NCBI GenBank assembly: GCA_016284235.1 | Contig: JAEEOK010000046.1 | Coordinates: forward strand, 333 to 64,332 | Length of the DNA: 64,000 nucleotides | Reading direction: 5' to 3' | From: Succinivibrionaceae bacterium | GTDB taxonomy: Bacteria > Pseudomonadota > Gammaproteobacteria > Enterobacterales > Succinivibrionaceae | In this document: positions 1 to 64,000 of the stretch, one piece after another | Layout: each line of letters opens with the position of its first letter | Numbering within the stretch: position 1 is the first letter of the stretch | The notes under the pieces: generated by a model | The model's database searches: none | The model's input: the letters and a program-made list of their open reading frames with translations, nothing else | Told to the model about the DNA's origin: nothing | Position numbers and translations under genes: made by a program

Positions 1-133
1 GAATATCAAAGATACTAATGTTGAAATTATTATCTATCAGATATTCTTTTTTGATAATACTTCTGCCGGATCCTATAAAAACAGGAGAAAGGCAGGTCAG
101 AGTTACATGGTAGACATCCAAATACGATTTCAT
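1..133 (-). CDS. csm5: Csm5 (type III-A RAMP subunit), N-terminal fragment. The gene continues past the window edge.
   Basis: The reverse complement of 1..133 reads MKSYLDVYHVTLTCLSPVFIGSGRSIIKKEYLIDNNFNISIFDI without a stop. Its ATG overlaps the csm4 stop (ATGA). The position after csm4 and the glycine-rich LSPVFIGSG RAMP-like motif fit Csm5. Confidence 0.7.
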   Translation of the reverse strand, partial: MKSYLDVYHVTLTCLSPVFIGSGRSIIKKEYLIDNNFNISIFDI

Positions 134-1173
134 GAATCTATCCCCACAAAAATCGGTTTACCGTAACGATATACAGGATGACTGCCTCCGCGGCATGCAA
201 CGTTCCTTACGCTGCCCTGAAATATCCGCCTGAAGCAGCTGCCGGATTTGAGCATATAAAGATCCCTCTTTTTCATCTGCTGGGATGCAAATCTGTCGGA
301 GGCTATGAATCCGGATCTTTTTACAACAGCATAAGTACCGTTGTCCAGCGCCTGCTCAAGTTCACTGTCATCAGGAAGTGCTATGCTGATGCTCATAACA
401 TTTTTTCCGGTGTCAAGACGCTTTGAAAGAGAAGCAGGAACATCTTCAATTTCAAACTCAAATCTTCCGCAGCCGGAAAAACGTTTTCCTCCAAGTCCGC
501 TGTATGAAAGTGATGACAGCAGATCCTGCAGTAGTTCACCGGTTTGATCGTCATGGTATTTAACTATAATGTACAGTCCTGAATCAGCAAGGGTCTGATC
601 CCAGGTGCCTGAACCGGATCCGCCGGCGCCGGCGGCATTTTTATTTGCGTGATCTAGAGGTGACTTCGGCAGATTTTCATCCGATCCTGTTTTGTTTCCA
701 CAGGCTGAGAATTCACACATACGGATCCTGTAGGGCATAGCTTCCTCGTTGCCCCGTATTGCAGCGCTGACCTTCATATACTGTCTGACGAAACTTCCTG
801 AAGGATCTGAATGTCTGGCCGGATCGAAAGTTCCGTTCAGATAGCTGTCAAAATCGTCAATACTGATGTATTTAAGTTTTTTAAGCTTCTTTTTCAGTAT
901 GGAGTTGCTTCGGGCATGAAGCTCGGTTTCTCCGGCCGACAGAGGCTTGGGCAGAAAAAAGGTGTTTTCCAGCCACGGAAATGCATCTGAAAACAGAAGG
1001 CGGCCGTTTTGCACGGACTGAAGCAGAAATTCATGTTTCCCCTTCTTCAGAGCCTCAATATAGAGTGCTGAAAATAATGTGTCCGCAGCGAAACAGTAGT
1101 CACCTCCGGATAGAGAGTTTCTGCCGAATCTGAAGGGACCGGAAAAACGGAATTTTACAGTTTTGTAGGGCAT
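130..1173 (-). CDS. csm4: Csm4 (type III-A RAMP subunit, Cas10 partner)
   Basis: The N-terminus FRFSGPFRFGR..DTLFSALYIE and the C-terminal GLGGKRFSGCGRFEFE glycine-rich loop are typical of Csm4. It sits between csm3 and csm5. It carries a Gly/Ser-rich insert (AAGAGGSGSGT). Confidence 0.85.
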   Translation of the reverse strand: MPYKTVKFRFSGPFRFGRNSLSGGDYCFAADTLFSALYIEALKKGKHEFLLQSVQNGRLLFSDAFPWLENTFFLPKPLSAGETELHARSNSILKKKLKKLKYISIDDFDSYLNGTFDPARHSDPSGSFVRQYMKVSAAIRGNEEAMPYRIRMCEFSACGNKTGSDENLPKSPLDHANKNAAGAGGSGSGTWDQTLADSGLYIIVKYHDDQTGELLQDLLSSLSYSGLGGKRFSGCGRFEFEIEDVPASLSKRLDTGKNVMSISIALPDDSELEQALDNGTYAVVKRSGFIASDRFASQQMKKRDLYMLKSGSCFRRIFQGSVRNVACRGGSHPVYRYGKPIFVGIDS

Positions 1174-1191
1174 CTGACACCTCCGGAATAC

Positions 1192-1872
1192 CTATTCGGC
1201 ATCATCAGAAACTTGGGAAATAATCTGACTGAGACTGCTTACCAGATTACTGTCGGCATTACCCGCCACCAGTCTGCAGGACAGATCACTGAAGTCTATT
1301 TTGCCGTATCCTCTTGAACCGTGGCCGCCGATATAGTCATATGTCAGAAGTTTCATGCCGAGTGCCAGATTTCTGAAATCCTCTACTGCCTTGTCGTCCG
1401 ACAGTTCGTAGATCATGTTGAGTCCGAATTCTGATCCTCTTACCGCGCGTTCAATCTGCCGGGGGGTGGCCTTGGCTGTAAGTCTGTCGATGGTGTTTTC
1501 GAATTTAACTTCTGTTGAGCTGGAAAGACCGCGCTGCCTGAGTTCATTATAGTTCAGAAGAAACATATCGGATATTTGAATGCGGCTGCATTTTACATGA
1601 TCCTTTACTGCACAGCCGAAAAGCCGAAGCAGTGGTTCGCAGTCTTTATCAGGACTATTCGGGAGTCTGCCATCTCTTCCTGCCAGTTCTTTAGCAAGAA
1701 GCGTTCTGAGTTTGCCCTTGAGAGAACTGCCCGGAATCATAGGCTGATTGGTCCAGACGTCACGCATCACTGGGGAATCAACTGCGCCAATGGCGGCAAA
1801 GGCTGAAGAACCGCCGATGTGCATACCTGTTTTAACCGTGATTTTTCCGGTAATCTGAATTTTTGCAAACAT
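1192..1872 (-). CDS. csm3: Csm3 (crRNA-binding backbone RAMP, target RNA nuclease)
   Basis: Contains KTGMHIGGSSAFAAIGAVDSPVMRD, including the conserved Asp used for target RNA cleavage, followed by IPGSSLKGKLRTLL. The 226-aa size is typical. Confidence 0.9.
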   Translation of the reverse strand: MFAKIQITGKITVKTGMHIGGSSAFAAIGAVDSPVMRDVWTNQPMIPGSSLKGKLRTLLAKELAGRDGRLPNSPDKDCEPLLRLFGCAVKDHVKCSRIQISDMFLLNYNELRQRGLSSSTEVKFENTIDRLTAKATPRQIERAVRGSEFGLNMIYELSDDKAVEDFRNLALGMKLLTYDYIGGHGSRGYGKIDFSDLSCRLVAGNADSNLVSSLSQIISQVSDDAE

Positions 1873-1883
1873 AAAGACTTCTC

Positions 1884-2351
1884 CTATATATCACTTCCGC
1901 CGTGAAACCTGTTATAGGCAACAAGTGCCTCCATATAATGATAGAACAGCATAAATCTTTTTTTGCTGTTTCCTATTTTCTTAATTTGCTCGTTAAGTCT
2001 GGAGATTTGGAGAAATTTATCAACTTCTTTGTCTCTTCCGGCAGCATAGGCGCATCTGACCCTCAGGTAATCAATTCTCTCCACCAGCTCCTGCTCAAGA
2101 GAATCGCTTTTGTTTTCTGATGTCAGAATCTGATTGAGAATATCTGCAGCCATGGCAAGAATGTTTCTCAGCTGCGTGGTCGTTATGAGTTTTTTTGACT
2201 CTTTAAGATAAAGAATAACCTTTTCAGCATCATCGACATAACTTGTCTCTGTGACCTTGACATCAGGAGCCGGTATGTCCGGCCTGTTCTGATAGTTATT
2301 GCCGCCGCCGCTTCGTCCATGATTGCGATTACCTCCGTAACTGCTGTTCAT
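1884..2351 (-). CDS. csm2: Csm2 (type III-A small subunit) with a Gly/Asn/Arg-rich N-terminal extension
   Basis: A 155-aa helical protein between cas10 and csm3 with a TTTQLRNILAMA motif typical of small subunits. Its start overlaps the cas10 3' end by 23 nt. Confidence 0.75.
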   Translation of the reverse strand: MNSSYGGNRNHGRSGGGNNYQNRPDIPAPDVKVTETSYVDDAEKVILYLKESKKLITTTQLRNILAMAADILNQILTSENKSDSLEQELVERIDYLRVRCAYAAGRDKEVDKFLQISRLNEQIKKIGNSKKRFMLFYHYMEALVAYNRFHGGSDI

Positions 2352-4770
2352 TTTCGCCTCCGCTTTTCTCTCTGTTCATATAGACATATAACTGAATTGC
2401 TGTTCTTAATTCTCTGCAGTCTTTTTCACTGCTCATCCACTCGTATATATTTCTTGAAAAACTGCTGTATGCCTGCTTTTCTTCAGCCGGAGCACCTGAC
2501 GGCGGCTCCAGCCGTGAAAGCAGATAGGCAAGTCTTGCAAAACTGATTTTTTCCCTGCGTGAGCAGATTAGTTCCATTATTCTGTAAAGAAAACTGTTGC
2601 CTCTGCTGTCGGACGTACCGAAAAAATCTGACAGCACTTTGAATTTGCTACCTGCGACTTCTGCTTCAAACTCACTCCAGGAAAATGTGCCGTCATCAAC
2701 TGTCACGCCGTTTTCATCATGAAATGTTCCGTTTGAAAACAGCGTCAAAGCCGATTTGCCGGGACGTCCTTTTGATGCGTCTTCGTACACTGCTGTCTCC
2801 TCCGCGGCAGCACTTACCGGATATGAATCTGAATAAAAACCGATGCCTGCAGAAATAGTGAGGGCTCCGCAGGTATATTTTTTCAGATTTCTGCTGATAT
2901 CCACTGCACACTCAATCACTTCGTTCCATGCACCAATCAGGAATATGTCATCACCGCCTGAATAGACGATTGTCACCTTTCTGTTCTGTTCCGCCTTTTT
3001 TCCACTGAGAGTGAATTCAGAGCGTTCAAGAATTGTATTTATGTGATGCTTGAAAAAAAGCGACAGTGATCTGGAAAGAGCCGCAGTTCTTGCCAGGTTT
3101 ACATATTTCGCACCGTATTTTTTGCTTTCAAAGCCCTTTACAAAGGTCTGCCCCAGATTGTCAACGTCCGCTCTGAGTACCGCGATGCGTTTGATTCCGG
3201 TGCTTTCAGCTGCCAGCTTTTCCATCACGCGATCATAGTAGTAGTCGCCGACCCACAGTCTTGTGGCAACACCTGTTTCACTGACAAAACTGTTTTTGGA
3301 ATATACTCTTACCGGTTTATTATTTTCTGAATTCAGTCTGATCTTGAGATCGTCAGGGGTATCTGCCACAAGACAGCAGTCACCGGGCAGCGGAAGGGCA
3401 TCAGATCCCGAACCCTTAAGCACGGTAAAATAGCACCCTCCGTTTTGTATTCTGTTTGAAAACTCCTCAAGCTGCAGGCAGGATGCACACTTTCCTTCTT
3501 TGTTCAGATGACCGGTTCTCCGGCAGACGCTGCATTCCCTGGTATAGTCATCGTGCTCGAGGCTGTTGAGCCTTTTCAGTTCTGCTGCACTGTATCTGCA
3601 GTTCTTGGCACGGTTGATTTCTTCACCTATTGCAATGAATACCTGTCCCAGGGAACCGTTAGGGCTGTTGCACAGTGCTGCCGGGGAGCAGATGCCGGCT
3701 CCGGAACTGAGAAACAGAGAAATATCAAAAGCGTCAATCAGCCACCTGTTGATACTGCGGCAGAAACAGGACAGTTTTTCCTTTGTGTCCCTGAGATTCG
3801 GGAGCAGGATATAGCAGTGTCCTCCGCCCGAGTAGATCAGGTTCATTCTGCAGAGGGAAAATTCGTCCAGCAGCATATCAATCATATGCTCCATAAGCAG
3901 TTCAAGATAGAAAGAGCGTGAGCGGAGTGTCTTGAGAGCCTTGTCTGTGGTGATAGTGTAGATAAAGTCCTGTATGCCGCATAGATCCATGGAGAACATG
4001 ACAAGCGAGTCGGTCTGAAGAAATCTGCCGCCGCAGTCGTTCAGAAAATTCTCCGGCTCGGCGATCTGCTGATCTTTGATGTATTCGTCCAGGGCAAGCG
4101 CCAGAGCGACACTCATTTTCATGTGATCAAACATTGAAATGTCTGCAGAAACCGCTGAACAGAATGCCGGCACATATGTAGTGTTGACTTCAAGAATTTC
4201 AAGAAGTGAGGAAAGATATGAATCCGAATACTCAAGTTTTTTAAGACTTTTTTCTATGTCGGTCATTATTTTGCGGTAGAATTCCTCGTTCAGCTTCTGA
4301 CTGCTGCCATGACTGACAGCGCCGGAACCGGAAGCTGTGCCGCATTTAAGCTCATGACCGGAAAGAGGAAATCTGATCCCTTCATCCAGTTTTGCTGCGC
4401 CGTAGAAGTATTTCTCCTGAGTTTCCGGAGAATTTCCGCGCTCATCAAGATTGAGCAGATTGTAGATGCTTTCAAACTGACAGTCTGGATCCTCTTTTGC
4501 CGCCGGAGCATCGTAACTTTGGAGTCCGATTGACGCCGCCGCAATATTTCCTGCTGTTTTTACCAGAGTCAGTATGTATGAATCCGGGCATTTTTCAGGA
4601 TCACCGGCTGGATCCGGCGCACCGGAGTATGCTTTAAGATTGTCCGGAACGGAACAGCGTGTGAGAAAATCAAGTCCGCAGGGATCCGCGCCTGCCGATG
4701 CCCTGGCTGCAAGTCTGCTTATGTTAGATACAAGAGATGCAAGTGCGATTTTGATCTGATGTTCTTTCAT
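2329..4770 (-). CDS. cas10: Cas10/Csm1 (type III signature protein). Cyclase palm is intact and the HD motif appears degenerate.
   Basis: Shows SGGGHCYILLP (palm 1), a Cys4 zinc module CSVCRR..GKCASC, and VTIVYSGGDDIFLIGAW (the GGDD cyclase motif). The N-terminus reads IKIALASLVSNISRLAAR where canonical proteins have ..LLHDIGK. Confidence 0.9.
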   Translation of the reverse strand: MKEHQIKIALASLVSNISRLAARASAGADPCGLDFLTRCSVPDNLKAYSGAPDPAGDPEKCPDSYILTLVKTAGNIAAASIGLQSYDAPAAKEDPDCQFESIYNLLNLDERGNSPETQEKYFYGAAKLDEGIRFPLSGHELKCGTASGSGAVSHGSSQKLNEEFYRKIMTDIEKSLKKLEYSDSYLSSLLEILEVNTTYVPAFCSAVSADISMFDHMKMSVALALALDEYIKDQQIAEPENFLNDCGGRFLQTDSLVMFSMDLCGIQDFIYTITTDKALKTLRSRSFYLELLMEHMIDMLLDEFSLCRMNLIYSGGGHCYILLPNLRDTKEKLSCFCRSINRWLIDAFDISLFLSSGAGICSPAALCNSPNGSLGQVFIAIGEEINRAKNCRYSAAELKRLNSLEHDDYTRECSVCRRTGHLNKEGKCASCLQLEEFSNRIQNGGCYFTVLKGSGSDALPLPGDCCLVADTPDDLKIRLNSENNKPVRVYSKNSFVSETGVATRLWVGDYYYDRVMEKLAAESTGIKRIAVLRADVDNLGQTFVKGFESKKYGAKYVNLARTAALSRSLSLFFKHHINTILERSEFTLSGKKAEQNRKVTIVYSGGDDIFLIGAWNEVIECAVDISRNLKKYTCGALTISAGIGFYSDSYPVSAAAEETAVYEDASKGRPGKSALTLFSNGTFHDENGVTVDDGTFSWSEFEAEVAGSKFKVLSDFFGTSDSRGNSFLYRIMELICSRREKISFARLAYLLSRLEPPSGAPAEEKQAYSSFSRNIYEWMSSEKDCRELRTAIQLYVYMNREKSGGENEQQLRR

Positions 4771-4791
4771 GTTTTATTCCTGCTGTTTTTT

Positions 4792-5550
4792 TTATTCTGT
4801 ACCCCTTTTGCCGGGTGTATTCGGCACCAGGCGCAGGGCTCCCATACCCAAAAATGTTTTGATCCCTACTCCAGAGTATTCTCCGAATTCTGCCAGCAGT
4901 CGCGCGTATCGGGCCATGGTGGCGCTGCCGTTAATTTTGATTGTCATTGAGCCAGTAAAGGCGGGAATGGTTGCGTTCTCAAGCGGGAACGGAATGCTCC
5001 GCAGTCTGTAATTCCTGACTGATGAGTTATCAATCAGCTGGAGCAGAGTTTCTTCGTCAAACATTTCCATATCCGACGCTGCTGAAAACCGGTTCATCCA
5101 GCTTTGAAAAATCAGTCGCAGATCAGGCAGATTAACGTAGCGGGATGCACTCTTGAAGGAAACTGGTGACAGGAATTCGATGTTTATAAATCTGTCTGGC
5201 TCCGATGCACTGTAGAATCTTTCAATCAGTTCCTTTCTTGTTCCAAGTCGTATTTCCTTGCTGACGAATTTCAGCAGAATTCCGTCTTTGAGCTCGTACT
5301 CTGTTTCTGTCGCATTCAGAACAGGCTCTATTATGTTGCGGAAAGCTTCTTCATTAAGGCCTTTAATGTGCCAGAATTTTTTTTCACCAAGTTCCAGAAA
5401 CTGACTGCAGGGAATCTGCACCATCGAATGAAGCTTTTCACAGTATTCAGGTGAAATAAGCTGCATTAGAAGTCCGTGCATATTAGAAGATTTGCGATAA
5501 CTGAATGAGCTATCATCTGTTGTGAATTCTATTTTGAGACTTGACAGCAC
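4792..5550 (-). CDS. cas6: Cas6 endoribonuclease (pre-crRNA processing)
   Basis: Has the C-terminal glycine-rich loop GEYSGVGIKTFLGMGAL characteristic of Cas6. A GTG start is preceded by GGAGG. It is the first gene of the cas6-cas10-csm2-5 operon. Confidence 0.8.
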   Translation of the reverse strand: MLSSLKIEFTTDDSSFSYRKSSNMHGLLMQLISPEYCEKLHSMVQIPCSQFLELGEKKFWHIKGLNEEAFRNIIEPVLNATETEYELKDGILLKFVSKEIRLGTRKELIERFYSASEPDRFINIEFLSPVSFKSASRYVNLPDLRLIFQSWMNRFSAASDMEMFDEETLLQLIDNSSVRNYRLRSIPFPLENATIPAFTGSMTIKINGSATMARYARLLAEFGEYSGVGIKTFLGMGALRLVPNTPGKRGTE

Positions 5551-5663
5551 ATGACCTCCATGAATGATTAAGTGCTATCTTACTATAGTATAATTATTAT
5601 GATTTGTGACATTAAGTCACTTTTGTTTATAAAATTCAATTTATTTTTATGAATTGCTGATCG

Positions 5664-5797
5664 GTTTCAAATATTTGAACGGCTATGTTAAGGAATAGAG
5701 TTGATCCTAAAATTTACCTGATAAATTATAAATTTATCCAGGCTATAAATTTTACTTTTTGAAGTTTAAAAATATAAATACTTACGAAATGTATCGT
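5664..5797. repeat. Left arm of a diverged inverted repeat that brackets the CARF gene
   Basis: The reverse complement of 5768..5794 (ATACATTTCGTAAGTATTTATATTTTT) is identical to 8841..8867. A second block, the reverse complement of 5678..5698 (CTATTCCTTAACATAGCCGTT), matches 8936..8956 with one mismatch. The sequence between them is recognisably related with indels. Confidence 0.85.
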
Positions 5798-5974
5798 GTT
5801 TCTGTGATATCAAAAACTTTGATGAACAGAGCATACCTTTTTTGCCATATTCATACATCTCCGTTAAGTTTTTGGTATTAACAGACTTAACGGAAATACA
5901 CGAATTTTTTGTCAGGCACGTGGATATGAATGTTTATGCTGCAGTGTTATTTTTTGTAAAATCTCAGGATCAAA

Positions 5975-8782
5975 TTATTCTGAATCTTCTGAAGATACAG
6001 CATCTGAATTATTCGGTTCGTTCTCATTACATAAACATTCATCTGTTGAAGTCTGTTCGCTGTCAGATTGCTGTTCTGCTGATTTTCTTGCAACCAGTTC
6101 AAAAAATTCATCCTTGAATTTATACAGTTGTTTCAGTTCATCAGCTGATTCTTTAATTGTTTTCTCAAGAACAGGTATGTTCAGTCCGGCGGCGCTGAAA
6201 AAATTTTTCTTCTGTTCTTTATCGAAAAAAATATCTTTTCTTGCTTCATTGAAGTCAAATCCTCCGAATTTGGCGGAACATGATTCTTTGATCTCGGATG
6301 TTATATAGCGTCTTAGTCTCTTTATCAAATCAAAGTTAGAATTGATATGTATCATTCTGCAGGAGTTTTCTACTATTTCTCCATATTTGCGCATCTTAGC
6401 ATCCATTTTCCTTTTTTTGCCCGAGCGATGTTTTTCTGGCAGTTCGCTTATATATTCACACTCATCTTTAACCATAGAATCCACCAGATCTGTATAGTCG
6501 TACAATGATGCATCCATCCAATCAACTTTCTTGATTTCAGAATTTTTATTGAGTTTCTCGGCAAAAGAGTTGTATGCCTCATATAATGCGCAGATGGCCA
6601 TAGAATACCGGCCTTTTTTACAGAAACTGACAGCCTTGGAGAACAGTTCGCTTTTAACATTCTGCAGATTTTTTTCAAAGAAAGGAAAAATCATATTCAG
6701 TAGTTTGTCTTTTGAACTCAGATCTATAGAGGATATGATTTCAAGAGCCTGTTTATAACTCTTCTGAGCAGTGGAAAAGTAAAGCATTTTTTCTGCTTTT
6801 GATCCTTCACTTATGCATTTGTACAGTTCTGACTGTTCAGGAAGATATCGGTTAAGGAGAGGAAGCAGATATCCGGGATCTTCCGATCCGTTAAAAAGCC
6901 CCACAGACATTGAATCACTGATCATGTTTGCCAGATATGTCAGATCGAGCAGTTTTCCACAGTTCTTTCCATGGGGTAATGAATACCAAAGATGTTTCAG
7001 TTTTGATCCTTTGAGAGCCGTTACAGAGAAGAGAGTAAGAAATGCAACTATAGGGATACTTCTGAAACTGTGGGTAATATCTACTATGAAGTCCTGACCG
7101 GGAGCGATAGAGCTGGTCAAGAAGGTTCTTAATTCTTCGTATGAGTTTTGATTGGAATAGATATCGTCATAGCCAAAAATTTCGATATACTGTCCCAGCG
7201 TCTTTTTATGCCTTTCAAAAAGACTGTTGATTCTGGTTACAGCGTCTTCGTTCAGCCTGTAATCTTCCTGCATACCGTTTCTTTCGTTTTTCATGTATGC
7301 ATATTCCTTGAAACATTGCTCGATTTCAGCCAGGACATCAATTGCATCAAGAGAATCGTTATACTGTTCGAGCAGAAAATCAACAAAACCCTTCCATCCG
7401 CTGGTGTAGGTTCCAATCACTACATACTTGGATATCTCGCCTTTTTTGAAATATTCCATCGAAAGAGAATTGGCAATAAACCTTGATTTGCTGATTTCTA
7501 ACTCTTTTATGTCAAATTCCAGCTCATCATACCTTGCGCTGCCTATAAATGTAAAAAAGACAGGCAGCGGGGCTTGATCGGGTTCGCCGGATGTATCTTT
7601 GCCGCGAATTATTTCGTTGCTGTACAGAAAAGATTTAAGGTTGCTGCCGTAATCTACTATGCTGTTATCTTCGCGGTCGGCATATTCATAGTGGAGGATC
7701 CTGTTTCTGAATTTCAGATATTTATCTCTTTTTTTATCACTGTCGGCAAAAGGATCATGAATACCACTGAGTCTTATATACTCGAGCAACAGAATTGCAC
7801 TGAACATCTGTTCATTGTCGATGTATCTGCGAAGCAGCAGATACATATCTGAACTCAGTGATTTTGTTATTTCTTCAAAAAATTCCGGGGTAAAGACGGT
7901 GCTGTCTCCGAAGAAACTGTTAAGTTTCGGCAGTATATTGCCAAATACTGTTCTCGGTTTATCAAATTCCTGTAAATTCAGACGTTTATCAATCTCCAGC
8001 AAGCCACTGCTGATATTGGTGTCTGTGCATATTCCGGCAATATGATGAAGACGAACACTGTCAGAAAAAAGTGAGTAACAGACAGACTCATCATATATTC
8101 TGTTCAGCATGCCAAGACTGATAAATGAGCTTTTGCTACCCTGATTCTGTGCATAAAAAATATCGGCGATACGTAAATTCTGAATATTCTGAAGAAATTT
8201 TAATGATGCAAGCACTAGAAGCGGAATGAACCTGAAGCCGTTTGTCACATCAAGATATATGTATCTGTTTAGGAACATTTCTTTACATTCGAGAATTTTT
8301 TCAATGATGTCTGTCTGAACTGAATATGAAGAAATATCTCCATTGTAGATCAGGATTGTCAGGCTGCACTTATAGTGCTTTTTTAGAATCTCGTTAATCT
8401 CATTCTGAATAAGTTTGATCTCATCCGGCTCGCACTTTGCTGTTGCATCAAAAATTTTTTCCGGACTTTCTGCATTATGCATAGTGGCATAATCTTCACT
8501 ACTGCAACCTGCAATACGATCAGCAAAAGGAAAAGGAATTCCGTCCATGGCGAAAAGATGTTTGAAATTAAGCACCATATCAAACCAGTAACTTGAGTCG
8601 GAACCGATAATCAGTATGTTTCGAAATGATTTTTTTTGATTCTGCTGCAGATGCTTGAACAGGGCAAGTCCGGGATAGCAGAATTCAACTTTATCAGAGC
8701 ATCCATGAAAGTCGTACATTGCTTTTGTGTATTGTGTTTTGCCATACATGGCTACTAAACAGTTATCTTTATCTGGATTCAT
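5975..8782 (-). CDS. Tandem-CARF protein. Two fused DxTHG/TM1812-type (Csx1-like) units are followed by an acidic tail. It is a candidate cOA-sensing ancillary effector.
   Basis: Unit 1 has CLVAMYGKTQY.., ILIIGSDSSYW, DVTNGFRFIP (aa 178) and KFRNRILH (Rx4H, aa 359). Unit 2 has PVFFTFIGSARY.., YVVIGTYTSGW and DITHSFRSIP (aa 568), with no clear second Rx4-6H. It is a continuous 935-aa ORF immediately upstream of cas6 on the same strand. Confidence 0.7.
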   Translation of the reverse strand: MNPDKDNCLVAMYGKTQYTKAMYDFHGCSDKVEFCYPGLALFKHLQQNQKKSFRNILIIGSDSSYWFDMVLNFKHLFAMDGIPFPFADRIAGCSSEDYATMHNAESPEKIFDATAKCEPDEIKLIQNEINEILKKHYKCSLTILIYNGDISSYSVQTDIIEKILECKEMFLNRYIYLDVTNGFRFIPLLVLASLKFLQNIQNLRIADIFYAQNQGSKSSFISLGMLNRIYDESVCYSLFSDSVRLHHIAGICTDTNISSGLLEIDKRLNLQEFDKPRTVFGNILPKLNSFFGDSTVFTPEFFEEITKSLSSDMYLLLRRYIDNEQMFSAILLLEYIRLSGIHDPFADSDKKRDKYLKFRNRILHYEYADREDNSIVDYGSNLKSFLYSNEIIRGKDTSGEPDQAPLPVFFTFIGSARYDELEFDIKELEISKSRFIANSLSMEYFKKGEISKYVVIGTYTSGWKGFVDFLLEQYNDSLDAIDVLAEIEQCFKEYAYMKNERNGMQEDYRLNEDAVTRINSLFERHKKTLGQYIEIFGYDDIYSNQNSYEELRTFLTSSIAPGQDFIVDITHSFRSIPIVAFLTLFSVTALKGSKLKHLWYSLPHGKNCGKLLDLTYLANMISDSMSVGLFNGSEDPGYLLPLLNRYLPEQSELYKCISEGSKAEKMLYFSTAQKSYKQALEIISSIDLSSKDKLLNMIFPFFEKNLQNVKSELFSKAVSFCKKGRYSMAICALYEAYNSFAEKLNKNSEIKKVDWMDASLYDYTDLVDSMVKDECEYISELPEKHRSGKKRKMDAKMRKYGEIVENSCRMIHINSNFDLIKRLRRYITSEIKESCSAKFGGFDFNEARKDIFFDKEQKKNFFSAAGLNIPVLEKTIKESADELKQLYKFKDEFFELVARKSAEQQSDSEQTSTDECLCNENEPNNSDAVSSEDSE

Positions 8783-8837
8783 AAATGATCCTTTATTATC
8801 AAAGCTATGTTCAACAGAAGTGTGATGCCGCAGAAAT

Positions 8838-8973
8838 TCAATACATTTCGTAAGTATTTATATTTTTGAATTTAAACGGCAAAGTTTACAGCCCGGATTA
8901 CTTTATGATGTATCATGCTGATTTCAGAATCTACGCTATTCCTTAACAGAGCCGTTTGAACAAGTATGCTGAA
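8838..8973. repeat. Right arm of the inverted repeat that brackets the CARF gene
   Basis: 8841..8867 is the exact inverted copy of 5768..5794. 8936..8956 (CTATTCCTTAACAGAGCCGTT) is the inverted copy of 5678..5698. Confidence 0.85.
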
Positions 8974-9194
8974 AGCAGGAAATCAATCTGTTCACGCGAA
9001 AAAATCATTTCCGACCTTATAAAATTATCATCCGGTGCGAAATATGTGTCCAGATATGTAAACAGTGGTATGTTTGAACACACTTTGCATGATGCATGTT
9101 TGAACATACCTTGTAGTTTTAACTGTTTATGCTTCTTTTCCTGAGATTGCAAAAACGGGCAATGTTAAAGGCTGTGTTTCAATATTACTGCATC

Positions 9195-10160
9195 TTACTG
9201 ATCTGGATTTTCTGCCTCATCTGCATCGTCAATTACAGTAGGATCAAACAAATCCTCCGGTGTCTTGATTACAATCATGTCGCATGCAAGTTCATCCATT
9301 ATCATTTCAGCTGTATTGCCGATGACTGTTCCTGAAAAACCGTCTCTTCCTACGCTTCCCATCAGAACTGCTGTTGCATTCACCTCTTCTGCAACATTTG
9401 GAATAACATCCTCCGGATCTCCGGTTTGAATATGGACATTATCAGGAGAAATGCGGTGATCATCGGCATATCGTTTTATTTTGGAGGTATGATCGTTGAT
9501 AACAGCCTCGTTGTATGTGCTTGGAAGATATCCAGGAACCTCAATATATGTGTTGAGGAGAGGATTCGGTACGGCATGAACCAGGTGGATCCTGCATCCT
9601 GTGATTTTAGCCAGGATCTGAGCTTCCCTGAGAAGTTTTCTGTTTACACGGTTACAAAAACCGAGTTCTGTATAGCACAGAGCTACAAGAATAACTCCGT
9701 CGGCGATCCATTGCTTCTCTTTTACCAGAATAACCGGAATGGTTGCTTTTCTCAGCAGCTTCCAGTCGACAGGAGTCTGCAGTAATCCGTAGATAGAATT
9801 ATTTACTGCACATGTTTTAATTATCAGATCATAGTTTCCTGCTTTGAGTTCTTTTCCAAGAGCACTTCCTGCACTTCTTGACCATACCACTTTTACATTT
9901 ATGTTTTTGTTGTCAATATCGTGCTCTTTTATAACCTGTTCAACCTCAGCCTCCTTGGCATCGATTATTTTGGAGAGCATTTCCTCCTTTTCAGTAAAAG
10001 ACATGATTGTAGACAGTTCATAGGAAAAATCGAAAATTGCAAGAAAAACTGTGACCTTTACGTCGGGATCTCTTTTAGCCAGAAAAAAAGCTTTTTCCAG
10101 GGCATCAGTGTTGTAGCCACCTGCATCCAGTACAAGAATAATATTGCGGTATTTTTTCAT
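9195..10160 (-). CDS. uspE: Universal stress protein E (tandem USP domains)
   Basis: A 321-aa protein with FLAIFDFSYELSTIMS, TPVDWKLLRKATIPVILVKEKQW and GNTAEMIMDELACDMIVIK. These closely resemble E. coli UspE, and the acidic C-terminus also fits. Confidence 0.85.
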   Translation of the reverse strand: MKKYRNIILVLDAGGYNTDALEKAFFLAKRDPDVKVTVFLAIFDFSYELSTIMSFTEKEEMLSKIIDAKEAEVEQVIKEHDIDNKNINVKVVWSRSAGSALGKELKAGNYDLIIKTCAVNNSIYGLLQTPVDWKLLRKATIPVILVKEKQWIADGVILVALCYTELGFCNRVNRKLLREAQILAKITGCRIHLVHAVPNPLLNTYIEVPGYLPSTYNEAVINDHTSKIKRYADDHRISPDNVHIQTGDPEDVIPNVAEEVNATAVLMGSVGRDGFSGTVIGNTAEMIMDELACDMIVIKTPEDLFDPTVIDDADEAENPDQ

Positions 10161-10614
10161 ATTGATTTCAGATCACAGTGATCCGCCTCCGTGTGACATT
10201 GATGATGTTATCGTATCAGTTTGTTTATGAACGGTAGTTAACGCGTTTCAAAAAAATCAGATTTTAACTGTACATTTTGTTAAGAGGTTCAATATTTTGA
10301 CTATTTGATGTTGCTGTTCTTCAATGATTTATGAAGTAATCGCCGGTGCAGTGTTTCTATCTTCAGGTGTGCAGACCTGCAGTTTTGCTGTCGGCAGGGA
10401 CAGTGTCAAATCTGCTTCAGCAAGGATCTTCAAATGTAGTGTTTGAAAATTGTCGTTCAGTTTTTTTTTTCGATAAATTGTGGATAATAGGTTTCGATTA
10501 ATAGTGGATAACAGGTATTGTGCGGATGAATATGCTTTAAACTGGTTTTAGCGCTCCTGTGCGTTATGAACCAGCTCGTGCACAATAGCCTTTAATATTT
10601 TGCGGAGAATTGGC

Positions 10615-11397
10615 ATGTTTTGCAGAAATTGCGGAAAACAAATTAAGGACGAATCTGTTTTCTGTACCCATTGCGGTACCAGACAGATAGATCTGAAGAC
10701 GGGAATTACGAGTGTTGCATCTGAATCTAATGTACCTGTCTCTTCACCGGATTACAAAAACAATGAAGCAGCAGCGCCGGCAGTTGATATAGCTGAAGAT
10801 GTAATAGTTCTTGAGAATATGACGCCTCTGCTTATTGTTACTCTTGTTTTCTGGGTTGTTTTTCCGCTTGCGGGTCTTGTAGTCTATGTTTATTTGCTTT
10901 TCAGATCGAGAAATATTCTTACTCAGACTAAAGCAGTATTTGAAAGCAGAGGTTATGCACTTTATGCGGATGACATAGATGACATCCGCCGCCGCTGTGA
11001 GTTTATTTGGAGCTATATGAAGTATTCTCTTTTTTATGTAGTTGCACTGATTATATGTCTGGTCGGAGGTTTATTGCTTTCCATTATTGCAGGGTTAGAT
11101 TTTGGGGACAGACTGCTTGCTATAGGTTTAATTATTTTTTGCATTATTTTCGGTCTGATCGGTTTATGCTTTTTTCTTGTGTATTTTTATGCTCTCTACC
11201 AGTCTGTTTATTGTTTTATCAGATTTTTCAAAATTAAAGGATATGTTTACAGACTTTCAGCCGGTGGTCCGATTGACAAAATACCGGAAAGTTCGTCTAC
11301 TCAGGCATTGTGTTTGTTCTTCGGATATTTGGCTCTCAAGTTATTAATTGTAATTCTGGGCTATATACTGCCTTTAGTCGGAAGAGGAATGCAATAA
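10615..11397 (+). CDS. Zinc-ribbon membrane protein (N-terminal CxxC..CxxC, multiple TM helices)
   Basis: Reads MFCRNCGKQIKDESVFCTHCG, then several long hydrophobic segments. The ATG at 10615 is preferred over the TTG at 10600. Confidence 0.6.
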   Translation: MFCRNCGKQIKDESVFCTHCGTRQIDLKTGITSVASESNVPVSSPDYKNNEAAAPAVDIAEDVIVLENMTPLLIVTLVFWVVFPLAGLVVYVYLLFRSRNILTQTKAVFESRGYALYADDIDDIRRRCEFIWSYMKYSLFYVVALIICLVGGLLLSIIAGLDFGDRLLAIGLIIFCIIFGLIGLCFFLVYFYALYQSVYCFIRFFKIKGYVYRLSAGGPIDKIPESSSTQALCLFFGYLALKLLIVILGYILPLVGRGMQ

Positions 11398-11530
11398 GCA
11401 GAGAAGGGAAAGCGGGGCAGGCTCAGTTTTGGATTGAGGTTGGTTCCGACTGTTTAAAAGTGAATGTTAAAATTTGTTTTTTTCTCTGATTAGCAGGCAG
11501 ACGATTCTGCCGGTTGATTTTAAAGTGCAT

Positions 11531-11558
11531 AAAAAAGCCTGCTTGGTTTAGCAGGCTT
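11531..11558 (-). terminator. Rho-independent terminator of rne. The hairpin is shared with the convergent gene.
   Basis: A 9-bp stem AAGCCTGCT/AGCAGGCTT with a 6-nt loop. On the minus strand it is followed by TTTTTT. Confidence 0.75.
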
Positions 11559-11590
11559 TCGCATTTATTCAGTTTGAATTTTGTTTTATT

Positions 11591-14065
11591 TTATTCTTCA
11601 GATTTCTCCGGCTGTCCCATCGGTACGGCTGCGAAATTCGAAAGGGAATTTGCACCGGCTGCACGACCTGACACTTTCGGTTCGGTTCGCGCGAGTATGT
11701 AGTCTGCCTGCTGAATTCCCGGTGCCAGATCATGATGTTCAGGCAGGGCAGGTTCGCTGCGGGAAAATTCGATCTGGGTTGCTCCGGACGCCCTCAGGGA
11801 GTTGTCTTTATTGAAATCTCCAAATTCTCTGCCGCTGTATGCTGAGGTTTCAAGCAGCTGTCTGTGCTCAGGCTGGGCAGGAGCGCTTGTTGAGAATTTA
11901 ATTTCAGCAGCTCCGGCAGGGAAAATTCTAGGAGTCTGAATTTTTGCTGTATGGGCAGCGGCTTTCTGAGCGGCAGAATCAGTGCGGACAGCAGGTTTTC
12001 TTATGCTTTCAGGCTTCTGGCGAGGAGATATCTCCTGACTCTGAATTCTTTCGTCATTCTGTCTCACCCTGGTGCGTACATCACGGCGTTCTCTGCGCTC
12101 GCGACGTTCCCGCTTCTCTTTTGAAGTGTCCGGCGTCTGTACAGGTGTCGCATTCTGCTGTTGCTGGAACTGTCTGTGCTGCTCCTTGACGGCTGCAGGA
12201 TTCTTTTCAGTCGAAGCTGGTCTCTCCTGATTTTTCCTGCGGTTTATCTGTGATGCACGGTTTCTTTCATTCTGCTTCTGAGTCTGAACTTCAGTTCTGG
12301 AAGAGTTTCTGCGATCACTGTTTCTTCCGTGTCTCTGGCCGCGGTGGGAATTCTTTTCATTCTTTTTGCTGTCTGATGAACCGCTGAAAATTGATTTGAA
12401 TGCACCGGCAATCTTCTTGAAGAAGTTTGTGCAGGAAATCTTGGTAGGGGTAGGAGCAGGCTCCATATCCTGTACAGCCATAACACTGCTTACAGCCGCA
12501 ACCTGCTTGTCAGATGTACAGTTCTCCTTTTCTGGCACATATGCACGATCCTCGGATATGCGGTGCGCGGTTATATGCTCCTCCTCTCCGCGATCGTTTT
12601 TCCTCAGACGGTACACCTCGTAGTGCGGTGTTTCAAGATCCGCATTAGGAATTATGTAAATCTTTACGTCATGACGCTTTTCAATTGAACTTATTGCGTC
12701 CTTCTTGTCATTGAGAAGGTATGCACCCACCTTGATAGGAACCTGGGCATGAACCTGTTCGGTGTTGCTCTTAAGAGCCTCCTCTTCAATAAGATGCAGA
12801 ATCGAAAGAGAAAGCGATGAAACATCACGGATAAATCCCTGACCTTCGCAGCGCGGACATACATGAGTACTGGTGTCATTGATGGAAGGACGGATCCTCT
12901 GTCTTGAAAGTTCAAGAAGACCGAATCTTGAAATCTTGGCAATCTGGATTCTGGCGCGATCTGACTGTACAGCCTCACGCATGCGGTTTTCAACTTCACG
13001 CTGGTTTTTGGCGGGAGTCATATCAATGAAATCAATAACAAACAGACCTCCAAGATCTCTCAGGCGGAGCTGACGCGCTATTTCATCAGCAGCTTCAAGA
13101 TTGGTCTGAAGTGCCGTTTCCTCAATGTCTCCGCCCTTTGTTGCCTTTGCCGAGTTGATATCAATTGACGTCAGAGCCTCGGTAGGATCGATTACGATTT
13201 CACCGCCGGAAGGGAGTCTTACCTTGCGCTGGAATGCAGATTCTATCTGATTTTCAATCTGATAGTGGGTAAAGAGAGGTACTTCATCGGTGTAGAGCTT
13301 TATGCGGTTCGAGAATTCTGGACGGACCATGCTGACGTGTTTGAGAGTCTTTTCATAGACTTCCTTGTTGTCAATTATTATTTCACCGATGTCTGGTCTG
13401 AGATAGTCTCTTACGGCTCTGAGAATTACGTTGCTTTCCTGGTAGATAAGAAACGGAGCCGGTTTTTCGTTTGCAGCCTTCTTGATGAAATCCCACAGTC
13501 TGGTAAGGACCTTGAGATCCCATTCGAGTTCCTGGGATGATTTGCCTACACCAGCGGTGCGGATTATTATACCCATGCCGTGCGGAACACTGATACTGTT
13601 GAGTGCCTCTTTCATTTCATCGCGCTCATCGCCTTCGATTCTTCGTGAAATGCCGCCGGCACGCGGATTGTTCGGCATCAGAACAAGAAAACTTCCTGCC
13701 AGACTGATGTATGTGGTAAGTGCAGCACCTTTGAGACCGCGTTCCTCCTTTTCAATCTGGACTATCACTTCCGTACCTTCAGGCAGTGCTTCCTGCAAAT
13801 CTGTTCTTGATGAGTAGGTATGTCCGTCCTTGAAGTATTCTTTAGCTATTTCCTTGAGAGGAAGAAAACCGTGTCTTCCTACACCGTAATCCACAAAAGC
13901 GGCTTCGAGACTTGGCTCAACTCTTGTGATGACTCCTTTGTAGATGTTGGCCTTCTTCTGTTCATGTCCCGGACCCTCAAGATCCAGATCATACAACTTT
14001 TGGCCGTCTACCAGGGCAACGCGCATCTCAACATCCTGAGTTGCGTTGATTAACATTCTTTTCAT
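11591..14065 (-). CDS. rne: Ribonuclease E
   Basis: The N-terminus [30 protein letters not shown], an S1/catalytic half that includes [12 protein letters not shown], and an Arg/Pro/Gln-rich low-complexity C-terminal scaffold. Confidence 0.95.
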
Positions 14066-14260
14066 ATAAACTCATTTTTCTATCCTTGCTGCAGCGTGTT
14101 ATAGCAGTCTCACGACTTGATACCCTTACAGAGGAATTTTCTATCTTTTTAAATTAACGCACCGGAAGGATGTTCATGTTTTGCGCTTATCCTTTCGGTG
14201 CAGCCTTACAGACAGTCTTACGAAAGAGGCCTCAGGCTGCTTTATGTAAAAGAAATTCAT
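14066..14260 (-). promoter_or_regulatory. Probable rne 5' leader with a long hairpin
   Basis: A 13-bp stem at 14159..14201 (GCACCGGAAGGAT / ATCCTTTCGGTGC, one wobble) lies in the untranslated region upstream of rne. E. coli rne is autoregulated through hairpins in a long 5' UTR. The leader boundaries were not determined. Confidence 0.35.
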
Positions 14261-14686
14261 TTTTCAGAAGATCTTAAAGCTTACCATGACGAGGCTGATA
14301 TCAGCTGTCCAATTCTGACCGGGTGTATAAAAATTATTTTTAATCTGCGTACAGACACACACACAACGGCACACTAACATTATCTCATAAGGCAAATGCT
14401 GTTGTGAACAATATCATATTCGGATCTGTGAACTTGGGTACTAAAACATCAGTTGTTACGATTTTATCTGATTGTTCCGTAAAACAGCGTCCTTTGGGGC
14501 GCGGATATGAGGTATAAAATTTGGTATAGTCTTTCTTGCTGGCAATGCACATAAGTTTTGTATACATGTCTCTATTTTATGGGATCTCCTGTTTTGGTAT
14601 AAATTTTCACGTAAATTTCATAATGGTCTTTTTGTTCAAAGAATCCTTTTGGTAGGTTTCTACCTCGGCCTGCAAGTTCTCTTTCC

Positions 14687-14772
14687 TTTCTAAGCTGTCA
14701 TGTGGCAAATAACGACACTGATCGGAATTCCAACCCGCATGGTCTTTCTAAGCTGCCTATGCGGCAGATAAC
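14687..14772 (-). CRISPR. Relic type I-F CRISPR array with two repeats and one spacer
   Basis: On the minus strand, 14772..14745 reads GTTATCTGCCGCATAGGCAGCTTAGAAA. This is a 28-nt I-F-type repeat with a CTGCC/GGCAG stem and a CTTAGAAA handle. 14713..14687 is a degenerate 27-nt copy, as expected for a terminal repeat. They are separated by a 31-nt spacer at 14714..14744. Confidence 0.8.
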
Positions 14773-15290
14773 TTTGCGTACTCCGAGGCAGCATTCTGTG
14801 GCTGACATTATCTGGTCAATGGTACAGCTCAGTAACGGTGCATATAGCATTTTGGCTGCCTTGGAATTTTTAAAAAGAGTACAAACCCACTCATGCGGAA
14901 GTTCGCCTTCACATACTGTTTCTGCTTCAAAAAGTTCTTCTAGCGATTCAGAACCTGTTAAAGTATTACCATCTTTTTTCGGGTTCCTCTACATTTCTCT
15001 CTCCTGCTCATGAAGCTGCAGAATAGCATCTAAGCCTATGACTACCGCCAGTTCTTCGTCCGTTAGACGGAGTCTGTCACGATATTCATCACCGGTTTGC
15101 AGAGTTAGGTTTTTTAGTCTAAGTGCCAGGGTAAATCGCAGAGTTCCCTCTTCCTCTTCAAGAGCCGCAGCTATTTTGCATTTGCTGTCGTTTTGCCGCA
15201 TCCTGTACCTTCGAGATTAAGAATAAACGCATCGCTGACAGAGGAATTCTCTTTTCTGAATTTTTTCACCGCAGCGGCAGACTGATCCTG
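14773..15290 (-). pseudogene. cas3: cas2/3 (type I-F Cas3 helicase) fragment, frameshifted and truncated
   Basis: Minus-strand frames read DAFILNLEGTGCGKTTANAK (Walker A). After a 1-nt frame change in an A-run they read IAAALEEEEGTLRFTLALRLKNLTLQTGDEYRDRLRLTDEELAVVIG, and then LYAPLLSCTIDQIMSATE. These resemble helicase motifs I to Ib of I-F Cas2/3. The reading frame ends directly at the CRISPR repeat. Confidence 0.65.
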
Positions 15291-15529
15291 TCAGATATAC
15301 TTTCCTTCAGATTTTTGTTTAAGACTTTTTATGATCCCGGTATGAGGAAGGCTGTTTTTTTATCGTTGGCAGGTAGAGTGAGACTTTAAGAGCCACATTT
15401 TTGACTCCGCACAGATGTTCATCCAGTTTTTATCTGCCATTGTGATCCTGATTGGTGTTTGCGTAAAGTGAATTTTCATTTTGCCACTTCGGATCTGAGT
15501 CAAGAGAGGAGAAAAGTGATCTCCGAGCA

Positions 15530-15751
15530 TCAGGAAAGTCGTGCATATCTGAGTATCAACCGCAGAGTTCCTAAGAGAATCGCTGTCGTATTGCACAGCG
15601 GTATGTTGAAACAGTTTTCCTGTTTGGATTTTTCGGCGAGATACAGCACCCTGCCGTCTTTTTGTAAAACGCGACAATGTTCTAAAAAATATAGGTTTGA
15701 TCTTTTGGAATGCAGAATTGATTTCAGCTCAGAAGATTTAAAACTTTCCAT
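15530..15751 (-). pseudogene. cas1: cas1 (type I-F) N-terminal fragment
   Basis: The 73-aa ORF reads SELKSILHSKRSNLYFLEHCRVLQKDGRVLYL..NIPLCNTTAILLGT. As I recall it, this matches the conserved N-terminus of I-F Cas1. The frame breaks after about 60 residues and the remaining roughly 260 aa are absent. Confidence 0.7.
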
Positions 15752-15952
15752 ATTGTCTTCTAATCTCTTATTCAGAACGAATATTAATGTAATATATGTC
15801 GAATAAATGTTAATTTGATGAGTTTATGTCACAAAATAAAAAATTTTTACAAAATTCTGTAAACTCATGCATATACATTCTGTATATGCAATCATCACTT
15901 TAACAGATATAATACCCACGCTTGTCTGCTATCTTTTTCTTTCGGAGTTCCC

Positions 15953-16936
15953 ATGCCGCTTATTGAATATTCTGTTCGTCATGTTGTTATAGAAAGTGAC
16001 AGAGACGGGCAGAGGGTTGATAATTTTCTCCTCGGCCAGTTCAAAGGTGTACCGAAAAGTTTTGTTTACAGGATCTTAAGAAGAGGAGAGGTCAGGGCCA
16101 ACGGCAAACGCATCAAGCCTGAGTACAGATTAAGAGCAGGAGACGAGCTCAGACTGCCTCCGGTCAAGGTGGAGGAGGCACCGGTAATAGCACCGTCTGA
16201 AAATCTTGATATTGTAAAGAGTCTTACCAGTTCTGTCATATATGAGACTCCGGAAATGATAGTGATCAACAAGCCTGCCGGTGTTGCTGTTCACGGAGGA
16301 AGCGGTGTGGATTACGGAGTCATCGAGGCGCTCAGAAGCGGCAGGAGTGATCTGCACTATCTTGAACTTGTGCACAGACTGGATCGCGACACGTCAGGAT
16401 GTTTAATGATTGCCAAGAAGCGCAGCGCCCTAAGATGCCTTCACGAGCAGCTTCGACTCAAGACCATGCACAAGCATTACTGGGCGCTGGTGCACGGAAT
16501 CTGGCCGCAAAGAATTTCCGTCGTAAATGAACCGCTTCTGAAGAATGTTCTCAAGTCCGGTGAACGCATGGTTACAGTAGACAGAAACGGCAAACCGTCC
16601 TGTACGGATTTCGAGGTTCTGAGAGTTTTTGAAAATTCCACTCTTGTAAAGGCCTCGCCTCGTACCGGAAGAACCCATCAGATAAGAGTGCACTGTGCTT
16701 TCAAGCATCATCCGATAGCCATGGATGATAAGTACGGTGACAGGCTGCTGGATGCCGGTTTTGAGCAGAACGGACTTAAAAGAATGTTCCTTCATGCAAG
16801 AACTCTGGTATTTACCGATCCGGGTACCGGAAAACTGACGACTGTAGAGGCGCCTCTTGATGAACAGCTGCAAGCTTTTCTGGATCGCCTTGCAGCCGAT
16901 GATGCAAAGAAATCTGAAAAAGGTGAAATGCGGTAA
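15953..16936 (+). CDS. rluC: 23S rRNA pseudouridine synthase RluC
   Basis: An S4-like N-terminus (RVDNFLLGQFKGVPKSFVYRILRRGEVRANG) plus the catalytic HRLDRDTSG motif. It is divergent from rne, as in E. coli. Confidence 0.9.
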   Translation: MPLIEYSVRHVVIESDRDGQRVDNFLLGQFKGVPKSFVYRILRRGEVRANGKRIKPEYRLRAGDELRLPPVKVEEAPVIAPSENLDIVKSLTSSVIYETPEMIVINKPAGVAVHGGSGVDYGVIEALRSGRSDLHYLELVHRLDRDTSGCLMIAKKRSALRCLHEQLRLKTMHKHYWALVHGIWPQRISVVNEPLLKNVLKSGERMVTVDRNGKPSCTDFEVLRVFENSTLVKASPRTGRTHQIRVHCAFKHHPIAMDDKYGDRLLDAGFEQNGLKRMFLHARTLVFTDPGTGKLTTVEAPLDEQLQAFLDRLAADDAKKSEKGEMR

Positions 16937-16957
16937 CAGTCACTGACAGTAGAAAGT

Positions 16958-17773
16958 ATGCCCGGATGTATATATCAGATGATGAATCTGCGGCAGTTTG
17001 TTTTAAATGAAGGTTTTAGAATGGAACTGAAATATAAAGAAGAAATTTTCGGCAAAAATGATGGTTTTTCAAAGATAAAACTCGTCATATTCGATGTGGA
17101 CGGGACTCTTGTTGATTCTGTAGGATGCATCGTATGGTGTATGCAGAAGGCTGCGGAAAACTGCGGAGTGCCGGTTCCGTCCGAAAAGGAGGTTCTGAAT
17201 ATCATAGGCATAACTTTAAGAGCCGCAGTGGCAAAGCTCTTTCCTTCACAGACTGATGAAAAGATTGATGTTATCACTGATGAATACCGGCATCTGTGTA
17301 CCAGACGCGAGGATGAGACTCCGAGTCCGTATTTTCCGGGTACGCTTGAAGCTCTTAAAAATCTGAAAAACCGCGGCTATCTGCTGTCCATAGCAACAGG
17401 CAAGTCAAGAAGAGGACTGGAGAGACTGTTTGCCACGGAGGGAATGAGAGAGCTGATTGATTTTGAAATGTGCGGTGATCAGGCAAAATCAAAACCGGAT
17501 CCTATGATGATGGAGCTGACATTGAAGCATTTCGGACTTAAGCCTTCCCAGGCTCTTATGGTCGGAGATTCAAATCTTGATTTGCGCATGGCTTTGAATG
17601 CAGGAGTTCCTTCAGCAGGCGTGACATGCGGTGTTCATGATGCGTCGATTCTTATAAAGGAGGATCCTCTGGTGATTGTGAAGAATGTGGCTCAGCTTGC
17701 ACGGATCCTTCCTGACTGCACAGGTATTTTCGTGAATGAAAAGACCGTCGGGCAGAAAATCTGCGTGCGGTAG
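16958..17773 (+). CDS. HAD-superfamily hydrolase (phosphoglycolate phosphatase-like)
   Basis: Contains FDVDGTLVDS (motif I) and VGDSNLDLRMALNAGV (motif IV). The true start may be the internal Met at about 17021 (MELKYKEE). Confidence 0.75.
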   Translation: MPGCIYQMMNLRQFVLNEGFRMELKYKEEIFGKNDGFSKIKLVIFDVDGTLVDSVGCIVWCMQKAAENCGVPVPSEKEVLNIIGITLRAAVAKLFPSQTDEKIDVITDEYRHLCTRREDETPSPYFPGTLEALKNLKNRGYLLSIATGKSRRGLERLFATEGMRELIDFEMCGDQAKSKPDPMMMELTLKHFGLKPSQALMVGDSNLDLRMALNAGVPSAGVTCGVHDASILIKEDPLVIVKNVAQLARILPDCTGIFVNEKTVGQKICVR

Positions 17774-17872
17774 GGTGCAGACGTTCGCCGGGTAAGATCC
17801 TGCTGCGATGTATGATGATTAATTGAATTAATCATTGATTAATGTCTCATTTGTGCTACTATTACGGGCGTT

Positions 17873-18406
17873 ATGCAGAACGTTAAGATACCAGTAACAA
17901 TAGATCCGATTAGAGCCGCCGCCAAAAAGCTGGATTACGAGGGGATTATATGCAAGTCAGATTTCTCCCGTCTGGCAGACATGGTTGACGGCATTGAGAA
18001 CGATATTGAGGTTCGGGTTTCCTTTTACAAGGATTTGAGCGGGCTTCACGTGTTTGAAGGGACGGCCAGAACGTCTGTTGTTATGACGTGTCAGCGGTGT
18101 CTGGAAAGTATGACCATTTCGCTTGACGCGAAATTCAAGTACTCTTCCGATGAGACGCTACTCAAGCAGTTGGAGCTGGAGGATGAGTTTGACTGTGCAG
18201 AACTAAATAGTTTTGGTGAGGTTCATCTCTATGATATAATTGAGGACGAACTGATATTGTCCCTGCCGCTTGTGGCCAAGCATCCGGAGGAGGTATGTCC
18301 CGCTGCCGGAAGAATCGGAACCGCGGGCGGTGATGATATTGAGCAGGATGAAGGTAACAACCCTTTTCGTGCTCTGGGAGATTTGATTAAGAGCAAAAAC
18401 AACTAG
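17873..18406 (+). CDS. yceD: YceD/DUF177 family protein (large ribosomal RNA accumulation protein)
   Basis: A 177-aa acidic protein with a CQRCLESM motif, immediately upstream of rpmF as in E. coli. Confidence 0.85.
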
Positions 18407-18416
18407 GAGAAAGGCA

Positions 18417-18635
18417 ATGGCCGTTCAACAGAATCATACTTCACGTTCCAAGCGCGGAATGCGTCGTTCTCACGACGCCCTGACTGCTGCAAACCTGTCA
18501 GTAGATCCAACTTCAAAGGAAGTTCATATGCGTCACTGTGTTACCGCAGACGGTTACTACCGCGGTAAGAAAGTGATTCAGAAGAATACTGCTGAAGAAC
18601 AGGAAGCTGAAGTTAACGAAAATACCGAAGCTTAA
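18417..18635 (+). CDS. rpmF: 50S ribosomal protein L32 with an acidic C-terminal extension
   Basis: The [23 protein letters not shown]-terminus is diagnostic of L32. At 72 aa it is longer than the usual 57 aa or so. Confidence 0.95.
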
Positions 18636-18636
18636 A

Positions 18637-19656
18637 GTGAGTTTTTCAGATAGAGATCTTGTAGTCGCTTTAGATCTCATGGGCGGAGATTTCGGTCCGT
18701 CCCTGACTGTGCCTGCTGCAAAGCAGGCATTATTAATTTCAGAATCTTTAAAACTTATTCTTGTGGGTGTGGAGAGTGAATGCGAGGCTGAAATGCGTCG
18801 CTGCCGTCTCGACTCTCATGAGAGGGTTGAATTCATATCCGCGGAAAGCAAGATTCCTTCAGACTGTCCCGTTGCCTATGCCCTGAGACACTCCGGGGGC
18901 ACATCGATGCGCATAGCACTCGAGCAGGTGAGTGAAGGAAGGGCGGGGAGCTGTGTCAGCGCAGGCAATACCGGAGCCCTGATGGCCATCGCCAGTCATG
19001 TCATCCATAAAATTCCTAATATCGATCGTCCGGCTCTTGCCGCTTTTGTTCCAAGCGATGCAAAGGAGGACGGGTTTTCCCTGATGCTGGATCTGGGCGC
19101 GAATGTATGCTGCAGTCCGGAAAATCTTGTGCAGTTTGCCTGCATGGGTGCAAGAGAGTACCAGATTGTGATGAACACGGCCAGACGTCCCAGGGTAGCT
19201 CTGCTTAATGTGGGTGTTGAACACAATAAAGGCAACGAATGTATCAAAAAAGCAAGCGATTTGCTTCAATTTGTGGAATTCATAGATTTTATAGGTTATA
19301 TTGAGGGCGACTCTCTTTTTAACAGTTGCGCCGATGTGATAGTATGCGACGGGTTTGCCGGAAACATTGCTCTCAAAACGTCAGAGGGACTTGTAAGGCT
19401 TATCAGATCCAAGGCGTCAGGAAGCATGACAGGGTTCTGGAGTCTTCTCAAGCTTCCGCTTGCCTTGTTTGTGAAAAGCAAAATGAAAACACTGTTGCCG
19501 GATACCTACAACGGTGCAAGTCTTCTCGGACTGCAGGGCGTGGTGATCAAGAGTCACGGCTCGGCCAGAAAACAGGCCACCGTTAACGCTCTGATTCGGG
19601 CGATGCACGAGGCGGAGGCTGGACTTCCGCGTAATTTGTCGAATTTATTGAGTTGA
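18637..19656 (+). CDS. plsX: Phosphate acyltransferase PlsX
   Basis: Contains [20 protein letters not shown] and [16 protein letters not shown] motifs. It follows rpmF and has a GTG start. Confidence 0.9.
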
Positions 19657-19670
19657 AAACAGGCTGTAGG

Positions 19671-20627
19671 ATGTATAGTAAGATATTGGGTACCGGCAGT
19701 TATCTTCCGGTTAAAGTAAGAAATAATGCTGATCTGGAAAAAATGGTGGATACATCCGATGAATGGATCACCAAGCGTACCGGCATCAAGGAAAGACATA
19801 TAGCGGGTGAAGGTGAAACCGTGGAATATATGGCGCTTGAGGCCTCTAAGCGTGCTCTTGAGGCTGCGCAGGTTTCACCGGAGGAGATAGATCTGATTCT
19901 TGTAGGTACATCGTCATCCTCCCATGCCTTCCCGTCAACAGCAAACTATGTTCAGCACAATCTCGGCTGCAGGACGGTTCCCGCCATGGATGTGTCGGCG
20001 GCGTGTTCCGGTTTTGTCTACGTCATGGATATTGCGAATCAGTACATTAAAAGCGGAGCCTGTCGCAAGGTGCTGATTATCGGTGCGGATATTATATCAA
20101 ACGCCTGTGATCAGACTGATCGCACCACGATTGTTCTTTTCGGAGACGGTGCGGGGGCCGCGGTTGTGGGAGCTTCGGAGGAGGAGGGAATAATTCTGTC
20201 CCATCTTCATTCCGACGGAAGCTACGGCGAACTGCTATCACTTCCATACATTAATACCCAGGATCCTGCACAGGAGAACCGCTATCTTTATATGAAGGGC
20301 AACGAGGTTTTCAAGGTGGCTGTCAATACACTGAGTCATCTGGTAACAGATACCTTTGAGCTTGCAGGTATAGACAAGAGCCAGCTGGACTGGCTTGTTC
20401 CGCACCAGGCTAATCTGAGAATCATCAAGGCTACGGCCGACAAGCTCGGTCTGAGCATGGATCAGGTCATCATCACTCTTGATCGTCACGGCAACACCTC
20501 GGCTGCATCCGTGCCTCTGGCTCTGGATGAGGGTGTCAGATCCGGCAGGATCAAAAGAGGCCAGCTGATTCTGCTTGAGGCCTTCGGCGGCGGCTTTACC
20601 TGGGGTTCGGCTCTTATTCGCTACTAG
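19671..20627 (+). CDS. fabH: 3-oxoacyl-ACP synthase III
   Basis: Shows the [13 protein letters not shown] start, the active-site context AACSGFVY, and [17 protein letters not shown]. Confidence 0.95.
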
Positions 20628-20682
20628 TTTTATCGGATGCTGCCGGATCCCGGCAGCCGGTTAATTTTCGGGAGAATTTAAA

Positions 20683-21618
20683 ATGTCTTGTTTTTCTGTT
20701 GTGTTTCCTGGTCAGGGTTCTCAAAGTGTAGGAATGCTTTCCGATCTGTTTAATGCTTATCCTCTAGTTTCTGATATTTATCAGGAAGCCAGTGATACTC
20801 TCGGCTACGATATGGCCAAACTTATAAATGCAGGTCCTGAGGAAGAACTCAATATGACCAGCCGCACCCAGCCGGCTCTTCTGACAGCGTCATTTGCGGT
20901 ATGGAGGGTATGGACATTTCTTCAGGGTCAGATGCCTTCATACATGGCAGGTCATTCTCTTGGCGAGTATTCAGCACTTGTCTGCTCCGGTGCCATGACC
21001 TTCCGTGACGGACTCAGACTTGTGGAGACCAGAGGACGTCTTATGCAGGAGGCTGTTCCGTCAGGAGTTGGTGCAATGGCGGCGGTTCTCGGTCTTGACA
21101 ATGATGTGGTGGCCGCAGGATGTCAGGAGGCTGCAGGTGATCAGGTTGTCTCTCCTGTTAATTACAATGCCATCGGCCAGGTTGTTATTGCCGGTCACAA
21201 GGAGGCTGTGGAAAGAGCTTCGGCCATTTTAAAGGAAAAGGGTGCAAAGAAGATTGTACCTCTTTCAGTTTCTGTTCCTTCCCACTGCATTCTCATGAAG
21301 TCAGCCTCGGAGAAGCTTGCGGAGGTTCTGGAGTCTGTTGAGATTGCATCCCCTGTGATCCCTGTATTCAACAATGTGGATGTTAAGTGCGAAGAGGATC
21401 CGGCAAAAATCAAGGATGCGCTGGTTCGTCAGCTGTACTGCCCGGTAAGATGGACTGATATTGTTGTTGCCATGGCTGACGCCGGTGTAGAGAGTCAGCT
21501 GGAAATGGGTCCGGGCAAGGTTCTTACAGGAACCGTAAAGCGCATAGACAAGCGTATTGAGGGTGTCAGCGTCAATACTCCTGCAACAATTCAGGAATTA
21601 ATCGGAATTAAGGGATAA
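20683..21618 (+). CDS. fabD: Malonyl-CoA:ACP transacylase
   Basis: Contains FPGQGSQSVGM and GHSLGEYSALV motifs. Confidence 0.95.
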   Translation: MSCFSVVFPGQGSQSVGMLSDLFNAYPLVSDIYQEASDTLGYDMAKLINAGPEEELNMTSRTQPALLTASFAVWRVWTFLQGQMPSYMAGHSLGEYSALVCSGAMTFRDGLRLVETRGRLMQEAVPSGVGAMAAVLGLDNDVVAAGCQEAAGDQVVSPVNYNAIGQVVIAGHKEAVERASAILKEKGAKKIVPLSVSVPSHCILMKSASEKLAEVLESVEIASPVIPVFNNVDVKCEEDPAKIKDALVRQLYCPVRWTDIVVAMADAGVESQLEMGPGKVLTGTVKRIDKRIEGVSVNTPATIQELIGIKG

Positions 21619-21620
21619 AA

Positions 21621-22355
21621 ATGAGTTTTGAAAACAGGGTTGTTCTTGTAACAGGTGCAAGCCGCGGTATCGGAAAGGCGGTTGCTATGGCATTTGCCGC
21701 AAAGGGTGCAAAGGTTGTTGGAACCGCAACGTCTCAGAAGGGTGCGGACGGGATCAGCGAGTATCTTGGGGATGCAGGCACCGGTCTTGTTCTTAATGTA
21801 ACCGATCAGGCATCTGTGGATGCAGCCATGGCGGCGGTAAAGGAAAAATACGGTGATGTGGATATCCTTGTGAACAATGCGGGTATTACAAAGGACAATA
21901 TCTTCATGCGCATGAAGGATGAGGAATGGGATGCTGTGATTGCAACCAATCTTACCTCCGTCTACCGTCTTTCAAAGGCTGTTGTAAGATCCATGATGAA
22001 GAAGAAATTCGGACGCATCATTTCCATAAGTTCCGTAGTAGGCAAGGCAGGCAATCCGGGTCAGACCAACTACAGCGCTTCAAAGGCGGGCATTATCGGT
22101 TTTACCAGATCACTTGCCCGTGAGGTTGCTTCAAGAGGAATTACCGTTAATGCTGTTGCTCCCGGCTTTATTGCAACTGACATGACAGATGCACTCTCTG
22201 ACGAGGTTAAAAGCGGCATTCTTTCAACAGTTCCTGCAGGCAGACTCGGATCTCCCGAGGATATTGCCGCAGCTGTTTTGTTCCTTGCTGACGATGCAGC
22301 CGGCTACATTACAGGTGAAACAATCAATGTCAACGGCGGAATGCTGATGGATTAG
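21621..22355 (+). CDS. fabG: 3-oxoacyl-ACP reductase
   Basis: An SDR with VTGASRGIGKA, NNAGIT and YSASKAG motifs, in the position after fabD. Confidence 0.95.
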   Translation: MSFENRVVLVTGASRGIGKAVAMAFAAKGAKVVGTATSQKGADGISEYLGDAGTGLVLNVTDQASVDAAMAAVKEKYGDVDILVNNAGITKDNIFMRMKDEEWDAVIATNLTSVYRLSKAVVRSMMKKKFGRIISISSVVGKAGNPGQTNYSASKAGIIGFTRSLAREVASRGITVNAVAPGFIATDMTDALSDEVKSGILSTVPAGRLGSPEDIAAAVLFLADDAAGYITGETINVNGGMLMD

Positions 22356-22569
22356 TGCTTTTGAGAGTCCCGGCATTTGATGCAGTCAGTCTGTTTATTG
22401 CTCGATCTGACTGCCATATGTGTTCTTTATCGCATAAATGCTAAGCGGTGCATCATTTTGAAAAAAAATGACTATAAATAAAAGCTGTATCAATATATAA
22501 TTGAAGTATAAATAAATCTTTAGGGATCTGTTTTTTTTGGCAATAGTGCTATATTAAGGAAGTTAAATC

Positions 22570-22806
22570 ATGAGTGATATCGTAGAACAGGTAAAATCTA
22601 TTGTGGCTGAACATCTTGATCGTGATAAGGATGGCATTGAGCTGAACTCATCATTTGTTGATGATCTTGGTGCAGACTCTCTGGACGCAGTAGAACTGAT
22701 CATGCGTCTCGAGGAAGAGTTCGGCATTGACATTCCTGATGAGGATGCTGAGAAGATTACCACTGTTAAAGCTGCTGTTGACTATATTGAGGCTCAGAAG
22801 AAGTAA
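22570..22806 (+). CDS. acpP: Acyl carrier protein
   Basis: A 78-aa acidic protein with the DLGADSLD phosphopantetheine attachment motif. Confidence 0.97.
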
Positions 22807-22930
22807 TTCGGCTTCTCTAGAATAAAATGATTTTTTTCAGGGCGGCTTTTTGTCGCTCTGTTTGTTTGAAGGTTTTATCTGATTGCCGCGAATCATGCGA
22901 TCAGTAATTAATTTTTAAAAGTAGAGATTT

Positions 22931-24190
22931 ATGGAGGGTGCTTTGTCCAAGCGCAGAGTTGTAGTTACCGGTATCGGTATTCTTTGCCCTGTAGGTCTGA
23001 ATCTTGAGGAATCGTGGAAGAATATTCTCGCAGGTGTGAGCGGTATTGTTCCAATAACTGATTACGACACCACCGATTTTTCAAGCAAGATTGCAGGTTT
23101 AGTAAAAAATTTCGATTCTTCAGCCTATGGCATCAGCAACAAGGATGCCAGAAAGATGGATATGTTCATACAGTATGCCGTTGCAGCTGCAAGCCAGGCT
23201 CTCAATGATGCAGATCTGCATCCTGAGGGAGAAGAGGCAGAGCGTTGCGGAACCTCCATCGGTGCCGGCATCGGCGGTCTGGGTACTATCAGTGTGAATC
23301 ACGAGAATTACTTCAAGAGCGGCTGCCGCAAGATTTCTCCGTTTTTTATTCCGGCTTCCATCATCAATATGGCAGCAGGTCATGTTTCAATTCTTAACAA
23401 TCTGCGCGGACCAAGCATCGCATGTGCAACAGCATGCTCGACCGGCACACATTCCATCGGTCTTGCAGGACGCATGATCCAGAATGGTGATGCTGATGTA
23501 ATGATCTGCGGCGGTACTGAGAAGGCTTCAGTTCCTATGGGTATCGGAGGCTTCTGTGCACTCAAGGCCCTTTCCACAAGAAATGACGAGCCTGAGAAGG
23601 CCAGCCGTCCGTGGGATGTGGATCGTGACGGTTTTGTTCTCGGTGACGGTGCCGGCATTATGGTTCTCGAAGAACTTGAGCATGCCAAGGCTCGCGGTGC
23701 CAAGATTTATGCAGAATTCGCCGGTTTCGGCATGAGTTCTGATGCGCATCATATGACAGCACCTCCTGATGACGGTGCAGGTGCAGCTCTTTCCATGAAG
23801 AATGCGATAAAGGATGCGGGAATAACTCCTGATCAGGTTCAGTATATCAACGCTCACGGAACTTCAACTCATCTTGGTGATCTTGCCGAGATCAGAGCTG
23901 TAAGATCTGTGTTCGGTGACAGTGCAACCAAAGTTATGGTTAACTCCACCAAGTCCATGACCGGTCACCTCCTTGGTGCCGCCGGTGCAATCGAAGCAAT
24001 CTTTTCAGTTATGTGTATTCATGACGGAATGGTTCCTCCGACAATCAATGTGGATAATGTGGAGCCTGAATGCGCTGATATGGATTTGTGCCGTGAAGGT
24101 GCCCGCAAGGCTGATGTTGAATATGCGCTTTCAAATTCCTTCGGCTTCGGCGGAACCAACGGATCAATTCTTTTCAAGAAGTACCGTTAA
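22931..24190 (+). CDS. fabF: 3-oxoacyl-ACP synthase II
   Basis: Contains RRVVVTGIG, the [12 protein letters not shown] active-site Cys, [11 protein letters not shown], and the [18 protein letters not shown]-terminus. Confidence 0.95.
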
Positions 24191-24217
24191 TTACTTTTAA
24201 AAATCATTTAAATAATC

Positions 24218-24246
24218 GGCATGTCTTTCGGGATGTGCCTTTTTTT
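24218..24246 (+). terminator. Probable terminator after fabF
   Basis: A GGCATGTC/GGATGTGCC imperfect hairpin (two wobble pairs) followed by TTTTTTT. Confidence 0.5.
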
Positions 24247-24417
24247 GTGCGTGTGCGGCGGATCTGCTGATTTGAACCTGAAGCTGACTTTCCGCTGTTT
24301 CAGTTTTGCCTGCAGATCTGTCCGGCGGTTTCCCTGTTTTTTATCAGCAGATTCGGCTCTGTCTATTTTTTTTATTCGAGGATCTAGTAAAATTAGGTTA
24401 TTCGGATCGATAATAAA

Positions 24418-25656
24418 ATGATTTCATTTATAAAGTATTTTTCTCTGCTTGTTTTACTTCTTGCCGCGCTAGCGGCAGGCGCTTTTTTTTATATTTCCGA
24501 CAGGATCCGCTCCATTGATGAATCAGCCCTGCGGAAAGGAACTCAAATATATACTGTCGCCCACGGTGCAACTCCTCTGTCTGTGGCGATGGATCTTTCC
24601 GAAGCCGGCGAGGACAGACTGTTTTACCGTTTATGGTTCAAGCTCAATCCCGAATATACATCTTTAAAAGCAGGAACCTATTCTCTTGAGAAGGCCCGAA
24701 ATCTCAGGGATGCTTTTGCCATAATCTGCGAGGGCAGGGAGCTTTCATACTATTTTCCTGTGATTGAAGGTACCAGGTTTGAGCAGATTACCGCAAGAAT
24801 GAAGCAGGATCCGAATATTGCCTATGATCTGGATGAAGCGGATATTAAGAGTATTTTCACCTTCAATCCCGAAAATCCCGAGGGACAGCTTTATGCTGAA
24901 TCATACAGATATACCGTTGGTGACAGGGCTAGTGATATCCTTAAACGATCTTTTGCCGATCTTGAAAAATATCTTAATCTGTCCTGGGAGGACAGAGCTG
25001 CCGATCTTCCTCTTAAAAATCCGTATGAGGCCCTTATTCTTGCATCCATAGTGGAGAAGGAAACTGCCAGCAGGGCGGAATATCCGCTGGTGGCGGCTGT
25101 TTTTATCAACAGACTCAACCGTCACATGAAACTGCAGTCCGATCCCACCACCATATACGGCATCAAAGATCGCTATGACGGAAATATCAGAAAGCGTGAT
25201 CTGCAGGATGTAAATGAGTACAATACCTATGTGATTGACGGACTGCCTCCGACACCGATAGCTGTTGCATCAAAACCGGCAATCGAGGCGGTGCTGCATC
25301 CGGCTGATGTTGATTATCTTTATTTTGTAGCTGACGGCACAGGCGGTCACAGGTTCAGCAGGACTCTTTCTGAGCACAACAGGGCGGTGGCGGATTATGT
25401 GAAGCTTCAGCGCGAAAGAAAAAAGGCTTCGGTTCAGCAGACAGAGCAGATACAGAGAAAGTCTCAGGACGGATCCGCTGACGGGGATAAAAACAGCGCA
25501 GCCGGTGACGGTGATGTACAGGATCCCGGGACTGCGTCAGAAGCCGTAAAGATCGAAGGTCCGGACCGTTCCGGTTCGAAAAAGCATGCATCTGCAAATT
25601 CACGCAGGAATTCATCCGGCAGAAACCGTTCAGGACGCCGTCACGGCAGAAACTGA
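24418..25656 (+). CDS. mltG: Endolytic murein transglycosylase MltG (YceG-like) with a basic low-complexity C-terminal tail
   Basis: An N-terminal TM helix, the LILASIVEKETA motif and a YNTY..GLPPTPIA motif. It has roughly 70 extra C-terminal residues rich in R/S/G/K. Confidence 0.9.
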   Translation: MISFIKYFSLLVLLLAALAAGAFFYISDRIRSIDESALRKGTQIYTVAHGATPLSVAMDLSEAGEDRLFYRLWFKLNPEYTSLKAGTYSLEKARNLRDAFAIICEGRELSYYFPVIEGTRFEQITARMKQDPNIAYDLDEADIKSIFTFNPENPEGQLYAESYRYTVGDRASDILKRSFADLEKYLNLSWEDRAADLPLKNPYEALILASIVEKETASRAEYPLVAAVFINRLNRHMKLQSDPTTIYGIKDRYDGNIRKRDLQDVNEYNTYVIDGLPPTPIAVASKPAIEAVLHPADVDYLYFVADGTGGHRFSRTLSEHNRAVADYVKLQRERKKASVQQTEQIQRKSQDGSADGDKNSAAGDGDVQDPGTASEAVKIEGPDRSGSKKHASANSRRNSSGRNRSGRRHGRN

Positions 25657-25675
25657 TTAATCGACAGGAAAAAAA

Positions 25676-26308
25676 ATGACCAGAGGCTGTTTTATTGTTG
25701 TGGAAGGACTTGAGGGTTCAGGCAAGTCGACGTGCATAAGCACCATCAGACGCGTACTTGAATCAAAGGGGATCACGGATATAGTTTACACCAGAGAGCC
25801 CGGAGGCACATCTCTTGCCGAAAAACTCAGAAGCATACTGCTTGATCCGGGTGAATCCATCACCCCGGGGGCGGAGCTTCTGATGATGTACGCCTCACGT
25901 GTGCAGCTTGTAGAAACGGTGATAAAACCTGCTGTTGAGCGAGGCGCATTTGTGATCGGCGACCGTCATGATCTTTCATCAGTTGCATACCAGGGCGGCG
26001 GACGCTGCATGGATATGAATATGATCAAGAATATAAAAAAATCAGTCCTCGGGGATTTTAAACCTGATCTGACGGTTCTTCTTGATATAGATCCGCTTGA
26101 AGGACTTTCCCGGGTGGACAGCCGGGGGCTTGGAAGGGATCGCTTCGAGCAGGAGAAGAGGGATTTTTTTCAGCGTGTACGCACCGCATACCTTAATGAA
26201 GCCGCCGCAGACAGTTCCATCAGGGTGATAGATGCATCCCGATCCCTGGAGACAGTTACTTCAGATGTCATATCAGCAGTGGAAAGTTATTTATGTTCCC
26301 GTGGTTAA
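25676..26308 (+). CDS. tmk: Thymidylate kinase
   Basis: Contains the FIVVEGLEGSGKST P-loop, TREPGGT and DRHDLSSVAYQG motifs. Confidence 0.95.
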   Translation: MTRGCFIVVEGLEGSGKSTCISTIRRVLESKGITDIVYTREPGGTSLAEKLRSILLDPGESITPGAELLMMYASRVQLVETVIKPAVERGAFVIGDRHDLSSVAYQGGGRCMDMNMIKNIKKSVLGDFKPDLTVLLDIDPLEGLSRVDSRGLGRDRFEQEKRDFFQRVRTAYLNEAAADSSIRVIDASRSLETVTSDVISAVESYLCSRG

Positions 26309-27348
26309 AGGAATCCTGGTTCAAGTTAAGAGAGGTTCTGATAGGAAACAGACCTCCGCACGCCGTGCTCCTGTACGGAGGTGACGGTCTGGGCAAGAAG
26401 GAGATAGCTCTTGAACTTGGAAGACTGTTTTTGTGTGAAAATCCGTCACTGTCCGGATATTGCGGATCGTGCCATTCCTGCAATCTGAGTCTTTCCGGCA
26501 ATCATCCGGATTATTACCATGTCAGCGCACCGGCCAGAACGAAGATTGGAATAGATGCCGTCAGAGACATAATTTCGTTTGTTGCACTTACTCCAAAGCT
26601 TGATATCGGAAAAGCGGTAATTATAGAGAATGCGGAAATGCTCACCCTTGAGGCGGCAAATGCTGTTCTTAAGGTTCTCGAGGAGCCTCAGGGCAGAACC
26701 ATGTTTATTCTTACCGCCGACAACCCTGATCTCCTTCTTCCCACGGTCCGCAGCAGGTGTGTCTCCTTTAAGATCCCGTGTCCTGAGTTTAATGAGGCAA
26801 AGGACTGGATTTACAGCCAGCTTTCCGGCAGGCACTGTACTGTTACCGAGGAAATCTACCGGATTAACCGTCAGTCGCCTGTTGAGACCGTAAGATTTAT
26901 CATGAACGGCTATGATGAACTGTTTAACCGTCTTACCCTGGCTTTTGCCCAGATTATGCAGGAGCCAGCCAGAGTATCCCAGCTTATTGATCTCATGACT
27001 GAAATATCTGTAAAAATTCAGACCGACGAAGCTGCGCGCAGTGAGCATTCTGCAGATGAAAAGACTTCTAAAAAAAACGCCTGCAGACTTTCTCTGTCTG
27101 ATGTCTACGGCTGGATCTACTATATGCTTGAAGATATCATGCGCTACCGGGTCACCGGATCCTACGGCGGCAATCTTATACTGAAGAATACAAGAATGCT
27201 TTCCTTCTTTGATCATATTTCAGTTGAATGTCTGGATCGCAGCGTCAGCCGGTTGCTTGATATGGTCCGCAGAGAACGGGCCATGGTAAATTCCTGGGCG
27301 GCGCTGGAACTTGCCGCATTTTTTAATGAACTGATTAAAGGGTTTTAA
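26293..27348 (+). CDS. holB: DNA polymerase III delta-prime subunit
   Basis: Starts with a PWL..W motif, then HAVLLYGGDGLGK, a C..C zinc-like module and LKVLEEP. It is located between tmk and ycfH. Confidence 0.85.
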   Translation: MFPWLKESWFKLREVLIGNRPPHAVLLYGGDGLGKKEIALELGRLFLCENPSLSGYCGSCHSCNLSLSGNHPDYYHVSAPARTKIGIDAVRDIISFVALTPKLDIGKAVIIENAEMLTLEAANAVLKVLEEPQGRTMFILTADNPDLLLPTVRSRCVSFKIPCPEFNEAKDWIYSQLSGRHCTVTEEIYRINRQSPVETVRFIMNGYDELFNRLTLAFAQIMQEPARVSQLIDLMTEISVKIQTDEAARSEHSADEKTSKKNACRLSLSDVYGWIYYMLEDIMRYRVTGSYGGNLILKNTRMLSFFDHISVECLDRSVSRLLDMVRRERAMVNSWAALELAAFFNELIKGF

Positions 27349-27349
27349 T

Positions 27350-28132
27350 ATGTTTCTTGTTGATTCGCACTGTCATCTCGGAGATTTGAAATTCGGCGAC
27401 AGCGAGATTTCCGTTGATGATGCAATGCATAATGCAGAGCTTGCTGGCGTGACGCATATGCTGTGTGTCTGTACTGATCTGCCTTCATTTCCGGCAATGT
27501 ATGAAAAGATCCGCGGGTTTGACAATGTATATGCCTCGGTGGGTATTCATCCTCTTAATATCAGCGAGCCGTGGAGCGAGGATGAGTTCTTTGAATATGC
27601 ATCCCGTGACAGAGTTATTGCCGTAGGTGAAATAGGACTGGATTATTATTATGAGTCTGAAAGCGCCGGGATCCAGAAGAGTATTTTTTCAAAGCAGCTT
27701 GAATATGCCCTCCGCCTGAAAAAGCCTGTTATTATTCATTCCAGAAATGCCCCCGATGACACCTGGAGCGTGCTTACATCATCAGATCCGGAGAAGAACC
27801 TGACAGGTATTTTTCACTGCTATGCGGACAGTCTGGAAAATGCCAGAAGAGTTCTTGATCGCGGCTTTTACATTTCGGTTTCAGGCATAGTTACATTTGG
27901 AAAGGCTGAGAATATAAGGGAGCTGGCCAGATTTGTTCCCCTTGATCGCCTGCTTGTTGAGACTGACAGTCCGTATCTTGCTCCTGTTCCGTATCGCGGC
28001 AAACCTAATCAGCCGGCATATGTGGAGAAGGTGGCGCACGCCGTGGCCGCGGTCAAGGGTGTTGATTATGAGGAACTGTGCGGCAGAACCTCTGAAAACT
28101 TCGAACGTCTTTTCAGAATAAAATTAAAGTAG
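27350..28132 (+). CDS. ycfH: TatD-family metal-dependent hydrolase (YcfH)
   Basis: Starts MFLVDSHCHL, and contains GEIGLDYYY and ETDSPYLAPVPYRGK motifs. Confidence 0.9.
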   Translation: MFLVDSHCHLGDLKFGDSEISVDDAMHNAELAGVTHMLCVCTDLPSFPAMYEKIRGFDNVYASVGIHPLNISEPWSEDEFFEYASRDRVIAVGEIGLDYYYESESAGIQKSIFSKQLEYALRLKKPVIIHSRNAPDDTWSVLTSSDPEKNLTGIFHCYADSLENARRVLDRGFYISVSGIVTFGKAENIRELARFVPLDRLLVETDSPYLAPVPYRGKPNQPAYVEKVAHAVAAVKGVDYEELCGRTSENFERLFRIKLK

Positions 28133-28481
28133 ATCGCTGACGGAGGCGGACTGATTAGTAAAACGGCGGTTTCTTAAGCCTGTATCTTAAGGGGAGGAAC
28201 GTGCATGATCGCGGCGGAGCACGGTCAGGCGCAGAGTATTAACAGGTGTTGTGAATAACTTGTTACTTGTTTCCTCTCTTCCGTTTCATTCCCCTGCTTT
28301 GATGTTTAATGATTTTGCCTGTCAATAAAACTGATGCCGGAGATTTCTGAATTCAGGCCTGACGGCAGATATAGAAAACCGGTGCCGGCGGGGAAAACTG
28401 TATGCTGTATACTCGAAATTTTTTGTTTTGGTTAATAATTACGCATACAGTAAGTTTTTTGCTAAAAAACTTAAAAAAAAC

Positions 28482-28510
28482 TTTTACAAAACAGTCACTT
28501 TGTTTATAAT
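28482..28510 (+). promoter_or_regulatory. Sigma-70-type promoter for the tRNA gene
   Basis: TTTACA (28482..28487), a 17-nt spacer, then TATAAT (28505..28510). It is preceded by an A-rich UP-like tract and lies about 25 nt upstream of the tRNA 5' end. Confidence 0.6.
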
Positions 28511-28535
28511 AACAAACGTTCCGACAATGTCTCTT

Positions 28536-28611
28536 ATTCCCATCGTCTAGAGGCCTAGGACGACACCCTCTCAAGGTGTAGACACGGGTTCGACTCCCGT
28601 TGGGAATGCCA
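28536..28611 (+). tRNA. tRNA-Glu (anticodon CUC)
   Basis: A manually folded cloverleaf. The acceptor is ATTCCCA/TGGGAAT. The D-arm TCGTCTAGAGGCCTAGGAC is typical of tRNA-Glu. The anticodon stem is ACACC/GGTGT with loop CTCTCAA. The T-arm is ACGGG-TTCGACT-CCCGT. The discriminator is G and CCA is encoded. Confidence 0.85.
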
Positions 28612-29085
28612 GTTAATCATCTTCTTTTTTTCTTTTAGTTTCAGTTATATCTTTCAGTTTAATTGTTCTTATCTGTTTCACAAAATGCCGAAGGGCAGCT
28701 GTGCGTCCGGTTGTTCCCGGCTGGTGATTGCATTATGCTGTTCCGCCTGTTCTTAATATTGCGGGAGTGACATACATACTGCACAATATAAACTCCGGAT
28801 TTTACCGCCCGATCTAATGAATATTTGTTTTATTAAAGGAGGTTAATGCCTTAATTTCCTGCAAATTGCATCGTACATGAAATTATTTTGCGTATTTTAA
28901 GAATTGCGGTATTTATTTTTTTATTGATGTTTTAAGGTGGAAGTTCTATAATACGAACGTTTAAGTTTATGGATTATATATATATATTTCAGAGACTTGA
29001 AGAGACACAGAGTTTGAATTTGTTGTCAAATTTCTGTTGAGCGTTTTTTTTATTCTTCCATATTTGAAGGTTGGTAGGGTATTCT

Positions 29086-29469
29086 ATGAAGAAGTTATTT
29101 GCTTTAGTTGCTGCTATGTGTGTTTCTGCATCTGCAATGGCTGATTGGACTTTGACTGAACAGACTGAGGATTCTTATACATTTGATGAGACAACTCTCG
29201 GTGTTCGTATGGTTGCAGGCAAACTTGGCGCTTCCGGATCTGCAGATCTTGCAGAAGTTGCTGCCGGTATTGCTCAGGCTAAGGGCTGCGAAGCTCCAGC
29301 TGCTGTAGAATTCAAGGGTAAGCCAGCTCAGCATATCGTCTGCCCAAACAATGTTCAGGGATTTGTTGTTGATGATGGTGATGATATCCTTATGATTGCT
29401 GGTGCTTGTGATTCACAGGAAAAGTGTGCTGCTATTGACACCCTCCTTGATCAGGTTCTCGGCAAGTAA
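29086..29469 (+). CDS. Small secreted Cys-containing protein of unknown function
   Basis: Has the signal peptide MKKLFALVAAMCVSASAMA. The mature part is about 108 aa with four Cys. It is followed by a good terminator. Confidence 0.6.
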   Translation: MKKLFALVAAMCVSASAMADWTLTEQTEDSYTFDETTLGVRMVAGKLGASGSADLAEVAAGIAQAKGCEAPAAVEFKGKPAQHIVCPNNVQGFVVDDGDDILMIAGACDSQEKCAAIDTLLDQVLGK

Positions 29470-29497
29470 GATTTAATCAAATTTGTTTATGATAAAG

Positions 29498-29525
29498 GCA
29501 TCGCATAATCGCGGTGCTTTTTTTT
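29498..29525 (+). terminator. Rho-independent terminator
   Basis: A GCATCGC/GCGGTGC stem (one G-U pair) followed by TTTTTTTT. Confidence 0.7.
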
Positions 29526-29882
29526 GTCCTTATGATTTCCGGGATTTATGGCAGGGCGCAGTGACCCTGAATAGCAGGGAAGGACCTGTTTCTGAAATTC
29601 CGCATCTGTATGATTCTGTTATCTGTATGAATGTCCCGGAGTTACCCGGCGATACGATTAAATCACGAGCTGATCATGAGCTGTCTTTCAACTCCCTGAC
29701 TGTTCAGACAGAGACTCCCGGCTCAAACGTGCGGCGCGGGGAGTTCTGAATTCTGCTGAGGAAATTCAGTTTTCGAGATCAGAACTGACTTTGAGCTGTC
29801 ACGAAAAACCTGATTACACCCGCAGAGTATGGAATATCATGCTATATTCCGTCAGGAGCACTGTGGGCACTTACAGGCGGAT

Positions 29883-30440
29883 TTAATTCTGCAGGCTTTT
29901 TCTGCGGCGTATGTAAAAAAAGAAATGAATTATCAGTGATACGGCGATGGCGATCAGATAGCCTATAAATATGGCTCTTACCCACCACGGCATTGAAAAT
30001 CCCATAAATGACCATGGAATGTCCCCGCATGTGCCGGTAGGGTTGAAGAATGACGGCAGCCACTGGTCGAGAGGTATCCAGAATCTTTTAGCTTCTATAA
30101 CTGCGTTGCACTGGGCGAAGATGTTTGTTTCAGCATCGATATGTTCAACAGCAATCTGAAGACTCATTACTGAAGCGTATATCCATGCGGGTATTCCGAT
30201 ATATTTGAGAGTCTTTGGATGAATCAGCACAAAAAGACCGATAATGAGTATGGCGGCAAAGCCTGCACGCTCATAAACGCACATCTCGCAGGGCTTAAGA
30301 TCCATTACATACTGGAAATAATATCCGCATACCTCAAATCCGAAGGAAATCAGAACAACACAGAGCCAGTACAGTCTTGTGTTGAGAAGATTTCTGAGAA
30401 AATCGACTGTGAAGTCTTTAATGAAAGCAAACATCTGCAT
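29883..30440 (-). CDS. dsbB: Disulfide bond formation protein DsbB
   Basis: Four TM segments, the first periplasmic loop motif LKPCEMCVYER (CxxC), and a second Cys pair in loop 2 (QCN...TGTC). Confidence 0.8.
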   Translation of the reverse strand: MQMFAFIKDFTVDFLRNLLNTRLYWLCVVLISFGFEVCGYYFQYVMDLKPCEMCVYERAGFAAILIIGLFVLIHPKTLKYIGIPAWIYASVMSLQIAVEHIDAETNIFAQCNAVIEAKRFWIPLDQWLPSFFNPTGTCGDIPWSFMGFSMPWWVRAIFIGYLIAIAVSLIIHFFFYIRRRKSLQN

Positions 30441-30453
30441 ACCCTTTGATTTA

Positions 30454-30855
30454 TTATTCAGTTATAAAGTTCTTCAGAAACAGCTTAAAATCCTCGTCTC
30501 TGACGTTGCTGCTTGTCTGAAATATTACCATTTTCTTTTCTGATACAATGATACCCAGATCCACAGGCACGGCATTTATTATACATCCCTGTACAGATGC
30601 TATTTTGTAATTGCCTTTGATTTCCGCTGAGCAGGTGATTTCACTGAGGATCTTCTTCATGGCATCGACTGCACTTTCCTTTTCACTGTTCGGCATAAGT
30701 GATACAGCGATAAAGGCGGATGACGCTTTGTTTACATACATATGGGTTCCGGGAGCGGAAACCTTAACCTCCTCATAACCGTCCGGGAGTACTATCCCGG
30801 CATATGAAGCCGCGGATATAAGCACAGCCGCCAGAAACAGCATAATTCTATTCAT
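30454..30855 (-). CDS. Small secreted Cys-containing protein, probably co-transcribed with dsbB
   Basis: Has the signal peptide MNRIMLFLAAVLISAASYA. Its size and hydrophobic/Cys spacing pattern are similar to the 29086..29469 product. It ends 14 nt before the dsbB start. Confidence 0.55.
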   Translation of the reverse strand: MNRIMLFLAAVLISAASYAGIVLPDGYEEVKVSAPGTHMYVNKASSAFIAVSLMPNSEKESAVDAMKKILSEITCSAEIKGNYKIASVQGCIINAVPVDLGIIVSEKKMVIFQTSSNVRDEDFKLFLKNFITE

Positions 30856-30955
30856 GATTTTTCCTTAAATAACGGTAGCCTTTCCTGTATTTTGACAAAA
30901 GCACAGCATGAAGACCCGGTTTGAACATATTACCGTGATCCGGTGAAATTATATC

Positions 30956-30984
30956 AAAAAAAAGCCGTCTGTATTTCAGACGGC
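30956..30984 (-). terminator. Rho-independent terminator of nhaB
   Basis: A GCCGTCTG/CAGACGGC stem. On the minus strand it is followed by TTTTTTTT. Confidence 0.8.
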
Positions 30985-31015
30985 CGCTTAATATTATTTT
31001 ATCCGGATGATTGAT

Positions 31016-32590
31016 TTACTTTGACAAAGGTGCATGGTGGATCAGCCACTGATGCTCATACATCCATTCTGTAGCGTCCGGAACAAACCATATAACTGTG
31101 ATGAAGCTTATAATGCACAGGATTATGGTGTAAGGCAGCGCCATCCACATCATTCTGGTATAGGAAAGTCTGATAAGCGGTGACAGTCCCGAGGTAAGCA
31201 GGAACAGGAATGCGGCCTGACCGTTCGGTGTTGCAACGGAAGGAAGATTCGTACCTGCATTGATGGCAATGGCCAGCATATCGAAGTGATCGCGATCAAT
31301 CATGCCCTGGGTGAATGCTGTGAATGTCTCATTTACATAAAGTGAACCGACGAACACATTGTCACTTACCATGGAAAGAATACCGTTGGCGGCGAAAAGC
31401 ATGCCTGTTCTTACGCTGCTGTCCTGGAAACTGAAGACCCAGTCAATAATCGGTGCAAAAAGCTTCTGATCTGCAATAACTCCGATGATGGAGAAGAATA
31501 CGCAAAGCAGAGCGCAGAACGGCAGCGATTCGGTAAAGGCCTTGCCGATTTTGTTTTCCGATATTACACCGCAGAAGGACGTTGCCAGAATAATAACTGT
31601 AAGACCGATGATTCCGACGGCGGCCAGGTGCCATGCAAGACCCACAATCAGCCACAGACAGCACAGCGACTGGACCACAAGTTTTGCGATATCTCCGTCT
31701 TTGAGCTTTTCGTTGTTTTCATCAACCGTCTTCTTGAGGATCTGACGGACGCTGTCAGGCATATCGGTGCCGTATCCGAAAAGTTTGAACTTCTCGACAA
31801 CGAAGCACGCTGCAAGACCGAAAATCAGACATGGAATAGATACCGGCATCATGCGCAGGAAGAATTCTCCGAATCTCCATCCAGCTCTTGCACCGATAAT
31901 CAGATTCTGCGGCTCTCCCACAATGGTGCATACACCGCCAAGTGCCGTACCTACGGCGGCGTGCATAAGTATTGATCTGAGGTATGCTCTGAATTTATTC
32001 AGATCCGCACGGCTTGGCTCATATACCTCTGCATCGTCCGGGCTGTTGGTGTCGCTCTGCGATATGACCTTGTGGTAGATCCTGTAGAATCCCACGCAGA
32101 TTGCTATGAACACCGCAAGTACGGTCAGAGCATCAAGAAACGCCGAAAGAAATGCGCCGGATGCACAGAAAATAAGCGAGCACAGCACTTTTGATCTGAT
32201 GCCTATGATTACCTTCGAGAAAACGAAAAGCAGCAGATCGCGCACAAAATGGATGCCGGCAACCATAAACATAAGCAGCAGGATTACCTCTATGTTCTGG
32301 TTTATTTCATGGAAGACATGATCCGGCGTGGTCATTCCTATGGCAACGGCCTCAAGTGCAAGAAGACCGCCCGGCTGGAGAGGGTAGCATGTCAAAGACA
32401 TGGCCAGAGTGAAAATAAATTCCAGGATCAGCATCCAACCCGCGATAAACGGATCGATGGAGAACATTATGGGGTTTGAAATGAGAAACAGGACAATCAG
32501 GAGTTTGTACCAGATTGGCGCATTTCCCAGAAAATTCTGACAGAAAGCTGTCGCAAAGTTTCGTGAAATTACTACGGACATACAGATCAC
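31016..32590 (-). CDS. nhaB: Na+/H+ antiporter NhaB
   Basis: Contains [23 protein letters not shown] near the N-terminus, as in E. coli NhaB. It is a polytopic protein of about 520 aa. The start may be the Met three codons downstream. Confidence 0.9.
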
Positions 32591-32962
32591 TTATCCTATG
32601 GTTGATAACAGCCTCCGGTTTTATACAGAAAATGCACTCTGATCTGCTGCAGAACGGCAGATCAGAATTCTGTAGAAAAACGGCGGGAATAAAAAAACAA
32701 AGGGTATTATAAACCATCGCACAGTTTTATAGAATGCGGAATTTTTAGACAGCGCATGCAGTTTGTGAAGGAAATGCGAAGCAGATCTGAATTGAATGTG
32801 ACGAAGGAATGTGATTATACTGTTTATGCCTGCTTTTTGGGATCAGAAGGAAATCTGCCTTCTGTAAAAATCCTGCGGGATTTTTCAGACGGGTGCAGCA
32901 CAGCCGCGTACCGTATATAATGATGAAACAGTGAATATTACCTTGAGGAAACCGCATCTGCC

Positions 32963-33880
32963 ATGTACCTGTCCGGGAATTTCCGTCTTTTATATTTCTC
33001 TCTTATTCTCCTGATGCATCTTCTTCTCACGGCATCAATCCTTTTTCCCGATGAAAGCCGTCAGGTAAATGATATGGCTTCAGGCGGGATTAAGTCCGGC
33101 TACAGAATAACCTATGCAGGATCAGGAGATATCACACCGCGGCATGAAAACGGGCCGGCTGCAGGTGTTTCTGCGGCGGCGGAGTCTGAAGTTAAAACAG
33201 AGCGGAACACGGCGTCCCGCGAGCATTCATCACAGAAAACCGGGGCTTTGCATGAATCTCAGAACGGTCAGGATCACGCGAAGAAAGACACAGCTGTGAC
33301 GGCTGTTTCATATGCAAAGAGACGTCAGTCTGATGACGGACGCGGCAACCGTCAAACTGTTAAAAAGCCAGAACAGAGCAGTGCGGCGGCGGAGGTCCGG
33401 ACTGCAGAAGGGAGCAGGCTTCATGATAATAAAAAAAACTCTGAACAAAGCGGACGTAAAACATCTGCAGGAGGCGGCAGTCAGTGCAGGGAAACCTCCG
33501 GCTGCCTCTCCGGCACCGGCCGGGAGGTTTTCTCATCAGGATCCATAGCCGGCGGATCCGGGGTGGCCGCAGCGTCTCAGAACAGCGGATCCGGGGCCGG
33601 CGGGGCGGGAGGAGCATTAAGGGATATTTCATCTGTTGAACTGGTTTACCGTCCGAGATTTGTTTATCCGTCCCAGGCAAGACGATTCGGGCGTCAGGGG
33701 CAGGTCACTCTGGTTCTTCATGTTGATTCCTCCGGGAAGGTTGTGAAGGTGGATCTGGAGAAATCGTCAGGGTATGCGGATCTTGATCGTTCCGCATCCG
33801 ATTACGGAGCAGAATTCAGATTCAAAGGGATCTCAGGCGGTTTCAGAGTCAGGGTGCCGGTGCTCTACCGCCTCAGATAG
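32963..33880 (+). CDS. TonB-like energy transducer (N-terminal TM, low-complexity linker, TonB C-terminal domain)
   Basis: Has the TM segment LLYFSLILLMHLLLTASILF. The C-terminus YPSQARRFGRQGQVTLVLHVDSSGKVVKVDLEKSSGYADLDRSA resembles the TonB_C fold motif. Confidence 0.65.
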   Translation: MYLSGNFRLLYFSLILLMHLLLTASILFPDESRQVNDMASGGIKSGYRITYAGSGDITPRHENGPAAGVSAAAESEVKTERNTASREHSSQKTGALHESQNGQDHAKKDTAVTAVSYAKRRQSDDGRGNRQTVKKPEQSSAAAEVRTAEGSRLHDNKKNSEQSGRKTSAGGGSQCRETSGCLSGTGREVFSSGSIAGGSGVAAASQNSGSGAGGAGGALRDISSVELVYRPRFVYPSQARRFGRQGQVTLVLHVDSSGKVVKVDLEKSSGYADLDRSASDYGAEFRFKGISGGFRVRVPVLYRLR

Positions 33881-34138
33881 GCGGATCCCTCCGGCCTTTT
33901 CCGCGGGGTCGGGAAAGGCATCGGACAGATCCGGTGAACAGCACTGATTTATTGTGCAGATCCCGGATGATGAAAAAACTCTGAACCCGGATCTTCATTT
34001 CCGCATCTTCGGCGGAATGCGGAAAATGTAAGTAAGATCCGTGTTTACGCATTGCAGGATGTTCTGTTTCTTTGAAATTAGTGATACTATGAGTACAGTT
34101 TTTGTTCACGGCTCGTTTTCTGCCTGTTGAGGTGTCAT

Positions 34139-34615
34139 ATGAGGGTAGCGGCATTTATTCTGACAGTTGTTCTGTCTCTTTTCTCCTTGAATGTTTCAGC
34201 TGAAACGACAACGTACCGGGATCGTGACGGCAGAGCGCTGGGTACAGCCACCACGAGCGGCAATACCACAACCTACCGGGATCGCGACGGCAGAGTTACG
34301 GGCACTGCTGTCACATCAGGAGGCAGAACCACCTACCGGGATCGCGACGGCAGAGTTACGGGCACGGCTGTTACATCAGGAGGCAGAACCACCTACCGGG
34401 ATCGCGACGGCAGAGCAACGGGCACGGCAACTTATTCCGGCGGCAGAACAACCTACCGTGATCGTGACGGCAGAGCAACGGGTACGGCAACTCACTCAGG
34501 CGGCAGAACAACCTACCGTGATCGTGACGGAAGGACGGTGGGAACATCTGAACATAAGGGGCCCGGCAGAAATTTACCTCCGGATCGCAGACGTGATCAC
34601 CGCCTGAGAAGATAG
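34139..34615 (+). CDS. Secreted protein made of 20-aa TTYRDRDGRxxGTAxxSGGR repeats
   Basis: Has an SD (GAGGTG) plus an ATG at 34139 and the signal peptide MRVAAFILTVVLSLFSLNVSA. About six consecutive 20-aa repeats follow, and the last unit is frame-scrambled. Confidence 0.7.
   Translation: MRVAAFILTVVLSLFSLNVSAETTTYRDRDGRALGTATTSGNTTTYRDRDGRVTGTAVTSGGRTTYRDRDGRVTGTAVTSGGRTTYRDRDGRATGTATYSGGRTTYRDRDGRATGTATHSGGRTTYRDRDGRTVGTSEHKGPGRNLPPDRRRDHRLRR
34201..34600 (+). repeat. 60-bp tandem repeat, about 6.6 copies, inside the repeat-protein gene
   Basis: The units stay in register every 60 nt. 34271..34330 and 34331..34390 differ at two positions. Outer copies are progressively more diverged. Confidence 0.95.
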
Positions 34616-34723
34616 TCTGCCGTATTTTTTGAGGATTTGCGGGTACAGACTGGGAATTTTATGAGCAGTCTGACGCAGCGGACTGTCTGGTTTTTTCCCT
34701 TCGGTTTAAAAAGGAGTTTTTTT

Positions 34724-35131
34724 ATGAAGTTAACCGCACTGATTCTTGCATCTGTTCTTGCTCTGGTATCTTTGGACGCCTCTGCAGGTACAACCACATT
34801 CAGAGATAGCAGCGGCAACGCAACCGGCACGGCGTCAACAAGCGGTAATACAACCACGTTCAGAGATCGAAGCGGCAATGTTACCGGAACTGCAACGCGC
34901 GAAGGCTCCGGCTCCATAGTTTTTCGTGACAGGAGCGGCAATACCACCGGCAGAGCGGAAATTTCCGGAAGCAGGATCACTTTTCGTAATTCCAGCGGAA
35001 ATGTTACAGGTTACGGAGAAATATCTGGCTCGACCGTTATTTACCGTGACAGCAGCGGCAACAGAATCGGAAGTTCGGAGTACAGCGGCGACAATGTAAT
35101 ATTCCGCGATCCGAGCGGAAACAGATGGTAG
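34724..35131 (+). CDS. Secreted protein made of 20-aa T(F/Y)RDxSGNxTG repeats, a paralogue of the upstream gene
   Basis: Has an AAAGGAG SD plus an ATG at 34724 and the signal peptide MKLTALILASVLALVSLDASA. About six diverged 20-aa repeats follow (TTFRDSSGNATGTASTSGNT and so on). Confidence 0.7.
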   Translation: MKLTALILASVLALVSLDASAGTTTFRDSSGNATGTASTSGNTTTFRDRSGNVTGTATREGSGSIVFRDRSGNTTGRAEISGSRITFRNSSGNVTGYGEISGSTVIYRDSSGNRIGSSEYSGDNVIFRDPSGNRW

Positions 35132-35346
35132 GAGAATAAAGACGGACTGATCCGGCTTTTGCCTGCTGATTTCATTTTCCTGTTATTCTGCCGTATCAGT
35201 GTGCAGGGTTGCCGGGCTCTTTGTTTCCCCTAACTTGCTTTTGCAGTTTTATTTGATAAAATACGAACTTGATCACATGTTTCAAAAAAAGGCGGTTTTA
35301 CCGTTCTTTTGAATCTATCTAAAGTCAAATCTGTTGGGAATATTTT

Positions 35347-37137
35347 ATGGTACTAGATTGGATTGCCCAGTTGACCCTGCTGGTAGCAATCATAAGTGTT
35401 TTTGGTATAGTTCTGGGTAAAATAAATATCAAGGGTTTTACTCTTGGTATCGGCGGTGTGCTTTTCGGCGGCATCATAATATCTCATTTTGTAAATTCTT
35501 TCGAACTGGTGGATCTTAATGCTCCAGCTTTTGAAAGTGCCAGGCACTATCTTCAGGAGTTCGGTCTTATCCTGTTCGTTTATGCAATCGGCAATTCCGT
35601 AGGTCCGAGTTTTTTTGCCTCTCTGAAGGCTTCAGGTGCCAAGCTGATTTCTGTTGCTCTGATTGTGATAATCGGCGGTTTCCTTGTAACCTTCGCAATC
35701 TTTGAACTGACTGATGTGACGCTTCCTGAAATTCTCGGTGTCTATTCAGGTGCTGTAACCAATACTCCGGCTCTCGGTGCCGCAAATCAGATGATTTCCG
35801 ACGTGGCGGTTTCAGCTCCTAACGAGGTTAAGGATCTGCTTCTGAACAAGGCGGCTCTCGATGAGTTTCTCGCCGGCAATCCGGATCCTGTTGCACTCTC
35901 CGCAAGACTTCTCCAGACCACCTCGACCCTCGGCGAAGGTTACGCCGTAGCCTATCCGTTCGGTATTCTCGGCATTTTTATCACCCTGATCCTTATGAAG
36001 ATTATATTCAAGGTTGATATCAGTCAGGCAGGCAAGGCTTTTGAAAAATCAAAGATTGCCGCGAAGAAGGGAATTGTGGCGATCAATGTCCGTGTAACCA
36101 ACTCTCACTTTGACGGCAAGATGATTTCCGAGCTTCCTCGTATGGATACCCAGACCATTTCCTGCTCCAGAATGAAGAGAGGCAGCAGTCTTATGGTGCC
36201 TCATCATGATGATGTGGTTAGGGTTGATGATATTCTGCACCTGGTTGGCGCTCCCGGTGCTCTTGAAAATATTGCGGCGGATCTCGGTGAAAAGGTTGAA
36301 ATATCCCTTTCCACCAAGGGTACCGATATGACCAGTTCCCGTGTTATTGTTACCAACAGCAAGGTTATGGGCAAGAAACTCGGCGAACTCGGACTTGACA
36401 GCAAGTATGATGTTGTTGTTTCCCGTTTCACCAGAACCGATGTGGAGCTTGTTCCTGATGACACAATAACTCTGCAGTTCGGCGATATTATCAATGTTGT
36501 AGGTTTGAAGGATGCCGTTGAAGGTGTTGCCCGTGAGCTCGGTGATTCCCACCAGAAACTTCAGCAGGTATATCCTCTGCCGCTGTTTCTCGGTATAGTT
36601 CTCGGTGTTATACTTGGCTCCATTGCAATTCCGGTTCCCGGCATTCCGGCCGCTCTCAAGCTCGGTATCGCAGGCGGTCCTCTTGTTATGGCTATCATCC
36701 TTTCGCGTTTCGGCAGTTCTCTTACCTTCGGCAAGGTCCACTGGTTCATGCCGCGCTCGGCTAATATGGCAATCAAGGAGGTGGGTATTGTTCTGTTCCT
36801 TGCATGTGTGGGTCTCAAGGCCGGCCAGACGTTCTTTGCATCTGTTGCCAGTGCACAGGGTCTGATGTGGATGTTCTACGGTGTGCTTATCACCCTGGTT
36901 CCGCTGATGATTGCGGCATTTGTTGCCATGTTTGTACTTAAGGTCAACTATCTGAGCATGTGCGGCGCGATCTCCGGTGCATGTACCGATCCTCCGGCTC
37001 TTGCCTATTCAAATGCTCTTTATTCAAGTCCTGAGGCAACATCTCTGGGATATGCAACTGTATATCCGTTTACCATGTTCATGCGTATTATGTCACCTCA
37101 GATCTTCGTGGTTCTCGCGATGCTGATACACTGCTGA
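35347..37137 (+). CDS. yidE: YidE/YbjL-family putative transporter (AAE family, with central RCK_C/TrkA_C domains)
   Basis: GIGGVLFGGIIISHFV, LQEFGLILFVYAIGNSVGPSFFASLKASG and GVYSGAVTNTPALGA closely resemble E. coli YidE. It is 596 aa with a duplicated membrane domain. Confidence 0.85.
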   Translation: MVLDWIAQLTLLVAIISVFGIVLGKINIKGFTLGIGGVLFGGIIISHFVNSFELVDLNAPAFESARHYLQEFGLILFVYAIGNSVGPSFFASLKASGAKLISVALIVIIGGFLVTFAIFELTDVTLPEILGVYSGAVTNTPALGAANQMISDVAVSAPNEVKDLLLNKAALDEFLAGNPDPVALSARLLQTTSTLGEGYAVAYPFGILGIFITLILMKIIFKVDISQAGKAFEKSKIAAKKGIVAINVRVTNSHFDGKMISELPRMDTQTISCSRMKRGSSLMVPHHDDVVRVDDILHLVGAPGALENIAADLGEKVEISLSTKGTDMTSSRVIVTNSKVMGKKLGELGLDSKYDVVVSRFTRTDVELVPDDTITLQFGDIINVVGLKDAVEGVARELGDSHQKLQQVYPLPLFLGIVLGVILGSIAIPVPGIPAALKLGIAGGPLVMAIILSRFGSSLTFGKVHWFMPRSANMAIKEVGIVLFLACVGLKAGQTFFASVASAQGLMWMFYGVLITLVPLMIAAFVAMFVLKVNYLSMCGAISGACTDPPALAYSNALYSSPEATSLGYATVYPFTMFMRIMSPQIFVVLAMLIHC

Positions 37138-37166
37138 TATCAGAGCAGGGTATGTGTATGAAAGAG

Positions 37167-37196
37167 GATCCGGTTTTGATGCCGGATCTTTTTTTT
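37167..37196 (+). terminator. Rho-independent terminator after the yidE-like gene
   Basis: A GATCCGG/CCGGATC stem followed by TTTTTTTT. Confidence 0.75.
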
Positions 37197-37514
37197 GCGC
37201 TTCCCTGTGCCGGAATTTTCTCTGCTCCGGGTTTACACCGTTTATTCCGGGACAGCTTTCATCATGCTGTTTTTCAGGTTTACCCCTGAATTCTTTTTTA
37301 AAACTTCGGATCGGTCTGTATTCGGGCTTTTCACTGCTAAAAGAATTTTCTTTGCCGTATCTTTTTTTTATGTATTTCATTTGAACCTGCATGTAAGATT
37401 TCTGTGCGGACTTTCTTATCTTTCGGACAGTTCCGCCCTGCAGATGATCACGGGGAGCATGCTGCGAACTGCAGGTTTTTGACAGATCAGGCTATGCCGC
37501 TGCAGGAGGTGATC

Positions 37515-37601
37515 ATGCGTAAAAGGTTCTCTGTTTTCCTTCTGTCAGCAGTGGTTTCATCTCAGCAGGCTTGGCTGCGGATCCTGGTTTGCCGATGTTG
37601 A
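37515..37601 (+). CDS. Possible 28-aa hydrophobic small peptide (MRKRFSVFLLSAVVSSQQAWLRILVCRC)
   Basis: A strong SD (AGGAGG) lies 5 nt upstream of the ATG. The peptide has a basic N-terminus and a hydrophobic core. It sits in an otherwise ORF-poor gap of about 750 bp and could be a relic signal peptide. Confidence 0.25.
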   Translation: MRKRFSVFLLSAVVSSQQAWLRILVCRC

Positions 37602-37940
37602 CAGGGCTGATATTTTCCACAAGATTTTTGATAAGAAGGTTGAAAGCGCAGCCGCGACACCCGCTTTTTCTGCATGCAGGAGAAACTTTTCCGAATTAAG
37701 CCTCTTAACGGGATGAAGAGAGGCTGATATGCGAAATCCGCTTTTTTTTTATTATCCGGAGTCTGCGGATATGGTAGAATCGTAGAGTTTGAAAGTCAGA
37801 GAATATGCTGTTTTTTATAGATCGTTTCAGCGTTTCTGATTTTGTTCATCTGCAGTGCGGCACTGTATTTCGGGAGTTGTTCACACCGGTTTTGATCATT
37901 GGATCGCTGCTGCAGTGTACATGTAGTCAGGCTTTCAAAA

Positions 37941-41236
<3,296 letters not shown>

Positions 41237-41244
<8 letters not shown>

Positions 41245-41455
41245 GGTTATATATAACGGTGAAGTAAGGGAAACCGGCTGCAGTACTCTGCTGGAACTGC
41301 TGAAGGAGACCGGTGTAGTGAAGGATGATCCCAGGAGTCTTTTCGGGATAGCCGTCGGCGTAAATGATGAGATGGTTCCTAAAAGCAGGCTGGATCAGTA
41401 TATTCTCAGGGAAAATGACAGAATTGAGATTTTTACCATGATTGCAGGAGGTTAG
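41237..41455 (+). CDS. thiS: Sulfur carrier protein ThiS
   Basis: A 72-aa ubiquitin-like protein ending in ..IAGG, between thiE and thiG. Confidence 0.85.
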
Positions 41456-41457
41456 TA

Positions 41458-42249
41458 ATGGATTTGAAGGATCAGAATGCACTTGCAATAGGAAAGTACA
41501 GTTTTTCATCCCGGCTTTTTATGGGAACGGGTAAATTTTCATCGTCAGACGTTATGTGCTCTGCTGTAAAGGCTTCCGGAACTGAACTTGTAACAGTTGC
41601 CGTAAGAAGAGCTAAATTCGGAGGCTATGATGATATTCTTCAGCCTCTTCTTAAAACCGGAGTCAGACTTCTTCCAAATACAGCCGGATCAAGAGTTGCC
41701 AAAGAGGCGGTGTATGCCGCCAATCTTGCCCGGGATGCACTGGAGACAGATCTGATAAAGCTTGAGGTTCATCCCGATCCAAGATATCTTCTTCCGGATC
41801 CCGTGGAGACTCTTCTAGCCGCGCAGGAGCTGGTGAAGCAGGGTTTTACAGTCATGCCGTACTGTCAGGCGGATCCGGTGCTCTGCAAGCGTCTCGAGGA
41901 GGCGGGGTGCGCATGTGTCATGCCACTTGCCGCGCCTATCGGAACCAACAGGGGACTTGTCACCAGGGATATGCTGGAGATAATTCTGGATCAGGCGTCT
42001 GTGCCGGTTGTTGTTGATGCAGGAATAGGAGCTCCGTCTCATGCCGCGGCAGCCATGGAAATGGGTGCCGATGCAGTGCTTGTCAATACGGCAATAGCAG
42101 TTGCAGGGGATCCGGTCTCCATGGCGGGGGCTTTCGCCGATGCCGTGAGGGCAGGCTATGCCGCAGGGAAGGCGGGTCTCGGCAAATCGTCTCTGTATGC
42201 TGTTGCAACATCGGAGGTTGATGATTTTATTGCTCATCTGGAGGATTGA
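41458..42249 (+). CDS. thiG: Thiazole synthase ThiG
   Basis: Contains [22 protein letters not shown] and [13 protein letters not shown] motifs. Confidence 0.95.
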
Positions 42250-42252
42250 TAA

Positions 42253-64000: not shown

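Follow-up and report, generated by a model that had tools for sequence, protein, structure and literature searches.

A CARF effector gene between inverted MITE-like units beside a type III-A CRISPR operon: a probable transposon-like cassette

How did the gene of a large CARF-domain effector come to lie between two long inverted repeats directly in front of a type III CRISPR operon, and are these repeats there to move the gene, to flip it or to control it? The first-pass annotation of this DNA had left two readings side by side, a serine-invertase switch and a mobile or captured cassette. Within the window, by which we mean the whole 64-kb stretch analyzed, we propose that positions 5681-8953 are probably a non-autonomous transposon-like cassette, in which a CARF-CARF-HEPN gene is enclosed by a MITE-like element of about 150 nt and its inverted copy. 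The features are as follows.

5673..5680, no strand: left copy of the putative 8-bp target-site duplication, ATTTGAAC, abutting the outer terminus GGCT at 5681
5681..8953, no strand: whole putative cassette (MITE, CARF gene, inverted MITE), 3273 bp as the sum of its parts
5681..5833, plus strand: left MITE-like unit on the cas6 side, 153 nt, inverted copy of 8803-8953; outer terminus GGCTATGTTAAGGAATAGAGTTGA, inner terminus (reverse complement) TGCTCTGTTCATCAAAGTTTTTGA
5768..5794, no strand: left copy of the 27-nt perfect core, exact reverse complement of 8841-8867
5849..5910, plus strand: imperfect hairpin with 21-nt arms (repeat 5849-5869/5885-5905), then TTTTTT; part of the cargo
5975..8782, minus strand: CARF-CARF-HEPN (Csx1/Csm6-type) type III CRISPR ancillary effector gene, 935 aa, assigned by profile matches
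8803..8953, minus strand: right MITE-like unit on the uspE side, 151 nt; outer terminus (reverse complement) GGCTCTGTTAAGGAATAGCGTAGA, inner terminus AGCTATGTTCAACAGAAGTGTGA
8841..8867, no strand: right copy of the 27-nt perfect core, 59-85 nt upstream of the CARF ATG
8954..8961, no strand: right copy of the putative target-site duplication, GTTTGAAC, following the right outer terminus

The window has just two occurrences of the 27-mer ATACATTTCGTAAGTATTTATATTTTT, at 5768-5794 on the minus strand and at 8841-8867 on the plus strand, for an expected count of 0 (100 shuffles, up to three mismatches tolerated). Further out, the blocks 5678-5698 and 8936-8956 agree at 20 of 21 positions, and a repeat search merges cores and outer blocks into inverted arms at 5678-5812 and 8823-8956. 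Compared directly by BLAST, the arms align over 156 nt at about 77-78% identity (E=3.5e-31), and outside approximately 5678-5835 and 8800-8956 their similarity drops to the level of shuffled sequence, an extension outward or into the first codons of the gene not being significant. The exact inverted core, the second outer block and the homology between the two that the first-pass annotation described were thus all recovered, the last as arms of some 150 nt, together with its 935-aa CARF gene between them. Taking the unit limits from the element termini (5681-5833 and 8803-8953), the two units are identical as inverted copies at 119 of 154 positions, and the perfect 27-nt run is longer than uniform divergence at 77% identity predicts (permutation P=0.014). 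The left unit lies 141 nt past the CARF stop (5975) and the right one lies 21 nt ahead of the start (8782). An arm-profile search of the window matches these two arms only, and a Logan contig runs unbroken across both.

Each arm has the build of a MITE-sized unit with terminal inverted repeats of its own, GGCT[A/C]TGTT and onward (family pattern GGCTNTGTTNANGAANAGNGTNGA). The four arm ends, outer and inner, can be aligned with one another and with the termini of an element found in another genome (contigs L055 and L005). A terminus profile run with nhmmer detects all four ends, the outer and the inner one at E=1.2e-4 and 5.6e-3 respectively in the left unit and at E=7e-5 and 3e-3 in the right unit. 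Degeneration shows at the inner ends, which have TGCT or AGCT in place of GGCT, and the right unit's inner terminus shares 20 of 24 positions with the left end of the polymorphic L055 element. All ORFs within the units are of 40 aa or fewer, and none is a transposase gene.

That other genome, from the same samples, carries the element with near-identical termini at two sites, both of which are empty in sister contigs. Contig L055 ends with GGATTATTA joined to GGCTATGTTCAAGAAAAGTGTTGA and contig L005 starts with TCAACACTTTTCCTGAACAGAGCC joined to GATTATTATATGC, while sister contigs L052-L054 read through the insertion site without interruption (ATGGATTATTATATGC). Set against the empty site in L052, the insertion shows terminal inverted repeats matching at 22 of 24 positions and a perfect 8-bp duplication, GATTATTA. 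A second element end, absent from L052, precedes the same 649-aa gene in L055 by 180 nt, so that two copies flank this gene. The L055/L005 termini are identical to the outer termini in the window at 22-23 of 28 positions and stop at the same end base. The element is known from its ends, the Logan contigs breaking 24-27 nt into it as expected where repeats break contigs, and the evidence for dispersal of the family comes from this one other genome.

The L055/L005 case, which is independent of the window, fixed beforehand both the position of the terminus and the 8-bp length of the duplication to look for. The outer flanks of the cassette, ATTTGAAC and GTTTGAAC, agree at 7 of 8 positions (given the local base composition, P(≥7/8)=9e-4); this duplication is imperfect and lies within a near-palindromic stretch (TTCAAATATTTGAA, 5666-5679), which can also pass for a continuation of the inverted homology. 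Neither inner flank, TACCTTTT or ATTATCAA, agrees with the outer ones at more than three positions of eight, indicating that the duplication is that of the composite rather than of a single arm. The site is the uspE-cas6 spacer, upstream of the cas6 start (5550), with 123 nt from there to the duplication and 130 nt to the terminus.

The cargo is a type III ancillary effector. Its 935-aa product matches TIGR02221 (91.6 bits, cutoff 76.25), the DxTHG model TIGR02549 (48.2 bits, cutoff 21) and, over residues 408-914, the PADLOC model for Csx1/Csm6 with CARF and HEPN domains (E=4.6e-46). An R-x4-H HEPN motif, RNRILH, is present at residue 359; no canonical HEPN motif was found in the C-terminal module, a Pfam search returned no match and no solved structure related by sequence was found. 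The protein resembles Csm6/Csx1 nucleases in its CARF domains, DxTHG and R-x4-H motifs and position beside a cas10-csm operon, but is unusually long and has two CARF modules. Its gene is the only CARF gene from uspE to the gene beyond the CRISPR array, and the cassette stands directly upstream of cas6-cas10-csm2-5 (type III-A). At 38.0% GC the cargo differs from the csm genes (46.6%), cas6 (44.9%) and the window (46.7%). The hairpin and T-run at 5849-5910, which start 16 nt inside of the left unit and are conserved in assembly L004, are terminator-like on the plus strand only and presumably function as such.

Four independent assemblies (L001-L004, the window having the sequence of L001) span the segment; they represent two strains 0.7% apart, and all four show the order Usp, CARF, Cas6 in a single orientation. 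Related csm operons (Cas6 69-71% identical), among them L043, which shares its CRISPR repeat family with the window, have no homolog of the CARF gene adjoining cas6. Relatives of the 935-aa protein form only three 90%-identity clusters among 5.8 billion proteins; they are 60-61% identical and lie in two other, unrelated contexts, with no inverted repeats around the gene (L005/L052, L006, L056-58). An inverted repeat seen in L043 has one arm within an ORF and is probably due to chance. We found no empty-site allele, all assemblies of the lineage carrying the cassette in the same place, and no second copy of the MITE-CARF-MITE composite anywhere searched; this may just reflect poor sampling, the nearest Cas6 relatives being 71% identical.

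The observed repeat anatomy, termini, flank match, difference in composition and absence from related operons, along with the mobility elsewhere of a family having the same ends, point to the capture of a cyclic-oligoadenylate-responsive nuclease gene by a transposon-like cassette, and it was most likely as a single unit that arms and gene entered the CRISPR locus. A transposase supplied in trans would have acted at the outermost terminus on each side and mobilized all that lies between as a whole. Insertion into the uspE-cas6 spacer, which before the event would have read AATATTTGAACAAGTATGC, would have duplicated the 8-bp target (A/G)TTTGAAC and placed the responsive effector gene directly upstream of cas6-cas10-csm2-5. 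With 21 nt between the right unit and the start codon, the CARF transcript would start inside this unit or read through it, and the 27-nt core, with its TATAAAT, is a candidate promoter or a candidate site for the transposase or a host factor; the transposon model alone leaves the perfection of the core unexplained. With arms 23% diverged and no transposase nearby, the cassette is probably immobile at present.

Wider searches returned neither further copies nor another identity for the arms. The exact 21-mer of the core has no match in 185,579 GTDB species genomes; 34 matches of a core 19-mer in JGI metagenomes are chance hits, with flanks about 25% identical, and in IMG/VR the core turned up once, by chance, and the block A and terminus patterns not at all. 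Distant BLAST of the arms against plasmids and phages found no match. No transposase occurs in the fetched loci, where the cognate enzyme was not found either. As to what else the arms might be, Rfam has no match to them, and their predicted folds are not notable (z=-2.6 and -0.8), with hairpins that differ between the two. They are unrelated to the CRISPR repeat, leader or trailer, and the array's 10 spacers have no match in the window. An outward-reading ORF in both arms ends in TFRKYLYF and a stop, but what precedes this shared end is not conserved and there is no synonymous change in the core, which speaks against a small protein and for conservation at the DNA level.

Of the rival accounts, the one that survives best has a CARF gene resident upstream of cas6 from the start, with two MITEs landing separately in the spacers on its two sides, in opposite orientation by chance, without the gene ever being mobilized. 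The family does insert repeatedly within a few kilobases, as the two copies at the 649-aa gene of L055 show; arms 23% diverged could be different family members; and there are only two copies in 64 kb. However, neither arm has an 8-bp duplication of its own while the outer flanks of the pair match at 7 of 8 positions (P=9e-4), and the cargo, missing from related csm operons, has a GC content 8-9 points under that of its csm neighbors. We therefore consider separate landings unlikely.

Alternatively, the arms might be copies of a promoter or operator that place the effector and the csm operon under one regulator, with the core as operator. The core is conserved at the nucleotide level in both copies, the right arm stops 21 nt short of the CARF ATG, the left arm stands 130 nt ahead of cas6, and there is precedent in Mycobacterium tuberculosis, where the repressor CasR controls csm6 through an operator (PMC9953421). 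Against this, the copies are oppositely oriented relative to the genes they precede, a promoter scan found no sigma-70 pair common to both, the core is not palindromic and the island holds no regulator gene. The terminal repeats and target duplication would also go unaccounted for, and a duplicated regulatory module is improbable as the origin of the arms; a regulatory role could be secondary to a transposon origin.

An invertible, phase-variable segment was the other reading of the first-pass annotation: a recombinase encoded elsewhere, or RecA acting on 27 bp of identity, would flip the 3-kb gene segment. The geometry is that of the Hin/hix, Gin/gix and Cin/cix systems, in which inverted sites of about 26 bp surround a segment of 1-3 kb; RecA-dependent exchange has a minimal length of about 27 bp, and the perfect core in otherwise diverged arms is longer than chance predicts (P=0.014). 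Yet the ORFs of at least 150 aa across the 64-kb window gave no hit to a recombinase, integrase or transposase domain, which bears out the earlier remark that no recombinase is visible and leaves the cassette without the adjacent invertase of such switches. Its core lacks the dyad symmetry of hix and gix sites (ATACATTTCGTAAGTAT is self-complementary at 10 of 17 positions, and only the ends pair, as ATAC...GTAT), no second orientation was seen in the four spanning assemblies, and its sole internal gene is the CARF gene. A contig break in the right arm of L049 falls 31 nt before the core, the wrong spot for branching at an inversion junction, and is probably a coverage effect. The homology is about 150 nt long, whereas invertase sites are short and bare; here the repeats are whole copies of a mobile element, which accounts for them through its own termini and target duplications. 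Nor would a flip obviously uncouple the gene from a promoter, as had been suggested, since both arms carry the same module and the inverted gene would receive an equivalent upstream region. The switch is therefore very improbable. A dispersed MITE-like repeat had been named in advance as something that would refute the proposal; this applies in part, the arms being MITE-like and their family present at other sites, and it counts against the switch and not against a mobile cassette.

Least probable is a relic of rearrangement, with a staggered-break inversion or template switching leaving an inverted segmental duplication as neutral debris: arms 77% identical, private to the lineage and unmatched in plasmids, phages and viral contigs would fit, but their terminal inverted repeats match the ends of an insertion-polymorphic element to the terminal base, a direct 7/8 flank match is unexpected after inversion, and the reverse-complement flanks that mark IS26-type intramolecular inversion are absent.

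The transposon-like cassette has parallels in IMU/MITE-flanked integrons and in the mobile insertion cassettes (MICs) of Bacillus. Closest are the mosaic non-autonomous transposons formed from pairs of miniature elements, as outlined in a 2014 paper (PMC4133298), where cargo enclosed by two copies of a small transposase-less element with terminal inverted repeats moves together with them, the duplication lies at the outer ends and insertion targets are AT-rich. Those units are of 262 bp with 38-bp Tn3-type repeats and a 5-6 bp duplication, whereas the units here are of about 150 nt with GGCT[A/C]TGTT termini and an 8-bp duplication, and the mobility of the composite is presumed. A full-text literature search found no type III CRISPR ancillary effector gene as cargo of a miniature-element composite, and to our knowledge no such case has been described.

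As to the transposase family, terminus and duplication length offer an IS6-like lead. The uspE-side terminus GGCTCTGTTAAGGA equals IR-L of IS6100, GGCTCTGTTGCAAA (PMC10470526), in its first 9 consecutive nt and at 10 of 14 positions overall, similarity ending after those 9 nt; the ends of the IS6 family are 14 bp long, GG(C/T)NCTGTTGCAAA. IS6 elements make 8-bp direct repeats (PMC1590026), as seen in L055/L005 and, at 7 of 8 positions, in the window. They move by cointegrate formation, however, and typically form pseudo-compound transposons in direct orientation, and no IS6-type DDE transposase was found in the fetched DNA. Members of the ISL3 family have ends beginning GGCTCTT, an 8-bp duplication and AT-rich targets, and fit the cassette termini about as well.

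Type III ancillary effector genes are known to swap freely between loci, but one can seldom see by which route any one of them came. In this case the terminal repeats, the flank duplication, the lower GC, the lack of the gene in related operons and a mobile family that shares the ends are readable footprints, and the cassette is one concrete, testable example, from which no general rule follows. It also illustrates that long inverted repeats around a defense gene need not signal phase variation. More speculatively, and in our estimate rather doubtfully, MITE pairs of this family may shuttle CARF-type effector genes to and among the type III loci and defense islands of rumen Succinivibrionaceae, the core being a functional part of the vehicle. 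If so, the modularity of these effectors would be partly transposon-driven, and the core would serve as a portable promoter for the delivered gene or as a site of occasional inversion.

The first-pass annotation called the 935-aa gene upstream of cas6 a CARF gene, and domain searches bear this out: its product exceeds the TIGR02221 cutoff, carries a DxTHG motif and is hit by the PADLOC Csx1/Csm6 CARF+HEPN model (E=4.6e-46), with no Pfam match and no solved relative by sequence. The protein contains a pair of CARF modules with a single canonical R-x4-H motif, RNRILH at residue 359, between them. The gene and its neighbors are arranged as follows.

11591-14065, minus strand, RNase E/G
9195-10160, minus strand, UspE
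5975-8782, minus strand, 935-aa CARF gene
4792-5550, minus strand, Cas6
minus strand, Cas10, Csm2, Csm3 and Csm4
minus strand, start of Csm5, at the window edge

UspE relatives in MAG RUG14131 (93%) and RGIG4771 (78%) place the window in the rumen Aeromonadales/Succinivibrionaceae. In RUG14131, an LRR-protein gene comes immediately after uspE (L041, the related locus, 2049-2200) and the type III-A island (window 1-9194 plus 4912-16443 of L001, an assembly spanning the segment) is absent, while the window's lineage carries an 11.5-kb block between these two genes. The block comprises the right arm of an inverted repeat, the CARF gene, the left arm, cas6-cas10-csm2-5 and an 11-repeat CRISPR array with a 36-nt repeat (GTAACAATGACCACTTCCCCGTAAGGGGACGGAAAC); no cas1/cas2 was seen adjoining the island. 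Both arms are thus part of a horizontally acquired island. Upstream of cas6, a perfect palindrome (GTGACATTAAGTCAC, 5606-5620) overlaps promoter-like hexamers (GTCACA-17-TATAGT, ~30-60 nt from the cas6 start) and may serve as an operator for the csm operon. Elsewhere in the window, a 60-nt unit is repeated five times in tandem at 34208-34507 (copies 65-95% identical), within an ORF without a Pfam match.

The inverted repeat around the CARF gene was confirmed as first described: two copies, and no more, of the 27-mer ATACATTTCGTAAGTATTTATATTTTT lie in the window, one at 5768-5794 (minus) and one at 8841-8867 (plus), where chance predicts no copies even at three mismatches, and an outer block (5678-5698 versus 8936-8956) is identical at 20 of 21 positions. 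Both blocks, together with the homologous sequence between them, are parts of one inverted homology of ~156 nt (78% identity, BLAST E=3.5e-31), and beyond ~5678-5835 and 8800-8956 the flanks are no more similar than shuffled sequence. A 27-nt perfect run within a 77% alignment exceeds the prediction of uniform divergence (permutation P=0.014). This conservation of the core is at the DNA level, because the small ORF that overlaps it has no synonymous change within the core and loses conservation upstream of it. That ORF reads outward in both arms (5766-5810, minus; 8825-8869, plus) and ends in TFRKYLYF*, encoded by the core; it is probably not a gene, since its upstream part differs between arms.

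Alignment of the ends, together with a terminus profile, places terminus-like sequence at both ends of each arm.

Left arm (5681-5833), outer end: GGCTATGTTAAGGAATAGAGTTGA
Right arm (8803-8953), outer end: GGCTCTGTTAAGGAATAGCGTAGA
Left arm, inner end: TGCTCTGTTCATCAAAGTTTTTGA
Right arm, inner end: AGCTATGTTCAACAGAAGTGTGA

Judged from these ends, each arm is a MITE-sized unit of 151-153 nt with its own terminal inverted repeats, and the terminus pattern of the element family can be written GGCTNTGTTNANGAANAGNGTNGA.

Elements of a second genome, recovered from the same samples, carry the same ends. Among 5.8 billion proteins, the CARF protein's nearest relatives form only three 90%-identity clusters, and a 60% homolog lies on contig L005 of that genome. 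From ATTATTATATGC on, L005 is collinear with its sister contigs L052-L054, while its first 28 nt are unrelated to what those contigs carry at this point; the reverse complement of these 28 nt (CGGCTCTGTTCAGGAAAAGTGTTGATTT) is identical at 22-23 of 28 positions to the window's outer termini and has the same end base. The second junction was reached through a truncated variant (637 aa) of an upstream 649-aa protein: contig L055 ends in ...ATGGATTATTA|GGCTATGTTCAAGAAAAGTGTTGA, and the empty site in the sister contigs reads ...ATGGATTATTATATGC. Compared with the empty site, the L055/L005 element has ends GGCT...AGCC, terminal inverted repeats matching at 22 of 24 positions and a perfect 8-bp target duplication, GATTATTA. 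L055 opens with a further copy of this right end, which adjoins ATAATTAT and precedes the 649-aa gene by 180 nt; L052 lacks this insertion. The Logan contigs break off after 24-27 nt of element sequence, which is what a k=31 graph collapsed by a repeat would give. Two insertions with empty alleles and a target duplication thus indicate, from the termini of the L055/L005 copies, a family that is mobile, multi-copy and polymorphic between strains. The uncharacterized 649-aa gene immediately precedes the CARF homolog; in some strains it sits between two same-orientation element copies (L055 1-26 and 2121-2144; L005 1-27; L052 2761 and 4826), and one copy cuts it short to 637 aa.

With termini and duplication length fixed a priori from the L055/L005 case, we compared the window's flanks. 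The 8 nt outside the outer termini, ATTTGAAC (5673-5680) and GTTTGAAC (8954-8961), match at 7 of 8 positions (P=9e-4 at local composition), with the caveat that the TTTGAA lies in a near-palindrome (TTCAAATATTTGAA, 5666-5679). At the inner ends, the adjoining 8-nt flanks (TACCTTTT and ATTATCAA) agree neither with one another nor with the outer pair. Read at the sequence level, this pattern is the mark of a single insertion of the entire 3273-bp unit (5681-8953). A match confined to the outer flanks disfavors two separate MITE insertions. The lower GC content of the cargo (38.0%, versus 46.6% in the csm genes and 46.7% across the window) also fits unit insertion. The closest csm operons (Cas6 69-71% identical) have no homolog of the CARF gene beside cas6; among them is L043, which also shares the CRISPR repeat family of the window's locus. 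The effector and its relatives occupy three unrelated genomic contexts, the two other neighborhoods lacking any bracket. No empty allele of the window site and no second copy of the composite were found. The mobile cassette, offered initially as an alternative, thus gains support from the terminal repeats, the outer flanks and a mobile family with matching ends, and we favor it with moderate confidence.

In L043, a 23-nt inverted repeat (20/23; 7982-8004 and 9907-9929) surrounds an uncharacterized 521-aa gene that precedes cas6; it is probably due to chance, one arm lying inside a called ORF. On contig L056 (613-1664), a 61% CARF homolog of cluster 2 adjoins a RelB/YafQ toxin-antitoxin pair, a PDDEXK protein and a recombinase fragment, in what looks like a mobile or defense island.

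The exact inverted pair had first been read as possibly bounding a Hin/Gin/Cin-type invertible segment, which is not supported. Among the ORFs of 150 aa or more in the 64 kb, none encodes a resolvase/invertase, integrase or transposase domain, extending the earlier remark that no recombinase was visible, and the remainder of the window carries housekeeping genes (fab, thi, his, dsbB, nhaB and others). Gene order and orientation are the same in four independent assemblies spanning the segment (a JGI contig, an NCBI metagenome contig, a Logan contig and a MAG 0.7% diverged), which as assembled sequences could miss a rare inversion. The core is self-complementary solely at its ATAC/GTAT ends, and, as both arms carry the same module, inversion at the core would hand the gene an equivalent upstream region, which weakens the logic of a switch. 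One Logan contig has its end inside the right arm, but 31 nt before the core, not at the expected branch point of an inversion junction. The cassette is not of the Hin/Gin/Cin kind: we looked for both an adjacent invertase and dyad-symmetric sites and found neither. Nor do the flanks show the reverse-complement pattern that an IS26-type intramolecular inversion would leave.

The mobile cassette has known counterparts. Pairs of TIMEs, which are miniature elements, form composite non-autonomous transposons, as experiments have shown (PMC4133298). The window cassette has a like architecture, two miniature elements around a cargo. It also resembles IMU and MIC elements. The IR-L of IS6100 is GGCTCTGTTGCAAA (PMC10470526), and the IS6 family makes an 8-bp duplication (PMC1590026). 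The window termini share the first 9 nt of this IR-L, and the duplication length fits the element family's. ISL3-type ends would be an about equally good fit to the termini. IS6 and ISL3 are candidate families, no transposase being seen in the DNA examined.

As the flank duplication suggests movement as a unit, a transposase supplied in trans would act on the outer termini and mobilize MITE, cargo and MITE together. The unit would have entered the spacer that separates uspE from cas6, 123 nt ahead of the cas6 start, with TGCTGATCGGTTTCAAATATTTGAACAAGTATGCTGAAAGCAGG as the predicted empty site. The right unit stops 21 nt before the CARF ATG, so transcription of the gene should have to start within this unit or read through it. 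The core, 59-85 nt upstream of the ATG, contains a TATAAAT directed at the CARF gene, and its left-unit equivalent runs into the gene's 3' end; a promoter scan of the arms found no canonical sigma-70 pair common to both. The stretch from the left unit to the CARF stop holds a long, imperfect hairpin with a TTTTTT run behind it (5849-5910), beginning 16 nt in from that unit; it is terminator-like on the plus strand only, the wrong polarity for a canonical terminator of CARF mRNA. These features suggest the core as a candidate promoter of the CARF gene and the hairpin as a candidate terminator-like element. Insertion would have given the type III-A operon the only CARF effector in its locus. The cargo, an ancillary effector of type III CRISPR systems, has an unusually legible route of acquisition.

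What the first reader, a model, noticed from the sequence alone, without database searches (positions are those of the whole stretch)
5975..8782. 935-aa single-chain tandem DxTHG/TM1812-type CARF protein next to the type III-A module: a candidate new cOA-responsive effector
The ORF contains the full motif series of the Csx1-like DxTHG family twice. The series is an N-terminal beta-strand with (F/Y)xG..Y, then h-h-h-G-(S/T)..S.W, then D(V/I)T(N/H)(G/S)FR.IP. The first copy covers aa 8-370 and the second starts at about aa 407.

CARF sensors normally bind cyclic oligoadenylate across a homodimer interface. A fused pair would make an intramolecular, asymmetric pocket, because the two copies differ in the signature (DVTNG versus DITHS).

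Only the first unit keeps an Rx4H motif (FRNRILH, aa 358-364), which is the HEPN-type RNase signature. The equivalent region of unit 2 (KRLRRYITSE) has no His. After it come about 100 extra residues and a strongly acidic Ser/Asp/Glu tail.

The gene is co-oriented with cas6-cas10 and directly upstream of them, and no csm6 is present. The only two-CARF single-chain effector I know of is Can1, which carries nuclease domains of a different kind. This architecture therefore looks unusual.
Basis: partly seen in the sequence, partly recalled or inferred. Interest (0 to 1): 0.8.

Follow-up and report, generated by a model that had tools for sequence, protein, structure and literature searches.

The report
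Fused double Csx1 CRISPR effector
This gene encodes two Csx1-type signal-sensing RNase units (CARF sensor plus HEPN nuclease) fused into one chain beside a type III-A CRISPR system, a rare uncharacterised counterpart of the recently solved fused effector Csm6-2, with one nuclease half naturally missing its catalytic histidine.

Summary
Window 5975-8782 (minus strand) is an intact 935-aa ORF made of two homologous CARF+HEPN units.

- **Internal duplication:** unit-1 versus unit-2 profiles give hhalign probability 100%, E 3e-50. R359/H364 align with R824/S829.
- **Family:** both halves hit Csx1/TM1812/DxTHG models independently. Structure models match Csx1 structures best.
- **Locus:** the gene lies directly upstream of cas6-cas10-csm2-5, on the same strand. 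A longer contig carrying the identical protein shows csm5, a leader and an 11-repeat array. It has no csm6 and no other CARF gene. Cas10 keeps GGDD but has no HD motif.
- **Not unique:** a fused CARF-HEPN-CARF-HEPN effector, Csm6-2, was described in 2024 and solved in 2026. I found no sequence similarity to it, and each unit is closer to Csx1, so this looks like an independent fusion.
- **Wider family:** it belongs to a rare, old tandem family of about 20 clusters, those with a taxon label mostly from Succinivibrionaceae. CARF1 has always lost the DxTHG histidine and CARF2 always keeps it. Only this protein's subgroup has also lost the HEPN2 histidine.
- **Context:** about half of the homologues are not next to cas genes.

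Most likely it is a cOA-activated single-chain RNase with an asymmetric pocket and active site. I rate it a new variant of a known kind, of moderate interest.

The parts
5975..8782 (-). 935-aa ORF: fused Csx1-type CARF1-HEPN1-CARF2-HEPN2 protein (stop codon 5975-5977)
   Evidence: AF2 model: pLDDT 79.6, pTM 0.78. Foldseek top hits are Csx1-Crn2, Csm6-2 and SisCsx1.
8048..8770 (-). CARF1 (aa 5-245), with the degenerate signature DVTNGFR at 8231-8251 (aa 178-184)
   Evidence: Alternating strands and helices in both models. PADLOC Csx1 hits on aa 7-334. G14, G60, S64, W66, D178, T180, R184 and P187 are invariant in 10 diverse unit-1 sequences. The His of DxTHG is replaced by N/Y/C/L/T in all 19 tandem proteins (20 counting P0027).
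7613..8047 (-). HEPN1 (aa 246-390), a compact helical domain carrying R359-N-R-I-L-H364 at 7691-7708
   Evidence: R359 and H364 are invariant across 10 unit-1 sequences at 16-62% identity. The motif lies at the C-terminal end of helix 349-363. Weak Cas13a HEPN model hit on aa 343-386. The unit-1 model matches Csx1 structures over CARF and the helical part: 8y7g E 1.4e-12, TM 0.54.
7565..7612 (-). Low-confidence linker between the units (aa 391-406)
   Evidence: pLDDT below 50 at aa 395-401. Poorly conserved in alignment A2.
6881..7564 (-). CARF2 (aa 407-634), with the canonical signature DITHSFR at 7061-7081 (aa 568-574)
   Evidence: G414, Y418, G457, S461, W463, T570, H571, R574 and P577 are invariant in 19 tandem proteins. 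PADLOC Csx1 hits.
6044..6880 (-). Enlarged helical HEPN2-type region (aa 635-913), with the degenerate motif R824-R-Y-I-T-S829-E830 at 6293-6313 and a long C-terminal helix (aa 869-913)
   Evidence: PDLC01032 (CARF+HEPN) aligns aa 408-914 to profile positions 4-390 of 412. hhalign puts R824 opposite R359 and S829 opposite H364. R824 is invariant in 19 sequences. Position 829 is S/G/N in the 6 full-length close-group proteins of that alignment and H in 12 of 13 distant tandem relatives. E830 is fixed only in the close group.
5978..6043 (-). Disordered acidic Ser/Asp/Glu tail (aa 914-935)
   Evidence: pLDDT below 50. Absent from P0004, P0005 and P0008. Composition.
5678..5832 (.). Downstream arm of an imperfect ~155-nt inverted repeat that brackets the gene (between its stop codon and cas6)
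   Evidence: 78% identity to the other arm. Only two copies in the window.
8804..8956 (.). Upstream arm of the same inverted repeat (22-174 nt upstream of the ATG)
   Evidence: The region between the arms has 38% GC, against 45-47% in the cas genes.
4792..5550 (-). cas6 (type III-A type)
   Evidence: PDLC01781 Cas6_IIIa E 5e-62; PF10040.
2329..4770 (-). cas10/csm1: the cyclase motifs are intact and the N-terminal HD motif is absent
   Evidence: TIGR02578 at 603.9 bits. SGGDDIF, CGIQDFIY and SGGGHCY align with solved Csm1 proteins, but only from residue ~160 onward. There is no H-D dipeptide in aa 1-160 (sequence).
130..2351 (-). csm2 (1884-2351), csm3 (1192-1872) and csm4 (130-1173). csm5 and the CRISPR array lie off the window edge.
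   Evidence: csm5, leader and an 11-repeat array are seen on L023.

Best explanation
The gene encodes a single-chain 'pseudo-dimer' of the Csx1 family (CARF1-HEPN1-CARF2-HEPN2). It most likely serves as the signal-activated accessory nuclease of the adjacent type III-A (Csm) system.

**Proposed mechanism**
1. The Csm complex binds target RNA.
2. Cas10, whose cyclase motifs are intact and whose HD nuclease motif is lost, synthesises cyclic oligoadenylate (cOA).
3. One cOA binds in a composite intramolecular pocket formed by CARF1 (degenerate signature DVTNG) and CARF2 (canonical DITHS).
4. Closure of the pocket is transmitted to the paired HEPN domains.
5. These form one asymmetric active site: R359 and H364 from HEPN1, and R824 (possibly with E830) from HEPN2.
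6. RNA is degraded non-specifically.

**Shown:** the domain content, the internal duplication, the conservation pattern and the locus composition.

**Inferred:** intramolecular pairing of the units, cOA binding and its ring size, and RNase activity with only one catalytic His.
For: **Domain content**
- Both halves are Csx1-type CARF+HEPN units.
- The units are homologous end to end, with the motifs in register.
- The full-length model has pTM 0.78, which suggests a confidently packed multi-domain body.
- Fold matches are Csx1-Crn2 (E 5e-10), Csm6-2 (E 2e-7, full-length alignment), SisCsx1, SSO1389 and Csm6 proteins.
- Unit 1 alone matches Csx1 structures best, with TM up to 0.54.

**Precedent**
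- Csm6-2, with the same architecture, folds as an intramolecular dimer. It binds one cOA between CARF1 and CARF2 and is a cOA-activated RNase (PMC11229360, PMC13187428).

**Locus**
- The gene is co-oriented with and 424 nt upstream of cas6-cas10-csm2-5.
- On L023 the operon ends in a leader and an 11-repeat array, with no csm6 or other CARF gene.
- Cas10 has GGDD but no HD motif. The signalling arm would therefore need an effector.

**Selection**
- R359 and H364 are invariant in all unit-1 sequences compared.
- R824 is invariant in 19 tandem proteins, and T570, H571, R574 and P577 are also invariant.

**Relatives with CRISPR neighbours**
- P0004 lies in a type III locus with a Cas10d-like gene.
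- P0005 lies next to a single-unit Csx1.
- L013 lies behind cas1-cas2.
- The P0012 cluster in Ruminobacter lies next to cas6-cas1-cas2.
Against: - HEPN2 lacks the catalytic His (S829). In Csm6-2 all four residues (R295, H369, R723, H730) are essential for RNA cleavage (PMC13187428). A one-His site may be weak or inactive.
- About half of the homologue contexts show no cas gene within the sequence available: L011/L001/L003, L012, L006, L008, L020 and L026.
- I could not inspect model coordinates, so CARF1-CARF2 and HEPN1-HEPN2 pairing is not directly shown.
- TM-scores to Csm6-2 are low (0.24-0.27).
- Pfam barely recognises the protein.
- No ligand or activity data exist.
- The gene has a lower GC content (38% versus 45-47%) and is bracketed by inverted repeats. 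It may be a recent insertion rather than a co-evolved partner.
Confidence: 0.6

Rival explanations
1. It senses cOA but is catalytically impaired. The protein would bind cOA through its CARF pair, but the half-degenerate HEPN pair no longer cleaves RNA efficiently. It would then act as a cOA buffer or sponge, a ring nuclease, or an RNA-binding or regulatory protein that tunes the type III-A response.
For: - The HEPN2 His is replaced by S/G/N in the 6 full-length close-group proteins compared (the P0007 fragment keeps it). This comes with coordinated changes: N825 to R/K, and E830 fixed.
- In Csm6-2 each of the four R/H residues is essential.
- CARF1 has also lost the His of DxTHG.
- Some Csx1/Csm6 proteins degrade cOA through their CARF or HEPN domains (PMC9704534).
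Against: - R359 and H364 in HEPN1 and R824 in HEPN2 are invariant. That argues for a maintained active site rather than decay.
- One fragmentary relative (P0007) still has His at this position within an otherwise identical motif. The position therefore looks tolerant rather than the site being dead.
- The locus has no other effector that such a regulator could modulate.
Confidence: 0.2
2. It is a stand-alone defence or stress RNase that does not depend on the neighbouring Csm system. The tandem family would be a mobile, self-contained module. It might respond to another nucleotide signal, or to cOA made elsewhere in the cell. It would have landed next to cas6 here by chance insertion.
For: - The 60-61% homologues lie among a GTPase, DUF805, ABC-transporter or glycosyltransferase genes.
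- P0008 lies among housekeeping genes.
- P0013 lies beside conjugative transfer genes.
- P0014 in Succinimonas amylolytica lies beside MoxR-VWA-ABC1 genes.
- In the window the gene has 38% GC against 45-47% for the cas genes, and it is bracketed by a ~155-nt inverted repeat, like an inserted cassette.
Against: - CRISPR-related neighbours recur in at least five independent, highly diverged contexts at 21-30% identity. This is unlikely to arise by chance.
- CARF effectors are known to act in trans.
- No alternative cyclase was seen next to the orphan copies.
- No viral or plasmid copies were found.
Confidence: 0.15
3. It is an assembly or sequencing artefact that joins two adjacent csx1 genes.
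For: None beyond the a priori possibility.
Against: - The identical 935-aa product occurs on three other contigs from different sources.
- A 99% copy (P0001, L002) is also full length.
- Homologues from 22% to 61% identity are all uninterrupted across the unit junction.
Confidence: 0.01

Closest known systems
Csm6-2 of Actinomyces procaprae (fused CARF-HEPN-CARF-HEPN; PMC11229360, PMC13187428; PDB 9w3u/9w3v/9w3w)
   Same: - Single polypeptide with two CARF-HEPN modules.
- Associated with a type III CRISPR locus.
- Asymmetric CARF pair; in Csm6-2 this pocket binds cA5.
- Foldseek recognises it over the full length (E 2e-7).
   Different: - No detectable sequence similarity. Csm6-2 is in the PDB sequence library, yet neither the protein nor the family profile hits it.
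- Each unit here is closer to Csx1 than to Csm6 or Csm6-2. Unit 1 gives E 1e-12 for Csx1-Crn2 against about 1e-3 for Csm6-2.
- Csm6-2 keeps R and H in both HEPN domains and all four are essential. Here HEPN2 has no His.
- Here: 935 aa, type III-A, Succinivibrionaceae. Csm6-2: about 797 aa, type III-D, Actinomyces.
Canonical Csx1 (TM1812/DxTHG family, CARF2 clade): SisCsx1 6qzt, SSO1389 2i71, PfuCsx1 4eog, Marinitoga Csx1-Crn2 8y7g
   Same: - Same CARF signature (DxTHGxR), CARF-helical-HEPN order and RNxxxH motif.
- Best profile matches (TIGR02221, PADLOC Csx1) and best fold matches.
- Type III accessory gene.
   Different: - Canonical Csx1 is about 400-480 aa and works as a homodimer (or a hexamer of dimers) with a symmetric cA4 pocket and two identical Rx4-6H motifs.
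- Here two diverged copies are fused. CARF1 lacks the signature His and HEPN2 lacks the catalytic His.
[quoted passage not shown]
   Same: - Monomeric effector with two CARF domains forming one cOA pocket.
- One degenerate and one active nuclease-type domain forming a composite site (PMC9704534).
   Different: - Can1 uses PD-D/ExK DNA nuclease domains and nicks DNA.
- Its CARF domains belong to a different clade.
- No sequence relationship was detected.
Wider tandem Csx1 family found here (P0009, P0011-P0019, P0022, P0031, P0032; e.g. Succinimonas amylolytica WP_019001868.1, Ruminobacter WP_294462686.1)
   Same: - Orthologous unit 1 and unit 2 by the reciprocal HMM test.
- Same CARF asymmetry: DxT[NY]G, then DxTH[SCG].
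- Where a taxon is named for a member of the 19-protein family, it is Succinivibrionaceae.
   Different: - These are 930-1110 aa and keep Rx4H in both HEPN domains (P0013 has a shifted R-x3-H in HEPN2).
- The window protein's subgroup (P0002-P0008, L013) has the derived HEPN2 motif R-[RK]-x-x-[TS]-[SGN]-E.

Membership tests
Csx1 / TM1812 / DxTHG family (TIGR02221; CARF2 clade CARF-HEPN effectors) | CARF domain with the DxTHG(xR) signature that scores above the curated family threshold | tested here: met
   TIGR02221 scores 91.6 bits against a cutoff of 76.25. TIGR02549 DxTHG matches in two stretches, E 7e-13. Each half hits PADLOC Csx1 models at E about 1e-19 to 1e-24. Unit 1's signature is DVTNG (His lost); unit 2's is DITHS.
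Csx1 / TM1812 / DxTHG family (TIGR02221; CARF2 clade CARF-HEPN effectors) | C-terminal HEPN domain with an Rx4-6H motif | tested here: inconclusive
   Met in unit 1 (R359-x4-H364, invariant). Not met in unit 2 (R824-x4-S829). The protein as a whole has one canonical motif rather than the two per functional dimer.
Csx1 / TM1812 / DxTHG family (TIGR02221; CARF2 clade CARF-HEPN effectors) | Csx1-like three-dimensional fold | tested here: met
   Foldseek top hits are Csx1-Crn2, SisCsx1, SSO1389 and PfuCsx1. Probability is 1.00 and E is down to 1.4e-12. TM is 0.54 for unit 1.
Csx1 / TM1812 / DxTHG family (TIGR02221; CARF2 clade CARF-HEPN effectors) | Homodimeric assembly and cA4-activated RNase activity | not testable with these tools
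   This needs biochemistry. The tandem fusion presumably replaces the homodimer.
Csx1 / TM1812 / DxTHG family (TIGR02221; CARF2 clade CARF-HEPN effectors) | Genomic association with type III CRISPR-Cas | tested here: met
   Adjacent to cas6-cas10-csm2-5 and an array. For the tandem family as a whole, only about half of the contexts are CRISPR-linked.
Csm6-2 (fused Csm6; Hoikkala 2024) | CARF-HEPN-CARF-HEPN in one polypeptide | tested here: met
Csm6-2 (fused Csm6; Hoikkala 2024) | Sequence homology to A. procaprae Csm6-2 or the Csm6 lineage | tested here: not met
   phmmer (E up to 1) and the family profile (E up to 10) against PDB sequences give no Csm6-2 hit, although 9w3u is in that library. 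No NCBIfam or Pfam Csm6 model is hit. Unit 1 ranks Csx1 structures far above Csm6-2.
Csm6-2 (fused Csm6; Hoikkala 2024) | Both HEPN domains contribute Arg and His (four essential residues) | tested here: not met
   The HEPN2 His position is Ser829. The requirement in Csm6-2 comes from PMC13187428.
Csm6-2 (fused Csm6; Hoikkala 2024) | Intramolecular CARF1/CARF2 pocket binding one cA5/cA6; homotetramer | not testable with these tools
A pTM of 0.78 only suggests compact packing.
Can1 | Two CARF domains plus a PD-D/ExK nuclease domain | tested here: not met
   No PD-D/ExK or Can1/Can2 model hit was found. The helical HEPN-type domains occupy that place instead.

The most novel reading that the evidence does not exclude
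The tandem Csx1 family is an independently evolved single-chain cOA sensor. Its fixed CARF asymmetry (signature His lost in CARF1, kept in CARF2) would tune it to an asymmetric or odd-numbered ligand such as cA3 or cA5, or to a non-canonical signal. The window's subgroup would have gone further and rebuilt the HEPN active site to work with one His, with R824 and E830 supplied by the degenerate half. That would be a catalytic arrangement not described for CRISPR HEPN nucleases. The many orphan copies in Succinivibrionaceae would then be trans-acting receivers of a cell-wide nucleotide alarm, not locus-bound accessories.
Probability: 0.25. Interest if true: 0.7.

Novelty: new variant of a known kind. 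Interest (0 to 1): 0.5.

Why it matters
**Convergent fusion.** Fused CARF-HEPN effectors were recognised only in 2024-2026, with Csm6-2. There the fusion creates an asymmetric pocket that selects cA5. A second, apparently independent fusion within the Csx1 lineage would show that converting a homodimer into a single chain is a recurrent route to new ligand specificity in type III CRISPR signalling.

**A natural experiment on the active site.** This family compares tandem proteins that have both HEPN histidines with a subgroup that has only one. That directly tests how many catalytic residues a composite HEPN site needs.

**Immunity in trans.** The mix of CRISPR-linked and orphan copies in rumen Succinivibrionaceae bears on whether cOA effectors can work away from the cas locus.

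**Practical use.** Single-chain cOA-activated RNases are attractive reporters for type III or Cas13-coupled diagnostics.

Tried and rejected
- **Pfam:** almost blind to this protein. The only hit was Csx1_CARF at E 0.34.
- **PDB sequence searches:** neither the protein nor the family profile found anything relevant.
- **Word-index homologue search:** it returned only three close relatives.
- **Genome-collection scan:** one truncated locus only.
- **Viral contigs and plasmids:** no relatives found.
- **The flanking inverted repeat:**
  - no plasmid match
  - no Rfam family
  - no unusual RNA fold, z-score -0.37
  - promoter and terminator scans were at background level
  - no comparable repeat around homologues
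  - it remains unexplained
- **Makarova et al. 2020 CARF classification:** the library does not hold it. I could not check whether it lists tandem CARF2-clade proteins. The PADLOC model names 'CARF2--CARF_HEPN_CARF' hint at related architectures, but those models match only partially.
- **Sequencing-error fusion:** considered and rejected.
- **CRISPR arrays in the window:** I looked for a type III array but found only a two-repeat type I-F remnant.
- **Pseudo-dimer packing:** it could not be measured, because model coordinates are not exposed.


Full report
**1. The observation**

Window 5975-8782 holds one uninterrupted 935-aa ORF on the minus strand, starting with ATG. It is co-oriented with, and upstream of, the following genes, identified with strong profile scores:
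- cas6 (4792-5550)
- cas10/csm1 (2329-4770)
- csm2 (1884-2351)
- csm3 (1192-1872)
- csm4 (130-1173)

The duplication is statistically robust:
- NCBIfam TIGR02221 (cas_TM1812) scores 91.6 bits against a curated cutoff of 76.25, in two stretches. The DxTHG model TIGR02549 also matches twice.
- Residues 1-400 and 401-935, searched separately, each hit many PADLOC Csx1/'CARF2--CARF_HEPN' models. The best E-values are 2e-19 and 2e-24.
- BLASTP between the halves sees only the DxTHG region (E 6e-4).
- A profile of 19 unit-1 sequences aligned globally to a profile of 19 unit-2 sequences gives hhalign probability 100%, E 3.4e-50, over 373 columns. This puts F358-R359-N-R-I-L-H364 opposite L823-R824-R-Y-I-T-S829.

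The ORF is not a mis-assembly. The identical protein is found on three further contigs from different sources. A 99% copy (P0001, L002) and relatives at 60-61%, 30%, 27% and 22% identity are continuous across the junction.

**2. Anatomy**

An AlphaFold2 model built on eight family sequences has mean pLDDT 79.6 and pTM 0.78. It shows these parts:

| Part | Residues | Key feature |
|---|---|---|
| CARF1 | ~5-245 | Alternating strands and helices; DVTNG follows the strand at 174-178 |
| HEPN1 | ~246-390 | Compact helical domain; helix 349-363 ends in the RNRILH motif |
| Linker | ~391-406 | Low confidence |
| CARF2 | ~407-634 | DITHS signature |
| HEPN2-type region | ~635-913 | Larger helical region; helix 817-827 carries R824; long terminal helix 869-913 |
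| Tail | 914-935 | Disordered and acidic; not conserved in relatives |

Foldseek against the PDB returns, all at probability 1.00:
- Marinitoga Csx1-Crn2 (E 5e-10)
- Actinomyces procaprae Csm6-2 (9w3u_A; E 2e-7, aligned over the full length)
- SisCsx1
- SSO1389
- several Csm6 proteins

A separate model of unit 1 (pLDDT 83.0) matches Csx1 structures best: 8y7g at E 1.4e-12 and TM 0.54, then 6qzt, 2i71 and 4eog. Csm6-2 ranks only at E about 1e-3. I could not access model coordinates. The intramolecular pairing of the two units is therefore inferred from the high pTM and from the Csm6-2 precedent. It was not measured.

**3. The locus**

The window ends inside the csm operon. Contig L023 carries the identical protein and continues as follows: csm5, about 350 nt of leader, an array of 11 repeats (GTAACAATGACCACTTCCCCGTAAGGGGACGGAAAC), and then an LRR protein. 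There is no csm6, no other CARF or SAVED gene, and no cas1/cas2 in the locus. On the other side are a Usp protein, a zinc-ribbon membrane protein and RNase E, none of which hits a defence model.

Cas10 keeps the cyclase hallmarks (SGGDDIF, CGIQDFIY, SGGGHCY). These align well with solved Csm1 proteins, but only from residue ~160 onward. The N-terminal 160 residues contain no H-D dipeptide. The HD nuclease therefore appears to be lost, which would make the signalling arm, and so a cOA effector, important for this system. That last step is inference.

**4. Relatives**

An exhaustive profile search of 1.84 billion representative proteins gave only 126 hits at E below 1e-3. Most were ordinary 400-aa Csx1 proteins matching one unit. 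About 20 were 830-1110-aa tandem proteins. They fall into two groups.

*Close group:* the window protein, P0002-P0008, and the L013 protein.

*Distant group:* P0009, P0011-P0019, P0022, P0031 and P0032.

Reciprocal HMM scoring shows that the units are orthologous between the groups. This points to one old fusion rather than repeated fusions:

| Close-group unit | Score on distant unit-1 HMM | Score on distant unit-2 HMM |
|---|---|---|
| Unit 1 | 96-132 bits | 63-75 bits |
| Unit 2 | 63-78 bits | 135-180 bits |

A family-wide asymmetry follows:
- CARF1 always reads DxT[N/Y/C/L/T]G, with the His lost.
- CARF2 always reads DxTH[S/C/G]. T570, H571, R574 and P577 are invariant.
- HEPN1 always keeps R-x4-H. 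R359 and H364 are invariant.
- HEPN2 always keeps R824.
- The HEPN2 His is present in 12 of 13 distant-group proteins. It is replaced by S/G/N in all six full-length close-group proteins. This comes with N825 changed to R/K and a fixed E830.
- One fragmentary relative (P0007) still has His in the same motif.

Where a source names the taxon of one of these 19 proteins, it is Succinivibrionaceae: Ruminobacter, Succinimonas amylolytica, and an 'Aeromonadales' MAG. P0027, a separate 833-aa tandem protein, is from Candidatus Syntrophocurvum alkaliphilum. Existing labels are 'CRISPR-associated DxTHG motif protein', 'TM1812 family CRISPR-associated protein', 'Csx2 family protein' or 'hypothetical protein'.

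**5. Genomic contexts of relatives**

CRISPR-linked contexts:
- This locus, on four contigs.
- P0004, which lies in a type III locus with a Cas10d-like gene, RAMP genes and two further Csx1-type genes.
- P0005, directly behind a 481-aa Csx1.
- The L013 homologue, behind cas1-cas2.
- The P0012 cluster in Ruminobacter, next to cas6, cas1 and cas2.

Contexts with no cas gene in the sequence available:
- The 60% homologue, on L011 and on L001 plus L003. L001 and L003 overlap at 99% identity, so they are one locus. Neighbours are a GTPase, a 649-aa unknown protein, DUF805, ABC transporters and DUF1848. Coverage is 5.2 kb upstream and 10 kb downstream.
- L012, with glycosyltransferases downstream.
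- P0008, among housekeeping genes for 10 kb on either side. Its convergent neighbour weakly matches the CRISPR-type CorA model.
- P0009.
- P0013, beside conjugative transfer genes.
- P0014 in Succinimonas amylolytica.

Linkage to CRISPR thus recurs across very divergent members, which argues for a real functional tie. It is far from universal.

**6. Mechanism**

The best-supported reading is a cOA-activated single-chain Csx1-type RNase. Cas10 makes cOA on target binding. One molecule binds the composite CARF1/CARF2 pocket. The HEPN1/HEPN2 pair forms a single asymmetric active site.

The strongest external support is Csm6-2. That protein has two tandem CARF-HEPN modules that intertwine into an intramolecular dimer. 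It binds one cOA between CARF1 and CARF2 (three AMPs on one side and two on the other) and is activated as an RNase (PMC11229360, PMC13187428).

The main caveat comes from the same work. R295, H369, R723 and H730 are all essential in Csm6-2, whereas this protein has no HEPN2 His.

Against simple decay stands the invariance of R359, H364 and R824, and the fixation of E830 in the subgroup. I therefore favour a working, asymmetric site. I keep a cOA-binding but catalytically impaired protein (sponge, ring nuclease or regulator) as the main rival, and a stand-alone module as a second rival.

The ring size of the ligand cannot be predicted. Csx1 relatives use cA4, but the fixed asymmetry makes an odd-numbered ring conceivable. 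That is speculation.

**7. Comparison with known systems, and novelty**

- The protein works like Csm6-2 but is not a member of that family. It has no sequence similarity to Csm6-2, although Csm6-2 is in the searched library. Each unit is closer to Csx1. The four-residue active site is not conserved.
- It is a member of the broad Csx1/TM1812/DxTHG superfamily by profile and by fold, but it departs from it in being a fused, diverged pair.
- In the paper library I could search, the only described tandem CARF-HEPN protein is Csm6-2. I could not read the 2020 CARF classification.

I rate it a new variant of a known kind: a probably independent Csx1-lineage fusion with a half-degenerate CARF pair and, in this subgroup, a half-degenerate HEPN pair. 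Interest is moderate. The architecture no longer surprises, but the family offers a clean natural test of ligand asymmetry and of HEPN active-site requirements.

**8. Unexplained feature**

The gene is bracketed by an imperfect inverted repeat of about 155 nt, at 5678-5832 and 8804-8956, with 78% identity. It has 38% GC, against 45-47% for the cas genes. This suggests that it arrived as a cassette. No other copy, RNA family or structure was found for the repeat.

Noticed in passing
window 5678-5832 and 8804-8956: An imperfect ~155-nt inverted repeat (78% identity) brackets the 935-aa gene exactly. The enclosed region has 38% GC, against 45-47% in the neighbouring cas genes. This could be a cassette insertion or an inversion scar. 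No other copies, Rfam match or stable fold were found.
   Followed up: partly
window 14687-15751 (minus strand): Remains of a type I-F CRISPR-Cas locus:
- a 73-aa Cas1f N-terminal fragment (15530-15751; E 3e-27)
- Cas3f helicase fragments (14989-15201 and 14698-14850)
- only two type I-F-like repeats (GTTATCTGCCGCATAGGCAGCTTAGAAA at 14745-14772, plus a degenerate copy around 14687-14713)

The 99%-identical contig L002 still has at least 8 repeats at its end (L002 1-428).
   Followed up: partly
window 2329-4770 (cas10), N-terminal ~160 aa: Cas10/Csm1 keeps the GGDD cyclase motifs, but its N-terminal region has no HD dipeptide and does not align with the HD domains of solved Csm1 proteins. It appears to be a signalling-only Cas10.
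   Followed up: partly
L023 15486-16284 (off the window, beyond csm5): The type III-A CRISPR array: 11 repeats of GTAACAATGACCACTTCCCCGTAAGGGGACGGAAAC with spacers of roughly 35-45 nt. It follows a ~350-nt leader and is followed by an LRR-protein gene. No cas1/cas2 lies nearby.
   Followed up: partly
L006 12669-13766 (neighbour of tandem homologue P0008): A 365-aa protein convergent with the tandem Csx1 homologue matches the CRISPR-associated CorA model (PADLOC E 4e-9) in an otherwise housekeeping neighbourhood. This echoes the reported CorA/Csm6-2 association.
   Followed up: no
L004 5504-22670: A type III locus (Cas10d-like) carrying three Csx1-type genes in a row:
- a 503-aa Csx1
- the 889-aa tandem homologue P0004
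- a 1340-aa protein with an N-terminal full Csx1 unit and about 850 further residues

It also carries a helicase-phosphoribosyltransferase fusion, a DprA-like gene and an AAA_33-metallophosphatase gene.
   Followed up: no
P0002 / L011 5282-8482, C-terminal ~120 aa: The 60% homologue carries an internal duplication of the end of HEPN2, including a second copy of the degenerate motif (KLRRCISGN after KLRRYITSE).
   Followed up: no
L028-L030 (Ruminobacter, P0012 cluster): This tandem Csx1 with both HEPN motifs intact sits next to cas6, a DUF5131 gene, cas1 and cas2. No effector-complex genes lie within 10 kb.
   Followed up: no
L020 1-9655: Tandem homologue P0013 lies directly downstream of conjugative transfer genes (TraI, TraG/TrwB, TraL, TraE, TrbI, TraF). 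At least some family members therefore travel on conjugative elements.
   Followed up: no
window 34208-34956: Arrays of 60-nt tandem repeats (65-95% identity), probably a repeat-containing coding region. Unrelated to the finding.
   Followed up: no
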